DNA from: Vicinamibacteria bacterium
Lineage (GTDB): Bacteria > Acidobacteriota > Vicinamibacteria > Marinacidobacterales > Marinacidobacteraceae
DNA: 64,000 nucleotides
Direction of reading: 5' to 3'
Assembly: GCA_965199715.1 (NCBI GenBank)
Contig: CBDATA010000001.1
Coordinates: 64,001-128,000 of the forward strand
Position 1 is the first letter of the stretch. Every line of letters starts with the position of its first letter. Position numbers and translations under genes: made by a program. This document shows, one piece after another, positions 1-64,000 of this stretch. A model generated the notes under the pieces. The model did not search any database. It was not told the DNA's origin and saw only the letters and a program-made list of their open reading frames with translations.

Positions 1-1
1 G

Positions 2-565
2 GCGGACAGCGAGGAGTTCGTCGCGCCCATCCGGCGGGCGCGCGCGGTCTGGTTCCCCGGCGGGAGGCAGTGGCGGCTCGTGGACTCCTACGCCGACACC
101 CGCACCGAGCAGGAGCTCCACGCCGTGCTGGCGCGGGGAGGCGTCATCGGCGGCTCGTCCGCGGGCGCGACGATCCAAGGCGAGTACCTCGCCCGGGGCG
201 ACACGTCGGCGAACACGATCATGATGGGGGATCACGAGGAGGGCTTCTCCTTCGTCCGCGGCGTGGCCATCGACCAGCACCTGCTGGTGCGCAACCGGCA
301 CTTCGACATGCTGGAGATCCTCGAGGCGCACCCGCAGCTTCTCGGGATCGGGATCGACGAGGACACCGCGATGGTCGTGCGCGGCAACGGGTTCGAGGTG
401 ATCGGCTCGGGCTACGTCGCCATCTACGACAACACCCGGGTTCTCCCGAACGGCGGCGGCTTCTACTTCCTGATGCCCGGCGACCGGTACGACCTCGGTT
501 CGCGCGAACCGTCGCGCCGCCAGTTCGGCGGCGACGCCTTCCGGACGACCGTCAGGAGACGCTGA
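2..565 (+). CDS. Cyanophycinase-like serine peptidase (S51), 5'-truncated by window edge
   Basis: Frame open from position 2: ...AVWFPGGRQWRLVDSY...GGSSAGA (catalytic Ser motif), IDQH..RNR, GIGIDEDTA. Confidence 0.85.
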   Translation, partial: ADSEEFVAPIRRARAVWFPGGRQWRLVDSYADTRTEQELHAVLARGGVIGGSSAGATIQGEYLARGDTSANTIMMGDHEEGFSFVRGVAIDQHLLVRNRHFDMLEILEAHPQLLGIGIDEDTAMVVRGNGFEVIGSGYVAIYDNTRVLPNGGGFYFLMPGDRYDLGSREPSRRQFGGDAFRTTVRRR

Positions 566-1352
566 GCCCCTCGCCGGGGAGCGCCGGCTCGAACGCGAAC
601 GCCCCGTCCTCGAGCCGCATCGCGGTGAGGAAGGCTCCCCAGACGCACCCCGAGTCCAGACCGATCGCCCGCTCGGCGACGACGAGCCCGAGCGCGGCCC
701 AGTGCCCGAACACGACCCTCGGGCCTTCCGGGCGCCGGGCCTCGAACCACGTCCGGGCGCCCGGCGGGAGATCCTCCGGCGTCCCGTCGAAGCCGAAGAC
801 CGGCTCGCCGGAACGATCCACCGCCCGCAGCCGGGTCAGGACCGAGGCGGTTTCCGCCGCCTCGCCGGTTCCGTCCGCTCTGGCGCGAACCCGGTAGAGC
901 TCCCGGAGGAAGCGCCGCCGATCCGTGCGGAGCGCGGCCTCGGCCGCCTGCGCGCGCCGGGCCGCCTCCCCGAGGCTCCACGCCGGCGGAATCCCCGCGT
1001 GGACGACGACATGCCCGTCGGCTTCGAGCAGGAACGGACGCCGGGCGAGCCAGTCGCACAGCTCCGGCCCGTCGGGGGCGTCCAGAATGGGTTTCAGCGT
1101 GTCCCGGTGGGCCGGCTTCCGGACTCCCGCCGCCTGCGCGAGCAGGTGGAGGTCATGGTTTCCGAGCACCGATTCCACGCAGTCCCCGTGGTCGCGGGCC
1201 CAGCGGAGCATTCCGAGCGAGTCGGGGCCCCGGTTCACGAGATCGCCGACGAACGAGATCCGGTCGCGCCCGTCGCGGAAGTCGATCCGGGCGAGCAGCC
1301 GCCGAAAGGCGCCGAAGCAGCCCTGCACGTCGCCGACGGCCCAATGCGCCAT
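552..1352 (-). CDS. apaH: Symmetrical bis(5'-nucleosyl)-tetraphosphatase
   Basis: GDVQGC, GDLVNRGPDS, LGNHD, VHAGI, FGHWAALG, LDSGCVWG motifs typical of ApaH. Confidence 0.93.
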   Translation of the reverse strand: MAHWAVGDVQGCFGAFRRLLARIDFRDGRDRISFVGDLVNRGPDSLGMLRWARDHGDCVESVLGNHDLHLLAQAAGVRKPAHRDTLKPILDAPDGPELCDWLARRPFLLEADGHVVVHAGIPPAWSLGEAARRAQAAEAALRTDRRRFLRELYRVRARADGTGEAAETASVLTRLRAVDRSGEPVFGFDGTPEDLPPGARTWFEARRPEGPRVVFGHWAALGLVVAERAIGLDSGCVWGAFLTAMRLEDGAFAFEPALPGEGLSVS

Positions 1353-1373
1353 GGGCGGGGGATACTAGGCCCC

Positions 1374-2864
1374 GTGAACGAGCCTGGCGAGCCGGCGCGA
1401 CCCTTCGCCGCCGCCGACCTCGGGTCGCGCAGCTTCCACCTGACGGTCGCCCGAGTCCACCGGGACTCGATCGAGGTCGTGGACCGCGTGCGGGAGCCGG
1501 TCCGCCTCGCCGCCGGCCTCGAGAACCGCGCCATCCGCGAGGAGACCCGGCAACGGGCGCTTCCCGCGCTCGCCCGGATCGGCGAGCGGATTCGGGAGAT
1601 TCCGCCCGATCACGTGCGGGTCGTCGGAACGAACACCTTCCGCCAGCTTCGCGACCCGCGCCCGGTGCTGGAGGAGGCGCGGCGGATCCTCGGGCACCGG
1701 GTCGAGATCATCTCGGGCGTCGAGGAGGCGCGCCTCATCTACCTCGGGGTGACGCGGTCCCGGCCAGAGTCCGGCGAGCGGAACCTCGTGGTGGATATCG
1801 GGGGCGGCAGCACCGAGATCGCGGTCGGGCACGAGGACGTGCTGCTCATGGCGGAAAGCCTGTTCATGGGCTGCATCGGATTCTCGACGCGGTTCTTCCC
1901 CGACGGCGCGGTGACCCCCGAGGGCTTCGAGGCCGCCGAGACCGAGGCGCGGCGCGAACTCCAGACCGCCGAGCACCGCCTCCGGCAGGTGGGCTGGGAG
2001 AACGCGCTCGGCGGCTCGGGGACGATCCGGGCGGCCGGGCAGCTCATGGAGCCGCCCGGACCGGTCACGCCCGAGGGGCTGCTCCGGCTGCGCCGCCGCC
2101 TCATCGCCGAGCCGGAGACCGTGCCCGAGGTTCCGAAGTTCTCGCGCAACCGGGTCGTGGATCTCGCCGCCGGCGTCGCCATCCTCCGCGCGACCGTCGA
2201 GACGCTCGGCGTGGACGCGATCGAGCCGGCGGAGGGGGCGCTGCGGGAGGGCGTCCTCCACGACCTCCTCGGCCGGAATCGCCACCGGGACGTGCGGGAC
2301 GCGACCATCGAGAGCCTCGTGGCGCAGTACCGGGTGGACCGGCGCCAGGCGATCCGGGTCGCGACGGTGGCCGCCGCCGGGCTGCGGCAGGTCCGGGATG
2401 CGTGGAAGCTGACCGGCGAGACCCACGCCCGCTTCCTCCGCTGGGCGGCGGACCTGCACGAGATCGGGCTCTCGCTCTCGTTCAGCGGGCACCACCGCCA
2501 CGGCGCCTACATCGTGCGGAACTCCGAGATGCCCGGCTTCTCGAGGGACGACCGCGAGCTTCTGGCGGCGCTCATCCAGTCGCACCGCCAGCGCCTCGAG
2601 CCCGAGCGGTTCGCCAGCCTGACCGTCGTCGGGAGGAAGGCCGCGATCCGGCTCGCGGCGATCCTGCGCATCGCGGTGCTGCTCTGCCGGCGGCGCAGCC
2701 CCGAACCCCTGCCCCGCATCCGGGCGACCGCGTCCGGGAAGCTCCTCGACCTGGCGTTTCCCAAGGGCTGGCTCAGCGGCCATCAGCTCACGCTCGCCAA
2801 CCTGCGGCGCGAGCGGGAGGCGCTCGAAGCGGTGGGCATCCGGCTGCGGCTCAGTCCACGATGA
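1374..2864 (+). CDS. ppx: Ppx/GppA exopolyphosphatase with C-terminal HD-like domain
   Basis: AADLGSRSFHL, ISGVEEARLIY, DIGGGSTE, ALREG, LHEIG...HHRHGAYI; start set at GTG 1374 (ORF track start 702 overlaps apaH). Confidence 0.92.
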   Translation: MNEPGEPARPFAAADLGSRSFHLTVARVHRDSIEVVDRVREPVRLAAGLENRAIREETRQRALPALARIGERIREIPPDHVRVVGTNTFRQLRDPRPVLEEARRILGHRVEIISGVEEARLIYLGVTRSRPESGERNLVVDIGGGSTEIAVGHEDVLLMAESLFMGCIGFSTRFFPDGAVTPEGFEAAETEARRELQTAEHRLRQVGWENALGGSGTIRAAGQLMEPPGPVTPEGLLRLRRRLIAEPETVPEVPKFSRNRVVDLAAGVAILRATVETLGVDAIEPAEGALREGVLHDLLGRNRHRDVRDATIESLVAQYRVDRRQAIRVATVAAAGLRQVRDAWKLTGETHARFLRWAADLHEIGLSLSFSGHHRHGAYIVRNSEMPGFSRDDRELLAALIQSHRQRLEPERFASLTVVGRKAAIRLAAILRIAVLLCRRRSPEPLPRIRATASGKLLDLAFPKGWLSGHQLTLANLRREREALEAVGIRLRLSPR

Positions 2865-3357
2865 AGCTGTAGATCTTGAACTGACCGCCCCGCTCCAGCA
2901 TGGAGCCGAACAGGCGCAGCGTCCGCTCGCGTCCGTCGGGCGCGCGGACGACAACGCGGGAATCCCGGTGGACGCGAAAGGCGCCGAAGTCGGTCGTCCC
3001 GCCTTCGAACGAGAGCTCGACGAGCTCCCACTCCTGCCCCCGGAAGCGGCCGAACGTCCGGTCGAGGTCCGCCGACTGGCGCATCCCGTGCCGGAACCAG
3101 AGGAAGTCGGCGGAGGTGTTTCGCTCGGACCGGCTCGCCGGCAGACCCGGATACACGAGGTTCCGGAACTCGTCCTCGCTCACCGAGAGCGCGAGGAGGC
3201 CGTCCCGGTCCTCCGCCTCGAGCCGGTCGAGCGCCGCCCGCGCGGCGGCCTCCGGGGTCGGGCGCCCGTTCTCCAGACCGGCGCCGCCGCAGGCCGCGGC
3301 CAGGAGCAGCAGGGCGGCCGTCAGTTGGACGCGAAGCTGGTCCAGCCCGTCCACCAT
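2851..3357 (-). CDS. Hypothetical lipoprotein, last gene of the TBDR operon
   Basis: Hydrophobic stretch plus lipobox LAAAC; overlaps upstream lipoprotein stop; start uncertain (ATG 3357 or CTG 3324). Confidence 0.65.
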   Translation of the reverse strand: MVDGLDQLRVQLTAALLLLAAACGGAGLENGRPTPEAAARAALDRLEAEDRDGLLALSVSEDEFRNLVYPGLPASRSERNTSADFLWFRHGMRQSADLDRTFGRFRGQEWELVELSFEGGTTDFGAFRVHRDSRVVVRAPDGRERTLRLFGSMLERGGQFKIYSFIVD

Positions 3358-4640
3358 TCGTCGCCCACGTCGCAGGCGCCGATGAAGTTGACCGGTTCGA
3401 AGAAACCGTCGTTCGGCGGCATGGCCGCGCCGATGAGCGCCGGCGAGCTTTCGACCGGGCAGACCGCGAGCGCGTCCTCGCCGGGCAGGTAATACGGGCG
3501 GTCTAGCATCGGGTCCGCTTCGCGGATGTCCCGCTGCGCCATGATGAAGTCCATCGTGCCGAAGGCGGGCGGAGGATCCTCTGACCCGTCGTCGTCGAAA
3601 TTCCCGCCGCCGTTCTCCCAGAAGATGGAGTTGCGCAGGGTGAGCAGGCCGCCTTCAGCGTGCCCGTAGGTGACCGCGTCGTCCACGTCGAGGCCGACTT
3701 CCTTGAAGCCCATCACGATGAAATTCCCGAGGTCGCCGGCGGTTCCCTCGCGGAGCAGCACGCCGACGTCGCTCTCGTCGCCCGTCTCGGTTCCCGGATC
3801 GCCGATCAGGGTGACGTTGTAGAGCGTCGGGTTCGCGTACGGCAGGAGGTCGTTGTTCTCGGCGTTGCTGTCGGCCTCGATTCCCTGGTCGGCGTCGTCG
3901 CCGCGCTGCCGCGCGATCCAGAACTGGCCGCGGCCGGTCCAGCCCTCGGTCCAGTCGAAGCTGTCGTCGCCGATCCCGGTGCAGACCACCCGCCTCGCGT
4001 CCACCGTCCCTCCGAAGAACTCCACGCCGTCGTCCTTGCTGAGATGGACCTGGACGGAATCGACCACGGTGCCGCTCCCCACGCCCTGGAACGCGACGCC
4101 GTTGAGCTCGTTGTCCGGGCTGAGTTCGCTCCCGGCGAACTCGACCCGGACGTACCGGAGCACGCCGCTGTCGTCGGCCGGATCGTCGCCGCCGTAGGCG
4201 CCGGTGCCCCCCTCGCCCTCCGCTTCGTTGCCGGGGATGTTCAGGGGAGCGCGGCCGTTGATGATGAGTCCGCCCCAGTCGCCGCGGGCGCGGAAGCCCA
4301 CTTCCTGATCGCTCGTGAAGACGATGGGCGCGTCCGGCGCGCCGTCGGCCACGAGGCGTCCCCCCCGGGCCACGACGAGCGCGCCGTTGGTCGCGCCCTC
4401 GCCGTAGATCGTGGTTCCCGCCTCGATGGTGAGGGTGGCTCCGTCGGCGACGAAGACCGCCCCTCGAAGCAGGTACGACACGTCGGCGGTCAGGGTCATG
4501 TCGGCGGCGATCTCGCCCGACAGGATCGTGGGCGCGTCGGGATCAGGCGCCGGAGCGGGCGCGGGGGCCGGCGCGCTCGCGGTCTCGTCGCACGCGGCTC
4601 CGAAGAGGCCGAGGACGACGATCAGGGTCGCGAAGCGCAT
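3321..4640 (-). CDS. Acidic outer-membrane lipoprotein of unknown function (TBDR-associated, probable beta-helix)
   Basis: ATG 4640 gives MRFATLIVVLGLFGAAC lipobox, (AP)n linker, motifs DWGGLII, SGVLRYVRVEFAG, DDGVEFFGG, DDSFDW, C-terminal WWTGWTSF. Confidence 0.85.
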   Translation of the reverse strand: MRFATLIVVLGLFGAACDETASAPAPAPAPAPDPDAPTILSGEIAADMTLTADVSYLLRGAVFVADGATLTIEAGTTIYGEGATNGALVVARGGRLVADGAPDAPIVFTSDQEVGFRARGDWGGLIINGRAPLNIPGNEAEGEGGTGAYGGDDPADDSGVLRYVRVEFAGSELSPDNELNGVAFQGVGSGTVVDSVQVHLSKDDGVEFFGGTVDARRVVCTGIGDDSFDWTEGWTGRGQFWIARQRGDDADQGIEADSNAENNDLLPYANPTLYNVTLIGDPGTETGDESDVGVLLREGTAGDLGNFIVMGFKEVGLDVDDAVTYGHAEGGLLTLRNSIFWENGGGNFDDDGSEDPPPAFGTMDFIMAQRDIREADPMLDRPYYLPGEDALAVCPVESSPALIGAAMPPNDGFFEPVNFIGACDVGDEWWTGWTSFASN

Positions 4641-4651
4641 GAGCCCGCCGG

Positions 4652-7426
4652 CTAGCGGACGTTCCAGGAAGCGCTCACGCCGAACGAGCGGCCGAGCCTG
4701 AAGGTCCGCTGCGTTTCGCCGCCCTGGGTGAAGCGGTACTCGGCGTCGAGCAGGTTGTCGAACGACGCCCGGAGGCTCCAGGCGGCGCCGAAACTCTTCT
4801 GGAAGACGGCGTCGAGGCTTCCCCGCCCCTCTTCGTGGATGTCGGGCAGGCCGAGCGCGCCAACGTCCGCGATCCGGTCGTCGAACCAGTTGTAGAGAAC
4901 GCGGAGGCTGGCGTCGATCTCGGGAAGCGCGAGCGCCGCCGTGAGGTTCAGCGAGTGGGGCGACTGCCCGGCGAGCGGCCGCTCGAGGCTCGTCTGGACC
5001 TGCCCGGCGAGGTCCGCGAGCTCGATGCGCGAGTTGACGAAGGTGTAGTTGGCCGACGCCGACACGCGCCCGAAGCTCCGCCGCCCCTCGACCTCCACCC
5101 CGGCGTTCCTGGCGCCGAGCGCGTTGTCGTAGGAAGTGCGGAGCTGCGAGGTCGGTTGGACCACCCGCTCGATGGGCCGGTCGAAGTCCTTGTAGAACGC
5201 GCTGACGGCGAACACCTCTCCCGCCCCCGGGAACGTCTCCCAGCGCGCGTCCACGTTCCGGATGAGCGCCCGTTCGAGGTTGGGGTTGCCGACGACGGCG
5301 CGTCCCCCGACCACGTCGGTGAACTCGAAGGGCGCGAGTTCCCGGAACTCGGGCCGATTGACCGTGTGGCTGTACCCGACGCGGACGTTCGTCCCCGAGG
5401 TCAGCGCGTACACCACGTTGAACCCCGGCAGCACGTCGGTGTTCTCGAGCCGCGCGGTGATCGTCCCGGCGACCGTGGAGAACGGGTCGAAGGTGTCCAC
5501 GACCTGCTCGGAGCGCTCCACCCGCGCCCCGCCGACGATGCGGAGCCGGTCCGACAGCGGCAGGTCCATCATCCCGAAGAAGGCGCCCACCTGCTGCTCG
5601 GCGGCGTAGGCGTCGGTCGCCCGCGTCTCCTCGCGCAGCTCGAAGACCGAACCGATGAGATCGGGAACGAAGAGCTGCTCGGCCGGCAGGGTCAGGTCCG
5701 CGGCGCCCGGGCGCCGGGGCGTCAGCCGGAAGCGGCGCGAGGAAAAGTCCCGCTGACGCCTCGAGAGCGCCGGCCCGAACTTGAGGCTCGCCGGCAGGCC
5801 GTTCCACTGGGTGAAGAACGAGCTCCAGTCGAAGCCGAGCTCGCGCACCGTGTCGGTCAGTTCATTGAACATCCGGAAGCCGCTCTGCGACTCGTCCGCG
5901 AGCACGAGGCCGCCGGCCGAGGGGTTGTGCTCGTAGAGAGTCTCCCGGAGATCGGGTTCGTCCCGGGTCGCCCGCGAGAACGTGGCGTTCCACTCGAGCA
6001 GACCGGCGCCGATCGCGGCGAAGCGGTGCTCGCCCGAGAGCCGCGACGACAAGATGGACTCCTCCACCCAGCGCAGCCGCGTGTTCCGGATGTTCTCGCC
6101 GACGTCGCCGTTGTGCCCCTCGAAGACCCGGGCCTCGTTCTTCGAGCTGTGGGTGTAGAAGTTCTCGAGCGCCATCCGGTGGTCGCCGGAGAACTTGTAG
6201 GCGAGGTTGCCGATGACCCCCGTGGACGCCTTCGATTCGGTGACGCGGAAGTCGTAGTCGTTTTGCACCTCCACGTCTCCGCCGGAGACCGAGTAGAAGG
6301 TGCGCTCCTCGTCGGTGTTCTGGTGTCCCCGGGACCAGGTGGCGCTGACGACGGCGCCCAGCTTGTCCCAACTGTCGCCGGCCACGAAGCTGTAGGACTG
6401 ATCCTGTCCCACCCGGTCCTCCACGGGCGACCAGACGTTCGAGAACGCCTCGCCCATGGACTCCAGCTCGGAGGGAAGGAACCCGACATCGCTGAACCGG
6501 CCGCGGCGCACCGTCTTCGCGTCCGGGATCGCCGAGGGCAGGCTGCGGGTGCCGTCGTCGAAGCCGAACATGTCGCGGCTGCCGCCGGCGTAGGTCAGGC
6601 CGTCCTCGAAGGACGTTCCCTGAGTGAAGCCCTGCGACATGGAGAACCGCAGCACCGGGGCGGCGGGAAACGCGAGCGGGTCGATCTCGACGAGGCCGCC
6701 GGAGAAGTCCGCCGGCTTGTCGGGGAGGTACGACTTGACCACCGAGACGCTCTCGATGAGGCCGGTGGGAAACAGATCCAGCGGCACGACCCGCTTGTCC
6801 GGCTCGGTCGTCGGGAGCACCGCGCCGTTCAGCGTCGTGTTCGAATACCGCTCGCCGAGGCCCCGGACGAAGACGTACTGGTTGTCCACGACCGTCAGCC
6901 CGGTGACGCGCTTCATCGCCGAAGCGGCGTTCGAGTCGGAGTTCCGGCTCATCTCCTCCGAGCCGACGTTGTCGACGATGGCGCCGGCGCGCTGGCGCTC
7001 GACGAGCTGCGCCTCGGCGGTGCGGAGCTCGACGTCCTCGACGGAAGCCGTGATCGAAACGGTCTCCGCGAAGCGCTCCATGCGGAGCACGACGTCGAGG
7101 CGGACGGTCTCGCCTGCGGCGATCGTGACCGGGACGACCTGGTCCTCGTACCCGCTGAACGAGACGCGGACCTCGTGGTCGCCCTCGGGGACCTCCACCG
7201 AGAACGCGCCGTCCAGCTCGGTGTACACCGTGTAGTCGGTCGAAAGCACGGTCACCGGGGCGGACGGGAGCGTCATCCCGTTGAAGCTGTCCCGAACGAT
7301 CCCGGTGACGACGCCGTTCGCGCCCCCTCCGTCGCCGTTCTGAGCCAGCGCCGGAAGGCCGGACAGGGCCAGGCACCAAAGGGCGAGCGCGGCGGGCCGC
7401 CTCTGGCTCGCAATCGGATTCGTCAT
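4652..7426 (-). CDS. TonB-dependent receptor with N-terminal carboxypeptidase-regulatory-like domain
   Basis: Signal peptide, plug motifs VRGLGERYSNTTLNG, PLDLFP, FSGGLVEI; barrel motifs NRPEFRELAPF, GNPNL, DNLLD. Confidence 0.93.
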   Translation of the reverse strand: MTNPIASQRRPAALALWCLALSGLPALAQNGDGGGANGVVTGIVRDSFNGMTLPSAPVTVLSTDYTVYTELDGAFSVEVPEGDHEVRVSFSGYEDQVVPVTIAAGETVRLDVVLRMERFAETVSITASVEDVELRTAEAQLVERQRAGAIVDNVGSEEMSRNSDSNAASAMKRVTGLTVVDNQYVFVRGLGERYSNTTLNGAVLPTTEPDKRVVPLDLFPTGLIESVSVVKSYLPDKPADFSGGLVEIDPLAFPAAPVLRFSMSQGFTQGTSFEDGLTYAGGSRDMFGFDDGTRSLPSAIPDAKTVRRGRFSDVGFLPSELESMGEAFSNVWSPVEDRVGQDQSYSFVAGDSWDKLGAVVSATWSRGHQNTDEERTFYSVSGGDVEVQNDYDFRVTESKASTGVIGNLAYKFSGDHRMALENFYTHSSKNEARVFEGHNGDVGENIRNTRLRWVEESILSSRLSGEHRFAAIGAGLLEWNATFSRATRDEPDLRETLYEHNPSAGGLVLADESQSGFRMFNELTDTVRELGFDWSSFFTQWNGLPASLKFGPALSRRQRDFSSRRFRLTPRRPGAADLTLPAEQLFVPDLIGSVFELREETRATDAYAAEQQVGAFFGMMDLPLSDRLRIVGGARVERSEQVVDTFDPFSTVAGTITARLENTDVLPGFNVVYALTSGTNVRVGYSHTVNRPEFRELAPFEFTDVVGGRAVVGNPNLERALIRNVDARWETFPGAGEVFAVSAFYKDFDRPIERVVQPTSQLRTSYDNALGARNAGVEVEGRRSFGRVSASANYTFVNSRIELADLAGQVQTSLERPLAGQSPHSLNLTAALALPEIDASLRVLYNWFDDRIADVGALGLPDIHEEGRGSLDAVFQKSFGAAWSLRASFDNLLDAEYRFTQGGETQRTFRLGRSFGVSASWNVR

Positions 7427-7459
7427 GACGGCCGGGATTCTGGCCAGAGCGGCGGCCCG

Positions 7460-7503
7460 CTTCGTTACCGGTTCGTGAACGAAGCGAGAGTTTCTCGTGA
7501 ACG
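7460..7503 (-). promoter_or_regulatory. PHO-box-like array of four 11-bp units between TBDR and phoB
   Basis: Minus strand reads CGTTCACGAGA AACTCTCGCTT CGTTCACGAAC CGGTAACGAAG; GTTCAC/GGTAAC cores in 11-bp phase (unit 2 degenerate). Confidence 0.7.
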
Positions 7504-7536
7504 CCGAACGGGGGACTAGGATTGCCCCGCCCGACC

Positions 7537-8253
7537 ATGCCCAAGCACGTTCTTGTCATCGAGGACGACCCGGCGATCGTGGAGCTTCTCCAGTTCAACC
7601 TCGAGCGCGAGTCCTTCCGGGTGACCTCCGCCGGGACCGGCTCCGACGGGCTGGCCGCGGTGCGCAAGCAGCGGCCCGATCTGGTCATCCTCGACCTGAT
7701 GCTCCCCGAGCGAAGCGGCTTCGAGGTGTGCCGGGAGATCCGGGGCGACCCGGAGCTCGCGGCGACTCCGATCATCATGCTGACCGCGCGGGGCGAGGAG
7801 GCGGACCGCATCGCCGGGCTCGAGATCGGGGCGGACGACTACATCACGAAGCCCTTCAGCACGCGCGAACTCGTCGCGCGGGTGGGGGCCGTGCTGCGCC
7901 GGGCGACCCGGCGCCGGGCCGGCCCGACGAACCGGGCTCCGTCGCCGGTCCGCGTCGGCGACCTCCTCATCGACCCGGTGTCGTTCACCGTCGAGCGGGC
8001 CGGCGAGCCGATTCCGATGACGAACCTCGAGTTCCGGTTGCTGCACCACCTCGCGTCCCGGCCCGGCGAAATGTGCGCCCGCGACCGGATCCTCGACGAG
8101 GTCTGGGGCGAGGACGCCTTCGTGACCCAGCGGAGCGTGGACGCCTACGTCCGGCGGCTCCGGCAAAAGCTGGACCGGCCGGGCGAGCCGTCGCTCCTCT
8201 CCACGGTGCGCGGGGCCGGCTACCGCTTCGAGACCGGTGGCCCCGACGGATAG
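7537..8253 (+). CDS. phoB: PhoB/PhoP-type OmpR-family response regulator
   Basis: EDD, LDLMLP, IIMLTARGEEADRIAGLEIGADDYITKPFS, winged helix RSVDAYVRRLRQKL, TVRGAGYRF; TAGGAT -10 at 7517-7522. Confidence 0.85.
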   Translation: MPKHVLVIEDDPAIVELLQFNLERESFRVTSAGTGSDGLAAVRKQRPDLVILDLMLPERSGFEVCREIRGDPELAATPIIMLTARGEEADRIAGLEIGADDYITKPFSTRELVARVGAVLRRATRRRAGPTNRAPSPVRVGDLLIDPVSFTVERAGEPIPMTNLEFRLLHHLASRPGEMCARDRILDEVWGEDAFVTQRSVDAYVRRLRQKLDRPGEPSLLSTVRGAGYRFETGGPDG

Positions 8254-10075
8254 GGGGCGCCTCGGCGCCCCGCGTCTCGCGATCCGCCTCACGCTGTGGA
8301 GCGTCGCGGTGATCGTGGCGCCGCTCGCGGCGGTGCTGGTCGTGGCGTACTCGAGCGTGCGCGAGACGACCGTGAACCGCACCTTCGACAGCCTCGACGC
8401 GCTCGCCGACGCGGCGCTCCTCCGCCCGCCCGAGGACCGCTCCGACCGCGGGCTCGCCGAGTGGGCGCTCGGGTTCGCGGCGAACGGGAAGGAGGAACGG
8501 GCCACGCCGTGGGAGGGCGACCGGCGGGTGACGCTCGTGACCCGGGAAGGCGTCGTGCTCGCCGACTCGCACAGCGAACCGGCTGCGATGGACAACCACG
8601 CCGACCGCCCCGAGATCGCCGCCGCGTTCGCGGACGGCTACGGGCGCTCCGAGCGGTTCAGCGACACCCGCGACGAGGATCTCACCTACGTCGCGGTCCG
8701 CCCCGACTGGCGTCCCGACCGCGTGGTCCGCCTGTCCTCGCCCGTGGTGGTGACCGCGGACGTCCTCGACGTCCTCGCGCCGGTCCTGCTCATCGCCGTG
8801 CTCGCGGCCGGGCTCGGCACCGGCGTGTCGTTCTGGTACTCGGGCCGGTTCTCCGCCCGGGTCGCCGCGATCTCCAGCTTCTCCGAGCGGGTGGCGGCGG
8901 GCGACTTCCGCCCGGCGAAGGTCTCGCCGGGCATGGACGAACTGGACGGGCTGGTCGCGTCGCTCAACCTCACCGCGGCGCGCCTCGACGAGAGCTTCCG
9001 GTCGCTCACCGCGGAGCGCAACCAAGGCGCCGCCATCCTGTCGAGCATGAGCGAGGGCGTCGCGGTTCTCGACCCGAAGCTGCGCATCCTCTACCTCAAC
9101 TCGGCGTTCCGCACGCTGCTGCGGCTCCCCGGCGACTCGTGGCAGGAGTTCGCCGGACGCAAGGCGAAGCGCGCGCTGCCCACGCCGCGCCTGTTTCGCA
9201 TGACCCGCCGCGCGCTCAAGGGGCGCCGCAACGAGATCGAGATCTCGATCGGCGAGCGCGAGATCCTCGCTCGCGCCGCTCCGGTCCGGGCGAGCCTGCC
9301 GGGACCCGCACCGGAGCCGGGAATCGAGCCGGACGCGCTGCTCGGGGCCGTGCTCGTGCTGACCGACGTGACCGAGCTGCACCGCCTCGAGCGGGTGCGC
9401 CGCGACTTCGTGGCCAACCTCTCGCACGAGCTCAAGACCCCGCTCACCTCGATCCAGGGATTCGCGGAGACGCTGATCGATGGCGGCGGCGCGAGCGAGG
9501 AGCAGCAGAAGCGGTTCCTCGGGCGCATCCACGAGCATGCGGTGCGGCTGTCGCGCATCACCGACGACCTGCTGCGCCTCGCCCGGATGGAGAGCGGCAA
9601 GCTGGAGCCCATCGTCCGGCCGGTGGCGGTCGGCGACCTGGTTCAGAGCGCGCTGGATTCGGCGAGGGTCAAGTCGGGCAACCGCACGCTCACGTTCACC
9701 GAAACGACCGGGGCCGGCGAGATCCGCACCGATCCCGACCTGCTCGCGGAAATCCTCCACAACCTCGTGGACAACGCCGTCCAGTACACCGGCGACGACG
9801 GCCGGATCGAGATCGAGGCCGCGCCCGCCGACGAGGACATGCTGCGCATCTCGGTCACCGACGACGGCGTGGGCATTCCGAAAAAGCACCACGAGCGCAT
9901 CTTCGAGCGCTTCTACCGGGTGGACCGGGCGCGGTCCCGGGAGGCGGGGGGCACCGGGCTCGGGCTCGCGATCACGCGGCACGCCGCCGAGCTTCTGGCC
10001 GGGCGGCTGAAGGTGAGCAGCGCTCCGGGCGAGGGCTCGAGCTTTTCGCTGTACCTGCCCCGGGGCGGCGACTGA
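8237..10075 (+). CDS. phoR: PhoR-type sensor histidine kinase (TM, sensor, HAMP, PAS, HisKA, HATPase)
   Basis: MDNHADRPEI sensor motif, RRDFVANLSHELKTPLTSI, NLVDNA, RIFERFYRVDRARSR..GGTGLGL. Confidence 0.88.
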   Translation: MAPTDRGRLGAPRLAIRLTLWSVAVIVAPLAAVLVVAYSSVRETTVNRTFDSLDALADAALLRPPEDRSDRGLAEWALGFAANGKEERATPWEGDRRVTLVTREGVVLADSHSEPAAMDNHADRPEIAAAFADGYGRSERFSDTRDEDLTYVAVRPDWRPDRVVRLSSPVVVTADVLDVLAPVLLIAVLAAGLGTGVSFWYSGRFSARVAAISSFSERVAAGDFRPAKVSPGMDELDGLVASLNLTAARLDESFRSLTAERNQGAAILSSMSEGVAVLDPKLRILYLNSAFRTLLRLPGDSWQEFAGRKAKRALPTPRLFRMTRRALKGRRNEIEISIGEREILARAAPVRASLPGPAPEPGIEPDALLGAVLVLTDVTELHRLERVRRDFVANLSHELKTPLTSIQGFAETLIDGGGASEEQQKRFLGRIHEHAVRLSRITDDLLRLARMESGKLEPIVRPVAVGDLVQSALDSARVKSGNRTLTFTETTGAGEIRTDPDLLAEILHNLVDNAVQYTGDDGRIEIEAAPADEDMLRISVTDDGVGIPKKHHERIFERFYRVDRARSREAGGTGLGLAITRHAAELLAGRLKVSSAPGEGSSFSLYLPRGGD

Positions 10076-10078
10076 TCC

Positions 10079-11953
10079 TCAGTTCGCGGGCGCGAACTCC
10101 AGCGCTCCGGTGAAGCGCTCCACCCGGACGAGCTGCGCCGGGAACCGGTCGCCGATCCGCCAGCGGCGCCCGGTCCGGCGGCCCCGCAGCGAATGGCTGC
10201 GGCGGTCGAACCGGAAGTCGTCGCCGGCGAGCAGGTCCATGGGTACGACTCCCGCCGCCGGGAAGTCCTCGACCTCGACGCCGACCCCGAACCGACCCAG
10301 CCCGGAAACAACCGCCGGAAAGACCTCGCCGAGCCGGCCCTCGAGCAGCGCCGCGATTCCCAGGTCCACGACGAGCCTCTCCGCGGCCTCGGCGGACCGC
10401 TCGGCGCGCGAGGAGCGGACCGCGAGGCGGTCGAGGTCGGGCGGCGGCTCGGCTCCGGCGAGCGCCCGGTGCGCGAGGAGGTCCGGGTAGCGCCGGATCG
10501 GCGAGGTGAAGTGGGCGTAGTCGGGCAGCGCCAGCGCGAAGTGGCCGAGCGGCCGGGGGTCGTACGCCGCCCGCTCGAGGCTCCGCAGGAGGCGCCGGCG
10601 CAGGAACGGCGCTTCCCGGCGATGGCGGATGCGTTCGAGGAGGCGGGCGAAGTGCGCCGGACGCAGCGGCTCTCCCGGCGCCCCGAGCCGTTCGCCGAAG
10701 GTCGCGAGCAGGTCGAGGAACCGGTCCCGGGCCGCCGGATCGGGAGCGCGATGGACCCGGTGGAGCGTCGGCGTCTCCCGCAGCCGCCGCGCGACGGCCT
10801 CGTTCGCGGCGAGCATGCACTCCTCGACTAGGCGGTGCGCCTCGTGCTCGACGACGATCCGGGCGTCCGCGACCGCGCCCGAGTCGTCCAGCACGAGTTC
10901 CCGCTCGGGCATTTCGAGATCCAGCGCGCCCCGCGCCCGCCGCGCCGTCCCGAGAGCGCGGGCGACCTCGCCCAGGGTGCGCACGGCTTCGGGGACTTCG
11001 CCCGGCGCGTCTCCCCCGAGCATGACCATGCCCTCGTCGTAGGCGAGGCGCGCCCGGCTGCGGATCACCCCCGCCGCGAACCGGGCGTCCTGAACCTGTC
11101 CGTCCCGCCCCACGCGCAGGACCACGGAACGGGTCAGCCGGTCCTCGTCGAGGCAAAGCGAGCAGATGCCTGAGGACAGCCGCTCCGGGAGCATCGGAAG
11201 GACGCGGCTCGGGAAGTACGCTGACCTCCCGCGCCGGGCGGCCTCGAGGTCCATGGGGCCGCCCGCCGGCACCCACGCGGCCACGTCGGCGATGTGCGCC
11301 TGAAGCTCGAAGGCGCCGTCCGACAGGCGCGAGGCCGAAAGCGCGTCGTCGTGGTCGCGGGCGTCGGCCGGATCGAGGGTAAGAACGGTCGCGGCGCGGA
11401 AATCCTCCCGCCCGGCGACGTGGGCGGGCGCGACCCGGGCCGGAACCCGCTCCGCCTCGTCGAGCGCGGCCCGCGGGAATTCGCTCCGAAGGCCGTGCCG
11501 GTGGATCGCCGCCGCGATCGCGGCGGGGAGTTCGCCGCGGCTCCCGAACACCCGCACGACGACGGCCGCAAGCCGCCCGCGGACGCTCTCGACCCGGACC
11601 GCCACGAGGTCGTCGGGCCGCGGGCGCTTCGTCACGGCGAGCGGAATCTCCCGCGTCCAGCGGCCCTCCCGCGCCACGACCCGGTCCCCGGCGCCCGAAA
11701 CGATCCCGACCAGCGGATCGGGGCTGCGGCGCACCACGCGCGCCACCGCCGCCTCGATCCGCCCGCGGCGGGTCCGGAAGAGCGGCTCGACCTCGACCAG
11801 GTCGCCCGGGAGGGCCGCACCCATCCGGCCCGCGGCGACGTGAAGGTCCTCGGCGTCCGGCCCATCGGGGTCTTCAGGGGCCACCCACCCGCCGCCGTCG
11901 GCGCTCCCCGAGAGCGCGCCCCGCATGAGGCGGGGGTCGGGGTCCGGGGACAC
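10079..11953 (-). CDS. rnr: Ribonuclease R / RNB family exoribonuclease (compact)
   Basis: TLDPADARDHDDA, HIADV, LCLDEDR, LVEECMLAAN, HFALALPDYAHFTSPIRRYPDL, C-terminal S1. Confidence 0.9.
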   Translation of the reverse strand: MSPDPDPRLMRGALSGSADGGGWVAPEDPDGPDAEDLHVAAGRMGAALPGDLVEVEPLFRTRRGRIEAAVARVVRRSPDPLVGIVSGAGDRVVAREGRWTREIPLAVTKRPRPDDLVAVRVESVRGRLAAVVVRVFGSRGELPAAIAAAIHRHGLRSEFPRAALDEAERVPARVAPAHVAGREDFRAATVLTLDPADARDHDDALSASRLSDGAFELQAHIADVAAWVPAGGPMDLEAARRGRSAYFPSRVLPMLPERLSSGICSLCLDEDRLTRSVVLRVGRDGQVQDARFAAGVIRSRARLAYDEGMVMLGGDAPGEVPEAVRTLGEVARALGTARRARGALDLEMPERELVLDDSGAVADARIVVEHEAHRLVEECMLAANEAVARRLRETPTLHRVHRAPDPAARDRFLDLLATFGERLGAPGEPLRPAHFARLLERIRHRREAPFLRRRLLRSLERAAYDPRPLGHFALALPDYAHFTSPIRRYPDLLAHRALAGAEPPPDLDRLAVRSSRAERSAEAAERLVVDLGIAALLEGRLGEVFPAVVSGLGRFGVGVEVEDFPAAGVVPMDLLAGDDFRFDRRSHSLRGRRTGRRWRIGDRFPAQLVRVERFTGALEFAPAN

Positions 11954-11983
11954 GCCCCGATGCTAGACTGCCCGCTTCCGCGT

Positions 11984-12070
11984 GCCGAAGTGGCGGAACG
12001 GCAGACGCGCTGCGTTCAGGACGCAGTACTCCCAGTGAGTGTCAGGGTTCAAATCCCTGCTTCGGCACCA
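11984..12070 (+). tRNA. tRNA-Leu(CAG)
   Basis: GCCGAAG/CTTCGGC acceptor stem, anticodon arm CTGCG-TTCAGGA-CGCAG, long variable arm, TTCAAAT T-loop, encoded ACCA end. Confidence 0.96.
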
Positions 12071-12087
12071 ATGCGCCCTGCGAGGCC

Positions 12088-13668
12088 TCAGCGGCCCTCC
12101 GGCTCGCGGACCGTCGGGTACTCGACGCCGAGCTGCTCCAGGTACGTGTCGTAACGCTCGGGGTCGTAGTGGAACGGCCGCATCGCCTCCCGGAACGCGC
12201 CCTGGCGATCCTCGTTCAGGTGGATGGCCGGCGGGTCGTCGGGACCGACGAGCGGCGTGTACTGATGCTCCGCCGTCTGCTCGGCGAAATACTCCTGCAC
12301 GGCCGGAAGCAGCTCGGCGTTGAGGAAGAGGTCCATCAGCGTCATCGCGACGACGCGGGCGCCGGCCTGCGCTCCCTTGTGGGCGATGGGAGTCGCCATC
12401 GCCACCGCGTTGGCCCAGTGGTGTCCGGGGCCGCCGGGAATGTTCGCCGGGTATCGGAGGGTGACCGTGGGGACGGTCCACGAGATGTCCCCGATGTCGT
12501 CCGAGCCCCCGCCGAGCCGGGGTTCGGAGACCGGACCGCGGATCTCGCCGAGTTCCGTGGGCAGCCCGCGCTCCTCGACCCCGAGCTCGCGCTGGAGTCC
12601 CGTCGCGAGCGTCTGGTCCGCCTCGCTCCACTCGGGCAGGCCGACCCGCTCGATGTTGGCCCACACGGCCTCGGCGAGCGGCTTGTTGAAATGCCGCGGA
12701 TAGGCGTGGCCGAGGATCCGCCACGAGACCTCGGTGGAGGTCATCGCCGCCGCCGCCCCGGCCATGGTGTTGCCGAGCTCGTAGAGCTCCTTCATCCCCT
12801 CCTGCTCCAGCTCCCGGAAGTAGTACCAGACCGACGCTTCCTGCGGGACCACGTTCGGCTGGTCGCCGCCGTTGGTGATGACGTAGTGGGAGCGGTGCGG
12901 CAGCCGAAGGTGCTCGCGCTTGAAATTCCACGCCGTGTTCATGATCTCCACGGCGTCGAGGGCGCTCCGCCCGCGCCACGGCGCGCCCGCCGAGTGCGCC
13001 GCCTCGCCGGAGAACGTGTACTCCACCGAGACCAGCCCATTCCCGCCGGCCTGCCCCCAGCTCACGCCGAACTGGCTCGAAACATGGGTGAACACGCAAG
13101 CGTCCACGTCGTCGAAGTGTCCGTCCCGCACGAACCAGGCCTTGGTCCCCACGACCTCCTCGGCGACGCCCGGCCATATCACGATGGTGCCCGGGATGTT
13201 CTCCCGCTCCATGACTTCCTTGGCCGCGAGGGCTCCGGCGATGATGACCGCCTGGCCGGAGTTGTGTCCCTCGCCATGGCCGGGCGCGCCCGACACCAGC
13301 GGGTCGCGGTACGCCACGCCCGGCTTCTGGGACGACTTGGGGATCCCGTCGATGTCGCTGCCGAGCGCGATCACCGGCCCTCCCGAGCCCCACCGCGCGA
13401 ACCACGCGGTCGGGATGCCCGAAACGCCCTCCTCGACCTCGAAACCGTTCTCCCGCAGCACTCCCACGAGGTAGCGGGAGGTCTCGCGCTCCTGGAATCC
13501 AAGCTCGCCGAAGCTGAAGACCGAGTCCACCATGACCTGCACGAGCTTGGCCCGCTCGGCGGCGCCCTGGTCGGCGACCGAGCGCAGCGCGGCGAGATCC
13601 TGCGCCGCCGCCGGAGCCGCGAGGCCGGCGAGAAGCGTCAGCGCGAGGGGAAGATGGCGGGTACGCAT
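12088..13668 (-). CDS. Secreted M20 family amidohydrolase (AbgB-like)
   Basis: Signal peptide, ELGFQE, SDIDGIP, GHGEGHN, AEE, GEAAHSAGAPWRGRSALDAVE, GGSDDIGDISW. Confidence 0.88.
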   Translation of the reverse strand: MRTRHLPLALTLLAGLAAPAAAQDLAALRSVADQGAAERAKLVQVMVDSVFSFGELGFQERETSRYLVGVLRENGFEVEEGVSGIPTAWFARWGSGGPVIALGSDIDGIPKSSQKPGVAYRDPLVSGAPGHGEGHNSGQAVIIAGALAAKEVMERENIPGTIVIWPGVAEEVVGTKAWFVRDGHFDDVDACVFTHVSSQFGVSWGQAGGNGLVSVEYTFSGEAAHSAGAPWRGRSALDAVEIMNTAWNFKREHLRLPHRSHYVITNGGDQPNVVPQEASVWYYFRELEQEGMKELYELGNTMAGAAAAMTSTEVSWRILGHAYPRHFNKPLAEAVWANIERVGLPEWSEADQTLATGLQRELGVEERGLPTELGEIRGPVSEPRLGGGSDDIGDISWTVPTVTLRYPANIPGGPGHHWANAVAMATPIAHKGAQAGARVVAMTLMDLFLNAELLPAVQEYFAEQTAEHQYTPLVGPDDPPAIHLNEDRQGAFREAMRPFHYDPERYDTYLEQLGVEYPTVREPEGR

Positions 13669-13764
13669 GGGATCCTCCGGCGAAACCGCCGAGTATAGGA
13701 GGCAGCCGCTACACTTCGCTCGCCTGGCCGGATCGGTACGGGCCGGCCACCCCCAAGGGGCGCT

Positions 13765-13846
13765 GCGAAAGTGGCGGAACCGGCAGACGCGCTGGATTTA
13801 GGTTCCAGTGGGGCAACCCGTGGGGGTTCGAATCCCCCCTTTCGCA
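13765..13846 (+). tRNA. tRNA-Leu(TAG)
   Basis: GCGAAAG/CTTTCGC stem, CTGGA-TTTAGGT-TCCAG anticodon arm, GGGGCAACCC variable arm, GTTCGAATC; CCA not encoded; directly upstream of tig. Confidence 0.96.
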
Positions 13847-13874
13847 GCCGTCCGCCCGGGCTCCCGCAAAAAAG

Positions 13875-15206
13875 ATGAGCCCATCCCCGACCAGCCCCAT
13901 CGAGGGCCTCGAGGCCGAGCTGGTGGAGGAGCGCCAGAGCTTCCGCGCCATCCGGGTGACGATCCCCGCCGACGAGTACGAGAAGGCGACCCGCGCCGAG
14001 CTCGCGAAGATCCGCCGCAAGGTCACCATCCGCGGGTTCCGCAAGGGCAAGGCGCCGTGGACGGTGGTGGACCGGGCCTACGGCGCGGAAGCGGCCGGCG
14101 ACGCCGCGGACGCGCTGCTCAAGCAAGCCGGCGGGGAGTGCCTCGCCCGCTTCGAGCTCCGCCCGGTGGCGCCGGTGACCGCCGCCGCCGAAACCGACGA
14201 GCGGGGCGGTCCGCTCGTGGGGCGCGTCGAGGTGAGCGTCGATCCCGGGCTCGAGTCCATCGACGCGGACGGCCTCGAGGTCCGCGCCGAGACCACGCCC
14301 GTTCAGGAGGAGCAGATCCAGGCCGTGCTGGAGAACATCCGGCGCGAGCGCGCCCAGCTAGGGCCGGTGGGGCCGAAGGGTCTCGCCGACGGGGACGTCG
14401 TGGAGGCCGATCTGGAGGAGACCGAGCTCGACGAGTCGGGCGAGCCCCGCCACCGCGCGCCGCCCCGGCTCGTGCCCGGAATCCGCCTTGGAGTGGGGGA
14501 GGACCACTACCACCCCGCGCTCCACGAGGCGCTGCAGGGCGCGCGGGACGGCGACACGGTGACCGCGACCGTGCGTTTCGACGCGCGGATCCCGGACCAG
14601 GAGCGCGCCGGCCGCGCGTACCGGGTGCGCGCCACCGTGAAGCAGGCGCTCAGCCCGATTCCGCCGCCGATCGACGACGCCTTCGCGCAGGCGCTCGGCA
14701 AGGACTCGCTGCTCGCGCTGCGCGGGGACGTCCGGGATCGGCTGCGGGAAGAGAACCGGATCCGCGACGAACGGGCGCTCGACGCCCGGATTCTCGAGGC
14801 GCTGCGCGAGAAGAACCCGGTGGAGCCGCCGCCGGGGGTGGTCGAGCAGGGCGTCGAGGCCGAGGTCCGCGAGATCGCCGCGCAGTTGGCCCGGTCCGGG
14901 CGGGACGTGTCGCAGGACGAGGAAGCGTTCCGCAAGCTCATCGAGAGCGTGCGCGCCCGCGTCGAGGCCGACGTCGCCTACGGCATCCTGCTGGACACGC
15001 TGGTGAGGCAGGAGGGCATCGAGCATTCCGAGGAGGAGTTCGACGCCGCCGTGGAGGCGGAGGCCCGGGCGCGGGGCCAGTCGGCGGCCGTCGTCCGCGC
15101 CAAGATGAAGGCGCGCGACGAACTGCGCCTGAAGATCCTGCTCCGAAGAGCCGCGGCCCGGCGGTTCCTGCGCGAACGCGCCACCATTCACCGCCAGTCC
15201 CCCTGA
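13875..15206 (+). CDS. tig: Trigger factor
   Basis: Ribosome-binding signature [10 protein letters not shown]; 443 aa; upstream of clpP-clpX. Confidence 0.92.
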
Positions 15207-15211
15207 CCCCC

Positions 15212-15805
15212 ATGCCCAGCAACCTTCTCATCCCCCACGTCATAGAGCAGACCGGCCGCGGCGAGCGCGCCTACGACATCTACTCGCGGCTGCTCAAGGA
15301 CAACATCATCTTCATCGGGGACCAGATCGACGACCCGCTCGCGAACCTCGTGGTGGCCCAGCTCCTCTACCTCGAAGCCGAGGACCCGGAGAAGGAAATC
15401 TCCGTGTACCTCAACTGTCCGGGCGGATCGGTGACCGCCGGTCTCGCGATCTACGACACGCTGCGGTTCATCCGCCCCGACGTGACCACCTACTGCCTGG
15501 GGCAGGCGTCCAGCATGGGCGCGGTGCTGCTCGCCGCGGGCGCTCCGGGCAAGCGGCACGCGCTCCCGAACGCGACCGTGATGATCCACCAGCCGCTCGG
15601 CGGCGCGCGGGGCACCGCCGCGGACATCCAGATCCAGGCCAACGAGATCGTCCGCGTCCGGACCCGGCTGACCGCGATCCTCGCGCACCACACCGGGCGC
15701 CCGGCCGGGGAGATCGCCCGGGACATCGACCGCGATCGGTTCATGACCGCCGACGAGGCGCGCGATTACGGGATCGTGGACCACGTCATCGCCCGGCGCT
15801 CCTGA
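15212..15805 (+). CDS. clpP: ATP-dependent Clp protease proteolytic subunit
   Basis: [38 protein letters not shown]. Confidence 0.96.
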
Positions 15806-15867
15806 GCCTCGGCCGGACCGGCCGGCGCTAGAATCCGCACGGGGCGCAACGGAAAAGGAGTTCCTGC

Positions 15868-17133
<1,266 letters not shown>

Positions 17134-17166
17134 CGGGACGAGCGGATCGCGCCGGTCCACGGATCC

Positions 17167-17787
17167 ATGACCCAGGGGAAGCGGAACGCCTGCCTGCTCG
17201 GCAGCGCCGCCGGTCCGGAGGGGTTCCCGAACCCGGTCCTGCCGGAAGTGGCCTTCGTGGGGCGGTCGAACGTGGGCAAGTCCACGCTGCTGAACCGGCT
17301 GGCCGGACAGCGGGGACTGGCGCGGGTCTCGCGGACTCCCGGGCGCACGCGCCTCGTCCACTTTTTCGAAATCCCCGGCTCGCATCGCCTGGTGGACCTT
17401 CCGGGCTACGGCTTCGCCAAGGTTCCCGAAACCATGCGCGCGAGCTGGCGCAAGCTCGTGCTGTCGTACCTGGTCGGGCGGACCGGGCTCGCGCTCAGCT
17501 TGCTGCTCGTGGACCTGAGGCGCGACCCGGCGGACCTCGACCTGGCGGCGCTGGAGCTTCTTCGGCGCAGCGGCCATCCGGTCGCGATCGTCGCGACCAA
17601 GACCGACAAGCTGGGAGTCGGCGCGGCCTCGACCCGCCTGCGGAAGCTGCGGACGGAGCTCGGCGACGGCGGCAAGCGCCCGGTGATCGCGTGGTCGTCG
17701 GTCTCGAGGTCGCAGCACCCGGTCGCGCGCGGCGGGCTCGACGACATCCACCGGCTGATCTCGGGGAGGGTGGCCGCTTGGCGTTGA
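17167..17787 (+). CDS. engB: Ribosome biogenesis GTPase EngB/YihA
   Basis: PEVAFVGRSNVGKS, SRTPGRT, DLPGYG, TKTDK. Confidence 0.94.
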   Translation: MTQGKRNACLLGSAAGPEGFPNPVLPEVAFVGRSNVGKSTLLNRLAGQRGLARVSRTPGRTRLVHFFEIPGSHRLVDLPGYGFAKVPETMRASWRKLVLSYLVGRTGLALSLLLVDLRRDPADLDLAALELLRRSGHPVAIVATKTDKLGVGAASTRLRKLRTELGDGGKRPVIAWSSVSRSQHPVARGGLDDIHRLISGRVAAWR

Positions 17788-19145
17788 GCGCCGGGCCGCG
17801 CCGCCCGAGGTGGCGCCGCCGCAAGGTCTTCCGCTCCGGCCCCCGGGTGCTGGAGAAGACCGCAGCCCCGGCGGTCGGCGATCTGGACGTCGCGGAGCTC
17901 GCGGCCAGGGGGCCGGAGAAGCTCCACGAGCTCGCGGCCGCGCTCGGGATCGATGCGCCCGACTCCTTCCCGAGGATCGAGATCATCCACCGCATCCTGA
18001 CCGCGCACGTGGCGCGGGGCGGCAGGGCCCTCGCCCGGGGCGCGTTCTACCGGCTCGTGGAGGGCTTCGGCTTCCTGCGCCCGCCGATCCGCTCGTACCT
18101 GCCCGGACCGAACGACGTGTACGTCTCGGCGGCGCAGATCCGCCGCTTCGGGCTGCGCGACGGAGACATGCTCCACGGCGAGATCCGCCGCCCCCGCTCC
18201 GGCGAGCGCTACTTCGGGCTGGCCGACCTGCTCGAGGTGAACGGCGCTCCCGCGGAGACCCATCCCGAGCGCGTGGAGTTCGAGAGCCTCGTGGCCCTCC
18301 ATCCGGACCGGATGATCCGGCTGGAGAACGGGCGCGAGGACCTGGCGGCGCGGATCGTGGACCTCGTGGCGCCGATCGGGGTCGGCCAGCGCGGGCTGAT
18401 CGTGGCGCCGCCGCGGGCCGGAAAGACGGTGATGCTCCAGTCCATCGCCAACGCGATCAAGCGGAACCACCCCGACATGGCGCTGTACGTGCTGCTCGTG
18501 GACGAGCGCCCCGAGGAGGTCTCCGACATGACGCGCAACGTCGGGGCCGAGGTGCTGAGCTCCACGTTCGACGAACGCGGCAGCCGGCACATCCAGGTCG
18601 CCGAGTCGCTCATGTCGCGCGCCCGGAGGCAGGTGGAGCTCGGGCGGGACGTGGTCATCCTGCTGGACTCGCTGACCCGTCTCGCCCGCGCCTACAACCA
18701 CAGCTCGGCGGCGTCCGAGGGACGACTGCTCTCGGGAGGCATGGACGCGAACGCGATCCAGCACCCCAAGCGCTTCTTCGGCGCGGCGCGCAACGTCGAG
18801 GACGGCGGCTCGCTGACCATCCTCGCGACCGCGCTGGTCGATACCGGGAGCCGTCTCGACGACCTCGTGTACGAGGAGTTCAAGGGCACCGGCAACCTCG
18901 AGATCCATCTCAGCCAGGAGCTGCTCGAAAAGCGCCTCTTCCCGGCGATTGACATCCACCAGAGCGGCACCCGGCGCGAGGAGATGCTGCTCACTCCCGA
19001 GGAGCACCGCCGGATGACCGTGCTTCGCCGGGTGGTATCCGAGATGGAGCCGGTGGACGCCATGGAGCTCGTCATCGACCGGATGAAGGCGACCGACTCG
19101 AACGCGCATTTCCTCGACTCGATGGCGCAGCAGGGCGGAAGCTGA
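17778..19145 (+). CDS. rho: Transcription termination factor Rho
   Basis: GFGFLR, DVYVS, GQRGLIVAPPRAGKT, DERPEEV, LDSLTRLARAYN, EEFKGTGN; start TTG 17778 (SD GGAGG) or TTG 17784. Confidence 0.95.
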   Translation: MALSAGPRRPRWRRRKVFRSGPRVLEKTAAPAVGDLDVAELAARGPEKLHELAAALGIDAPDSFPRIEIIHRILTAHVARGGRALARGAFYRLVEGFGFLRPPIRSYLPGPNDVYVSAAQIRRFGLRDGDMLHGEIRRPRSGERYFGLADLLEVNGAPAETHPERVEFESLVALHPDRMIRLENGREDLAARIVDLVAPIGVGQRGLIVAPPRAGKTVMLQSIANAIKRNHPDMALYVLLVDERPEEVSDMTRNVGAEVLSSTFDERGSRHIQVAESLMSRARRQVELGRDVVILLDSLTRLARAYNHSSAASEGRLLSGGMDANAIQHPKRFFGAARNVEDGGSLTILATALVDTGSRLDDLVYEEFKGTGNLEIHLSQELLEKRLFPAIDIHQSGTRREEMLLTPEEHRRMTVLRRVVSEMEPVDAMELVIDRMKATDSNAHFLDSMAQQGGS

Positions 19146-19168
19146 TCCGCTGCTAGAATGCCCGCGCC

Positions 19169-19396
19169 ATGCGCGCCGGAATTCATCCCGAGTACAAGGA
19201 AATCCGGGTGAACTGCGCCTGCGGCCACAGCTTCACGACCCGCTCGACCCGGGGGAGCGACCTGAGCCTCGAGATCTGCTCCCAGTGCCACCCCTTCTTC
19301 ACCGGCAAGCAGCGGATCGTGGACTCGACCGGTCGAGTGGAACGCTTCCGGCAGAAGTACGGCCAGGTCCGCTCCAAGCGGGCCCGGGCCAGCTAA
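19169..19396 (+). CDS. rpmE: 50S ribosomal protein L31 (zinc-binding C+ form)
   Basis: [28 protein letters not shown]. Confidence 0.97.
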
Positions 19397-19439
19397 CCCC
19401 CGCGGCGCAGCACCGCTTCCCCGGGGGATGGTTCCCGTC

Positions 19440-20540
19440 ATGAGCGAGAACGCGACTTCCGCCGAGTTCCTCGAGGAATCGCTGCGGGCGGCCGAGAAGC
19501 GGCTCCGGGAACTGACCGAAACGCTCCAGGATCCCGAAGTCGTGACCGATCGGGAGCGGCTTCGGAAGGCGTCGTCCGCGCACGCCGAACTCGCGCCGCT
19601 CGGGAGGGCCGCCGCCCGCCGGCGCGGTCTGCGCGAGCGGATGGAAGCGGCCCGGGCGATGATGGCCGATCCGGATCGGGAGCTGCGGGAGCTCGCCGGA
19701 GAGGACTTCGAGGAGGCGGCGGGCGCGCTCAAGAGCGTCGAGGCGGAGATCCGCCGGCTGCTGCTCCCCCGCGACCCCAACGACGAACGCAACGTGCTCC
19801 TCGAAGTGCGCGCCGGCACGGGCGGCGAGGAGGCGGCGCTGTTCGCCGGCGACGTGTTCCGGATGTACGAGCAGTACAGCCGGAGCCTCGGCTACCGGGT
19901 GGACGTGGTCTCGCGCCAGGACTCGCAGGCCGGCGGGGTGCGCGAGGTCGTCGCGGTGGTCGAGGGGCGCGGCGCCTTCAGCCAGCTCAAGTACGAAAGC
20001 GGCGTGCACCGGGTGCAGCGGGTTCCGGCGACCGAGGCGTCGGGCCGCATCCACACGTCGGCGGTCACCGTCGCGGTGCTGCCCGAAGCCGAGGACGTGG
20101 AAGTCCGGATCGAGCCGAAGGACCTGCGCATCGACACCTTCTGCTCGTCGGGACCCGGCGGCCAGAGCGTGAACACCACCTACTCGGCGGTGCGGATCAC
20201 CCACATCCCGACGGGCCTCGCGGTGAGCTGCCAGGACGAGAAGTCGCAGATCAAGAACAAGGCCAAGGCGCTGCGGGTGCTGAAGTCGCGCCTGCTGGAC
20301 GTCGCCGCCCGCGAACAGGCGCAGGCGATGGCCGAGGCGCGCCGCGGCCAGGTCGGCCGGGGCGACCGGAGCGAGAAGATCCGGACCTACAACTTCAAGG
20401 AGAACCGGGTCACCGACCACCGGATCCCGCTGACGCTGCACGCGCTTCCGGCGGTGCTCGCGGGCGGTCTGGAGGCGCTCGTGGTTCCGCTGCGCAGTTT
20501 CGAGCAGGCGGAGCAGCTTCGCGCCCAGTCCGGCGCTTGA
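19440..20540 (+). CDS. prfA: Peptide chain release factor 1
   Basis: EVRAGTGGEEAALF, ESGVHRVQRVPAT (PxT), GPGGQ, RSEKIRTYNF. Confidence 0.96.
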   Translation: MSENATSAEFLEESLRAAEKRLRELTETLQDPEVVTDRERLRKASSAHAELAPLGRAAARRRGLRERMEAARAMMADPDRELRELAGEDFEEAAGALKSVEAEIRRLLLPRDPNDERNVLLEVRAGTGGEEAALFAGDVFRMYEQYSRSLGYRVDVVSRQDSQAGGVREVVAVVEGRGAFSQLKYESGVHRVQRVPATEASGRIHTSAVTVAVLPEAEDVEVRIEPKDLRIDTFCSSGPGGQSVNTTYSAVRITHIPTGLAVSCQDEKSQIKNKAKALRVLKSRLLDVAAREQAQAMAEARRGQVGRGDRSEKIRTYNFKENRVTDHRIPLTLHALPAVLAGGLEALVVPLRSFEQAEQLRAQSGA

Positions 20541-21331
20541 CCGTCTGGGAGGCGCTGCGGGCGACCCGGCTCCCGCTCGCCGAAGCCGAGCTGCTGCTCG
20601 GGCGCGTGACCGGCTGGACCGCCGCGGAGCGCATCGTCCGCCGGGGGGACGCGCTCGCGGTGGCGCAGCGGCGGGCACTCGGTCGGCTGGCCCGAGCGCG
20701 CGCCCGGGGAACGCCGATCCAGCACCTCACCGGCGCGCAGGAGTTCTTCGGGGTCCCACTGGCCGCCGGGCCGGAGGCGCTGATTCCCCGCGCGGACACC
20801 GAGACGCTGGTCGAAGCCGCGCTGGAGCGGCTCGACGGCCCCGGCCTCGCGGCCGACGTCGGGTGCGGCGGCGGGGCGGTCGCAATCGCGCTCGCCGAAC
20901 GCTCCGAAGCGTGCGTCCTCGCGGTTGAGACGGCGCCCCGCGCGCTGCGGCTGGCCCGCGAGAACGTCCGGAACCGGCGCGTCCTTCTCGTCGCGGGCGA
21001 CCTTCTGACCGCCGTCCGCCCGGCGACCCTCGACCTCGTCGCCGCGAACCTTCCCTACGTCCCCAGCGCACGGATCGCCGGGCTTCCGGCGGAGATTCGC
21101 GACCGCGAGCCGCGAAACGCGCTCGACGGCGGCCCCGACGGGCTGCGCCCGCTCGCCCGGCTCGCGCCGCTCGCGTTGGGGGCGCTGAAGCCCGGCCGCC
21201 CGCTCCTCGCCGAGATCGGCGCCGGACAGGCCGCGGCCGCGGCGGAGATCCTCGGCGAGGCCGGGTTCCAGGACGTCGTCTCCCGGCCCGACATCGCCGG
21301 AATCCCCCGGGTGGTCGCCGGAGTCAGTTGA
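20537..21331 (+). CDS. prmC: Release factor glutamine methyltransferase
   Basis: LIPRADTE, DVGCGGG, NLPY (NPPY variant), EP..ALDGGPDGL, EIG; follows prfA. Confidence 0.9.
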   Translation: MTVWEALRATRLPLAEAELLLGRVTGWTAAERIVRRGDALAVAQRRALGRLARARARGTPIQHLTGAQEFFGVPLAAGPEALIPRADTETLVEAALERLDGPGLAADVGCGGGAVAIALAERSEACVLAVETAPRALRLARENVRNRRVLLVAGDLLTAVRPATLDLVAANLPYVPSARIAGLPAEIRDREPRNALDGGPDGLRPLARLAPLALGALKPGRPLLAEIGAGQAAAAAEILGEAGFQDVVSRPDIAGIPRVVAGVS

Positions 21332-22556
21332 CCCAGCCGGCGCTGAGTCCCTCCCGGTCGATCATCGCTCCGCGCAGGTACACCGACTCGATCCGGCGGG
21401 TGTTCCGGATGTCGTCGAGCGGGTTCCCGGTCAGCACGATGAAGTCGGCGCTCATCCCTTCGGCGAGCGATCCCGCGTCCTCGATCCCGAGGAATTCGGC
21501 CGCGGCGCTCGTCGCGGCCACGATCACCTCGTGCTCGGAAAGGCCCGACGCAGCCATGTCCGCCATTTCGAAGTGCGGGCGGAAGGCACCGTTTCCGTCG
21601 GTCCCGAGCGCGACCTTCATCCCCGCCCGATGGAGGCGGTTCAGGTTCCGCGCCTCGATCTCGAACGGCTCATGGCGCTCCGGACGGCGCGCGTAGGTCA
21701 TGCGCAGATCCTCGAGCGCGTCCCCCGGGATCGTGCCCGAAAGCCAGTCCACGTCCTCGAGCATGCCGCGCGCCCCCATGTTCGGGATGAGCCAGACGTC
21801 CGGGCGCGCCGCGACCATCTCGACGAACTCGTCGTCCACGTCCATGTCGCGCACGCCGTGGGCGAAGGCGTCCACGCCGGCCTCGAGCAGGCCCTTGGCG
21901 TCCTCGAGGGCGAAGATGTGGGCGGCGACGCGCAGCCCGTGGGCGTGCGCCTCCTCGATGATCGGGCCGTAGAGGTCCGGCGTCAGCTTGGGATACTGGC
22001 CGTTGCGGTCGTCCACCCAGATCTTGACGATGTCCACGCCGGCCTCGGCGAGCTCGCGGACCGCCTCCACGCCCTCTTCGGCCTCGTCGATCCAGTAGGG
22101 AACCTCGCTGCGCCCCGGCTCGGGCCGGGTGATGCCGCGTCCGGCGGTGAACGAGCGGCCCACCCCCGGGATCGTCTCGTTCCGCAGCTCGAAGGCGGCG
22201 GGGTCGTCGTCGTGGCCGAGGCTGAGCGCCGCGCTCACGCCGTAGTAGGCGCGCCGCCGCATGTCCTCGATGCGCTCCTCCCGCGTCGGGGTGAGGTGGA
22301 CGTGCGTATCGATGATCATGGGCATCAGGGTGCGCCCGTAGAGCTCGAACCGGGTGGCGTCCCGCGGCACGTCCACCGCGCCGAGCGCGCCAACCGCCGT
22401 GATCCGGTCCCGCTCCACGATCATGACCCCGCTCTCAATGGGGTCGCTACCGTCTCCCGGCACGATGCGCGGACCAAGGAACGCGATCAGATCCTCGCGC
22501 GGCGGCGAACATGCAGCCGCAAGGAGCACGAGCAGGAGCGTCAGGCGTCGGGTCAT
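21324..22556 (-). CDS. Metal-dependent amidohydrolase family lipoprotein
   Basis: LAAAC lipobox, DTHVH, VKIWVD, AAH, FAH, GTD, ADFIVL.GNPLDDIRNTRRI. Confidence 0.87.
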   Translation of the reverse strand: MTRRLTLLLVLLAAACSPPREDLIAFLGPRIVPGDGSDPIESGVMIVERDRITAVGALGAVDVPRDATRFELYGRTLMPMIIDTHVHLTPTREERIEDMRRRAYYGVSAALSLGHDDDPAAFELRNETIPGVGRSFTAGRGITRPEPGRSEVPYWIDEAEEGVEAVRELAEAGVDIVKIWVDDRNGQYPKLTPDLYGPIIEEAHAHGLRVAAHIFALEDAKGLLEAGVDAFAHGVRDMDVDDEFVEMVAARPDVWLIPNMGARGMLEDVDWLSGTIPGDALEDLRMTYARRPERHEPFEIEARNLNRLHRAGMKVALGTDGNGAFRPHFEMADMAASGLSEHEVIVAATSAAAEFLGIEDAGSLAEGMSADFIVLTGNPLDDIRNTRRIESVYLRGAMIDREGLSAGWVN

Positions 22557-22615
22557 GGGAACCTCCCCGGTAACAGCCGTCCGCCCATTGTGCAACACCC
22601 GGTAGGATCGCGTCG

Positions 22616-24082
22616 ATGATCTACGTCGTGGCGGTGGGGGCGTACCTCGCGCTGCTGGTCGTCCTCGCGCTGTCCCGATCCGGACGAGCCCGGACGCAGG
22701 AACAGTTCATGGTGGCCGGGCGGGCGGTTCCATGGCAGGTGCTGGTCGGGACGCTCGTGTGCACGTGGATCGGGTCGGGCAGCCTCTTCGGCGGCGCCGG
22801 ACGAGCGTTCCGCGAGGGCTTCTCCGCCCTGTGGATGAGCGCCGGGGCGTGGGTGGGCATCGCGGTGGTGTTCTTCCTCGCCGCCCGCGTCCGCCGGATT
22901 TCCGACTACACCGTGCCCGACCTGCTCGAGCGGCGCTACCACCCGGCGGCCCGCGTGCTCGGTTCCATCGCCATCGCTACCGCCTACATGACGATCGCCG
23001 GCTACCAATTCGTCGGCGGCGGACGGCTGCTCGCGATCCTGTTCCCCGGCCTCGATCCCGACGTCGGCAAGCTGGGCGTCGCGGCGCTCGTGACGCTGTT
23101 CGCGGTGACCGCCGGGATGGTGTCCGTGATCCGGCTGGACGTCGTGAACGGCGCGCTCATCATCGTCGCGATCCTCGTGGCGGCGCCGCTCGCGCTCTCG
23201 CAGGCCGGCGGCTTCGAGGGCGTGGTCGCGGCGCTTCCCGAGACCCACTTCACCCTCACTGGGCGACTCGGAATCGCCGCGGCGCTCGGCCTCTTCCTCC
23301 CGACGATGCTGCTGCTCCTCGGCGAGGGCGGCATGTACCAGAAGTTCTTCGCCGCCCGCGACGGGTCGGCGGCGCGCAAGGCGGTTCTCGGAATGATCGT
23401 CGGGGTCATCCTGATCGAGGTGCTCATCGACGCGACGGCGGTGTTCGCCGCCGCGGGCCATTGGGACGACCCGGCGTACCGGACGGCGGACGGGTTCGTG
23501 ACCGGCGCCACCGAGACGGTGCTGCTGGCGTTCGCGCGCGACGGCTTGCCCGTGTTCGCCGGGTGCCTGCTGCTCGCCGGAGCGGTCGCGATCATCTTCT
23601 CGACCGCGACCACGTTCCTTCTGGTCCCCTCGACGAGCCTCGCCCGCGACATCTACCAGCGCTTCGTGAACCCCGACGCGAGCGACTCCCTGATGATCCG
23701 GGTCCAGCGCCTCGCCATGGTCGGCCTCGCCGGCGCCGCGTTCGTCATCACGACGTGGTTCCGGAGCATCCTCGACATGGCGCTGTACGCCTACACCATG
23801 GTCGGCGCGGCGGTGACGCCGACGCTGCTCGCGGCGTTCCTCTGGCGGCGCGCCACGCCGGCGGGAGGGGTCGCCTCGATCGCCGCCGGGATCGGCACGA
23901 CCCTCGTGTTCGGGGCGCTCGCGACCGCCGGCGTGGAGCAGGTCTGGTTCCTCCCCACCGACTACGACTACGTGATCTACCCGGCCGGGCTCGCCTCGCT
24001 CACCGGACTCGTCGCCGGAAGCCTCCTCACGCCGCCACCCGATCCGAAACAGGTCGCCCCGTTCCTGGCGCGAGATGCCTGA
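22616..24082 (+). CDS. Sodium:solute symporter family protein
   Basis: FMVAGR, TWIGSGS, YTVPDLLERRY, YQKFFAA, many TM helices. Confidence 0.9.
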   Translation: MIYVVAVGAYLALLVVLALSRSGRARTQEQFMVAGRAVPWQVLVGTLVCTWIGSGSLFGGAGRAFREGFSALWMSAGAWVGIAVVFFLAARVRRISDYTVPDLLERRYHPAARVLGSIAIATAYMTIAGYQFVGGGRLLAILFPGLDPDVGKLGVAALVTLFAVTAGMVSVIRLDVVNGALIIVAILVAAPLALSQAGGFEGVVAALPETHFTLTGRLGIAAALGLFLPTMLLLLGEGGMYQKFFAARDGSAARKAVLGMIVGVILIEVLIDATAVFAAAGHWDDPAYRTADGFVTGATETVLLAFARDGLPVFAGCLLLAGAVAIIFSTATTFLLVPSTSLARDIYQRFVNPDASDSLMIRVQRLAMVGLAGAAFVITTWFRSILDMALYAYTMVGAAVTPTLLAAFLWRRATPAGGVASIAAGIGTTLVFGALATAGVEQVWFLPTDYDYVIYPAGLASLTGLVAGSLLTPPPDPKQVAPFLARDA

Positions 24083-24851
24083 AGCCGCAGTCCGGGCGTT
24101 CGCCGACGGTCCGGCGGCGCGGATCGAGATGGCCTGGCCGGAGAAGCGGAACGCGCTCTCGGCCCCGATGATGGATCGTCTCGTCGGGGCGATCCGGGAG
24201 GCCGACCGCGACCCGGCGGCGCGGGCCATCGTGCTGGCTTCCACCGGAAAGGCGTTTTCCGCCGGGCACGACCTCCGGGAGCTGCGTGAACAGGATCTCG
24301 ACGGAGCGCGGGCGATCTTCGCCGCCTGCCACGAGTTGATGGCGGCGATCCGGCAATCGGACACGCCGGTCATCGCCGAAGTCCGCGGCGTGGCCACCGC
24401 CGCCGGTTGTCAATTGGTCGCGACCGCCGACCTCGCGGTCGCCTCCGATCAGGCCCGCTTCGCGACTCCGGGGGTGCGGATCGGACTGTTCTGCTCGACG
24501 CCGATGGTCGCGCTCAGCCGGGTGGTCCCGCAGAAGGCGGCGATGGAGATGCTCCTCACCGGCGACTTCGTGGACGCTCCCACCGCGCTTCGCTGGGGCC
24601 TCGTGAACCGGGTCGTCCCGGAGTCCGACCTGCGGCGTACCACGAACCAGCTCGTGGAGAAGATCGCGGCCTCAAGCCCGCGAGTCGTCGCGCTCGGGAA
24701 AGCGGCCTTCCGCCGCCAGCGCGAAATGCCGGTCGAGGACGCCTCGCGGGCCATGTCCGAAGTGATGAGCCGCAACACGGTCGGCCCGGACGCTCGCGAA
24801 GGCATGGCGGCGTTCCTCGAGAAGCGCCGCCCGGAATGGCCGTTGCAATAG
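24075..24851 (+). CDS. Enoyl-CoA hydratase/isomerase (ECHDC3-like)
   Basis: FSAGHDLRE, ATAAGCQLVA, FATPGVRIGLFCSTP, EMLLTG. Confidence 0.9.
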   Translation: MPEAAVRAFADGPAARIEMAWPEKRNALSAPMMDRLVGAIREADRDPAARAIVLASTGKAFSAGHDLRELREQDLDGARAIFAACHELMAAIRQSDTPVIAEVRGVATAAGCQLVATADLAVASDQARFATPGVRIGLFCSTPMVALSRVVPQKAAMEMLLTGDFVDAPTALRWGLVNRVVPESDLRRTTNQLVEKIAASSPRVVALGKAAFRRQREMPVEDASRAMSEVMSRNTVGPDAREGMAAFLEKRRPEWPLQ

Positions 24852-24960
24852 GGGCGGCTTGATCGCCGTCGGGCTCTTCCTCCTCGTGAGTCCGGCGCTC
24901 GGCCCGCTGCTTTACTGGCTCGTGGGAGGACTGGATCCAATACGGGCGCAAGTGCCCGGT

Positions 24961-25785
24961 TCAGGCGCGGCGCACCAGCCGGTACGCGGCCTCGCCGCCG
25001 CCCTCGTGGAACCCACGCGCCTCGTAACCCGACGCCAGAAGACGTTGGAAGGCGTGCCGGGTCTTGAGCCGCCAGTCGTGGGCCAGCCCGGCGTCGTCCC
25101 GGATCATCGCGGTGAAGTCCGTGGGAATGCCGAGCAGCACCTCCGGGGCGTCCGGAATCTCACCCATCGGGCCGCACTCCGGGTAATCGCCGCGCCTCGG
25201 AAGGAGCGCATGCACGTGCGGCAGCTCGGGGACGCCCGGGGGCGGCTTGAGCTCCCCGCGCCGCGCCCGCGCCACGCGGTCCGACTTGAGGAACCAGTCC
25301 GGCTCCAGCCGGTCCGTGGGGATCCCGCCGTGGAGCGGACTCTGGCTCTCGCCATAGACGTTCTCGCGATAGATCGATGCGACCGCGCCGAGGCGGTTGA
25401 GGTTCAGGTTCGCGTTCCGCGCCTGGAGCGGGTCGAACGTCCAGTTGACGTGGTCGAGTCCCTGCGCCAGCACCCGGTCCGCCTGCGTCCACTTGAGCGC
25501 GATCCCGATGTTCCGGCCCCGGAACTCGGGGCGCACCGCCAGCATGTGCGAGTGGTGGAGCGGCTTCCCGTCCACGAACCCCGGGAAGCTGACCACGAAG
25601 CCCGCCATCCGGTCCTCGACGAACGCCCCCGCGGAGGCCGCGCCGTAGTGGCCCATGACGGCCAGCAGACCGGCGGGGACGATGTCCAGATCCACGAATC
25701 CCCAGACCTCGCGCTCGATCGCCTCGCACTCCCGCATGTCCTCCATCCCATTCAGGTCGCGAATGCTGAAGCCCGCCGGAGCCAT
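24961..25785 (-). CDS. GNAT family acyltransferase (type often linked to N-succinylamino acid racemase)
   Basis: HSHMLAV, IG..LKW.Q, WTFDPLQARNANLNLNRLG, NVYG, PTDRL..DW. Confidence 0.85.
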   Translation of the reverse strand: MAPAGFSIRDLNGMEDMRECEAIEREVWGFVDLDIVPAGLLAVMGHYGAASAGAFVEDRMAGFVVSFPGFVDGKPLHHSHMLAVRPEFRGRNIGIALKWTQADRVLAQGLDHVNWTFDPLQARNANLNLNRLGAVASIYRENVYGESQSPLHGGIPTDRLEPDWFLKSDRVARARRGELKPPPGVPELPHVHALLPRRGDYPECGPMGEIPDAPEVLLGIPTDFTAMIRDDAGLAHDWRLKTRHAFQRLLASGYEARGFHEGGGEAAYRLVRRA

Positions 25786-25836
25786 GGGGAAACGGCCCGA
25801 ATTCTACGGGCTCCCGGCTAGGATTCCCGTAAGCCG

Positions 25837-26322
25837 TTGCGCCTGTTCCGTCCTCATCTAATCGCGCTGTTCGCCGGGACGCTGTTCCTCGACCAGCTCA
25901 CCAAGGCGCTCGCGGTCGCCCGCCTCGTTCCCGGCGATCCGCTGGTCGTGATTCCGGGGTTCCTCCAGCTCGCGCTGTCGCGGAACCGGGGCATGGTCTT
26001 CGGCTTCCTCTCCGGGACCGACTTCCCGGGGAAGGAGTGGGTCCTCGCCGGGGTGGCGATCGCTTCGCTCTTCCTGATCTGCTGGCTGATCGCCCGGGAA
26101 CCCGACGCGGGGCCGCTGACGACGATCCCGCTCGCCGGAATCGTCGCCGGGGGGATCGGCAACGTGGTGGACCGGGTGCGGTTCGGCAGCGTGGTGGACT
26201 TCATCGACGTCCACGCCGGCGACTGGCACTGGCCCACGTTCAACGTCGCCGACTCGGCGATCACCGTGGGCATCCTCGTGATGTTCCTCGGCTTCCTGCG
26301 CGACGGGCGCAAGCGGGACTGA
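25837..26322 (+). CDS. lspA: Lipoprotein signal peptidase II
   Basis: DQLTK, NRG..FG, GGIGNVVDR...GSVVDF, WPTFNVADSAI. Confidence 0.95.
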   Translation: MRLFRPHLIALFAGTLFLDQLTKALAVARLVPGDPLVVIPGFLQLALSRNRGMVFGFLSGTDFPGKEWVLAGVAIASLFLICWLIAREPDAGPLTTIPLAGIVAGGIGNVVDRVRFGSVVDFIDVHAGDWHWPTFNVADSAITVGILVMFLGFLRDGRKRD

Positions 26323-26325
26323 CGC

Positions 26326-27117
26326 ATGTTCCCCCGCATCGTCGAATTCGGCGCGATCGAACTGTTCGGGCGAACGTTCGAGCCGGCGCTCAACACCTAC
26401 GGACTGCTGGTGGCGCTCGGTTTCCTCGCCGGGCTCTGGCTCGCCGGCAAGCGCGCCCACCTCTACGGCGTTCAGACGAAGGACGTGTACGACCTCGGCA
26501 TCTGGCTCATCGTGGGCGCGTTCGTCGGGGCCAAGATTCTCCTCATCCTCGTGGACCCGGAGGGGTTCCTCCGGAATCCGGCCGGCATCATCCGCTCGTT
26601 CGGCGTCTTTTTCGGCGGCTTCCTCGGGGCCGTCGTGGGAGCGATCTGGTTCTATGCGCGCCGTCGTATCAACGTCTTCGACGGGGGCGATCTCCTCGCT
26701 CCGTCGATCGCGCTCGGTCACGGCGTCGGCAGGCTCGGCTGCTTCGCCGCCGGGTGCTGCTACGGCCTGCCTCACGACGGGCCGGTCGCGGTCACGTTCA
26801 GCGATGTGCAGGCGAACGCCTTCACCGGCGTGCCGCTCGGAGTCGCACTCCACCCTACCCAGCTCTACGAGGCGGGCGTGGAGTTCGCGCTCGCCGGATT
26901 CCTCCTCTGGCTCGCGCCCCGGCGCAAGTTCAGGGGGCAGCTCTTCTTTACGTGGCTGGCGCTCTACGCGACGCTTCGATTCCTGCTCGAGTTCCTCCGG
27001 GGCGATCCCCGCGGCTTCGTGCTCGACGGGCTTTTCTCGACCTCCCAATTCCTGAGTCTCCTGCTTCTCCCGGCGGCGGTGATCCTGCTGCTGGCGCTGA
27101 GGCGGCGCCACGCCTGA
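26326..27117 (+). CDS. lgt: Prolipoprotein diacylglyceryl transferase
   Basis: YG, FFGG, GRLGCF.AGCCYG, HPTQLYE, RFLLEFLRGD, SQ. Confidence 0.93.
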   Translation: MFPRIVEFGAIELFGRTFEPALNTYGLLVALGFLAGLWLAGKRAHLYGVQTKDVYDLGIWLIVGAFVGAKILLILVDPEGFLRNPAGIIRSFGVFFGGFLGAVVGAIWFYARRRINVFDGGDLLAPSIALGHGVGRLGCFAAGCCYGLPHDGPVAVTFSDVQANAFTGVPLGVALHPTQLYEAGVEFALAGFLLWLAPRRKFRGQLFFTWLALYATLRFLLEFLRGDPRGFVLDGLFSTSQFLSLLLLPAAVILLLALRRRHA

Positions 27118-28096
27118 ACCGCCCGTTCCCGGCGCGGAACGAGAGTTCCGGGCGAGAGCCGAGGACGACGGCGTTCGGCTGGACCAAGCGGCGCTGCAGC
27201 GCCTCGAGGCGGTCACCCGCAGCGAGGTGGCCCGCTGGATCCGCGACGGCCGGGTGCTCGTGGACGGGAGACCCCGGCGGGCGAGCCATCGATGCCGGCC
27301 GGGCGAGCGCGTCCTGATTCGGGTTCCCGAAGTCTTCGGACCGATCGGGGAGGACGAACCGCCGGCGTCCGAGGCCATCCCGCTCCGAGTGCTCCGTGTG
27401 GACCCCTATCTTGTCGTCGTCGAGAAACCGGCCGGCCTCGTCACCCATCCGGGACCCGGCCACCGGAACGGAACGGTCGTGAACGCGCTCCTCCACCAGT
27501 TCCCCGAGATGCGCCGCGTGGGGCCGCCGGGCCGACCCGGAATCGTCCACCGGCTCGACCGAGGAACGTCCGGTGTCCTTCTCGCCGCCCGCACTGCGGC
27601 GGCGCACGCGGGACTCACCCGCGCCTTCGCCGAGCGCGAGGTCGAAAAGCGCTATCTGGCGCTCGTGCTCGGCCGATTCGAGGGCGAGCGGGTTATGGAC
27701 GCGCCGATCGGGCGCGATCCGAGGCGTCCGCAGCTCTTCCAGTGCGGCGGACGCGGGGCGCGGGAGGCGCGGACCACCGTGCGAGCGGTCGAGCCGCTCC
27801 CGCTCTCCACGCTGGTCGAGCTGGATCTCCACACCGGGCGTACCCATCAGGCGCGGGTGCACCTGGCGGGAGCCGGACACCCGGTCGCCGGAGACGCAGC
27901 CTACGGCCCGGGAGCGCCCCGGCGAGGCGGCGGACGCGCCGGGGCCATCCTCCGCCGGCTCGAGCGCCCGGCGCTCCACGCGCTGCGGATCTGCTTCCGC
28001 CACCCGGTGACCCGCCGCCGGGTCGAGGTGGAAGCGCCGCCGCCCGCGGACTTCGCGGCGGCCGTAACGGGGCTGCGGAACGCCGGGCTGACATAG
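27110..28096 (+). CDS. rluD: RluD-family 23S rRNA pseudouridine synthase; probable ACG start
   Basis: S4 domain GVRLDQ...TRS...IRDGRVLVDG begins upstream of first canonical start (GTG 27227); KPAGLVTHP, GIVHRLDRGTSG, TGRTHQ. Confidence 0.88.
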   Translation, partial: TPEPPVPGAEREFRARAEDDGVRLDQAALQRLEAVTRSEVARWIRDGRVLVDGRPRRASHRCRPGERVLIRVPEVFGPIGEDEPPASEAIPLRVLRVDPYLVVVEKPAGLVTHPGPGHRNGTVVNALLHQFPEMRRVGPPGRPGIVHRLDRGTSGVLLAARTAAAHAGLTRAFAEREVEKRYLALVLGRFEGERVMDAPIGRDPRRPQLFQCGGRGAREARTTVRAVEPLPLSTLVELDLHTGRTHQARVHLAGAGHPVAGDAAYGPGAPRRGGGRAGAILRRLERPALHALRICFRHPVTRRRVEVEAPPPADFAAAVTGLRNAGLT

Positions 28097-28108
28097 GATT
28101 CGCGCCCG

Positions 28109-28633
28109 ATGGACGGGCCGAGATTCGGCAGCGCGGAGCTCGAGTCCGCGCTTGACGCGATCGCCGACCGGATTCGTGCTTCCGGCCGCACCCCTCTCGC
28201 CATTCTGGGGATCCGGAAGCGCGGGGTTCCGCTCGCAGCCCGGCTGCGAGCGCGCCTTGAGCGGCGGGGGCTCGGCGAGATCCCGATGGGCGAGCTGGAC
28301 ATCAACCTGTACCGGGACGACATCTACGACCGGGGCGTGCCGCGGGTCCGGAAGACGAACATCCCGTTCCCGCTGGAGCGCTTCCACGTGCTCCTTGTGG
28401 ACGATGTGCTCCACACCGGAAGGACCATCCGGGCGGCGCTGACCGCGCTCACGAGCTTCGGCCGATCCCGGAGCGTGATGCTCGCCGCGCTCGTGGATCG
28501 AGGCGGCCGGGAGCTGCCGATCGCGGCGGACTTCGTGGGGCTCAGAGTGGAGGCGGCCCCGGGCGAACTCGTGCGCGTGCTCGTCGTTGAGGAGGACGGC
28601 GAGGACGGCGCCCGGATCCTCCCGCGCCCATGA
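28109..28633 (+). CDS. pyrR: Pyrimidine operon regulator / uracil phosphoribosyltransferase
   Basis: GIRKRGVPLA, LDINLYRDD, LVDDVLHTGRTIRAAL, DRGGRELPI.ADFVG. Confidence 0.93.
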   Translation: MDGPRFGSAELESALDAIADRIRASGRTPLAILGIRKRGVPLAARLRARLERRGLGEIPMGELDINLYRDDIYDRGVPRVRKTNIPFPLERFHVLLVDDVLHTGRTIRAALTALTSFGRSRSVMLAALVDRGGRELPIAADFVGLRVEAAPGELVRVLVVEEDGEDGARILPRP

Positions 28634-29568
28634 AGCACCTCCTCGGAATCCGCGGGCTCTCGGCCGAGGAGGCGCTTTCGATCCTTGACGAGGCCCCGCG
28701 CTACCGGGACGTGGCCGACCAGCCCGTGCCCCGCGTGCCCGCGCTCCAGGGGCGGACCGTCACCCACCTCTTCATCGAGCCCTCGACCCGCACGTTGGCC
28801 TCGTTCCAACTGGCGGCGCGGCGGCTCTCGGCGGAGCCGGTCGCCTTCACGCCCCGCGTCTCCTCGCTCGCCAAGGGCGAGAGCTTCCTCGACACGGCCC
28901 GTACGCTCGCCGCCATGGCGCCGGACATCCTCGTCGTCCGCAGCCCCGAGGCCGGGGCTCCCGAGGTCCTGGTCCGCGAGATCCCGACGGCGCAGGTCGT
29001 GAACGCGGGCGACGGGATCAACGAACACCCGACCCAGGCGCTGCTGGACGCCTTCACGATCCGCGAGCGCCGGGGCGGCCTCGCCGGACTCCGGGTGGCG
29101 ATCGTCGGAGATCTCCGCCACAGCCGGGTCTTCCGCTCGAACGCCCGGCTGCTGACGCTGCTGGGGGCCGAGGTGCGGGCGTGCGGGCCGCCGACGCTGG
29201 CGCCTCCGGGCCTCGAGGAGCTGGGAGTGATCCACTGTCCGAAGATGAACGACGCACTCCGGGGCGCGGATGCGGTGATGGCGCTTCGGCTCCAGCACGA
29301 GCGAATGCATGCCGCCTTCCTGCCGTCGCTTCGGGAGTACTACGACGAGTTCGCCATCACCGAGGAGCGCCTCCGCCACACGAACGATGCGATCGTCCTC
29401 CATCCGGGGCCGATGAACCGGGGCGTGGAGATCGAGTCGAGCGTGGCCGACGGCCCGAGGTCGGTGATCCTTGACCAAGTGCGCAACGGCGTGGCCATTC
29501 GCATGGCCGTGCTCGCCGCGCTGGCCCGCTCGCAGCCGCGCGGCGGCTGGAGGCGCTCCCGTGGCTGA
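28630..29568 (+). CDS. pyrB: Aspartate carbamoyltransferase catalytic subunit
   Basis: EPSTRT, KGESF.DT, NAGDG..EHPTQALLD, RLQHER, HPGPMNRGVEI. Confidence 0.96.
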   Translation: MKHLLGIRGLSAEEALSILDEAPRYRDVADQPVPRVPALQGRTVTHLFIEPSTRTLASFQLAARRLSAEPVAFTPRVSSLAKGESFLDTARTLAAMAPDILVVRSPEAGAPEVLVREIPTAQVVNAGDGINEHPTQALLDAFTIRERRGGLAGLRVAIVGDLRHSRVFRSNARLLTLLGAEVRACGPPTLAPPGLEELGVIHCPKMNDALRGADAVMALRLQHERMHAAFLPSLREYYDEFAITEERLRHTNDAIVLHPGPMNRGVEIESSVADGPRSVILDQVRNGVAIRMAVLAALARSQPRGGWRRSRG

Positions 29569-30856
29569 GGGCGCGGTCCTGATCCGGGGAGCGCGGATCG
29601 TGGACCCGGTGGCGAAGCGGGACGGAACACTTGATCTGCGACTCGTCGGAGGCAGGGTGGAGAGCGTCGGCGAACGGTTGGACGCCGACGGCGCGAAGGT
29701 GGTCGAGGCCGACGGGCTGGTCGCGGTTCCGGGACTCCTCGACATGCACGTCCACTTCCGGGAGCCCGGATTCGAGTTCAAGGAGACGGTCGCTTCGGGA
29801 GCGGCAGCGGCGGTCGCCGGCGGGTTCACGGCGGTCGCCTGCATGGCGAACACGGATCCGGTGAACGACAACCCGTCGGTGACCGCGCACATGCTCGAGC
29901 TCGCCGCCGCCGTCGGCCTCGCCCGGGTGCACCCGATCGCGGCCACGACCCAGGGCATGCGCGGCGAGCGGCTCACCGAGTTCGGGCGGCTGAAGAGGGC
30001 CGGGGCGGTCGCGGTCTCGGACGACGGACTCCCCATCGGAAACGCCGCGGTGATGCGCCGGGCGCTCGAGTACTCGCGCCTTTTCGACCTGCCGGTCATC
30101 GAGCACTGCGAGACGCTCGAGCTCACCGGCGACGGCGCGATGCGCGAGGGGGCGCTCTCCACGGCGCTCGGGATTCCGGGGATTCCCGGCGCTTCCGAGA
30201 GCATCGCGGTCGAGCGGAACACAGCGCTCGCGGGGTTGACCGGCGGGCGGCTCCACATCGCCCACCTCTCCACGGCAGCGTCGGTCGCCGCGGTGATTCG
30301 GGCCAGGAAGGCCGGCGTTCCGGTCACCTGCGAGGTCACGCCGCACCATCTGGTCCTGACCGAGGATGCGGTCGATTCCGAGGCCGGAGCCAACACCAAC
30401 GCCAAGATGAAGCCGCCGCTCGCGTCCGAAGCCGACCGGGCGGCGCTGACGGCGGCGCTCCAGGACGGTTTCGTGGACGCCATCGCGACCGACCACGCGC
30501 CGCACCACGAGGACGAGAAGCGCCTCTGCTTCGAGAGCGCGCCCTTCGGAATTGTTGGGCTGGAGACCGCGGTGCCGCTCGTGCTCGACCGGCTCGTGGC
30601 CCCCGGAGTCCTTTCGCTCGGCGGCGCGGTGCGGCTGCTTTCGGCGGGGCCGAACCGGATCCTCGGGTTGCCGGGCGGAACGCTCGCGCCGGGAAGCCCG
30701 GCGGACGTCACGCTGCTGGACCTCGAGGCGACGACCACCATGCGGCCGGACGCGTTTCGCAGCCGCGGCCGCAACACGCCCTTCAAGGGGCTGGAGCTGA
30801 AGGGGCGGGTCGCCGCCACGTGGGTCGGCGGGCGTCTGGTTTACTCCGCTGCGTGA
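29561..30856 (+). CDS. pyrC: Dihydroorotase
   Basis: DMHVHFREPG, MANT.P, EVTPHHL, KMKPPL, ATDHAPH, GLET. Confidence 0.95.
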   Translation: MAEGAVLIRGARIVDPVAKRDGTLDLRLVGGRVESVGERLDADGAKVVEADGLVAVPGLLDMHVHFREPGFEFKETVASGAAAAVAGGFTAVACMANTDPVNDNPSVTAHMLELAAAVGLARVHPIAATTQGMRGERLTEFGRLKRAGAVAVSDDGLPIGNAAVMRRALEYSRLFDLPVIEHCETLELTGDGAMREGALSTALGIPGIPGASESIAVERNTALAGLTGGRLHIAHLSTAASVAAVIRARKAGVPVTCEVTPHHLVLTEDAVDSEAGANTNAKMKPPLASEADRAALTAALQDGFVDAIATDHAPHHEDEKRLCFESAPFGIVGLETAVPLVLDRLVAPGVLSLGGAVRLLSAGPNRILGLPGGTLAPGSPADVTLLDLEATTTMRPDAFRSRGRNTPFKGLELKGRVAATWVGGRLVYSAA

Positions 30857-32313
30857 TCCTTCGCCTTCTGACCGCCGCGGCGCTCGCCGCTCCGCTCGCC
30901 GCCGCGCAGCCCGGCGTCCACAGCGCCGAGAGCGGCGGCGAGGTGCTGCGGCTGATCCGGAGGGAGAAGCTGGATCTGATCCTTCCGGGCGCGATGCGCG
31001 ACAACGGCGTGGACATGTGGATCCATGCGACCCGCCACGGCGACCCCGATCCGCTCGCCCACTACTTCGGGAACACGTGGGGCTGGCTCGTGTTCACCGA
31101 TCGCGGCGAACGGATCGAGCGGGCCGCTTTCGGAAGCGCGGGAGCCGTGGAAGGCATCGACGTGCGGGGATCGGACGCCTTCGCCCGCGCCATCTCCAGC
31201 TACGACCGCGGGTATCGCATGGCGTTCGGCTACGGCGACGAGGCGTATGACGAGTTCGCGGAGTTCGTTGCCGAACGGGATCCCGAGGTGATCGCGGTGA
31301 ACACGTCGGAATGGCTTGCCGAGGCCGACGGGATCTCCCATTCGGCTTGGGTGAAGCTGATGCGCGTGCTCGGCCCGGAATACGCCGGGCGCGTGGTTTC
31401 CGCGGAGAACGTCATCACGGACTTCGCCGTGCGGCGCACCGTGCGGGAGGTTGCCGAGCAGATCAACAATCTTGAGGCCGCCCGGCAACTTCAGTTGGCG
31501 GCGCTCCGGCGGATCGAGCCGAACCGCACCACGATCCGGGAGATCGTGACGTGGGCGCGGGAAGAGGCTTTCAAGCGCCACCTCGCCGGATTCGGGACCT
31601 TCGGGCGGGGCGGCGTCCGGGTGTACTACAGCGCAGTCTCGGAGGATCCCCCCTACCCGCCTTCGGTCCGCTACTGGGCGTGGCACGGCGACTACGTCCT
31701 GCAGCGCGGGGACTTCTTCGCGTTCAACGTGGGCGTCCGCTACATGGGCTTCACGACCGACACCAAGACCCACGCCTACATCCTGCGCGAGGGCGAGACC
31801 GCGCCTCCCGAGAGCATCCAGAAGGTCTTCGACCTCGGCGTGGCCGGGCAGGAGATCATGCGCCCGCACATGCGCGTGGGCATGACGGCGAAGGAGTCCC
31901 TCGACGCGATGGTGGCCGCGATGGAGGACGCCGGCTACATCTACACGCCATTCGTGAATTCCGGGATTCAGGGGGCCGGCCGGACACCGGACGGAGAGGC
32001 GATGATCGACTACGCGATGATTCAGGAGGCGCTCGGAGATACGGACCGCGTGGGATTCGCCATCGACAATCATGCTCACGGCTCGATCGGCACGACCACG
32101 CTCGGACCGTCCATGGCGAACTTTCGGGCCGATCGGCACCACCTCGTCATCCAGGAGAACCACATCTTCGCCTTCGAGTACATGGTCCACCGGAACATCC
32201 CGGAACGGCCCGGCTTGCCGCTCGCGATCAACATCTCGAATCCGCAGATCGTCACGGGCAAGGGCGTCGAGTGGCTCCAGCCGCCGAACGAACGGATCGT
32301 CCTGATCCACTGA
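30853..32313 (+). CDS. Secreted M24 (Xaa-Pro aminopeptidase-like) fold protein
   Basis: Signal peptide; ILPGAMRDNGVDMW, ERDP..IAVN, GDF...G.RY...TD, EY, C-terminal IVTGKGVEWL. Confidence 0.7.
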   Translation: MILRLLTAAALAAPLAAAQPGVHSAESGGEVLRLIRREKLDLILPGAMRDNGVDMWIHATRHGDPDPLAHYFGNTWGWLVFTDRGERIERAAFGSAGAVEGIDVRGSDAFARAISSYDRGYRMAFGYGDEAYDEFAEFVAERDPEVIAVNTSEWLAEADGISHSAWVKLMRVLGPEYAGRVVSAENVITDFAVRRTVREVAEQINNLEAARQLQLAALRRIEPNRTTIREIVTWAREEAFKRHLAGFGTFGRGGVRVYYSAVSEDPPYPPSVRYWAWHGDYVLQRGDFFAFNVGVRYMGFTTDTKTHAYILREGETAPPESIQKVFDLGVAGQEIMRPHMRVGMTAKESLDAMVAAMEDAGYIYTPFVNSGIQGAGRTPDGEAMIDYAMIQEALGDTDRVGFAIDNHAHGSIGTTTLGPSMANFRADRHHLVIQENHIFAFEYMVHRNIPERPGLPLAINISNPQIVTGKGVEWLQPPNERIVLIH

Positions 32314-32317
32314 TCCA

Positions 32318-33172
32318 GTGAGGCCGCCCCGGGGATGGCGGCGCGTCGTGCTGCGGGTCTCCGGACGCTACGGCCCGGACGCGCTCCAGAGCGACCCGCT
32401 GCGCTTCCCGCGCCGGTTCGCCGACCCGGAGGACCGGGAGACGGCGGCGTTCCTCGCGGCCGCGCTCGCGTTCGGGAACGCCCGCGCGGTGGGCGCTTCG
32501 CTCGAGCGCGTGTTCGCGTGGACCGGCCCGCATCCGGCGCGGTTCGTTCGTGGGTTGCCAGCGGATCCCGACGCCCGGCCGGCCGGATTCCGGCATCGCT
32601 GGACCTCATCGCTGGACCTCCTGCGGCTCGGCGTCATCCTCGGGCGCATCCGCCGCGATCACGGGAGCCTCGGGGCGCTGTTCGCAACGGGCGTCCGCCG
32701 CTCTCGGAGGATGCCCGATCTCCGGGGCGCGATCGACGCCTTCCGGGACGCCGCGCTCGCACGGGAACCGGCGGAGCTCGGCGCTCCCGACTCCCGACTC
32801 GCCTACTTCTTCCCGAGCCCCCGGACCTCAGCCGCCAAGCGCCCGCTGATGTTCCTGCGCTGGATGGTCCGTCCCGACGACGGTCTGGACCTCGGCCTCT
32901 GGGATTGTCTTGAGCCCCGGCATCTCATGGTTCCGCTGGACACGCACATGTTCCGCATCGCCCGGAGGCTGCGTCTGACCGGACGGCGGACCCCGGGGTG
33001 GGAGGCTGCGGCGGACCTCACCCGGGCGCTCGCCCGCATCGACCCTGCCGATCCCGTCCGCTTCGACTTCCCGCTCAGCCGCCTCGGGATCGTCGAGGGC
33101 TGCCCCGCTCATGCCCGAAGCGCACCGTGCGAACTGTGCCGGCTGCTCCGGGCGGGAGTCACCGGACCGTGA
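32318..33172 (+). CDS. TIGR02757/DUF2400 family protein
   Basis: SDP..FPRRF, AALAFGN, SAAKR..MFLRWMVR, DLGLW, PLDTH, DPVRFDF. Confidence 0.88.
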   Translation: MRPPRGWRRVVLRVSGRYGPDALQSDPLRFPRRFADPEDRETAAFLAAALAFGNARAVGASLERVFAWTGPHPARFVRGLPADPDARPAGFRHRWTSSLDLLRLGVILGRIRRDHGSLGALFATGVRRSRRMPDLRGAIDAFRDAALAREPAELGAPDSRLAYFFPSPRTSAAKRPLMFLRWMVRPDDGLDLGLWDCLEPRHLMVPLDTHMFRIARRLRLTGRRTPGWEAAADLTRALARIDPADPVRFDFPLSRLGIVEGCPAHARSAPCELCRLLRAGVTGP

Positions 33173-34694
33173 CCCGGGAGCGTTCGGTGAGCGTGCCCTG
33201 GGCGCGTTCGGCGGCGACGATGGCCTTCATGTAGTCGATCGTGGCCTGCAGCTCGTTGGCCCGAGCCTGCGCGAGGTCGCGCTGCGACTGGACGATGAAG
33301 TAGCTCGTCGTCATGCCCACCTCGAACTTCTTCTCCTCGGCGTCGAGGCGCTGCTCCTCCAGTTCCCGCGCTACCCGGCTGGCGTCGATCCGCCGGCGAT
33401 TGGTCTCCACCTGCCGGACGGCGGCGCGCACTTCCTGCGCCACGGCGATCTCCTGCACCCGGATCACGTCGCGCTGGCGGTTGAGGTCGATCTGCGCCTG
33501 CGCGTGGTTGATCGCGGCCTGGTCGTTTCCGAGCGGGAGGTTGAACGAGAGCCCGAGCTGCCAGTCGCGGTAGTCGAACCCGCCGAGCGCGCCGAGCGCG
33601 TCGCCATACCCGCCGGGGATCGTCTCGACGGTCCGCCCGAAGAAGCCCTCGCGCACCAGCTCGGTTCCGCCGACTCCGGTGAGCTGGTACGAGCCCACCA
33701 AGTCCACTTGCGGCAGCGTCTGGTTGCGGAAGAAGCGCACGTCGTACTCGTTCGAGTTCAACTGAAACTCCTGCGAGCGCAGCTCCGGCCGGCGGTCGAG
33801 CGCAACCCGGAGCGCGTCTTCCAGCTCGATCCGGTAGTCCTCGATGGCGGGAGCGTCGGTCGGCTGGATCTCGCCGTCCCAGAAGTCCGAAGCGCCGGGA
33901 TCCCGGATGAGCGCCTTCAGCGCGTCCTCGGTCGCGCGGATCTGCTCCTCGGCGAGGATCACCGCCTCCTCTCGGGTCGCGACCTCCGCCTCGGCCTGCA
34001 GCACGTCGATCGGCGCCATGGTCCCGACCTCGACCTGGACCTGGTTGTTCCGCAGGAGATCCCGGGCGAGCTCGACCGACTGGATCGCCACCTCGTGGTT
34101 CCGGATCGCGAAGACCAGGTCCCAGTAGGCGTTGTGGACGTCGCGCAGCACGTCGAGGACGCTCTGCTCGAAGTCCATCGCGCCCTGCCGCTCGCTGTTG
34201 CGGGTGATGGCGATCTGGCGGCGCTCGGGGCTCGACCCGAATCCTCGCAGCAGCGGCTGGGTGATCTGCGCGTTCAGCAGCGAGCGATACCTCGGGTTGA
34301 ACGTGGAGAAGGCGCTGTTCGTCGCGAACCGGTTGTTGAAGAACCCGATCGAGTAGCTCGCCCCGAACGGCAGGAGCTGCCCGAAGTTCAGGTTGTAGTT
34401 CATGTTGTCGCTCTCGTTCTGCATCGCCCCGTCGAGCTGGGTCGTGGAGGGGTTCACGCTGTTCTGGAGGTTGTAGTCGAGCCCCAGGTTCGGCAGGTAC
34501 GCGCTGCGGGCCGCCGAGTGGCCAAGGCCGAGCGACTGCTGCGACAGGCGCGAGATGCGCACGTTCAGGTTGTTCTCGAGCGCCTGGGCGATGGCGTCGT
34601 CGAGGCTCAGCCGGATCGGGGGCGGCTGCGCCGGCGCGGCGAGAGCGGGCGCGGCGAGCGCGGCGAGAAGCAGGATTCGGGTCAGGGTGCGCAT
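33159..34694 (-). CDS. TolC family outer membrane protein
   Basis: ATG 34694 with signal peptide; LSLDDAIAQALENN, TQPLLRGFG, AYWDL, EVG.MAPIDVLQAE, repeated half EVGMTT. Confidence 0.9.
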   Translation of the reverse strand: MRTLTRILLLAALAAPALAAPAQPPPIRLSLDDAIAQALENNLNVRISRLSQQSLGLGHSAARSAYLPNLGLDYNLQNSVNPSTTQLDGAMQNESDNMNYNLNFGQLLPFGASYSIGFFNNRFATNSAFSTFNPRYRSLLNAQITQPLLRGFGSSPERRQIAITRNSERQGAMDFEQSVLDVLRDVHNAYWDLVFAIRNHEVAIQSVELARDLLRNNQVQVEVGTMAPIDVLQAEAEVATREEAVILAEEQIRATEDALKALIRDPGASDFWDGEIQPTDAPAIEDYRIELEDALRVALDRRPELRSQEFQLNSNEYDVRFFRNQTLPQVDLVGSYQLTGVGGTELVREGFFGRTVETIPGGYGDALGALGGFDYRDWQLGLSFNLPLGNDQAAINHAQAQIDLNRQRDVIRVQEIAVAQEVRAAVRQVETNRRRIDASRVARELEEQRLDAEEKKFEVGMTTSYFIVQSQRDLAQARANELQATIDYMKAIVAAERAQGTLTERSRVTVR

Positions 34695-34778
34695 CGGGTT
34701 AGTTTCTCCACTGAGAGCAAACGGAAACGCTCGCTCGCGCGTTCCCTGCATGCAAGACGTTCTGCCGAGGAGGATTTC

Positions 34779-35552
34779 ACGGCCAACCAGCAACGAACCG
34801 GGCGCTTCCGGCTCACCCTCGCCTACGACGGGGCCGACTTCTCCGGTTGGCAGGCCCAACCCGGCAGGGTCACCGTCCAGTCGATCGTCGAGCGAGCGCT
34901 CGGCGACCTCTACCGGAGCCGGGAGCGCATCCGGGTGACCGCGGCGGGACGCACCGACGCCGGCGTGCACGCGGAGGGCCAGGTCGCCCACTTCGACGCT
35001 CCGTTCGGGATCCCGCCCGCCGGAGTGGTGGCCGGAATGAACGACCGGCTGCCGGAAGCCGTGCGGGTCCTCGCGGCCGCCTCGGCGCCGCCCGGCTTCC
35101 ACGCCCGCTTCGACGCGGTGGCCAAGACGTACCGCTACGACCTCCTGACCGGGGTCCCGGCCTCCCCGTTGCGGGCGCGCTACGCATGGGCGCTCCGGGA
35201 CCCGCTGGACGCCGGCGCCATGGCGGAGGCAGCCGGGGCCTTCGCCGGGGCGCACGACTTCCGGGCGTTCTTCGTCGCGCCGCCCGGCGAGGCCCCGAGC
35301 AGCCCGGTGCGCACGGTGCTTCAGGCGCGGCTCGACGCCTGCGGGGACCGCCTCCATTTCCGCGTGACCGCCGACGGCTTCCTGCGCTACATGGTGCGGC
35401 GCATGGTCGGAACGCTCGTCGCGGTCGGACGGGGACGGGTTCCGGCTTCGCGGGTCCGGGCGCTGCTCATGGACCCGGACGCGCCGGGACCGCGGTTCCG
35501 GGCGCCGGCGCGCGGCCTCCGCCTCGTCTCGGTCGCCTACCCGGAAAGGTAA
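34779..35552 (+). CDS. truA: tRNA pseudouridine(38-40) synthase; probable ACG start
   Basis: RLTLAYDGADFSGWQ.Q, AGRTDAGVHA.GQV, FHARF, G.HDF, GFLRYMVR, APARGL; SD GAGGAGG 34767-34773 then in-frame ACG. Confidence 0.9.
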   Translation, partial: TANQQRTGRFRLTLAYDGADFSGWQAQPGRVTVQSIVERALGDLYRSRERIRVTAAGRTDAGVHAEGQVAHFDAPFGIPPAGVVAGMNDRLPEAVRVLAAASAPPGFHARFDAVAKTYRYDLLTGVPASPLRARYAWALRDPLDAGAMAEAAGAFAGAHDFRAFFVAPPGEAPSSPVRTVLQARLDACGDRLHFRVTADGFLRYMVRRMVGTLVAVGRGRVPASRVRALLMDPDAPGPRFRAPARGLRLVSVAYPER

Positions 35553-35564
35553 ATTTCCCCGTTC

Positions 35565-36332
35565 GTGACCGGCGCCGTGGTAGTCGAGCCTTCCGCCTCG
35601 GCGGAGACCGCGGAGTTGCTGGCCCAGATCGACCGCACCCGGCTCCCGGTGCACGTCGCCGCGATCATGGACGGCAACGGCCGCTGGGCCGCCGGGCGCG
35701 GGCTGGAGCGCAGCGTCGGCCACAGCGAGGGCGTCGAGGCGGTCCGGGACACGGTGGAGGCCGCGTCGGCGCTCGGATTGCGGGCGCTCACGCTGTTCGC
35801 GTTCTCGATGGAGAACTGGTCCCGCCCGCCGGACGAGGTCGCGATCCTGATGGGCCTCCTCAAGAAGTACCTGCGCACGGAGCTGGACCGGATGGTCGCC
35901 AACGACATCCGCTTCCGCCCGGTCGGGAGGCTCGACGGGCTTCCGCCCGACGTGCGGGAGATGGTCGATATCGCGGTCGGGGCGACCGCCGCCTGCCGCG
36001 GGCTCGACTTCCAGATCGCGGTGAACTACGGCGGGCGCGCCGAGATCGTGGACGCCGCCCGCGCCTTCGCCGCCCGCGCGGTGGAGCTCGGCCGGGTTCC
36101 CGAACTGGACGAGCCCGAGTTCGCGAGCCTCCTGTACGGCGCGGACGTGCCCGATCCGGACCTCCTCATCCGGACCAGCGGCGAGATGCGGGTCTCCAAC
36201 TTCCTGCTGTACCAGATCGCCTACACCGAGTTGTGGGTCACCCCGACGCTCTGGCCCGACTTCCGCCGCCGGCACCTCTACGAGGCCATCCTCGACTTCC
36301 AGGGGCGGACCCGGCGCTACGGCGGGCTCTGA
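35565..36332 (+). CDS. uppS: Undecaprenyl diphosphate synthase
   Basis: IMDGNGRWA, AFSMENWSRP, NYGGRAEI, PDLLIRTSGEMRVSNFLL. Confidence 0.96.
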   Translation: MTGAVVVEPSASAETAELLAQIDRTRLPVHVAAIMDGNGRWAAGRGLERSVGHSEGVEAVRDTVEAASALGLRALTLFAFSMENWSRPPDEVAILMGLLKKYLRTELDRMVANDIRFRPVGRLDGLPPDVREMVDIAVGATAACRGLDFQIAVNYGGRAEIVDAARAFAARAVELGRVPELDEPEFASLLYGADVPDPDLLIRTSGEMRVSNFLLYQIAYTELWVTPTLWPDFRRRHLYEAILDFQGRTRRYGGL

Positions 36333-36336
36333 CCCG

Positions 36337-37482
36337 ATGCGCCGCGTCGTCGCCGGGGTCGCCCTCGCCGGGCTCACGCTGTGGATCTGCCTCGGCGCCT
36401 CCGCGCCGCTGCGGACCGCCGCGCTGGCGCTGGCCGTGTTGCTCTGCCTCGCCGAGGCGCTCCAGCTCGCGCTCGAAAGGACGGCCGGATCGCCGCCAGG
36501 GGATCGGTCGGCGCGCGCAATCGGCTTCGCGCTGTTCGCGCTCGCGGCGCTCGCGGGAGCGCCTTCGGGACTGCCCGGCGAGTGGGTCGCGACCGCGCCG
36601 TTCCTGATCGCGGCGACGGTCGGCGCCCTCGCGCTGTTCGGCGCCGGCGCGCGCGGCGGGGCGCTTCTGATCGCGGCGCTGTGGATCGGGCTCCCCGCTG
36701 TCGCCATCCTCGACCTCGCCTCGGGACGCGAGGGCGGCGAGACGCTGCTGTTCCTGATCCTCGTGGTCGTGGCGGGCGAAGTCGGCGCGTTTTGCGGCGG
36801 GCGGCTCGTCGGCGGCCTCCGGCTGGCTCCGGTCCTGAGCCCGGGCAAGACGTGGGCGGGGCTGTGGTTCCAGCTCGCCGTCAGCGCGGCGGCCGCCCCC
36901 GCCGTCGGGTTCCTGCTGCCGGGCGCTCCCGGACCGGGCGGACTCGCGGGGATCGGGCTCCTTCTCGGCGGGGCCGCGGCGCTCGGGGATCTCTACGAGT
37001 CAAGCTGGAAGCGGGGCGCCGGCCAGAAGGACAGCGGGCGGCTGATCCCGGGCCACGGCGGCGCGCTCGACCGCGCCGACGGCCTGCTGTTCGCGGCGCT
37101 CGCGCTGCAAGCGGCGCTCCCGTTCCTGCCGGTCACGCCGTGGGATCGGGCCGAGGATCTGCTGCGGGCGAACGAGCCCGAGGCGGCGCTCGAGATCCTC
37201 CGGCCGCTGGAGGCGGACCACCCGGACCGGTTCGAAGTGATCGTCGGTCTCGGGCGGGCGTACTTCCAGCTCGGCGACTGGTGGGAGGCGTCGCGCTACC
37301 TCGCCGAGGCCGCCGGACTCCGCCCGCCGGACGCGCCGCTGCTGAAACGGCTCGGACGGTCCTTCCAGGAACAGGGAGACCGGGGCGGCGCGATCCAGGC
37401 GTTCGAGCGCTCGCTGGCCCTCGACCCCGACCAGCCCGACGTCCGGGCGCGGCTCGAGGCCGTGCGCCCCGACCGGCGCTGA
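36337..37482 (+). CDS. cdsA: Phosphatidate cytidylyltransferase fused to C-terminal TPR domain
   Basis: SPGKTWAG, GDLYES.WKR...KDSG.LIPGHGG.LDR.D; then ~115 aa TPR-like helices (LGRAYFQLG, FERSLALDP). Confidence 0.85.
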   Translation: MRRVVAGVALAGLTLWICLGASAPLRTAALALAVLLCLAEALQLALERTAGSPPGDRSARAIGFALFALAALAGAPSGLPGEWVATAPFLIAATVGALALFGAGARGGALLIAALWIGLPAVAILDLASGREGGETLLFLILVVVAGEVGAFCGGRLVGGLRLAPVLSPGKTWAGLWFQLAVSAAAAPAVGFLLPGAPGPGGLAGIGLLLGGAAALGDLYESSWKRGAGQKDSGRLIPGHGGALDRADGLLFAALALQAALPFLPVTPWDRAEDLLRANEPEAALEILRPLEADHPDRFEVIVGLGRAYFQLGDWWEASRYLAEAAGLRPPDAPLLKRLGRSFQEQGDRGGAIQAFERSLALDPDQPDVRARLEAVRPDRR

Positions 37483-37485
37483 GCC

Positions 37486-37929
37486 TCAGCCCTCGGCCGC
37501 GCGCCCGATCTCCCGCAGATCCTTCTCGAGCATCCGGCGGAGGCTCCCGGCCATGATCCGGCCGAGAACCGAGAACAGCCGGGCGAAGAGCGTGAGCGGA
37601 CGCCCGGTGAACTCCAGCGTGACGCGCGTTCCGAGCCCCTCCGGCGCGAACGAGCAAGCGGTCCGGTAGTGAGCGCCGTGCGACTTCGCCTCCACGACGA
37701 AGGAGCGCGGCGGATCGAAGCCCGCGATCCACATCTCCTCGGTCGCTCGCCGGCCGTGGACGGTGCGCGTCTCCCGCCAGCGGGTTCCCTCGCCGACCGG
37801 GCCGCCGGTGAGCACCTCCACGGCGTCGATTCCGGACACGACGTTCGGGAGATTGGCCAGGTTCGTGGCCACCGCGAACACGCGCTCGGGCGGGGCGGCC
37901 GCGACCGCCGAAGCCTGCACCGCGGTCAC
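37486..37929 (-). CDS. SRPBCC/polyketide cyclase-like family protein
   Basis: APPERVF....N, G.VGEGTRWRETR, FDPPRSF; GTGA overlap with rseP stop. Confidence 0.82.
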   Translation of the reverse strand: MTAVQASAVAAAPPERVFAVATNLANLPNVVSGIDAVEVLTGGPVGEGTRWRETRTVHGRRATEEMWIAGFDPPRSFVVEAKSHGAHYRTACSFAPEGLGTRVTLEFTGRPLTLFARLFSVLGRIMAGSLRRMLEKDLREIGRAAEG

Positions 37930-39242
37930 GGGAGCACGCCCGCCTTCGAGAGGTCCAGGAAGATCACCCCGACGAACACGAGGATCATCAGCGCCGCCCC
38001 CGCGAACATGAGCGCCTGGCGCACGCGCAGGGTCAGGTCCCGGCGGGCGACCGACTCGACGAGCAGCACCGCGATCTGCCCGCCGTCGAGCACCGGAATC
38101 GGCAGCAGGTTGAGCACGCCGAGGCTGAGGCTCAGGACCGCCATCAGCAGCAGCACGTCCTGCGGGCCGCGCCGGAAGGCGTCGCCCGAAGCGCGGGCGA
38201 TCCCGATCGGCCCCGAGATCTGCCGGGCGGACGCGGCGCCGGTCACCATGCCGCCGAGGTGGCGGAGCGTGAGCGAGGACCACCGCGCGGTCTCGCGGGC
38301 CGCCTCGCCGAGCGCCCCGGTCACCGACTCCGCCCGCACCATCCGGAACGGGGGCTCGAAGCGCACGCCGATCCGCGGGACCGGAAGCCCGGTGGCCTCG
38401 TCCGCCACCGTCGTCGGGCGCACCGTCAGGTCCACTGAGGACTCGCCCCGGGCGACCCGCAGCGCCACCGGCTCGGTTCCCGTCTCCCGGATCATGGTCG
38501 CGACCTCGTCGGTGCTCCCGACCTCCACGCCGTTCACCCGCGTGATGCGGTCTCCGGGCAGCAGCCCGGCCGATTCCGCCGGCATGCCCGGCTCCACCGC
38601 CCCGAGGATCGGTGGCGCGGGCGGACGCACGCCGGCGTCGCCGATGGCGTCCTCGCCCACGGCGCGAACCTGGACCGGGAACCGGCGCTCGGCGCCCTCC
38701 CGCTCCACGGCGAAGACGACCTCGCGGTCGGCCGCCACGATGATCCGCTCGAGAGCGCTCCGCCAGTCGGGCGTCTCGGCGTCGCCGATGGAGACGATCC
38801 GGTCGCCGGCGCGGAGTCCGGCGGCTCCGGCCGGCGAGTCCGCCGCCACGTAGGAAACGACCGGCGGATCCGAGAGGCCCACCCGGCGCTCCATGCCGAC
38901 GAAGAACAGCCCCGCGAGGATCAGGATCGCGAGGATGAAGTTCATCGCCGGCCCGGCGAAGAGGATCGCGAGCCGCTCGCCCCGGGTGCGGTTCTGGATT
39001 TCGGCCGGGTCGGCGCCGCCCTCGCCCGGGGGGCCGCCGGCCATCTTCACGTAGCCGCCGATCGGGAGCAGGCCGAGCGTGTACTCGGTGTCGCCGCGCT
39101 TCTTGCTGTAGATGTTCGGCGGAAAGCCGATCGAGAAGGTCTCCACCCGGACCCCGAAGAACCGCGCCGCGAGGAAATGGCCCAGCTCGTGCCAGACGAC
39201 CAGAGTCCCCACGATCACGACGAAGGCGATCAGGGTCAGCAT
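37926..39242 (-). CDS. rseP: Site-2 zinc metalloprotease RseP with two PDZ domains
   Basis: HELGH, FSIGF, PIGGYVKM, AGPAMN, two PDZ (SPA..AGL..GD), NLLPIPVLDGG. Confidence 0.95.
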   Translation of the reverse strand: MLTLIAFVVIVGTLVVWHELGHFLAARFFGVRVETFSIGFPPNIYSKKRGDTEYTLGLLPIGGYVKMAGGPPGEGGADPAEIQNRTRGERLAILFAGPAMNFILAILILAGLFFVGMERRVGLSDPPVVSYVAADSPAGAAGLRAGDRIVSIGDAETPDWRSALERIIVAADREVVFAVEREGAERRFPVQVRAVGEDAIGDAGVRPPAPPILGAVEPGMPAESAGLLPGDRITRVNGVEVGSTDEVATMIRETGTEPVALRVARGESSVDLTVRPTTVADEATGLPVPRIGVRFEPPFRMVRAESVTGALGEAARETARWSSLTLRHLGGMVTGAASARQISGPIGIARASGDAFRRGPQDVLLLMAVLSLSLGVLNLLPIPVLDGGQIAVLLVESVARRDLTLRVRQALMFAGAALMILVFVGVIFLDLSKAGVLP

Positions 39243-40417
39243 CGAGTCGGTTCCGCCTCCCGGAAGGCTACCCGTTCGGCCGCGGTGCGCCGGGCCCACG
39301 AGTCGGAGGCCGCGACGGCCTCCAGATCCTCGGGTTCGGTCGGATTGCGGCGCTCGAGCGTCTCCTCGACGACCCGCGGCACGTCGAGGAATCGGATCCG
39401 CTCCGCGAGAAACGCCGCCACGGCGACCTCGTTGGCGGCGTTCAGGACCGCCGGCGCGTCGCCTCCCGCCGCGAGCGCCTCGGCGGCGAGGCGCAGGCAG
39501 GGGAACCGCACCGGATCGGGAGGCTCGAACTGCAGCGAGAACGGCTCGGCGAAGCCGAAGCGCGGCAGGTCGCCGGCCAACCGCTCGGGCCAGGTCAGCG
39601 CGTACTGGATCGGCGTGCGCATGTCCGTCGCGCCGAGCTGGGCCAGCAGCGTGCCGTCCTCGAACTCGACCATCGAGTGCACCGTGGACTGCGGATGGAC
39701 GACGACCGAGACCTGCTCCGGCGCCGCTTCGAACAACCACCGCGCCTCGATCATCTCGAGGCCCTTGTTCATCATGGTCGCCGAATCGATCGTGATCTTC
39801 GGCCCCATGCGCCACGTCGGATGCTGGAGCGCCTGCTCGAGCGTGACGTCGCGGAGCTGGTCGAGGCTGAGCGTGCGGAACGGGCCGCCGGAAGCGGTCA
39901 GCCAGAGCCGGCGGAAGGGATGGCGGCCATCCTCGAGGCACTGGTGGATCGCCGCGTGCTCGCTGTCCACCGGAATCAGGACGCCGCCGGACGCCGCCGC
40001 CGCGCGGGTCATGATCGCCCCGGCGGCGACCAGCGACTCCTTGTTGGCGAGTCCCACGGCGCGCCCGGCCCGCAGCGCGGCGAGCGTGGCCGGGAGGCCC
40101 GCGGCCCCGACGACCGCCGAGATCACCCGGTCCGCGCCCGGCCAGACGGCGATCTGCTCGAGACCCTCCGAGCCGCCGAGGATCTCCACGTCCGGCAGCG
40201 AGGAACCGAAGGCCTCGCGGAAGCGCTCCGCTTCCTCCGAGTCGCGAAGCGCCACGGCCTCGGGCCGGAATTCGCGCGCGAGATCTGCGAGCGCCTCGCT
40301 CGCCCGGCCCGCCGCGAGGCCCGCCACGCGGAATCGATCCGGGAATCGGCGGACCACGCGCAGGGTGCTCGTGCCGATGGAGCCGGTCGCGCCGAGAATC
40401 GAGAGGCCGTGAGTCAC
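39236..40417 (-). CDS. dxr: 1-deoxy-D-xylulose 5-phosphate reductoisomerase
   Basis: LGATGSIG, LANKESLV, PVDSEH.AI, TASGGPF, HPTW.MGPKITIDSATMMNKGLE, NAANEVAV. Confidence 0.97.
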   Translation of the reverse strand: MTHGLSILGATGSIGTSTLRVVRRFPDRFRVAGLAAGRASEALADLAREFRPEAVALRDSEEAERFREAFGSSLPDVEILGGSEGLEQIAVWPGADRVISAVVGAAGLPATLAALRAGRAVGLANKESLVAAGAIMTRAAAASGGVLIPVDSEHAAIHQCLEDGRHPFRRLWLTASGGPFRTLSLDQLRDVTLEQALQHPTWRMGPKITIDSATMMNKGLEMIEARWLFEAAPEQVSVVVHPQSTVHSMVEFEDGTLLAQLGATDMRTPIQYALTWPERLAGDLPRFGFAEPFSLQFEPPDPVRFPCLRLAAEALAAGGDAPAVLNAANEVAVAAFLAERIRFLDVPRVVEETLERRNPTEPEDLEAVAASDSWARRTAAERVAFREAEPTRC

Positions 40418-40482
40418 AAGGAGCCGCGCTGTGCTCCCCGGATTCTAGGCGGGACGCCCCGGTTAGACTCGCCGCGCCGTCC

Positions 40483-41592
40483 ATGCGACTTGAATCCCTC
40501 CATGTCCGCGAGCTACGCCTCGACCTGAAGCGTCCCTTCGAGACCAGCTTCGCCCGCGTCCATGACCAGCGCTTCCTGCTGCTGAAGGTGACGGCGGACG
40601 GCGTTCCCGGCTATTCGGAATGCGTCGCGGACGTGACCCCGGGGTATTCCGCCGAGACGGTGCGCACCGCCGAGCACATGATCCGGGACTTTCTCTGGCC
40701 GGTCGCGCGGGCGACCGAATACGCCCACCCCGACGAGGTGACGCCCTCCTTCCGGCGGATTCGCGGCAACAACATGGCGAAGGCCGCCATCGAGATGGCG
40801 GTCTGGGAGGCCTGGGCCCGAAGCCGCGGCGAATCGCTCGCCAAGGCGCTCGGGGGAACCCGCGAGCGCACCGTCTCGGGCGTGTCGATCGGGATCCAGG
40901 ACACCGTCGAGGAGCTCCTCGAACGGATCGGGATCGAACTCGCGAGCGGGTACCAGCGGATCAAGATCAAGATCAAGCCGGGTTGGGACGTGGACGTGGT
41001 CCGGCGGGTGCGCGAGCGCTTCCCCGACATGCCGCTCATGGTGGACGCGAACAGCGCGTACGCCCTGGACGACCTCGATCTCCTGCGCGAGCTGGACCGG
41101 TTCGACCTGATGATGATCGAGCAGCCGCTGGCGCACGACGACTTGTGGGACCACGCGCAGCTCCAGCGGGAGCTCTCGACGCCGATCTGCCTCGACGAGT
41201 CGGTGAAGTCGGTCGAGGACGCGCGCCGGGCGCTGGAGATGGGCGCCGGACGGATCATCAACGTCAAGGCGGGGCGCGTGGGCGGGCTGTCGCAGGCCCG
41301 GGACGTCTCCGAGCTGGCGCGGAAGGCGGGGATCCCGGTCTGGTGCGGTGGGATGCTGGAGAGCGGCGTCGGCCGCGCCCACAACATCCACCTGTCGTCG
41401 CTGCCGGGGTTCACCTTCCCCGGCGACGTGGCCGCCTCCGAGCGCTACTTCACGGAGGAGATCATCGATCCGCCGGTCCGGGTGAGCGCGGACGGATCGC
41501 TGCCAGTCCCCGGCGGAATCGGCATCGGCTTCGCGCTGCGCGAGGACGCCATCGATCGTCACACGGTCGCGGCATGGACGCTCGACGGCTGA
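40483..41592 (+). CDS. menC: o-succinylbenzoate synthase / N-succinylamino acid racemase (enolase superfamily, NSAR type)
   Basis: PFETSF, RIKIKIKPG (KxK), DANSAY, IEQP, LDES, KAGRVGG, WCGGMLE, GD..AS.RY. Confidence 0.88.
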   Translation: MRLESLHVRELRLDLKRPFETSFARVHDQRFLLLKVTADGVPGYSECVADVTPGYSAETVRTAEHMIRDFLWPVARATEYAHPDEVTPSFRRIRGNNMAKAAIEMAVWEAWARSRGESLAKALGGTRERTVSGVSIGIQDTVEELLERIGIELASGYQRIKIKIKPGWDVDVVRRVRERFPDMPLMVDANSAYALDDLDLLRELDRFDLMMIEQPLAHDDLWDHAQLQRELSTPICLDESVKSVEDARRALEMGAGRIINVKAGRVGGLSQARDVSELARKAGIPVWCGGMLESGVGRAHNIHLSSLPGFTFPGDVAASERYFTEEIIDPPVRVSADGSLPVPGGIGIGFALREDAIDRHTVAAWTLDG

Positions 41593-43625
41593 TCCTCGCC
41601 GCCGCGCTGGCGGCGGCCGCGTGCGGGCTCGCTTCGGCGCAGACCCCCGGCGACCGGATCCTTGAGATCGTCGCGCTCGAGGACGCGCGCTCCACCGGCG
41701 ACGGCCGGCTGGAGGCGTTTCTCCTCGACCGCGATCACGAAGTGCGACGGCGGGCGGTGCTCGCCCTCGGCCGAATCGGCCGTCCCGAGGCGATTCCGGC
41801 GCTCCTTCGGTCACTCGAGGCGGACGTGGCGGGCGCCGTGCGGACGAGCGCGGCGTTCGCGCTCGGGATCCTCGAGGATCCGCTTCCCGAGGACGCGGCG
41901 CTCGCGCTCGCCGCCGCGCTCGGGGATCGTTCCGACCGGGTTCGCGAGCGCGCCCTCGAGTCGCTCGGGCGGCGCGGCGGACCGGGGGCGGCGGAGCTCG
42001 TCGCGAACGTCCTGGCCGAGCAGGTCGAGGCCGCCGACTACGCCGAACGCCGCGAGAACATCGAGGTCGCCCTGCGGCGCACGGCGTGGGACGGGGCCCG
42101 GCTCTCCCTCTTCTCGCTGGCCCGGATCCGGGATGACGGAGGCGATCCCGGGGACGTCCTTCCGTTGCTGGGAAGCGCCGGAGCGCCCCGCACCGACTGG
42201 TGGCCGGCGGTCTGGACGGCGGCGCGCCTCCGCGATCCGTCGCTGGCGCCGCTCGGGCGCGCGTGGGCCGGCTCGGCGGACCCGCTGACCCGCGCGCTCG
42301 GCCTTCGCGTTCTCGGCGGAACCGGACTCGACGCGGCGGCGGAAGCCGCGCCGCACGTGACCCACGCGAACGAGATCGTGCGCATCGAGGCGATGCGGGC
42401 GATGGCGTCACTCGCCGGGGGCCGCCCGATTCGCGGTGCGGAGCGGCTGCTGGAGGCGCTTTCGGACTCCAGCTGGGCGGTGCGGGCGGAGGCGGTCGCG
42501 GCGCTCGCATCGGTTCCCGTCGACGGCAGCGCCCCGCTGCTCGTCGATCTGGTGGCCGACGCCGACCCGGCCCTGCGGGCGGCGGCGGCGCGGGCGATCC
42601 ATCTTCAGGATCCGGAGACTTTCTGGCTGCTGCTCGCGGGCTGGTCCGACCGCGACCCGCTGGCGCGGATCGCCATGACCCGGGCGATGGGAGGCGTCGC
42701 GGACCCGCGCATCCGCAACTTCCTGCTCTACAACGGCCTCGCCGACGAGGACGCGCGAGTGCGGGCGGCGGCCATGACCGCGCTCGCCGCGCTCGAGACC
42801 GGCCTCGCCGACGACCAGCGGGATCCGGAGGTCACTACGGCCGTCGCCGGGGGCCTCGCCGCGGCGGACCCGCTCGAGCGCGCGGCCGCCGCGAACGCGC
42901 TGCGGCGGCTCGGCGACGGGCTCGTCGAGATTCGGAGGGCGTTCGACGACGACGGCGAGGACGAGGTTTCCGACTTCCGGCTGGCCGCGCTGCGGGCCGT
43001 GCTGGAACTGGATTCGGGCCCGAGCCGGCAGGCCTTCGCCGAATTGGCGCTCACGGACCGCTGGTGGCCGGTGCGGCGCGAGGCGCATCGCTTCCTGCGC
43101 GGTGAGGGGCTCGCCCCCCCGCCCCCGGCGCCCGCTCCGGCGCAGGAACCCGCGGCCTACGCCCCGACGGCGCTGGCGTCGTTCACCCCGCTCGCGTGGA
43201 TCGACACCGATTACGGCGAGATCGAGCTGGAGCTGCTGGTGGGCGAGGCGCCGCGCACGGTCCTGAACTTCGTGACGCTCGCCCGGCAGGGGTTCTACGA
43301 CGGCCTCACCTTCCACCGCGTGGTGCCCAACTTCGTCGTGCAGGCCGGCGACCCGAGGAACGACATGGCCGGCGGCCCCGGCTACGCCATCCGCTGCGAG
43401 ATGAACCCGCGCCGCTACGTGCGGGGCACGGTCGGCATGGCGCTCGACGGCAAGGACACCGGAGGCAGCCAGTTCTTCATCACGCTGCTTCCCCAACCGC
43501 ACCTCAACGGCCGGCACACCGTCTTCGGTCAGGTCCGCTCCGGCTTCCCGATTCTGGACCGGCTCGGTCCGGGGGACGTGATCCGGGGCGTCCGCATCTG
43601 GGACGGCGTCATCCCCCCCGAGTGA
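41574..43625 (+). CDS. Exported HEAT-repeat protein fused to C-terminal cyclophilin-type PPIase
   Basis: Signal peptide; repeated VR..A..ALG units; GFYDGLTFHRVVPNFVVQAGDP, GMAL.GKDTGGSQFFI, HLNGRHTVFG. Confidence 0.9.
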   Translation: MDARRLILAAALAAAACGLASAQTPGDRILEIVALEDARSTGDGRLEAFLLDRDHEVRRRAVLALGRIGRPEAIPALLRSLEADVAGAVRTSAAFALGILEDPLPEDAALALAAALGDRSDRVRERALESLGRRGGPGAAELVANVLAEQVEAADYAERRENIEVALRRTAWDGARLSLFSLARIRDDGGDPGDVLPLLGSAGAPRTDWWPAVWTAARLRDPSLAPLGRAWAGSADPLTRALGLRVLGGTGLDAAAEAAPHVTHANEIVRIEAMRAMASLAGGRPIRGAERLLEALSDSSWAVRAEAVAALASVPVDGSAPLLVDLVADADPALRAAAARAIHLQDPETFWLLLAGWSDRDPLARIAMTRAMGGVADPRIRNFLLYNGLADEDARVRAAAMTALAALETGLADDQRDPEVTTAVAGGLAAADPLERAAAANALRRLGDGLVEIRRAFDDDGEDEVSDFRLAALRAVLELDSGPSRQAFAELALTDRWWPVRREAHRFLRGEGLAPPPPAPAPAQEPAAYAPTALASFTPLAWIDTDYGEIELELLVGEAPRTVLNFVTLARQGFYDGLTFHRVVPNFVVQAGDPRNDMAGGPGYAIRCEMNPRRYVRGTVGMALDGKDTGGSQFFITLLPQPHLNGRHTVFGQVRSGFPILDRLGPGDVIRGVRIWDGVIPPE

Positions 43626-44452
43626 CTCGGGCCGCCGGGCGCGTGCGCCTGATCGCGGTGGATCTGGACGGGACGCTTCTCGACTCGTCGAAACAGGTTT
43701 CGCCCCGGAACCGGGACGCCCTCGAACGGGCCCGCGCCCGGGGGGTCGCCCTCGCGGTGATCTCGGGACGCCGCATCGCCGAGCTGGAGGCGCTGCTCCC
43801 CGACGTTCATCCCGAGACGTTCCGCGTCGGACACGGCGGCGCGCTGATCCGCCAGGGCGCGCGCACGCTGCGCGAGTCGCCGCTGCCCATCCCGGTCGCG
43901 CGGGCCGCGGTTCGCGTCGCGGCCGCGCTCGACCTCCACGCCCTCATCAGCGATCGCAGCGGCGGCGTCCGGATCGCGACCGCGCGGGCGAGCTCGCCGA
44001 GGGTCCAGCGGTACTTGCGGACCGCCCGCCCGACCCCGAAGCTGGACCCCCGCCCGGCCTTCGCCGAAGCGCCGCTCCACCTCGTGCTCGCGGGGCCGCC
44101 GGGGCGCTGCCGGGAGGCCGAGTCGCTGCTGCGCGAGGCGTGCGGCGACCGGACCGGCCTCGAGCGCACCGAATACGCGGACTCCGAGCTGGGACTCCTC
44201 GACGTGCTCGCCCCGGGAGCGGACAAGGGCGCCGCGCTCGGCTGGATCGCCGACGCGGCCGGAGTTCCGCTCGGGGAAACCCTCGCCGTCGGCGACAACT
44301 GGAACGACGTCCCCATGCTCCGGGCGGCCGGAGTCGGAGTGCTCATGGCCAACGCGCCGCCGGATCTCCACGAGCTGGGTTTCGAGCCGACCGCGGGCCA
44401 CGACGCCGACGGGGTCGCCGCGGCGCTCGACCGCCTGGTCTTCTCCCCGTGA
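43622..44452 (+). CDS. Cof-type HAD-IIB hydrolase
   Basis: DLDGTLL, SGR, DKG.AL, GDNWNDVPML, MANA, DGVA. Confidence 0.9.
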   Translation: MTRAAGRVRLIAVDLDGTLLDSSKQVSPRNRDALERARARGVALAVISGRRIAELEALLPDVHPETFRVGHGGALIRQGARTLRESPLPIPVARAAVRVAAALDLHALISDRSGGVRIATARASSPRVQRYLRTARPTPKLDPRPAFAEAPLHLVLAGPPGRCREAESLLREACGDRTGLERTEYADSELGLLDVLAPGADKGAALGWIADAAGVPLGETLAVGDNWNDVPMLRAAGVGVLMANAPPDLHELGFEPTAGHDADGVAAALDRLVFSP

Positions 44453-45552
44453 GCTTCGAGGTCCAGAGGACCTGCGGTCCAGCGCGGCGCGGGCGGCTCG
44501 GAACCGCGCACGGCGTGGTCGAGACGCCGACCTTCATGCCGGTGGCGACGAACGGCGCGATCCGCGGCCTCACTGGGAGCGAGACCCGGGCGACGGGCGC
44601 CGCGATGCTGCTCGGCAACGCGTACCACCTCATGCTCGCCCCCGGCGACCGGCTGGTGCGCGACCTGGGCGGGCTCCACCGCCTCATGGACTGGCCGCGC
44701 CCGATCCTCACCGACAGCGGCGGGTATCAGGTCGCGAGCCTCGCGCCGCTGCGCAACGTCACGGACGAGGGAGTGCGCTTCCGCTCGCACCGCGACGGAT
44801 CCATCCACGAGCTCACCCCCGAGCGGGCGCTCGAGGTCCAGCGGAACCTGGGGTCCGACGTCGCCATGGCGCTCGACGAGTGCCTCCGCCTGCCCGCGCC
44901 GCCGGAAGCGGTGGCGGCCGCGGCGGAGCGGAGCCTGCGCTGGGCGCTGCGCTCGCTCGACGCCGGAGCGGCTCCGGGACAACTGCTGTTCGCGATCGTC
45001 CAGGGGGGCGCTTCGGAGCGGCTTCGGGCGCGCCACGCCGCGAGCCTCGGGGAGCATGGTTTCGACGGGTTCGGGATCGGCGGCCTCCTCATGGGCGAGC
45101 CCACCGACGCTACTCGCGCGATGACCCGGCTGGTCGCCGAGGCGCTTCCCGCCGACCGGCCCCGCTACCTCATGGGCGCGGGACTCCCGGCCGACATTCT
45201 CGAGTCGGCCGCGCTCGGGGTGGACCTCTTCGACAGCGTGGTTCCGTCGCGCCTCGCCCGCCGGGGCGTGGCCTTCACGTGGAGCGGCCGCATCCACCTC
45301 CGGCGCGCCGGCTGGCGGGAGGATCCCGATCCTCTCGACCCGGACTGCCCCTGCCCCGCCTGCGCTGCGTATTGCCGGGGCTGGCTGCGCCACCTCGTCC
45401 GAAGCGGCGAGCGGATCGCGGCGACGCTGCTGACGGCCCACAACCTGACCTTCTACGCTGATCTCGCGGCGCGAATCCGGGCGGCGATCCGGGACCGGAC
45501 GCTGCCGCAGCTCGTCGAGAGCTGCCGGGGGAGATGGGCCGAGGGCGCGTGA
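44449..45552 (+). CDS. tgt: tRNA-guanine transglycosylase
   Basis: TPTFMPV, NAYHL, TDSGGYQV, DEC, IVQGG, PRYLMG, FD, CPCPAC zinc site, HNL. Confidence 0.94.
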   Translation: MSFEVQRTCGPARRGRLGTAHGVVETPTFMPVATNGAIRGLTGSETRATGAAMLLGNAYHLMLAPGDRLVRDLGGLHRLMDWPRPILTDSGGYQVASLAPLRNVTDEGVRFRSHRDGSIHELTPERALEVQRNLGSDVAMALDECLRLPAPPEAVAAAAERSLRWALRSLDAGAAPGQLLFAIVQGGASERLRARHAASLGEHGFDGFGIGGLLMGEPTDATRAMTRLVAEALPADRPRYLMGAGLPADILESAALGVDLFDSVVPSRLARRGVAFTWSGRIHLRRAGWREDPDPLDPDCPCPACAAYCRGWLRHLVRSGERIAATLLTAHNLTFYADLAARIRAAIRDRTLPQLVESCRGRWAEGA

Positions 45553-45649
45553 TAGCCTTCCCGTTTTCGCCCTGCGGCCCGGCTCCCCGGGCGCCGCGCC
45601 GGAGTCGTCAGGCGGGTCGAAACCGGCATAGCTGATCGAGAGGAGTCCG

Positions 45650-45955
45650 ATGCTCCCCACCCTGCTTCAGGCCGACCCCGGCGGCTCGGCGATCGGGATG
45701 CAGCTCGTCCTGTTCGCGATCATCTTCGGCATCTTCTACTTCATCGTGTTCCGCCCGATGCGCAAGCGGCAACGGGAGACGGAAGAGATGCTGCGGGGAC
45801 TGCAGCGGGGCAACCGCGTCGTGACCAGCGGGGGCCTGCACGGCACGATCTCCAGCCTCGACGACAGCACGGTGCAGTTGAAGGTGACCGACATGGTCAA
45901 GCTGCGGGTCTCGAGGAGCGCGATCGCGAACGTCCTCGACTCCGAGAAGAGTTGA
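45650..45955 (+). CDS. yajC: Preprotein translocase subunit YajC
   Basis: FYFIVFRPMRKRQ, GNRVVTSGGLHG; tgt-yajC-secD-secF synteny. Confidence 0.95.
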   Translation: MLPTLLQADPGGSAIGMQLVLFAIIFGIFYFIVFRPMRKRQRETEEMLRGLQRGNRVVTSGGLHGTISSLDDSTVQLKVTDMVKLRVSRSAIANVLDSEKS

Positions 45956-45989
45956 ACCGGCCGGAAGGAGCCGGACCGGAAGTCTCCCG

Positions 45990-47528
45990 ATGAAGAAAAA
46001 CCTCGGCCTGAAGGGAATCCTCCTGCTGGCGCTGGTGGGCGCGCTGGGCCTCATCTCGTGGCCGCCGGAGGACAAGCTCGTCCTCGGACTCGACCTGCAA
46101 GGCGGCATCCACCTCGTCATGCGGGTGCACACCGACGACGCCGTGCGGGTGCTCACCGACGAGACGGCCGAGCAGTTCGCCGAGCGGCTCGACGACGACG
46201 CGATCGACTTCACCGACGCCCGCTCCGAGGGGCTCGGACGGATCACGATCGAGAACCTCGACTCCGGGCGCAGCGGCGAGGTCCGGCAGATCGTGGACCT
46301 TGGCTGGCCGCAGTGGGATCTGCGTTCCGTCGGCGGAAACGACTGGTCGTTCTCGCTTCGGGCGAACGAGGAGATCGCGATCCGCGCCCAGACGGTCGAG
46401 CAGGCGATGGAGACGATCCGCCGCCGCGTGGACGAACTCGGGGTCACCGAGCCGGTCATCACGACCCACGGCAACACCGGCGACCAGATCCTCGTCCAGC
46501 TCCCCGGCTACGAGGACGTGGACCGAGCGAAGGAGATCATCCAAGCCACCGCGCAACTGGAGCTGCGGCTGGTCGAGGCCGGGCCGACGCTCGTCGAGAC
46601 CGACCTCCCGCCGCCCAACTCCGCGGTCGAGAACCTCGCGACGTACCTGCCCACCGGCGAACCCGCGTGGTACCAGGTCGAGCGGATTCCGGCGATCACC
46701 GGTCGGGATCTCCGCAACGCCCGGCAGGGGCTCGACTTCCAGACGAACACCCCGAACGTGGAGTTCAGCCTCCACGCCGACGGCGCGTCCCGCTTCCGCG
46801 ACTTCACCACCGCGAACCTGGGGCGCCAGATGGCGATCGTGCTCGACCGCGAGGTGGTCTCCGCGCCGGTGATCGAGGGGCCCATCTTCAACGAGGGCCA
46901 GATCACCGGGAACTTCACCGCCGAGGAAGCGCTGGACCTCGCGCTGGTGCTGCGGGCCGGGGCGCTGCCCGCTTCGCTCGAGTATCAGGAGGAGCGGACC
47001 GTCGGACCCTCGCTCGGGGCCGACTCCATCCGCAGCGGGGTCACCGCCTCGCTCGCCGGACTCGCCGGCGTGCTGCTGTTCATCATCTTCTACTACCGGC
47101 TGTCGGGGCTGAACGCGGTGACCGCGCTCCTGCTGAACCTGCTGATCCTCGTCGGCGCGCTCGCCTACTTCGCGGCCACGCTGACGCTTCCCGGCATCGC
47201 CGGGGTGATCCTCACCATCGGCATGGGCGTGGACGCCAACGTGCTGATCTTCGAGCGGATCAAGGAGGAGCTGAAGACCGGCAAGCCGCCGCGCACGGCC
47301 ATCTCGGTCGGGTTCTCGCGGGTGTTCTGGACCATCGTGGACGCGAACATGACGAGCCTCGTCGCCGCCGCGATCCTCTTCCAGTTCGGCACCGGGCCGG
47401 TCCAGGGGTTCGCCGTCACGCTGAGCGTCGGGCTCATCAGCAACGTCTTCACCGCGATGTTCGTGTCGCGGTACCTGTTCGATCTCGTCCTCTCCGGACG
47501 GCGGCAGGTCGCCTCGCTGAGCATCTGA
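45990..47528 (+). CDS. secD: Protein translocase subunit SecD
   Basis: LGLDLQGG, RRVDELGV.EP, LRAGALPA, VGPSLG, LTIGMGVDANVLIFERIKEE. Confidence 0.96.
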   Translation: MKKNLGLKGILLLALVGALGLISWPPEDKLVLGLDLQGGIHLVMRVHTDDAVRVLTDETAEQFAERLDDDAIDFTDARSEGLGRITIENLDSGRSGEVRQIVDLGWPQWDLRSVGGNDWSFSLRANEEIAIRAQTVEQAMETIRRRVDELGVTEPVITTHGNTGDQILVQLPGYEDVDRAKEIIQATAQLELRLVEAGPTLVETDLPPPNSAVENLATYLPTGEPAWYQVERIPAITGRDLRNARQGLDFQTNTPNVEFSLHADGASRFRDFTTANLGRQMAIVLDREVVSAPVIEGPIFNEGQITGNFTAEEALDLALVLRAGALPASLEYQEERTVGPSLGADSIRSGVTASLAGLAGVLLFIIFYYRLSGLNAVTALLLNLLILVGALAYFAATLTLPGIAGVILTIGMGVDANVLIFERIKEELKTGKPPRTAISVGFSRVFWTIVDANMTSLVAAAILFQFGTGPVQGFAVTLSVGLISNVFTAMFVSRYLFDLVLSGRRQVASLSI

Positions 47529-47529
47529 C

Positions 47530-48489
47530 ATGGACATCCTGCGCGACACCCGGATCGACTGGCTGAAGTACCGCTGGTGGTTCGCCTCGGCGTCCATCGT
47601 GGTGTTCGTCGCCGGCGCGATCAGCATGTTACAGGCCGGCGGGCTGCGGTACGGCATCGACTTCTCCGAGGGCACGCAGGTCGTGGCCAAGTTCGCGCAG
47701 AGCCCGGAGATCGAACAGGTCCGGTCCACGGTCTCGGCGATCGGCTACGGCGACGCGGTCATCCAGCGATACGACGACCCGGAGCTGAACCAGGTGATGA
47801 TCCGGATCGGGCGCGAGGCGAGCGAGGGGGAGGCCATCGACGAGGCGGCCGGCGAGATCCTCGAGGCGCTGCGCACCGGCATGGAGGGCAACGAGCTGGA
47901 GTCGGCCAGCACCGAGATCGTCGGGCCGGTCATCGGCGAGGAGCTCCGCCGCCGGGCCCGCAACGCCACCATCCTCGCGCTCTTCGCGATGCTGATCTAC
48001 ATCGGCTTCCGCTTCGAGCCGGTGTACGGGGTCGGGGCCACCGTGGCGGTGGTCCACGACGTGGTGCTGACGCTGGCGCTGGTGTCGCTGTTCGGCTACG
48101 AGATCAGCCTGAACGTGCTCGCCGGGTTCATGACGCTCGTCGGCTATTCGGTGAACGACACGATCGTCATCTTCGATCGGGTGCGCGAGAACCGCCGGAT
48201 CCATCGGCGCCTGACCCTCACCGGGATCGTGAACCTCTCGATCAACCAGACGCTGCGGCGCACGGTGCTGACCTCGGGCCTCACGATCGTGGCCACCGGG
48301 GCGCTCTTCGTCTGGGGCGGCGAGGTGCTGCGGGGCTTCTCGTTCGTGATGGTCGCCGGCGTGATCGTGGGAACCTTCTCCTCGATCGCGATCGCGTCCC
48401 CCCTCGTGATCTGGTGGCACGGGTTCCGGTCCCGGAGCGAGGCGTCAGGCGAGGACCGGGGGCCGAAGCCGCAAGCCGCCCGGGTCTGA
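47530..48489 (+). CDS. secF: Protein translocase subunit SecF
   Basis: GIDFSEGT, VGP.IG.EL, HDV, GYSVNDTIVIFDRVREN, QTL.RT. Confidence 0.96.
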   Translation: MDILRDTRIDWLKYRWWFASASIVVFVAGAISMLQAGGLRYGIDFSEGTQVVAKFAQSPEIEQVRSTVSAIGYGDAVIQRYDDPELNQVMIRIGREASEGEAIDEAAGEILEALRTGMEGNELESASTEIVGPVIGEELRRRARNATILALFAMLIYIGFRFEPVYGVGATVAVVHDVVLTLALVSLFGYEISLNVLAGFMTLVGYSVNDTIVIFDRVRENRRIHRRLTLTGIVNLSINQTLRRTVLTSGLTIVATGALFVWGGEVLRGFSFVMVAGVIVGTFSSIAIASPLVIWWHGFRSRSEASGEDRGPKPQAARV

Positions 48490-48550
48490 TTCCTCCCGGC
48501 GCTGGACAGGGCGCCGGCGGACGGCGCACACTTGGGGTCTGAGGATCCCA

Positions 48551-49309
48551 ATGCGGAAACGAGAGCCCGAGGCCGCCGCGCTGGGTCGTCTCGACGCCCC
48601 TCCCCTGCGGTCGGGCAGCATGCGGTTCGCGCTGCCGATCGGGGTGGGGCTGCATCTCGCGGTCGGGCTGGCGCTCACGCTGGAGGCGGCGCGGTTCCGC
48701 TCGGCGCAGCTTCCGCCGTTCGCCCCGCTCGCGATCCGGCTCGCGCCGCCGCCCGCCGAGGGCCTGCGCAGCGGGGATCCGGCCTCGCTCGCGACGGACG
48801 ACGGCGCCGAGCGAAGCGCGGCGCGCCGAGCGCCGGACCGAAGCGCCCTGCTGGCGATGCTGGACCGGATCCCCCCGCCCGAACCGGCTCCGTTCGGCTT
48901 CGAGAACGGCCTCCCGGAAGGATCGCTGACCGGTTTCCCGGACGGGCTGCCCGAGGGCGTGCTCGGCGGCCTTCCGGGCGGCGTTCCCGGCGGGATCATC
49001 GGGGCGCCTGGGGGGGCCGCCGATCCGACGGTTCCGCCGCCCGACCGTCCGCCGGTCCCGCTGTTGACTCCGCGCCCCCGGTTTCCCGAGGAAGCGGTGC
49101 GCAACGGCGTGCGCGGCCGGGTGGTCCTGCGGGCGCTCATCACCGAACGCGGGACGGTCGAGGTGCTGCGGGTGCTGCGGTCGGTGCCCGAGCTGGACCA
49201 GGCGGCCACTCGGCTCGTGGAGGCGGAATGGCGCTTCCGGCCGGCGGAGCGCAACGGACGGCCCGTGGCGGCGCTGAGCGATCTCGTGATCCGGTTCAAC
49301 CTCCGCTGA
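48551..49309 (+). CDS. Energy transducer TonB (divergent paralog)
   Basis: N-terminal TM with His, G/P-rich GGVPGG linker, C-terminal P.FPE.A...GV.G.V...WRF.PA..NG.PV. Confidence 0.8.
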   Translation: MRKREPEAAALGRLDAPPLRSGSMRFALPIGVGLHLAVGLALTLEAARFRSAQLPPFAPLAIRLAPPPAEGLRSGDPASLATDDGAERSAARRAPDRSALLAMLDRIPPPEPAPFGFENGLPEGSLTGFPDGLPEGVLGGLPGGVPGGIIGAPGGAADPTVPPPDRPPVPLLTPRPRFPEEAVRNGVRGRVVLRALITERGTVEVLRVLRSVPELDQAATRLVEAEWRFRPAERNGRPVAALSDLVIRFNLR

Positions 49310-49371
49310 TCCCGGCTTCGCGCGGGCGGGTTTCGGGCGGCTTGGGCGGGCCGCCGCCACGCAAGCGCCGG

Positions 49372-49400
49372 TTGACAGCGCAAGCGCCCGATGCTATTTT
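49372..49400 (+). promoter_or_regulatory. Sigma70-type promoter upstream of tonB-exbB-exbD-exbD-TPR
   Basis: TTGACA (49372-49377), 17-nt spacer, TGc-TATTTT (49395-49400). Confidence 0.7.
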
Positions 49401-49498
49401 CCGCACTTGCCCTCGGGGCCAACGGCCCGTCCGGGGATGCCTGCCGAAGCGCCTTCCAGCGCTCGAAAACCGTCCCTCCCCAAGGGAAGGAGCTCGCG

Positions 49499-50212
49499 TT
49501 GCCACGAAGTCCCAATTTTCACGTTTCCGGCGAGGATGGCGGCGCGGCCCGCTCCGCCGGGAGTTTCGCCGTTTCGCTCTTCCTCCAGGGGACGCTTCTG
49601 GTGGTCGCGATCGTCATCCCGATCCTGACCTACAGCCTCCCGACCCCCGAGGGGATCATGACGTTCATGGCGCAGGCGCCTCCGCCGCCCCCGCCGCCGC
49701 CCCCGCCGCCCCCGCCGAAGCAGGTGCGCCGGGCCGCTCCGAAGCCCGTGCTCAACACCACGCCGCAGTTCGTGGCCCCCGTGGACATTCCCGATGACAT
49801 CGGCATGGACTCGGGCGTGGACTTCGGCGTTCCCGGCGGAGTCGAGGGCGGAGTTCCCGGCGGCGTGATCGGCGGCATCGTGGGCGGACTTCCGTCCGGC
49901 CCCCCGCCCCCGCCGCCCAAGGCCGCTCCGGTCCGGGTCGGCGGAGAGATCCGCGAGCCGACCAAGACGGTCCACGTGGATCCGGTGTATCCCGAGATCG
50001 CCAAACAGGCGCGCGTCTCGGGCGTGGTCATCCTCGAAGCCATCATCGATCCGAATGGCAACGTGACCAACATCACCGTCCTGCGCTCCATCCCGCTGCT
50101 CGACCAAGCGGCCATGGACGCGGTCCGTCAGTGGCGCTACCAGCCCACCCTGCTCAACGGCGTTCCGGTGCCCATCGTCATGACGGTCACCGTGCAGTTC
50201 AACCTCGGATAA
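49499..50212 (+). CDS. tonB: Energy transducer TonB
   Basis: SD AAGGAG then TTG 49499; TM, poly-Pro, GGVEGGVPGGVIGG, VRVGG, PVYPEIAKQARVSGVV, QWRYQPTLLNG. Confidence 0.88.
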   Translation: MPRSPNFHVSGEDGGAARSAGSFAVSLFLQGTLLVVAIVIPILTYSLPTPEGIMTFMAQAPPPPPPPPPPPPPKQVRRAAPKPVLNTTPQFVAPVDIPDDIGMDSGVDFGVPGGVEGGVPGGVIGGIVGGLPSGPPPPPPKAAPVRVGGEIREPTKTVHVDPVYPEIAKQARVSGVVILEAIIDPNGNVTNITVLRSIPLLDQAAMDAVRQWRYQPTLLNGVPVPIVMTVTVQFNLG

Positions 50213-50305
50213 GGGTAGAACCGGGAACCCGCTTTTTCCGCGTTTTCGCGCCGCGGCGGGCCGCGGCGCGGAGGCGCCCGTTTCCACCCCAGGAGGAGAT
50301 TGGAA

Positions 50306-50974
50306 ATGTCTTTCGACCTGCTTGAGATCTGGAACCACATGGGTCCGGCGGCCAAGCTCATCAACGCGGTCATGGCCGTCATGTCGGTGTACTCGCTCTC
50401 GGTCATGTTCGAGCGCGGGATCACCTATCGCCGGGCGCGTTCGCAGTCCCGGAACTACTCCCCGAAGGTAGCCAAGGAGCTCAAGGCGGGCGACATCGCG
50501 AAGGCGATCAAGATCAGCCAGGACAAGTCCGTCAAGAACAGCCACATGGCGAAGGTGCTGCTCGCCGGCATGCAGGAGATCCGCTACCAGGACGACGATG
50601 CGGGCGGCAATCGGACCGAGACCGTGGCCGCGGCCAACCGCGCCATCCAGCGCGCGACCGCGATCAGCATGATGGACCTCCGCCGGAACCTTTCCGGCTT
50701 GGCGACCGTCGGCGCGACGGCCCCGTTCGTGGGCCTGCTCGGCACCGTGCTCGGCATCATCACCGCGTTCCGCGGCATGGCGCTGACCGGTTCGGGCGGA
50801 ATCGGCGCGGTCTCCGCGGGAATCGCCGAGGCGCTCATCGCGACCGCGTTCGGCCTCTTCGTGGCCATCCCGGCGGTGTGGGCGTTCAACTACCTCACCA
50901 ACCGGGCGGACGGCTTCGGCGTCGAGATGGACAACGGCGCCTCCGAGCTGATCGACTTCATGGTGCGCCGCTGA
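50306..50974 (+). CDS. exbB: MotA/TolQ/ExbB proton channel protein
   Basis: LATVGATAPFVGLLGTVLGI, GIAEALIATAFGLFVAIPA; SD AGGAGGAG. Confidence 0.9.
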   Translation: MSFDLLEIWNHMGPAAKLINAVMAVMSVYSLSVMFERGITYRRARSQSRNYSPKVAKELKAGDIAKAIKISQDKSVKNSHMAKVLLAGMQEIRYQDDDAGGNRTETVAAANRAIQRATAISMMDLRRNLSGLATVGATAPFVGLLGTVLGIITAFRGMALTGSGGIGAVSAGIAEALIATAFGLFVAIPAVWAFNYLTNRADGFGVEMDNGASELIDFMVRR

Positions 50975-51087
50975 CGCGGCGACGCTGGAGTTCGCCACGG
51001 TAGCCACAGCTTCGGTCCCAGTGCTTCCGGGTTCCCAGGGGATCCCGGAAGCGGCGGGCTGACGCAGTTTCCAGAGGAGAAATCGTC

Positions 51088-51501
51088 ATGGGCATGGCAG
51101 GTCTTGGAGACAAGAACGTCAACGCCAACATCAACGTGACGCCGCTCGCCGACGTCATGCTGGTCCTCTTGATCATTTTCATGGTGGTGACGCCGCTCCT
51201 GCAAAAGGGCGTGGACGTCAAGCTGCCGATCGCCGAGTACGGCATCGACCACCCTGACAACGACAACGTCGTGCAGGTCGCGGTCACGCTGGACAGCTCG
51301 CTCTTCCTCGATCAGGTGCCGGTCACCGAGCTCGAGCTGCCCACGGCGCTTGCGGACAAGTTCGCGCTGAAGTCCGAGCGGGTGCTCTACCTGAAGGCCG
51401 ACGAGCGCCTCGAGTACCGGGACGTGATGCGGGTGATGGAGCTCTGCCGGGACGGCGGGGCCGACGAGATCGGCCTCATCACCGAACGCGCCACCGAGTA
51501 G
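51088..51501 (+). CDS. exbD: ExbD/TolR family protein 1
   Basis: INVTPLADVMLVLLIIFMVVTP, LKAD. Confidence 0.9.
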   Translation: MGMAGLGDKNVNANINVTPLADVMLVLLIIFMVVTPLLQKGVDVKLPIAEYGIDHPDNDNVVQVAVTLDSSLFLDQVPVTELELPTALADKFALKSERVLYLKADERLEYRDVMRVMELCRDGGADEIGLITERATE

Positions 51502-51531
51502 CCGGGCGAACCCCGTCAAGGAGAACACATC

Positions 51532-51939
51532 ATGGGAATGTCAGGAATCGGCTCCGGCGGAGTCACGTCCGACATCAACATCACTCCGCTCATCGATGTC
51601 CTGCTGGTGCTGCTCATCATCTTCATGGTGGTGACCCCGCTTACGCAGCAGGGGCATGACGTGGAGATGCCCGAGGCGCAGGACGCCGCCGCGGCGGCGG
51701 CCGAGCCGGATCCGAACCAGCTCGTCCTGAGCATCGACGCCGCGAACCAGCTCACGATCAACAAGCAGGTCGTGGCGCGCGAGGAGCTCCCGCTCCGGAT
51801 TCGCGACATCTTCGAGACCCGCGCCGACAAGACGCTCTTCCTGAAGGCCTTCGGCGGCCTCGAGTACGGGCGCGTCGTCGAGGTGCTGGACGTGATCCGC
51901 GGCAACGGCGTGGAGCGCGTCGGGATCGTCCCCGAATAG
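51532..51939 (+). CDS. exbD: ExbD/TolR family protein 2
   Basis: INITPLIDVLLVLLIIFMVVTP. Confidence 0.9.
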   Translation: MGMSGIGSGGVTSDINITPLIDVLLVLLIIFMVVTPLTQQGHDVEMPEAQDAAAAAAEPDPNQLVLSIDAANQLTINKQVVAREELPLRIRDIFETRADKTLFLKAFGGLEYGRVVEVLDVIRGNGVERVGIVPE

Positions 51940-51957
51940 GGGATGGGAGTAACCACA

Positions 51958-53040
51958 ATGACCCGCTCTTTCAGGCTCTTGCCGCTGGCGCTCGGGCTGG
52001 CCGTCTTCACGACCGGCTGCGGCGTCGGCGGTTTCTTCAACGAGCTTTCCGCGCTCCGGGCGTTCCAGCGGGCGAACCTCGCCTACCAGAACCAGGAGTA
52101 CGAGGAGGCCCTCGCCGAGTACAACGCGGCGATGCCGAACGCGCCGATGGACGACCCGATCGTCCAGACGACGCTCCGCTTCTTCTCCGCGAGCTCCAAC
52201 CACCTCCTCTACAACCCGGGGGCCGTGGACGACCCCGAGAACGAGTCGCGGATCGCGACCGCCCGGCAGTTGTACGAGGAGACGCTCGACGTCGTCCGGG
52301 AAGCGAGCAACGACCCGAGCCTCGACGACGAGCAGCGCGAGCTGATCGCCACCTTCGAGCGCTACTCCTCGGAGCAGCTCGCGGCGATCCACCGGGACGT
52401 GCTTCGGGATCTCGGGGAGGCCGAGAAGTACTTCAATCGGCTGATCGAGCTCGATCCGAACGAACCCGGGCGCTACTACGCGCTGGCCGATCTCTATGAG
52501 CGGTTCCACGACGAGGAAGAGAACCCGCTGATCGACAAGGTGGTCGCCGCCTACGAGAAGCCGGTGGAGATGAACCCGCAGGATCCGATCGGCTACCGGC
52601 AGGTCGCCAACCTCCTCAACAAGTACGGTCGTTTCGACGAGACGATGGAATGGCTCGGCAGGGCGCGGGACGTCAATCCCGACAACCCCGAGGGCTACTA
52701 CCTGATCTCGACGTACTACTGGGACAAGGTGTACCGGGACCCGGACCTGACCTCGGGCCAGCGCTCCGACTACATCGACCTCGGAATCGAGCAGCTCGAC
52801 GTGGCGCTCGAGATCAACGCCGACTACGTGGACGCGCTCGTGTACAAGAACCTGCTCCTTCGCGAAAAGGCCAAGACCGATCCGCGCAACGCCAACGCGT
52901 ACATCGCCGAGGCGGACACCTACCGCGCCCGCGCGCTCGAGCTGCGCGAGGCCCAGCAGGAAGCCCAGCGAGCGGCGGCGGCGGCAGCGGCCGAAGCCGC
53001 AGCCAGCGGAGCCGCCACCGCGGCGGAGGAGCCCCAATAG
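51958..53040 (+). CDS. TPR-repeat lipoprotein
   Basis: Lipobox TTGC, multiple TPR-like repeats, Ala-rich tail; SD GGGAG. Confidence 0.85.
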   Translation: MTRSFRLLPLALGLAVFTTGCGVGGFFNELSALRAFQRANLAYQNQEYEEALAEYNAAMPNAPMDDPIVQTTLRFFSASSNHLLYNPGAVDDPENESRIATARQLYEETLDVVREASNDPSLDDEQRELIATFERYSSEQLAAIHRDVLRDLGEAEKYFNRLIELDPNEPGRYYALADLYERFHDEEENPLIDKVVAAYEKPVEMNPQDPIGYRQVANLLNKYGRFDETMEWLGRARDVNPDNPEGYYLISTYYWDKVYRDPDLTSGQRSDYIDLGIEQLDVALEINADYVDALVYKNLLLREKAKTDPRNANAYIAEADTYRARALELREAQQEAQRAAAAAAAEAAASGAATAAEEPQ

Positions 53041-53059
53041 GGAGCTCCGCCTTCTTTCA

Positions 53060-53099
53060 GCGCCGGCCGCGTCCTCGGATGCGGCCGGCGTTTTCGTTT
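53060..53099 (+). terminator. Rho-independent terminator after TPR gene
   Basis: CGCCGGCCGCGTC-CTCG-GATGCGGCCGGCG hairpin followed by TTTTCGTTT. Confidence 0.8.
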
Positions 53100-53170
53100 A
53101 GGCGACCCCCGACCGCCGGCTCCCCCCTAGAATCCGGGAAACGGCCCCGGCGGGGTCGGGACGGCGACGC

Positions 53171-55330
53171 ATGATCCGGTTCGAGACCATCTCCGAGAAG
53201 GTTCGCGAGTACCAGCCGGACGCCGACTTCGACTTCCTCCGCCGCGCCTACGTGGTAGCGGCGCAGGCGCACGGAGGCCAGACCCGGCGCAGCGGCGAGC
53301 CGTACCTCACCCACCCGCTCGAGGTCTCGGCGATCCTCGCCGACCTGCGGCTCGACGTGGTCACGGTCGCGTGCGGGCTGCTCCACGACGTCGTCGAGGA
53401 CACCGAGGTCACCGCCGCCGATCTGGAGCGTCGCTTCGGGCGCGACGTTCGCCAGATCATCGAGGGGCTCACCAAGCTGAGCAAGGTCGAGTTCGCCACG
53501 GCCGAGGCGAATCAGGCGGAAAACGTCCGGAAGATGGTCGTGGCGATGACCGACGACCTCCGGGTCATCCTCATCAAGCTGGCCGACCGCCTGCACAACA
53601 TGCGAACGCTCGGCCACCTGCGGGAGGAAAAACGTCGCCGGATCGCGACCGAGACCCTCGAGGTGTACGCGCCGCTCGCCGGACGCCTCGGGATGGGCCT
53701 CATTGAGGCCGAGCTGCAGAACCTCGCGCTGCGGTTCCTCGAACCCCAGACCTACGAGGTGCTGCGCGGGCGGGTCCAATCCAAGTCGCGGTGGGCCAAC
53801 GACTTCATCCGCCACATCACGAAGAGCCTCCAGCGCCGGATGCGGTCCGAGAACATCCCCGGCGAGATCTCCGGGCGCACCAAGAGCATCTACTCGATCT
53901 ACCAGAAGATGAAGCGGCAGGAGATCGAGCTGGATCAGATGTACGACTTCATCGCGCTGCGGGTGGTGACCGACACGGTCGCCCACTGCTACGCGACGCT
54001 CGGCGTGATCCACAACCTGTGGACTCCGATCCCCGGGCGCATCAAGGACTTCATCGCCAATCCCCGGCCCAATGCGTACCGGTCGCTCCACACCAGCCTG
54101 CTGACCGAATCGGGAACCCATTTCGAGGTCCAGATTCGCACGAGCGAGATGCACCGGGTGGCCGAAGACGGGATCGCCGCGCACTGGGGCTACAAGTCCT
54201 CGGCCCCCCAGGGCGAGGCGGAGGTCAAGAACTTCGCCTGGCTGCGCCAGGTGCTCGAATGGCAGAAGGAGGTCGAGGATCCCCACGAGTTCCTGAGCAG
54301 CCTCAAGATCGACCTCTATCCCGAGGAGGTCCACTGCTACACCCCCAAGGGGGAAATCAAGACCCTGCCCCGAGGCGCCACGCCCATCGACTTCGCCTAC
54401 GCCGTCCACACCGAGGTCGGCCACGAGTGCCAGAGCGCGCGCGTGAACGGCGCCATGGTGAACCTCGACTATCGGCTGCGCAACGGGGACATCTGCGAGA
54501 TCCTGACCCGCAAGAAGGGCCAACCGAGCGCGAAGTGGCTCGAGATCGCTCGCACGAACCGCGCCAAACGGCACATCCAGGCGCGGCTCAAGACCGAGGG
54601 GCGGCGGGAAAGCACGGCGCTCGGGAGGAAGCTGCTCGAGAAGGAGGCCGCGCGCTACGACCTCAGCCTTCGGCGGGTCCGATCGGCGGACGGGCTCTCC
54701 GACGTGCTGAGCCAGTACGGGTGCTCCGAGGTGAACGACCTGTTCGCGGCCATCGGCTACGGCCGGGTGCCGGCGGCGCGGGTGCTCGCCGCCTGCTTCC
54801 CGAAGCAGGAGCTCGGCGGCGGCGGAGCCGGGTTCTCGGCGGCCGTGCGTCGCATGATCGGCAGGGAGCCGGGACAGATCCAGGTAAGCGGGGTCGAAGA
54901 CGCCCTGGTGCGCCGCGCCGAATGCTGCTCGCCGCTCCCCGGGGAGGCGGTCACCGGGTACATCACCGAGGGCGCCGGCGTCGCGGTCCACGCCGTGCGC
55001 TGCCACCGGCTCGCGGACCTCGTGCAGGACCCCAACCGCCGGGTGGAAGTCACCTGGAAGCGCGCCGCCGGCGTCCGCCACGACACCGACTTCGTGGTCA
55101 AGGTCGAGAACCGCAAGGGGATCCTCGCGGACATCACGCGAGTCATCGCCGAGACGGACACCGACATCCGCACGGTGCGGGCGTTCGCCGACGACGACCG
55201 CCAGGGGACGATCCGGGTGGCCGTGGCCGTCGAGAGCGTGGCCGAGGCCAACCGGATCGAGAGCACGCTGCGGGCCGTGACCGGCGTGATCGAGGTGCGC
55301 CGGGGCAGCCCCGAGCCCGTCCCCGTCTGA
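53171..55330 (+). CDS. relA: Bifunctional (p)ppGpp synthetase/hydrolase Rel/SpoT
   Basis: R.SGEPY..HP, LLHDVVED, KLADRLHNMRT, RIKD, YRSLHT, EVQIRT, TGS (TPIDFAY.VHT), CC.P.PG, ACT. Confidence 0.95.
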   Translation: MIRFETISEKVREYQPDADFDFLRRAYVVAAQAHGGQTRRSGEPYLTHPLEVSAILADLRLDVVTVACGLLHDVVEDTEVTAADLERRFGRDVRQIIEGLTKLSKVEFATAEANQAENVRKMVVAMTDDLRVILIKLADRLHNMRTLGHLREEKRRRIATETLEVYAPLAGRLGMGLIEAELQNLALRFLEPQTYEVLRGRVQSKSRWANDFIRHITKSLQRRMRSENIPGEISGRTKSIYSIYQKMKRQEIELDQMYDFIALRVVTDTVAHCYATLGVIHNLWTPIPGRIKDFIANPRPNAYRSLHTSLLTESGTHFEVQIRTSEMHRVAEDGIAAHWGYKSSAPQGEAEVKNFAWLRQVLEWQKEVEDPHEFLSSLKIDLYPEEVHCYTPKGEIKTLPRGATPIDFAYAVHTEVGHECQSARVNGAMVNLDYRLRNGDICEILTRKKGQPSAKWLEIARTNRAKRHIQARLKTEGRRESTALGRKLLEKEAARYDLSLRRVRSADGLSDVLSQYGCSEVNDLFAAIGYGRVPAARVLAACFPKQELGGGGAGFSAAVRRMIGREPGQIQVSGVEDALVRRAECCSPLPGEAVTGYITEGAGVAVHAVRCHRLADLVQDPNRRVEVTWKRAAGVRHDTDFVVKVENRKGILADITRVIAETDTDIRTVRAFADDDRQGTIRVAVAVESVAEANRIESTLRAVTGVIEVRRGSPEPVPV

Positions 55331-55342
55331 GCGGGGTCTCGC

Positions 55343-56758
55343 TCAGGCCGCTCCGGCCTCCTTCGTCCGGGCGAGCCGCCGGAGCAGGTGGTGGCTGTAG
55401 ATGCCGGTGTCGTGACCGTCGTTCCACTGGATCCGCGTGCCGTAGTTCCCGACCGGGATGAGCTGCCTCGGAGCGAAGGTGGAAGGCAGGAGAAGCGTGA
55501 GCGAACGGCGCTCGCCGCTCCACTCGTCCACGCAGGTCGCGCAGGGGCAGTTGTTGCGCAGGTACTCGAATCCGAGCCGGTCCACCGCGCCGTCGCGCCA
55601 TCGCACTTCCACCGCGCCGTCCCGGGCGGTCACCGACTCCGGCTGGCCGTCGTCGCCGCCCTCGTGGAGGCGGGCCACCTCGAGCGACACCCGGCGCGCG
55701 AGGCGGCGCCACGCGTCCGCCGCCGGGCTCTCGGGATCCCGGATCACCGTGGGCCGGCCCTCGTCGCCCGCGGCGACGACCCGCGGATCGAGCGGCACGT
55801 CGCCGAGGAACGGGATGCCCAGATCGCCGGCGATCTCGGCGCCGCCGCCCGAGGCGAAGATCTCGGTCGTCTCCCCGCAGTGCGGACAGCGGAAGCCGCT
55901 CATGTTCTCGATGATCCCCAGCACCGGCACCTGCACCGGCTGGAACATGCGCAGCCCCTTCTCGGCGATCGTGCGGGCGACCGCCTGGGGCGTCGTGACG
56001 ATGACCGCCCCGGCGAGCGCCGCCGTCTGGGCGATGGTCAACTGCACGTCGCCGGTGCCCGGGGGGAGGTCCACGAGCAGGTAGTCCAGCTCGCCCCAGA
56101 CGACCCCGCTGAAGAACTGCTGGACCAGGCGCGAGGCCATCGGCCCCCGCCAGATGACCGGGGTCTCGCGCGACGAGAGCATCCCCATCGAGATGAAGCG
56201 GACGCCGTGGGCCGCGCGCGGCAGCAGACGCCGCCGGTCGTCGGTCTCGGGTTGGGCGTCCACGCCAAGCATCGTCGTCTGGGAAGGCCCGTACACGTCG
56301 GCGTCGAGGAGCCCGACCCGCGCGCCTTCGGCGGCGAGCGCCACCGCGAGGTTCGCGGAAACCGTGCTCTTGCCCACGCCGCCCTTTCCGGACGCGATCG
56401 CGACCACGTTCCTGACGCCGGGCGGTTTCGTGGGGGCCGGAGGCGGCCCGCCCCGGGCCGGTCCGGGCTTCGGCGGCGCCGCCGGCGCCGGCTTGCCGGA
56501 ATCGCGCACCCGCTGATCCAGCTTGACCTCCACGATCTCGAGCCCGGGCAGCCGCCGGAGCGCGTCCCCGGCCGCCTTGCGGATCGACTCCCCAGCCGCG
56601 CTCCCCACGTTCGGGAGCACGACGGTCACGGCGACCGCCGGCGCGCACACCCGAATGTCCGCCACCTGACCCAGCGACACGATGTCCCGGTCCTCGAATT
56701 CGGGGTTGGACACTCCGGAGAGCGCCTCCAAAACCTCGGTTTGGGTGATGCTCGGCAT
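55343..56758 (-). CDS. mrp: Mrp/ApbC Fe-S cluster carrier ATPase with N-terminal DUF59-like and C-terminal DUF971-like domains
   Basis: DIVSLG, SGKGGVGKST, DADVYGPS, WRGPM, DLPPGTGD, ENMS..CPHC; C-terminal YLRNNCPCATC, VGNY...W.DGHDTGIY. Confidence 0.92.
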   Translation of the reverse strand: MPSITQTEVLEALSGVSNPEFEDRDIVSLGQVADIRVCAPAVAVTVVLPNVGSAAGESIRKAAGDALRRLPGLEIVEVKLDQRVRDSGKPAPAAPPKPGPARGGPPPAPTKPPGVRNVVAIASGKGGVGKSTVSANLAVALAAEGARVGLLDADVYGPSQTTMLGVDAQPETDDRRRLLPRAAHGVRFISMGMLSSRETPVIWRGPMASRLVQQFFSGVVWGELDYLLVDLPPGTGDVQLTIAQTAALAGAVIVTTPQAVARTIAEKGLRMFQPVQVPVLGIIENMSGFRCPHCGETTEIFASGGGAEIAGDLGIPFLGDVPLDPRVVAAGDEGRPTVIRDPESPAADAWRRLARRVSLEVARLHEGGDDGQPESVTARDGAVEVRWRDGAVDRLGFEYLRNNCPCATCVDEWSGERRSLTLLLPSTFAPRQLIPVGNYGTRIQWNDGHDTGIYSHHLLRRLARTKEAGAA

Positions 56759-56875
56759 CAGAACCTCCCGCGTGTGGACCGTCCGCCGGGCGCGGCGGCT
56801 CCGTAAACTTCGACGACCGGTGCGGCGGGAAGCGTATCTTCCCGGCGCTGCGATCCGGGAAACGAGGAAACCCTG

Positions 56876-59140
56876 ATGTCGACGAGGCGCGTCGCCCCGT
56901 GGTTCGCGCTCGCGCTGCTGTCCGGCCCCGCGGCGCCCGCCCAGGAACAGGAGGCGCAGGAGGAAGAGGAGTCGGTCCCCAACTTCGCCGAGACGCTCGT
57001 GGTGACGGCGTCGCGCGCCGAAGCGGAAATCATCAACGTCCCGGCGCCGGTGGCCGTCGTGGATCTCGACGAGATCGAAACGCAGGGGTCCTCCAATTTC
57101 GCCGACCTGGTTCGCCAGACTCCCGGCGCCAACGTCATCCAGACCTCGAACCGCGACTTCTCGGTGACGACCCGGGGCGCCACCGAGACGCTCGCGACGT
57201 CCCAGCTGGTGCTGGTCGATGGGCGCTCGGTCTATCAGGACTTCTTCGGCTTCGTCGCCTGGGACCTGATCTCCACCCAGATGGACGACCTCGAGCAGGT
57301 CGAGGTCGTGCGCGGCCCGACGTCCGCCGTGTGGGGCGCGAACGCCATGAGCGGCGTCGTCAACCTCATCACGAAGAAGCCGCGCGACCAGGAGGGCACC
57401 AGCCTCGACGTCCGCTACGGGTTCTTCGACCGCACGGCTCCGGGCAACGACCTGGATCCGGGCAGCACGTATTCGGTGACCGCGACGCACGCGCAGGCGC
57501 CGACCGACGAGCTGGCGTGGCGGCTCTCGCTCGGACACTCGCATTCGGACGGGTTCGCCCGCCCCGCCGGAGAGATCCCGAACGGGTCCGGCGCGCGCTG
57601 GCCCGAGTACGGGACGATCCAGTCGCGAAACCCGAAGGCCGACTTCCGGCTCGACTGGGACGCGCCGGACGGCGGCTCGGGACTGATCGCCAGCGCCGGA
57701 TACTCGGGTTCCGAGGGAGTCCTGCATTCCGGGGTCGGGCCGTTCCGGATGAAGCCGGGCACCCGCATGGCCTACGGACGGCTGCAATACCTGCGCGGAT
57801 CCATGGAGATCGGGGCGTTCCTGAACTCGACCGACGGGGCCGCCGACACCCTCGTGGTGCGCGACGTCAGGGGCGACCCGCTGGAGTCGATCCTCCAGTC
57901 GAACACGTGGGACATGAGCTTCAAGGATCAGCGCCTCCTCGGCGGCAAGCACCTCGTCACCTACGGCGGCAACGCCCGGCTGATCACGTGGAAGTACGAC
58001 CTCGCCGACGCGAATCCGAACCGCAACGAGATCGGGGCGTACGTCAACGACGAGTTCTTCATCAACGACCGGCTGCGCTGGGTGATCGGCGCCCGCGCCG
58101 ACCGGATCAGCGCCCTCGATTCGGTCGTGGTCTCGCCGAGGACCACGCTCATCTTCAAGCCGACCCCGCGCCACTCGATCCGGGCGTCGTACAACCGCGC
58201 CTTTCGGGCGCCGTCGCTCACGAACCACTACCTGCGGATGCCGCTCATCACCCCGTTGGAGCTCGATCTTCGTCCCGCGTTCCGCGCCTTCCTGCCGGCC
58301 GGCGCGGTCCCCGACGAAGCGCTACCGAAGCCGGTGCGCTACGCGCTCCCGAGCCTCGTCGCCGGCAACCCCGCCCTGTTCCAGGAGAACCGCACGGCTT
58401 GGGAGGTCGGCTGGACCGGGGCGCTCGGCGACCGGGTGACCGGCTCGGTCTCGGCGTACGTCAACGAGACCGACGACAACATCGACGGGACCGACACCGA
58501 GTTCTACGGCGCCGGGAATCCGCCGCCGGGCTGGAACGAGGCCTTCTCCGAGGTCCAGCAGTTCGTGGCCGGCCTCGACGCCGCCGCGCCGGGCCTCCTT
58601 CCGCCCGAGATCGCGATCCTCGGCGAGAACCCCGCCTACCTGATCCCCCTGTTCGAGGCGCTCGCCAGCGTGGAGCTTCCCTCGCTCGTCACCTACGTGA
58701 ACCGGGAGTACAGCCGCGACTCGGGGTTCGAGGTCGCGCTGCGCGCCTCGCTCACCCAGGACGTGAGCGCCAACGTGAACTACTCGTGGCAGCGCGAACC
58801 CGTCTTCCGGGGCTTCTCCGCCGACGACGTCAGCGAGATTCCGGCGCCGCCGACACACCGCCTCAACGTGGGCCTCAACGGGACGTTCGGCGTCATCCGG
58901 GCGGGGGTCACCGCCAACTACAGCGACGGCGCGTACTGGACCGACGTGCTCACCGCCCGGTTCCACGGGTGGACCGAGGCCTTCACGATGGTCAACGCCA
59001 CCGTCTCGGCCGAGCTCCAGGAGGGTCGGATCAAGCCCTCGCTGCGCGTCACGAACCTGCTCAACCAGGAAATCCAGCAGCACTTCTTCGGCGATTACCT
59101 GAAGCGGCAGGTCAGCCTCGGGATCCGCTTCGCGTTCTGA
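56876..59140 (+). CDS. TonB-dependent receptor (paralog 1)
   Basis: TonB box ETLVVTASR, plug LVLVDGRSVY, QVEVVRGP.SAVWGANAMSGVVNLITK, C-terminal Phe. Confidence 0.93.
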   Translation: MSTRRVAPWFALALLSGPAAPAQEQEAQEEEESVPNFAETLVVTASRAEAEIINVPAPVAVVDLDEIETQGSSNFADLVRQTPGANVIQTSNRDFSVTTRGATETLATSQLVLVDGRSVYQDFFGFVAWDLISTQMDDLEQVEVVRGPTSAVWGANAMSGVVNLITKKPRDQEGTSLDVRYGFFDRTAPGNDLDPGSTYSVTATHAQAPTDELAWRLSLGHSHSDGFARPAGEIPNGSGARWPEYGTIQSRNPKADFRLDWDAPDGGSGLIASAGYSGSEGVLHSGVGPFRMKPGTRMAYGRLQYLRGSMEIGAFLNSTDGAADTLVVRDVRGDPLESILQSNTWDMSFKDQRLLGGKHLVTYGGNARLITWKYDLADANPNRNEIGAYVNDEFFINDRLRWVIGARADRISALDSVVVSPRTTLIFKPTPRHSIRASYNRAFRAPSLTNHYLRMPLITPLELDLRPAFRAFLPAGAVPDEALPKPVRYALPSLVAGNPALFQENRTAWEVGWTGALGDRVTGSVSAYVNETDDNIDGTDTEFYGAGNPPPGWNEAFSEVQQFVAGLDAAAPGLLPPEIAILGENPAYLIPLFEALASVELPSLVTYVNREYSRDSGFEVALRASLTQDVSANVNYSWQREPVFRGFSADDVSEIPAPPTHRLNVGLNGTFGVIRAGVTANYSDGAYWTDVLTARFHGWTEAFTMVNATVSAELQEGRIKPSLRVTNLLNQEIQQHFFGDYLKRQVSLGIRFAF
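57089..57670 (+). repeat. Near-identical direct repeat, copy 1 (offset 2373 bp)
   Basis: Matches 59462-60043 except a 25-nt patch (57178-57202) and two SNPs (57320, 57448), by manual comparison. Confidence 0.9.
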
Positions 59141-59203
59141 GGCCGGGCGGCTCCATTCCGCTATATTCACCGCCGAACGCGGCAGCGGGAAGCGAGGAAG
59201 ATC

Positions 59204-61513
59204 ATGTCCGGAGAACTCGGGAATCGACTGAGGACGCGATGGCTCGCGCTGGTCCTGCTTCCGGGGCTGGCGGCGGCCGCCCAGGCCCAGGAACCGGAGG
59301 AGCAGCCGCCGCCCGCCGAGGCGGAAGAAGAGGAGGAGTCCGGGCCGGCCCCGCACTTCGCCGAGACGCTGGTCGTGACCGCGTCTCGGGCCGAGGTCGA
59401 GATCATCAACGTCCCGGCGCCCGTGGCCGTCGTGGACCTTGACCAGATCGAGACCCAAGCTTCCTCCAATTTCGCCGACCTGGTTCGCCAGACTCCCGGC
59501 GCCAACGTCATCCAGACCTCGAACCGCGACTTCTCGGTGACGACCCGGGGACGCACCGGCACGCTGGCCACCTCGCAGCTGGTGCTGGTCGATGGGCGCT
59601 CGGTCTATCAGGACTTCTTCGGCTTCGTCGCCTGGGACCTGATCTCCACCCAGATGGACGACCTCGAGCAGGTCGAGGTCGTGCGCGGCCCGGCGTCCGC
59701 CGTGTGGGGCGCGAACGCCATGAGCGGCGTCGTCAACCTCATCACGAAGAAGCCGCGCGACCAGGAGGGCACCAGCCTCGACGTCCGCTACGGGTTCTTC
59801 GACCGCACGGCTCCGGGCAATGACCTGGATCCGGGCAGCACGTATTCGGTGACCGCGACGCACGCGCAGGCGCCGACCGACGAGCTGGCGTGGCGGCTCT
59901 CGCTCGGACACTCGCATTCGGACGGGTTCGCCCGCCCCGCCGGAGAGATCCCGAACGGGTCCGGCGCGCGCTGGCCCGAGTACGGGACGATCCAGTCGCG
60001 AAACCCGAAGGCCGACTTCCGGCTCGACTGGGACGCGCCGGACCGCCGGTCGGGCTTCATCGCGTCGGGCGGATACTCCACGACTGAGGGAATCCTGCAC
60101 AGCGGCGTGGGGCCGTTCCACCTCCAGCCGGGGACCGCCATGAGCTACGGGCGTGTCCAGTACACCCGCGACTCCATGGAGATCGGCGCGTTCATGAACC
60201 GGACGGACGGCGAATTCAAGACGACCGTCACCCGGGATCCCATGGGCGCCATCCTTGACGGAACCCTCGTGTCCAACACGTGGGACCTGAGCTTCAAGGA
60301 CCAGCGTTTCCTCGGCGGCAAGCACCTCGTGACCTACGGCGGGAACTTCCGCTTCGTCAACTGGGATCTCACGCTGGCCGACGACAACCCGACCCGCAAC
60401 GAGCTCGGGGTGTACGTCAACGACGAGTTCTTCATCAACGACCGGCTGCGCTGGGTGGTCGGCGCCCGCGCCGACCGGATCAGCGTCCTCGATTCGGTCG
60501 TGCTCTCGCCGAGAACCACGCTCATCTTCAAGCCGACCCCGCTCCACTCGATCCGGGCTTCCTACAACCGGGCGTTCCGGGCGCCGTCGCTCGCGAACAA
60601 CCACCTGCGGATTCCGATCGGCTCTCCGGCCGTGTTCGACCTGCGGGGCGCGTTCCGCTCGTTCTTCCCGACGCTGAACGTCCCCGACTCGGCGCTTCCG
60701 GCGCCGGTGAACTTCACGCTCCCGCTGTTCGCGGCCGGCAACACGGCTCTCGGCCAGGAAAACCGGACGGCGTGGGAGGTCGGCTGGACCGGCGCGCTCG
60801 GCAACCGGATGACCGGCTCGTTCACGGCGTACGTCAACGAGACCGACGACAACATCGACTTCACCGACACCGCGTTCTACGGCGCCGAAAACGCGCCCGA
60901 GGGATGGAACGAGGCCTTCGCCGAGGTCTCCCAGTTCGTCGCCGCGCTCGACGCCGCCGCGCCGGGCCTCATTCCGCCCAGCGTCGCGGCCATCGGCCAG
61001 GACGCCGCCTACCTCATCCCGCTGCTCGAGGCGCTGGCCGACGTGCAGCTTCCCTCCACGCTCTCCTACGTGAACCGCGAGTACATCCGGGATTCGGGCT
61101 TCGAGGTCGGCCTGCGCGCCGAGCTCACGCGCAACGTCAGCGCCAACGTGAACTACTCATGGCAGGCCGAGCCCTCCTTCCGCGGCTTCTCCGCCGACGA
61201 CATCGAGGAGATCCCGGCGCCGCCCACGCACCGGTTCAATGTCGGGATCAACGGCACGTTCGGCGCGGTGCAGGCGGGCGTGACCGCGAACTACAGCGAC
61301 GGGGCGCTATGGACCGACGTGCTGACCTCCGAGTACCACGGCTGGACCGACGCGTACACCATGGTCAATGCAACCATCTCGGCCGAGCTCCAGGAGGGAC
61401 GGATCAAGCCCTCGATCCGCGTCATCAACCTGCTCAACCAGGACATCCAGCAGCACTTCTTCGGCGACTACCTGAAGCGCCAGGTGAACGTCGGCGTCCG
61501 GTTCGGGTTCTGA
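59204..61513 (+). CDS. TonB-dependent receptor (paralog 2)
   Basis: Same architecture as paralog 1; ends VGVRFGF. Confidence 0.93.
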   Translation: MSGELGNRLRTRWLALVLLPGLAAAAQAQEPEEQPPPAEAEEEEESGPAPHFAETLVVTASRAEVEIINVPAPVAVVDLDQIETQASSNFADLVRQTPGANVIQTSNRDFSVTTRGRTGTLATSQLVLVDGRSVYQDFFGFVAWDLISTQMDDLEQVEVVRGPASAVWGANAMSGVVNLITKKPRDQEGTSLDVRYGFFDRTAPGNDLDPGSTYSVTATHAQAPTDELAWRLSLGHSHSDGFARPAGEIPNGSGARWPEYGTIQSRNPKADFRLDWDAPDRRSGFIASGGYSTTEGILHSGVGPFHLQPGTAMSYGRVQYTRDSMEIGAFMNRTDGEFKTTVTRDPMGAILDGTLVSNTWDLSFKDQRFLGGKHLVTYGGNFRFVNWDLTLADDNPTRNELGVYVNDEFFINDRLRWVVGARADRISVLDSVVLSPRTTLIFKPTPLHSIRASYNRAFRAPSLANNHLRIPIGSPAVFDLRGAFRSFFPTLNVPDSALPAPVNFTLPLFAAGNTALGQENRTAWEVGWTGALGNRMTGSFTAYVNETDDNIDFTDTAFYGAENAPEGWNEAFAEVSQFVAALDAAAPGLIPPSVAAIGQDAAYLIPLLEALADVQLPSTLSYVNREYIRDSGFEVGLRAELTRNVSANVNYSWQAEPSFRGFSADDIEEIPAPPTHRFNVGINGTFGAVQAGVTANYSDGALWTDVLTSEYHGWTDAYTMVNATISAELQEGRIKPSIRVINLLNQDIQQHFFGDYLKRQVNVGVRFGF
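59462..60043 (+). repeat. Near-identical direct repeat, copy 2
   Basis: See copy 1. Confidence 0.9.
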
Positions 61514-61522
61514 GGCGGGGCC

Positions 61523-63496
<1,974 letters not shown>

Positions 63497-63544
63497 GCCC
63501 CGGGACCTCCTCCCGCTCCCGACCGCGTCGGGAAGGCGCAGCGG

Positions 63545-64000
63545 TTACCGATACGAGTCCAGAATCTCGTCGAAGGCCACGCGCGACGGGCGGAGGTGAT
63601 CCTCCCCCAGCGACGCCAGCGGCTCCTCGACGAGGTCGAGGACGTCGAGAAGCGTGCTCTTGCTCGGATCCACGTACAGGAGGCCGGTCAGGAACAGGTT
63701 CTTCTCGGTGGCCTCGAGGAGGAGCTCCCGCGCCTCGTGCCGGCTCGTCGGATCGTAGTCCCGGTCCAGCTTCCGCAGCTTCACCCACGAACCGTCGTGG
63801 AGCTGCACTTCCTGGTCCGCGCCCTCCTTGTAGTCCACCTCGATCTGCTCGAGCGCCGGCACGAAGTCCAGCATGTGGATGGGCTCCTCGTTGGACTTGC
63901 CCCAGGTGTAGCTCTTGGTGGAGCTGGCGTGGTTGTTGAACGTGACGCAGGGGCTGAGGATGTCGAGGACCGCGGTGCCGTTGTGCGAGAGCGCCCCGCG
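63545..64000 (-). CDS. 2-oxoacid:ferredoxin oxidoreductase beta subunit, C-terminal part (truncated by window edge)
   Basis: H.GTAVLDILSPCVTFNNH..STKSY, HDGS, YDPT.R, TGLLYVD. Confidence 0.85.
   Translation of the reverse strand, partial: RGALSHNGTAVLDILSPCVTFNNHASSTKSYTWGKSNEEPIHMLDFVPALEQIEVDYKEGADQEVQLHDGSWVKLRKLDRDYDPTSRHEARELLLEATEKNLFLTGLLYVDPSKSTLLDVLDLVEEPLASLGEDHLRPSRVAFDEILDSYR

What the first reader, a model, noticed from the sequence alone, without database searches (positions are those of the whole stretch)
27098..35552. Both pseudouridine synthase genes (rluD and truA) appear to start at ACG: a possible translation-fidelity feedback circuit
Seen: rluD has an in-frame stop at 27098-27100 and no ATG/GTG/TTG until GTG 27227, which lies inside the S4 domain. 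An in-frame ACG at 27110 has GAGG 7 nt upstream. truA has no nearby in-frame canonical start before its conserved RLTLAYDG motif, but has GAGGAGG followed 5 nt later by in-frame ACG (34779). Every other gene I called here can be given a canonical start. Established: infC uses AUU so that its synthesis reports initiation stringency; RluD modifies 23S helix 69 and TruA modifies tRNA anticodon arms. Inference: the same rare codon on two separate genes of one functional class suggests deliberate low-level or fidelity-coupled expression of RNA-modifying enzymes. C-to-U editing is a less likely alternative.
Basis: partly seen in the sequence, partly recalled or inferred. Interest (0 to 1): 0.78.

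Follow-up and report, generated by a model that had tools for sequence, protein, structure and literature searches.

The report
ACG start codons on pseudouridine synthase genes
Two intact RNA-modifying enzyme genes of a GC-rich sponge symbiont have no normal start codon and most likely begin at the weak codon ACG, which is rare in bacteria but here looks like part of a genome-wide loosening of start-codon use rather than a proven control circuit.

Summary
Contigs from an independent DNA run match the window exactly at both sites. RNA-library contigs also read ACG, so there is no majority C-to-U editing.

- **rluD:** ACG 27110 is the only possible near-cognate start. It lies 4 codons after an in-frame TGA and 39 codons before the first GTG, which falls inside the S4 domain. 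The motif ACGCCTGA overlaps the lgt stop and is present in 4 of 4 species of the genus.
- **truA:** ACG 34779, with GAGGAGG 5 nt upstream, occurs in this species only. The three congeners use ATG.
- **truB (outside the window):** it also lacks a canonical start. So 3 of 4 pseudouridine synthase genes are affected, against 0 of 7 other RNA-modification genes.
- **Genome-wide:** many unrelated genes also lack ATG/GTG/TTG, often at CTGA or ACGNNTGA overlaps, and roughly two to three times more often than in a congener.

I read this as near-cognate initiation, helped by translational coupling or a strong Shine-Dalgarno site. The proposed fidelity feedback circuit is untested and weakly supported.

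The parts
26326..27117 (+). lgt (prolipoprotein diacylglyceryl transferase), the gene upstream of rluD. Its stop TGA is at 27115-27117.
   Evidence: ORF. Pfam PF01790, E 3.6e-50. The TGA closes a frame open for 264 codons.
27098..27100 (+). In-frame TGA that closes the rluD frame 4 codons before the ACG.
   Evidence: The same TGA is present in all 4 genus loci L004-L007.
27099..27102 (+). GAGG, a Shine-Dalgarno-like core 7 nt before the ACG, lying inside lgt codons.
   Evidence: Conserved in L004-L007. The 16S 3' end reads GGATCACCTCCTTTCT.
27110..27112 (+). ACG, the proposed rluD start. It is part of ACGCCTGA, an 8-nt overlap with the lgt stop.
   Evidence: It is the only near-cognate between the TGA and the S4 domain. 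ACGCCTGA occurs in 4 of 4 genus loci. Independent DNA and RNA-library contigs read the same.
27110..28096 (+). rluD-type 23S rRNA pseudouridine synthase gene (328 codons plus stop).
   Evidence: Pfam finds S4 at residues 22-68 and PseudoU_synth_2 at 100-253. It is 74% identical to the G003 orthologue. In codons 2-39 compared with G003, 18 are identical, 11 differ synonymously and 9 non-synonymously, with differences by codon position of 5/6/16.
27227..27229 (+). First canonical in-frame codon (GTG), inside the S4 domain at residue 40.
   Evidence: It is not conserved: the aligned residue is I, L and L in the three congeners.
34692..34694 (-). ATG of the divergently transcribed signal-peptide gene. 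It bounds the 84-nt intergenic region upstream of truA.
   Evidence: Read.
34723..34746 (+). GC-rich hairpin in the truA leader. Its 3' end abuts CTG 34746.
   Evidence: One search reports it as a stem-loop on the minus strand. The same bases also pair on the plus strand.
34746..34748 (+). In-frame CTG, the alternative near-cognate start for truA. It has no Shine-Dalgarno site.
34767..34773 (+). GAGGAGG Shine-Dalgarno site, found only in this species.
   Evidence: It is absent at the aligned place in L035-L037.
34779..34781 (+). ACG, the proposed truA start, 5 nt after the Shine-Dalgarno site.
   Evidence: RNA-library and DNA contigs read the same. It aligns with a non-start ACG in G002.
34785..34787 (+). 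AAC in the alignment column where congener G002 has its ATG start. G001 and G003 also start at ATG, but with N-termini of different length.
   Evidence: Gap-free codon comparison with L037, made by eye.
34779..35552 (+). truA (tRNA pseudouridine 38-40 synthase) gene.
   Evidence: Pfam PF01416, E 1.1e-30. The GRTDAGVHA motif is present. It is 72% identical to the G003 orthologue.

Best explanation
rluD and truA are intact, functional genes of a sponge-associated Vicinamibacteria bacterium (relatives are titled 'Candidatus Marinacidobacterium'; 71% GC, 2.66 Mb). Both have lost every canonical start codon. I infer that initiator tRNA starts them at the near-cognate codon ACG.

The rluD ACG sits in ACGCCTGA. 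A ribosome finishing lgt at TGA therefore stops 5 nt past the ACG and can restart there, helped by GAGG 7 nt upstream. This arrangement is old, being shared by the genus.

truA has no upstream partner gene. It relies on a strong Shine-Dalgarno site, found only in this species, 5 nt before its ACG.

The result would be low but sufficient synthesis of enzymes that are needed in small numbers. Both cases belong to a wider pattern in this genome of near-cognate starts (CTG, ATC/ATT, ACG), many of them at stop-start overlaps. That fits T-to-C erosion of start codons in a very GC-rich, reduced symbiont genome, tolerated where coupling or a strong Shine-Dalgarno site compensates.

Shown: the sequence facts, their conservation, and the lack of alternatives. 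Inferred: that ACG is the codon actually used, that methionine is the first residue, and the drift-and-compensation scenario.
For: - The sequence is real. Contigs of X1 and X8 from other studies show 0 differences, and RNA-library contigs X6 and X7 also read ACG. CATG is not depleted, so a methylation-linked base-calling artefact is unlikely.
- rluD has no alternative. ACG is the only near-cognate before the S4 domain.
- Five of 30 relatives' loci lack a canonical start. These are all 4 loci of the genus, each with ACGCCTGA closing a 264-278 codon lgt frame, plus G014, which has CTG 1 nt after the lgt stop.
- Codons 2-39 of rluD evolve like coding sequence, and GTG 27227 is not conserved.
- The sister genus uses TTG 7 codons upstream of the lgt stop. 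In this genus a TGA now lies between that position and the ACG.
- truA: 1 of 30 loci (this one) lacks a canonical start. Its GGAGG core lies 5 nt upstream, within the 4-9 nt range seen at canonical starts.
- In an unbiased scan, 17 of 556 ACG codons carried GGAGG. truA and truB are the only two of these 17 that lie at or after the predicted coding onset (+5 and +3 codons); the next nearest lies 6 codons before it.
- The genes are not decaying. Their identity to G003 is 74%, 72% and 71%, against a genome median of 74.3%.
- Genome context: 67 of 1311 close same-strand gene pairs lack a canonical start. ACG lies 5 nt before the upstream stop in 5 of the 23 pairs in that frame, against a 3.3% background. 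CTGA overlaps number 24, against about 11 expected.
- The tRNA set is ordinary: a normal initiator tRNA and no CGU initiator.
- In E. coli reporters ACG initiates, and an N-terminal methionine was found by mass spectrometry (passages of 10.1101/063800).
Against: - There is no direct evidence of initiation: no N-terminal peptides and no ribosome profiling.
- In E. coli ACG falls in the 0.1-1% of AUG class, which is very weak.
- Conservation of the rluD ACG is partly forced by lgt coding. The ACG spans His-Ala codons cAC|Gcc, and CAC is 85% of His codons, so four C's are expected about half the time without selection.
- truA could instead start at CTG 34746.
- The truA and truB ACGs are single-species events.
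- Pure drift does not easily explain 3 of 4 pseudouridine synthase genes being affected against 0 of 7 other RNA-modification genes.
- My gene caller is crude and gave at least one false 'no start' call, the TPR gene.
Confidence: 0.55

Rival explanations
1. Deliberate regulon. The pseudouridine synthase genes are kept on ACG so that their synthesis follows initiation stringency, such as the IF3-to-ribosome ratio, or the modification state of ribosomes and tRNA. This would parallel the AUU start of infC.
For: - Three of 4 pseudouridine synthase genes lack a canonical start and have an in-frame ACG with a Shine-Dalgarno site or coupling.
- Zero of 7 other RNA-modification genes do (trmD, miaA, tgt, ksgA, mnmA and two SpoU-type genes).
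- My best ACG-start candidates genome-wide number about 8 of 2218 genes. Three of 4 by chance then has a nominal probability of about 1e-7. If all 147 flagged genes are taken as the background, it is about 1e-3.
- Strong Shine-Dalgarno sites found only in this species sit 5 nt before the ACG in both truA and truB, so expression appears to be maintained rather than abandoned.
- infC itself starts at ATC here.
Against: - The truA and truB ACGs are absent from all three congeners, which use ATG or TTG, so no conserved circuit exists.
- truB may still use its ancestral CTGA start.
- The fourth synthase gene uses ATG.
- The functional class was defined after seeing the data.
- ACG-type starts also occur on unrelated genes: SIS, ATPase_gene1, DcuC-like and DUF4013.
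- No regulatory behaviour was testable.
Confidence: 0.12
2. Only rluD uses ACG. truA starts at CTG 34746 and truB at its ancestral CTG overlapping the rbfA stop, so the shared ACG is partly coincidence.
For: - CTG is the commoner near-cognate start here, with 24 CTGA cases.
- Nineteen of 21 family loci outside the genus have an in-frame CTGA closing rbfA just upstream of truB, 18 of them at the same position. Five loci lack the later GTG, and 4 of those 5 have the CTGA.
- This genome keeps a CTGA at the rbfA stop.
- GGAGG 5 nt upstream of a codon also arises from in-frame GAG codons inside coding sequence.
Against: - CTG 34746 has no Shine-Dalgarno site and abuts a hairpin.
- The Shine-Dalgarno sites of truA and truB both lie downstream of the CTGs and 5 nt before the ACGs.
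Confidence: 0.18
3. The genes are silent or dying: the start codon has been lost and pseudogenisation is under way.
For: - This is the smallest genome of its genus.
- It has more genes without a start than G003. By the strict test the counts are 34 against 12.
Against: - The reading frames are intact with full Pfam domains and catalytic motifs.
- Divergence from G003 is near the genome median.
- rluD has kept its ACG and an open, constrained frame in 4 species.
Confidence: 0.06
4. Assembly error, or C-to-U RNA editing that restores AUG.
For: None found. ACG starts repaired by editing are known in plant organelles (search listings).
Against: - Contigs of X1 at both sites and of X8 at the rluD site are identical to the window.
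- RNA-library contigs read C at 27111 (X6) and at 34780 (X6 and X7).
- The rluD ACG is present in 4 separate genomes.
- Caveat: contigs hide minor variants, and RNA libraries can contain DNA.
Confidence: 0.03

Closest known systems
AUU start of E. coli infC (and pcnB)
   Same: A near-cognate start codon on a translation-related gene, with a Shine-Dalgarno site. In this genome infC itself starts at ATC after GGAGG plus 6 nt, and this is conserved in G003.
   Different: - The codon here is ACG, which is not among the table 11 starts by my recollection.
- ACG was absent from the annotated starts of 79 model genome and plasmid sequences (passages of 10.1101/063800).
- IF3-dependent autoregulation is established for infC (recalled, not seen in a call) and is untested here.
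Translational coupling at overlapping stop and start codons (ATGA, ATGNNTGA; termination-reinitiation)
   Same: - The rluD start region overlaps the lgt stop by 8 nt, on the same strand. No promoter-like or terminator-like site was found between the two genes.
- In this genome 542 of 1311 close gene pairs use NTGA overlaps, and 30 have a canonical start 5 nt before the stop.
   Different: - The restart codon here is ACG (or CTG in other genes) rather than ATG, GTG or TTG.
- Tolerance of changed restart codons is documented for caliciviruses (passages of PMC5972666). I found nothing equivalent for bacteria.
- For PMC10666635 I saw only the search listing and abstract.
Reporter measurements of ACG initiation in E. 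coli (Hecht et al., preprint 10.1101/063800)
   Same: ACG can initiate, and the product carried an N-terminal methionine by mass spectrometry.
   Different: Those were artificial reporters giving roughly 0.1-1% of AUG. Here the ACG is the native start site of a conserved gene.
ACG start codons of plant organelle genes (repaired by C-to-U editing) and of viral or eukaryotic genes such as AAV VP2
   Same: The same codon occupies the start position.
   Different: Those are eukaryotic or organellar systems (search listings only). No editing is seen here in RNA-library contigs.

Membership tests
RluD/RluA-type pseudouridine synthase with an N-terminal S4 domain | An S4 domain followed by a PseudoU_synth_2 domain | tested here: met
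   PF01479 covers residues 22-68, the full profile 1-48. PF00849 covers residues 100-253, E 8.6e-29.
RluD/RluA-type pseudouridine synthase with an N-terminal S4 domain | Catalytic Asp in the HRLD motif (motif recalled) | tested here: met
   GIVHRLDRGTSG is present in the translation.
TruA | PseudoU_synth_1 domains and the catalytic Asp in the RTDxGVHA motif (motif recalled) | tested here: met
   PF01416, E 1.1e-30, in 2 stretches. GRTDAGVHA is present.
Native near-cognate bacterial start codon (infC-AUU type) | No canonical start that is compatible with the conserved N-terminal domain | tested here: met
   rluD. truA.
Native near-cognate bacterial start codon (infC-AUU type) | The near-cognate codon is conserved among relatives | tested here: inconclusive
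   rluD has it in 4 of 4 genus loci, but lgt coding also constrains those bases. truA has it in 1 of 4 genus loci.
Native near-cognate bacterial start codon (infC-AUU type) | A Shine-Dalgarno site at working distance | tested here: met
   rluD has GAGG plus 7 nt, and truA has GAGGAGG plus 5 nt. The spacing range comes and the anti-SD sequence.
Native near-cognate bacterial start codon (infC-AUU type) | Initiation at that codon shown experimentally, and dependence on IF3 | not testable with these tools
   The only RNA data are contigs. There is no proteomics or ribosome profiling.
Termination-reinitiation coupling | A same-strand upstream gene whose stop lies within a few nt of the start, with the geometry conserved | tested here: met
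   ACGCCTGA is present in 4 of 4 genus loci, and its TGA closes a frame of 264-278 codons. This applies to rluD only. truA has a divergent neighbour.
Organelle-type C-to-U editing of an ACG start | The RNA reads U where the DNA reads C | tested here: not met
   RNA-library contigs X6 (both sites) and X7 (truA site) show 0 differences. Minor fractions cannot be seen in contigs.

The most novel reading that the evidence does not exclude
This species keeps three of its four pseudouridine synthase genes (rluD, truA, truB) on ACG starts as a small regulon. The output of the regulon would follow start-codon stringency, or the modification state of ribosomes and tRNA. That would be a homeostatic loop for RNA modification, analogous to infC-AUU.
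Probability: 0.12. Interest if true: 0.85.

Novelty: new variant of a known kind. Interest (0 to 1): 0.55.

Why it matters
- If rluD really starts at ACG, it would be a native bacterial ACG start codon conserved across species. My four literature searches found no such case in their listings.
- Standard gene callers cannot annotate an ACG start. They would truncate the S4 domain or mark the gene as broken.
- The wider pattern of CTGA and ACGNNTGA overlaps suggests that stop-start coupling lets very GC-rich genomes tolerate eroded start codons. This genome has more genes without a canonical start than its congener. That affects how protein N-termini and pseudogene counts are read in metagenome-assembled genomes.
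- The concentration on pseudouridine synthases gives a concrete, testable hypothesis about control of RNA-modification enzymes.

Tried and rejected
- **Methylation-motif base-calling artefact (CATG read as CACG).** CATG is not depleted, with observed/expected 1.25. Rejected.
- **Special initiator tRNA reading ACG.** The genome has an ordinary initiator tRNA and an ordinary tRNA-Thr(CGU). Rejected.
- **Lgt-RluD fusion by frameshifting at the lgt stop.** No slippery pairing is visible at GCC TGA (by eye). Set aside.
- **IF3 defect.** The equivalents of E. coli Y75, R99, R131 and E134 are conserved, with one extra residue before R131. The list of fidelity residues is recalled, not taken from a call.
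- **Four-letter Shine-Dalgarno enrichment.** The background is 15%, so the test was uninformative.
- **Orthologue start mapping by BLAST alignment starts.** Invalid, because alignments ran into conserved upstream genes read in another frame. Its count of 776 is meaningless and is not used.
- **First blastp run.** It timed out. I repeated it on a smaller database.
- **A TPR/signal-peptide gene that looked like a conserved ACG start.** It has an ATG 6 codons upstream. This is a false positive of my caller.
- **Promoter scans.** They found no promoter-like sites, which is weak evidence either way.
- **Read coverage gaps.** Run X8 has no cover over the truA site, and RNA contigs have gaps. Neither is used as evidence.
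- **Counts from my own gene caller.** Genome-wide counts rest on a home-made codon-usage gene caller. I judged N-termini by eye.

Full report
**Observation**

The window is G000:C2:64001-128000, from a 2.66-Mb, two-contig genome of 71% GC. Titles of related public records place it among sponge-associated Acidobacteriota, class Vicinamibacteria, 'Candidatus Marinacidobacterium'. The runs that hold this stretch are sponge metagenomes.

- The rluD frame is closed by TGA at 27098-27100.
- The next in-frame ATG, GTG or TTG is GTG 27227.
- Between them the only near-cognate codons are ACG 27110 and two CTGs, at 27179 and 27194, which lie inside the S4 domain.
- Pfam puts the S4 domain at residues 22-68 counted from the ACG, so the GTG is residue 40.
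- GAGG lies 7 nt before the ACG.
- For truA, GAGGAGG (34767-34773) is followed 5 nt later by ACG 34779.
- The nearest in-frame canonical codons for truA are GTG 34518, inside the divergent neighbour gene, and GTG 34935, past the first conserved strand.

**The sequence is real**

- Contigs of run X1, from a different study at depth about 148, cover 27000-35000 with no differences.
- X8, from a third study, covers 27000-29588 with no differences.
- Contigs from two RNA libraries read ACG at 27110 (X6) and at 34779 (X6 and X7).
- These results rule out a consensus error and give no support to majority C-to-U editing. Contigs hide minor variants, and RNA libraries can carry DNA.
- CATG is not depleted, so a methylation-linked base-calling error is unlikely.

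**rluD**

Of 30 relatives' loci, 5 have no canonical start before the S4 domain. These are all four species of the genus plus G014.

- All four genus loci carry TGA GGC GSC GYC ACG CCT GA.
- The TGA within ACGCCTGA closes an lgt frame that is open for 264-278 codons. The ACG therefore overlaps the lgt stop by 8 nt.
- G014 has CTG 1 nt after its lgt stop.
- The sister genus starts at TTG seven codons before the lgt stop. In this genus a TGA now lies between that position and the ACG.
- Codons 2-39 compared with G003 show 18 identical codons, 11 synonymous and 9 non-synonymous differences, with 16 of 27 base changes at third positions. The stretch is therefore translated in this frame.
- GTG 27227 is not conserved. 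The aligned residue is I, L and L in the congeners.
- Caveat: the ACG spans the lgt codons His-Ala (cAC|Gcc). Only its C is free to vary, and CAC is 85% of His codons. Four C's in four species is therefore not evidence of selection for ACG. It only shows that a synonymous change to ATG has never been fixed.

**truA**

Only this genome, 1 of 30 loci, lacks a canonical start.

- The three congeners start at ATG.
- In a gap-free codon comparison, this genome's ACG lines up with a non-start ACG of G002. The ATG column of G002 reads AAC here.
- The GAGGAGG is new in this species.
- The alternative start, CTG 34746, has no Shine-Dalgarno site and abuts a hairpin.

**A third case outside the window**

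The genome has four pseudouridine synthase genes. The second PF00849 gene starts at ATG.

- truB (C1:455461-456357, minus strand) has no canonical codon for 128 codons upstream of a GTG that lies inside the conserved GLLLVDK motif.
- It does have GGAGGAGG-CT-ACG two codons before that motif, and a CTG overlapping the rbfA stop.
- In 19 of 21 family loci outside the genus, an in-frame CTGA closes rbfA just upstream of truB, 18 of them at the same position. Five loci lack the later GTG, and 4 of those 5 have the CTGA. CTG is therefore the family's truB start.
- The three congeners use TTG, ATG and TTG.
- As controls, trmD, miaA, tgt, ksgA, mnmA and two SpoU-type genes all have ATG or GTG at the expected N-terminus. 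That is 7 of 7, judged by eye.

**Genome-wide background**

A home-made codon-usage gene caller found 2218 genes.

| Measure | This genome | Congener G003 (87% fetched) |
|---|---|---|
| Genes with no canonical start near coding onset | 147 of 2218 | 66 of 1875 |
| Strict test: none since the in-frame stop, at least 10 score units lost | 34 | 12 |
| Close same-strand gene pairs without a canonical start | 67 of 1311 | 29 of 767 |

- The flagged list includes expected cases: infC (ATC, conserved), the prfB frameshift, and about five selenoproteins. A tRNA-Sec gene is present.
- In the no-canonical pairs of this genome, CTG overlaps the stop (CTGA) 24 times, against about 11 expected.
- ACG lies 5 nt before the stop in 5 of the 23 pairs in that frame, against a 3.3% background. 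Those five are rluD, a SIS-domain gene, an ATPase_gene1 gene, a DcuC-like gene and a DUF4013 gene.
- The DcuC-like gene has ATG in G003, G008 and G014, in a different gene neighbourhood.
- Fifty-five flagged genes lost at least 8 score units, and 30 of them had a G003 orthologue in the fetched part. In at least nine of these G003 has an aligned canonical start and this genome has none. In about seven neither genome has one (judged by eye).
- In a scan that ignored gene function, GGAGG 3-10 nt upstream occurred at 17 of 556 ACG codons, against 1.9% for all codons. Of these 17 only truA and truB lie at or after the predicted coding onset (+5 and +3 codons); the next nearest lies 6 codons before it.

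**Interpretation**

The simplest reading is near-cognate initiation by the ordinary initiator tRNA.

- It would be made workable at rluD by stop-start coupling, and at truA by a strong Shine-Dalgarno site.
- The anti-SD sequence is canonical.
- In E. coli reporters ACG initiates at roughly 0.1-1% of AUG and gives an N-terminal methionine (passages of 10.1101/063800).
- The genes are not decaying. Their identity to G003 is 74%, 72% and 71%, against a genome median of 74.3%.
- T-to-C erosion of ATG and TTG to ACG and CTG fits a genome with 93% GC at third codon positions.
- rluD homologues overlapping lspA by CTGA in Chloroflexota and Dormibacterota loci L118, L133 and L136 show the same theme elsewhere.

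**The circuit hypothesis**

- In its favour: 3 of 4 pseudouridine synthase genes are affected against 0 of 7 other RNA-modification genes. This is nominally improbable, at about 1e-3 with all 147 flagged genes as background and far lower with only the ACG candidates. Both truA and truB also have newly acquired strong Shine-Dalgarno sites.
- Against it: two of the three events are confined to one species, truB may still use CTG, the class was chosen after the fact, and nothing regulatory was testable.
- I give it about 12%.

**Literature**

Four searches listed no native bacterial ACG start. The hits were viral, eukaryotic, organellar or engineered. This holds only for the library searched and for the rows listed.

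Noticed in passing
G000:C1:455461-456357 (minus strand; outside the window): truB has no canonical start before the GLLLVDK motif. It has GGAGGAGG-CT-ACG, and a CTG overlapping the rbfA stop. Across the family, 19 of 21 loci outside the genus have an in-frame CTGA closing rbfA just upstream of truB, 18 of them at the same position.
   Followed up: yes
whole genome G000 compared with G003: This genome has roughly two to three times more genes with no possible ATG/GTG/TTG start than its congener. By the strict test the counts are 34 against 12. Many of them lie at CTGA or ACGNNTGA overlaps with the upstream gene.
   Followed up: partly
window 31523: Contigs of both RNA libraries (X6, X7) read G, while the assembly and two DNA runs read A. 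The context is CGAACC. This could be strain variation or A-to-I editing.
   Followed up: no
G000:C2, reverse-complement index 80911 (infC; outside the window): infC starts at ATC, 6 nt after GGAGG. The same codon is present in G003, which parallels the AUU start of E. coli infC.
   Followed up: partly
G000:C1, for example plus-strand index 1969334, 637276, 363629 and 131301, and reverse-complement index 1772215: Several short redox-type ORFs continue upstream through an in-frame TGA (UxxC or CxxU-like contexts) and are conserved in G003. A tRNA-Sec gene is present, so these are probably selenoproteins.
   Followed up: partly
loci L118, L133, L136 (Chloroflexota and Dormibacterota records): The rluD homologues there lack a nearby canonical start and begin at a CTG overlapping the lspA stop (CTGA).
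   Followed up: partly
loci L035-L037 (truA of the three congeners): A GATACT or AATACT box lies 6-7 nt before the truA ATG. It may be a -10 element of a leaderless or very short-leader mRNA. It is absent in this genome.
   Followed up: no
whole genome G000: 542 of 1311 close same-strand gene pairs place a canonical start 1 nt before the upstream stop (ATGA, GTGA or TTGA overlap), which seemed to me a large share.
   Followed up: no
window 17137-17787 (+): This is the only other window gene flagged by my caller. Its first canonical start lies 10 codons after the predicted coding onset. The case is marginal and probably ordinary.
   Followed up: no
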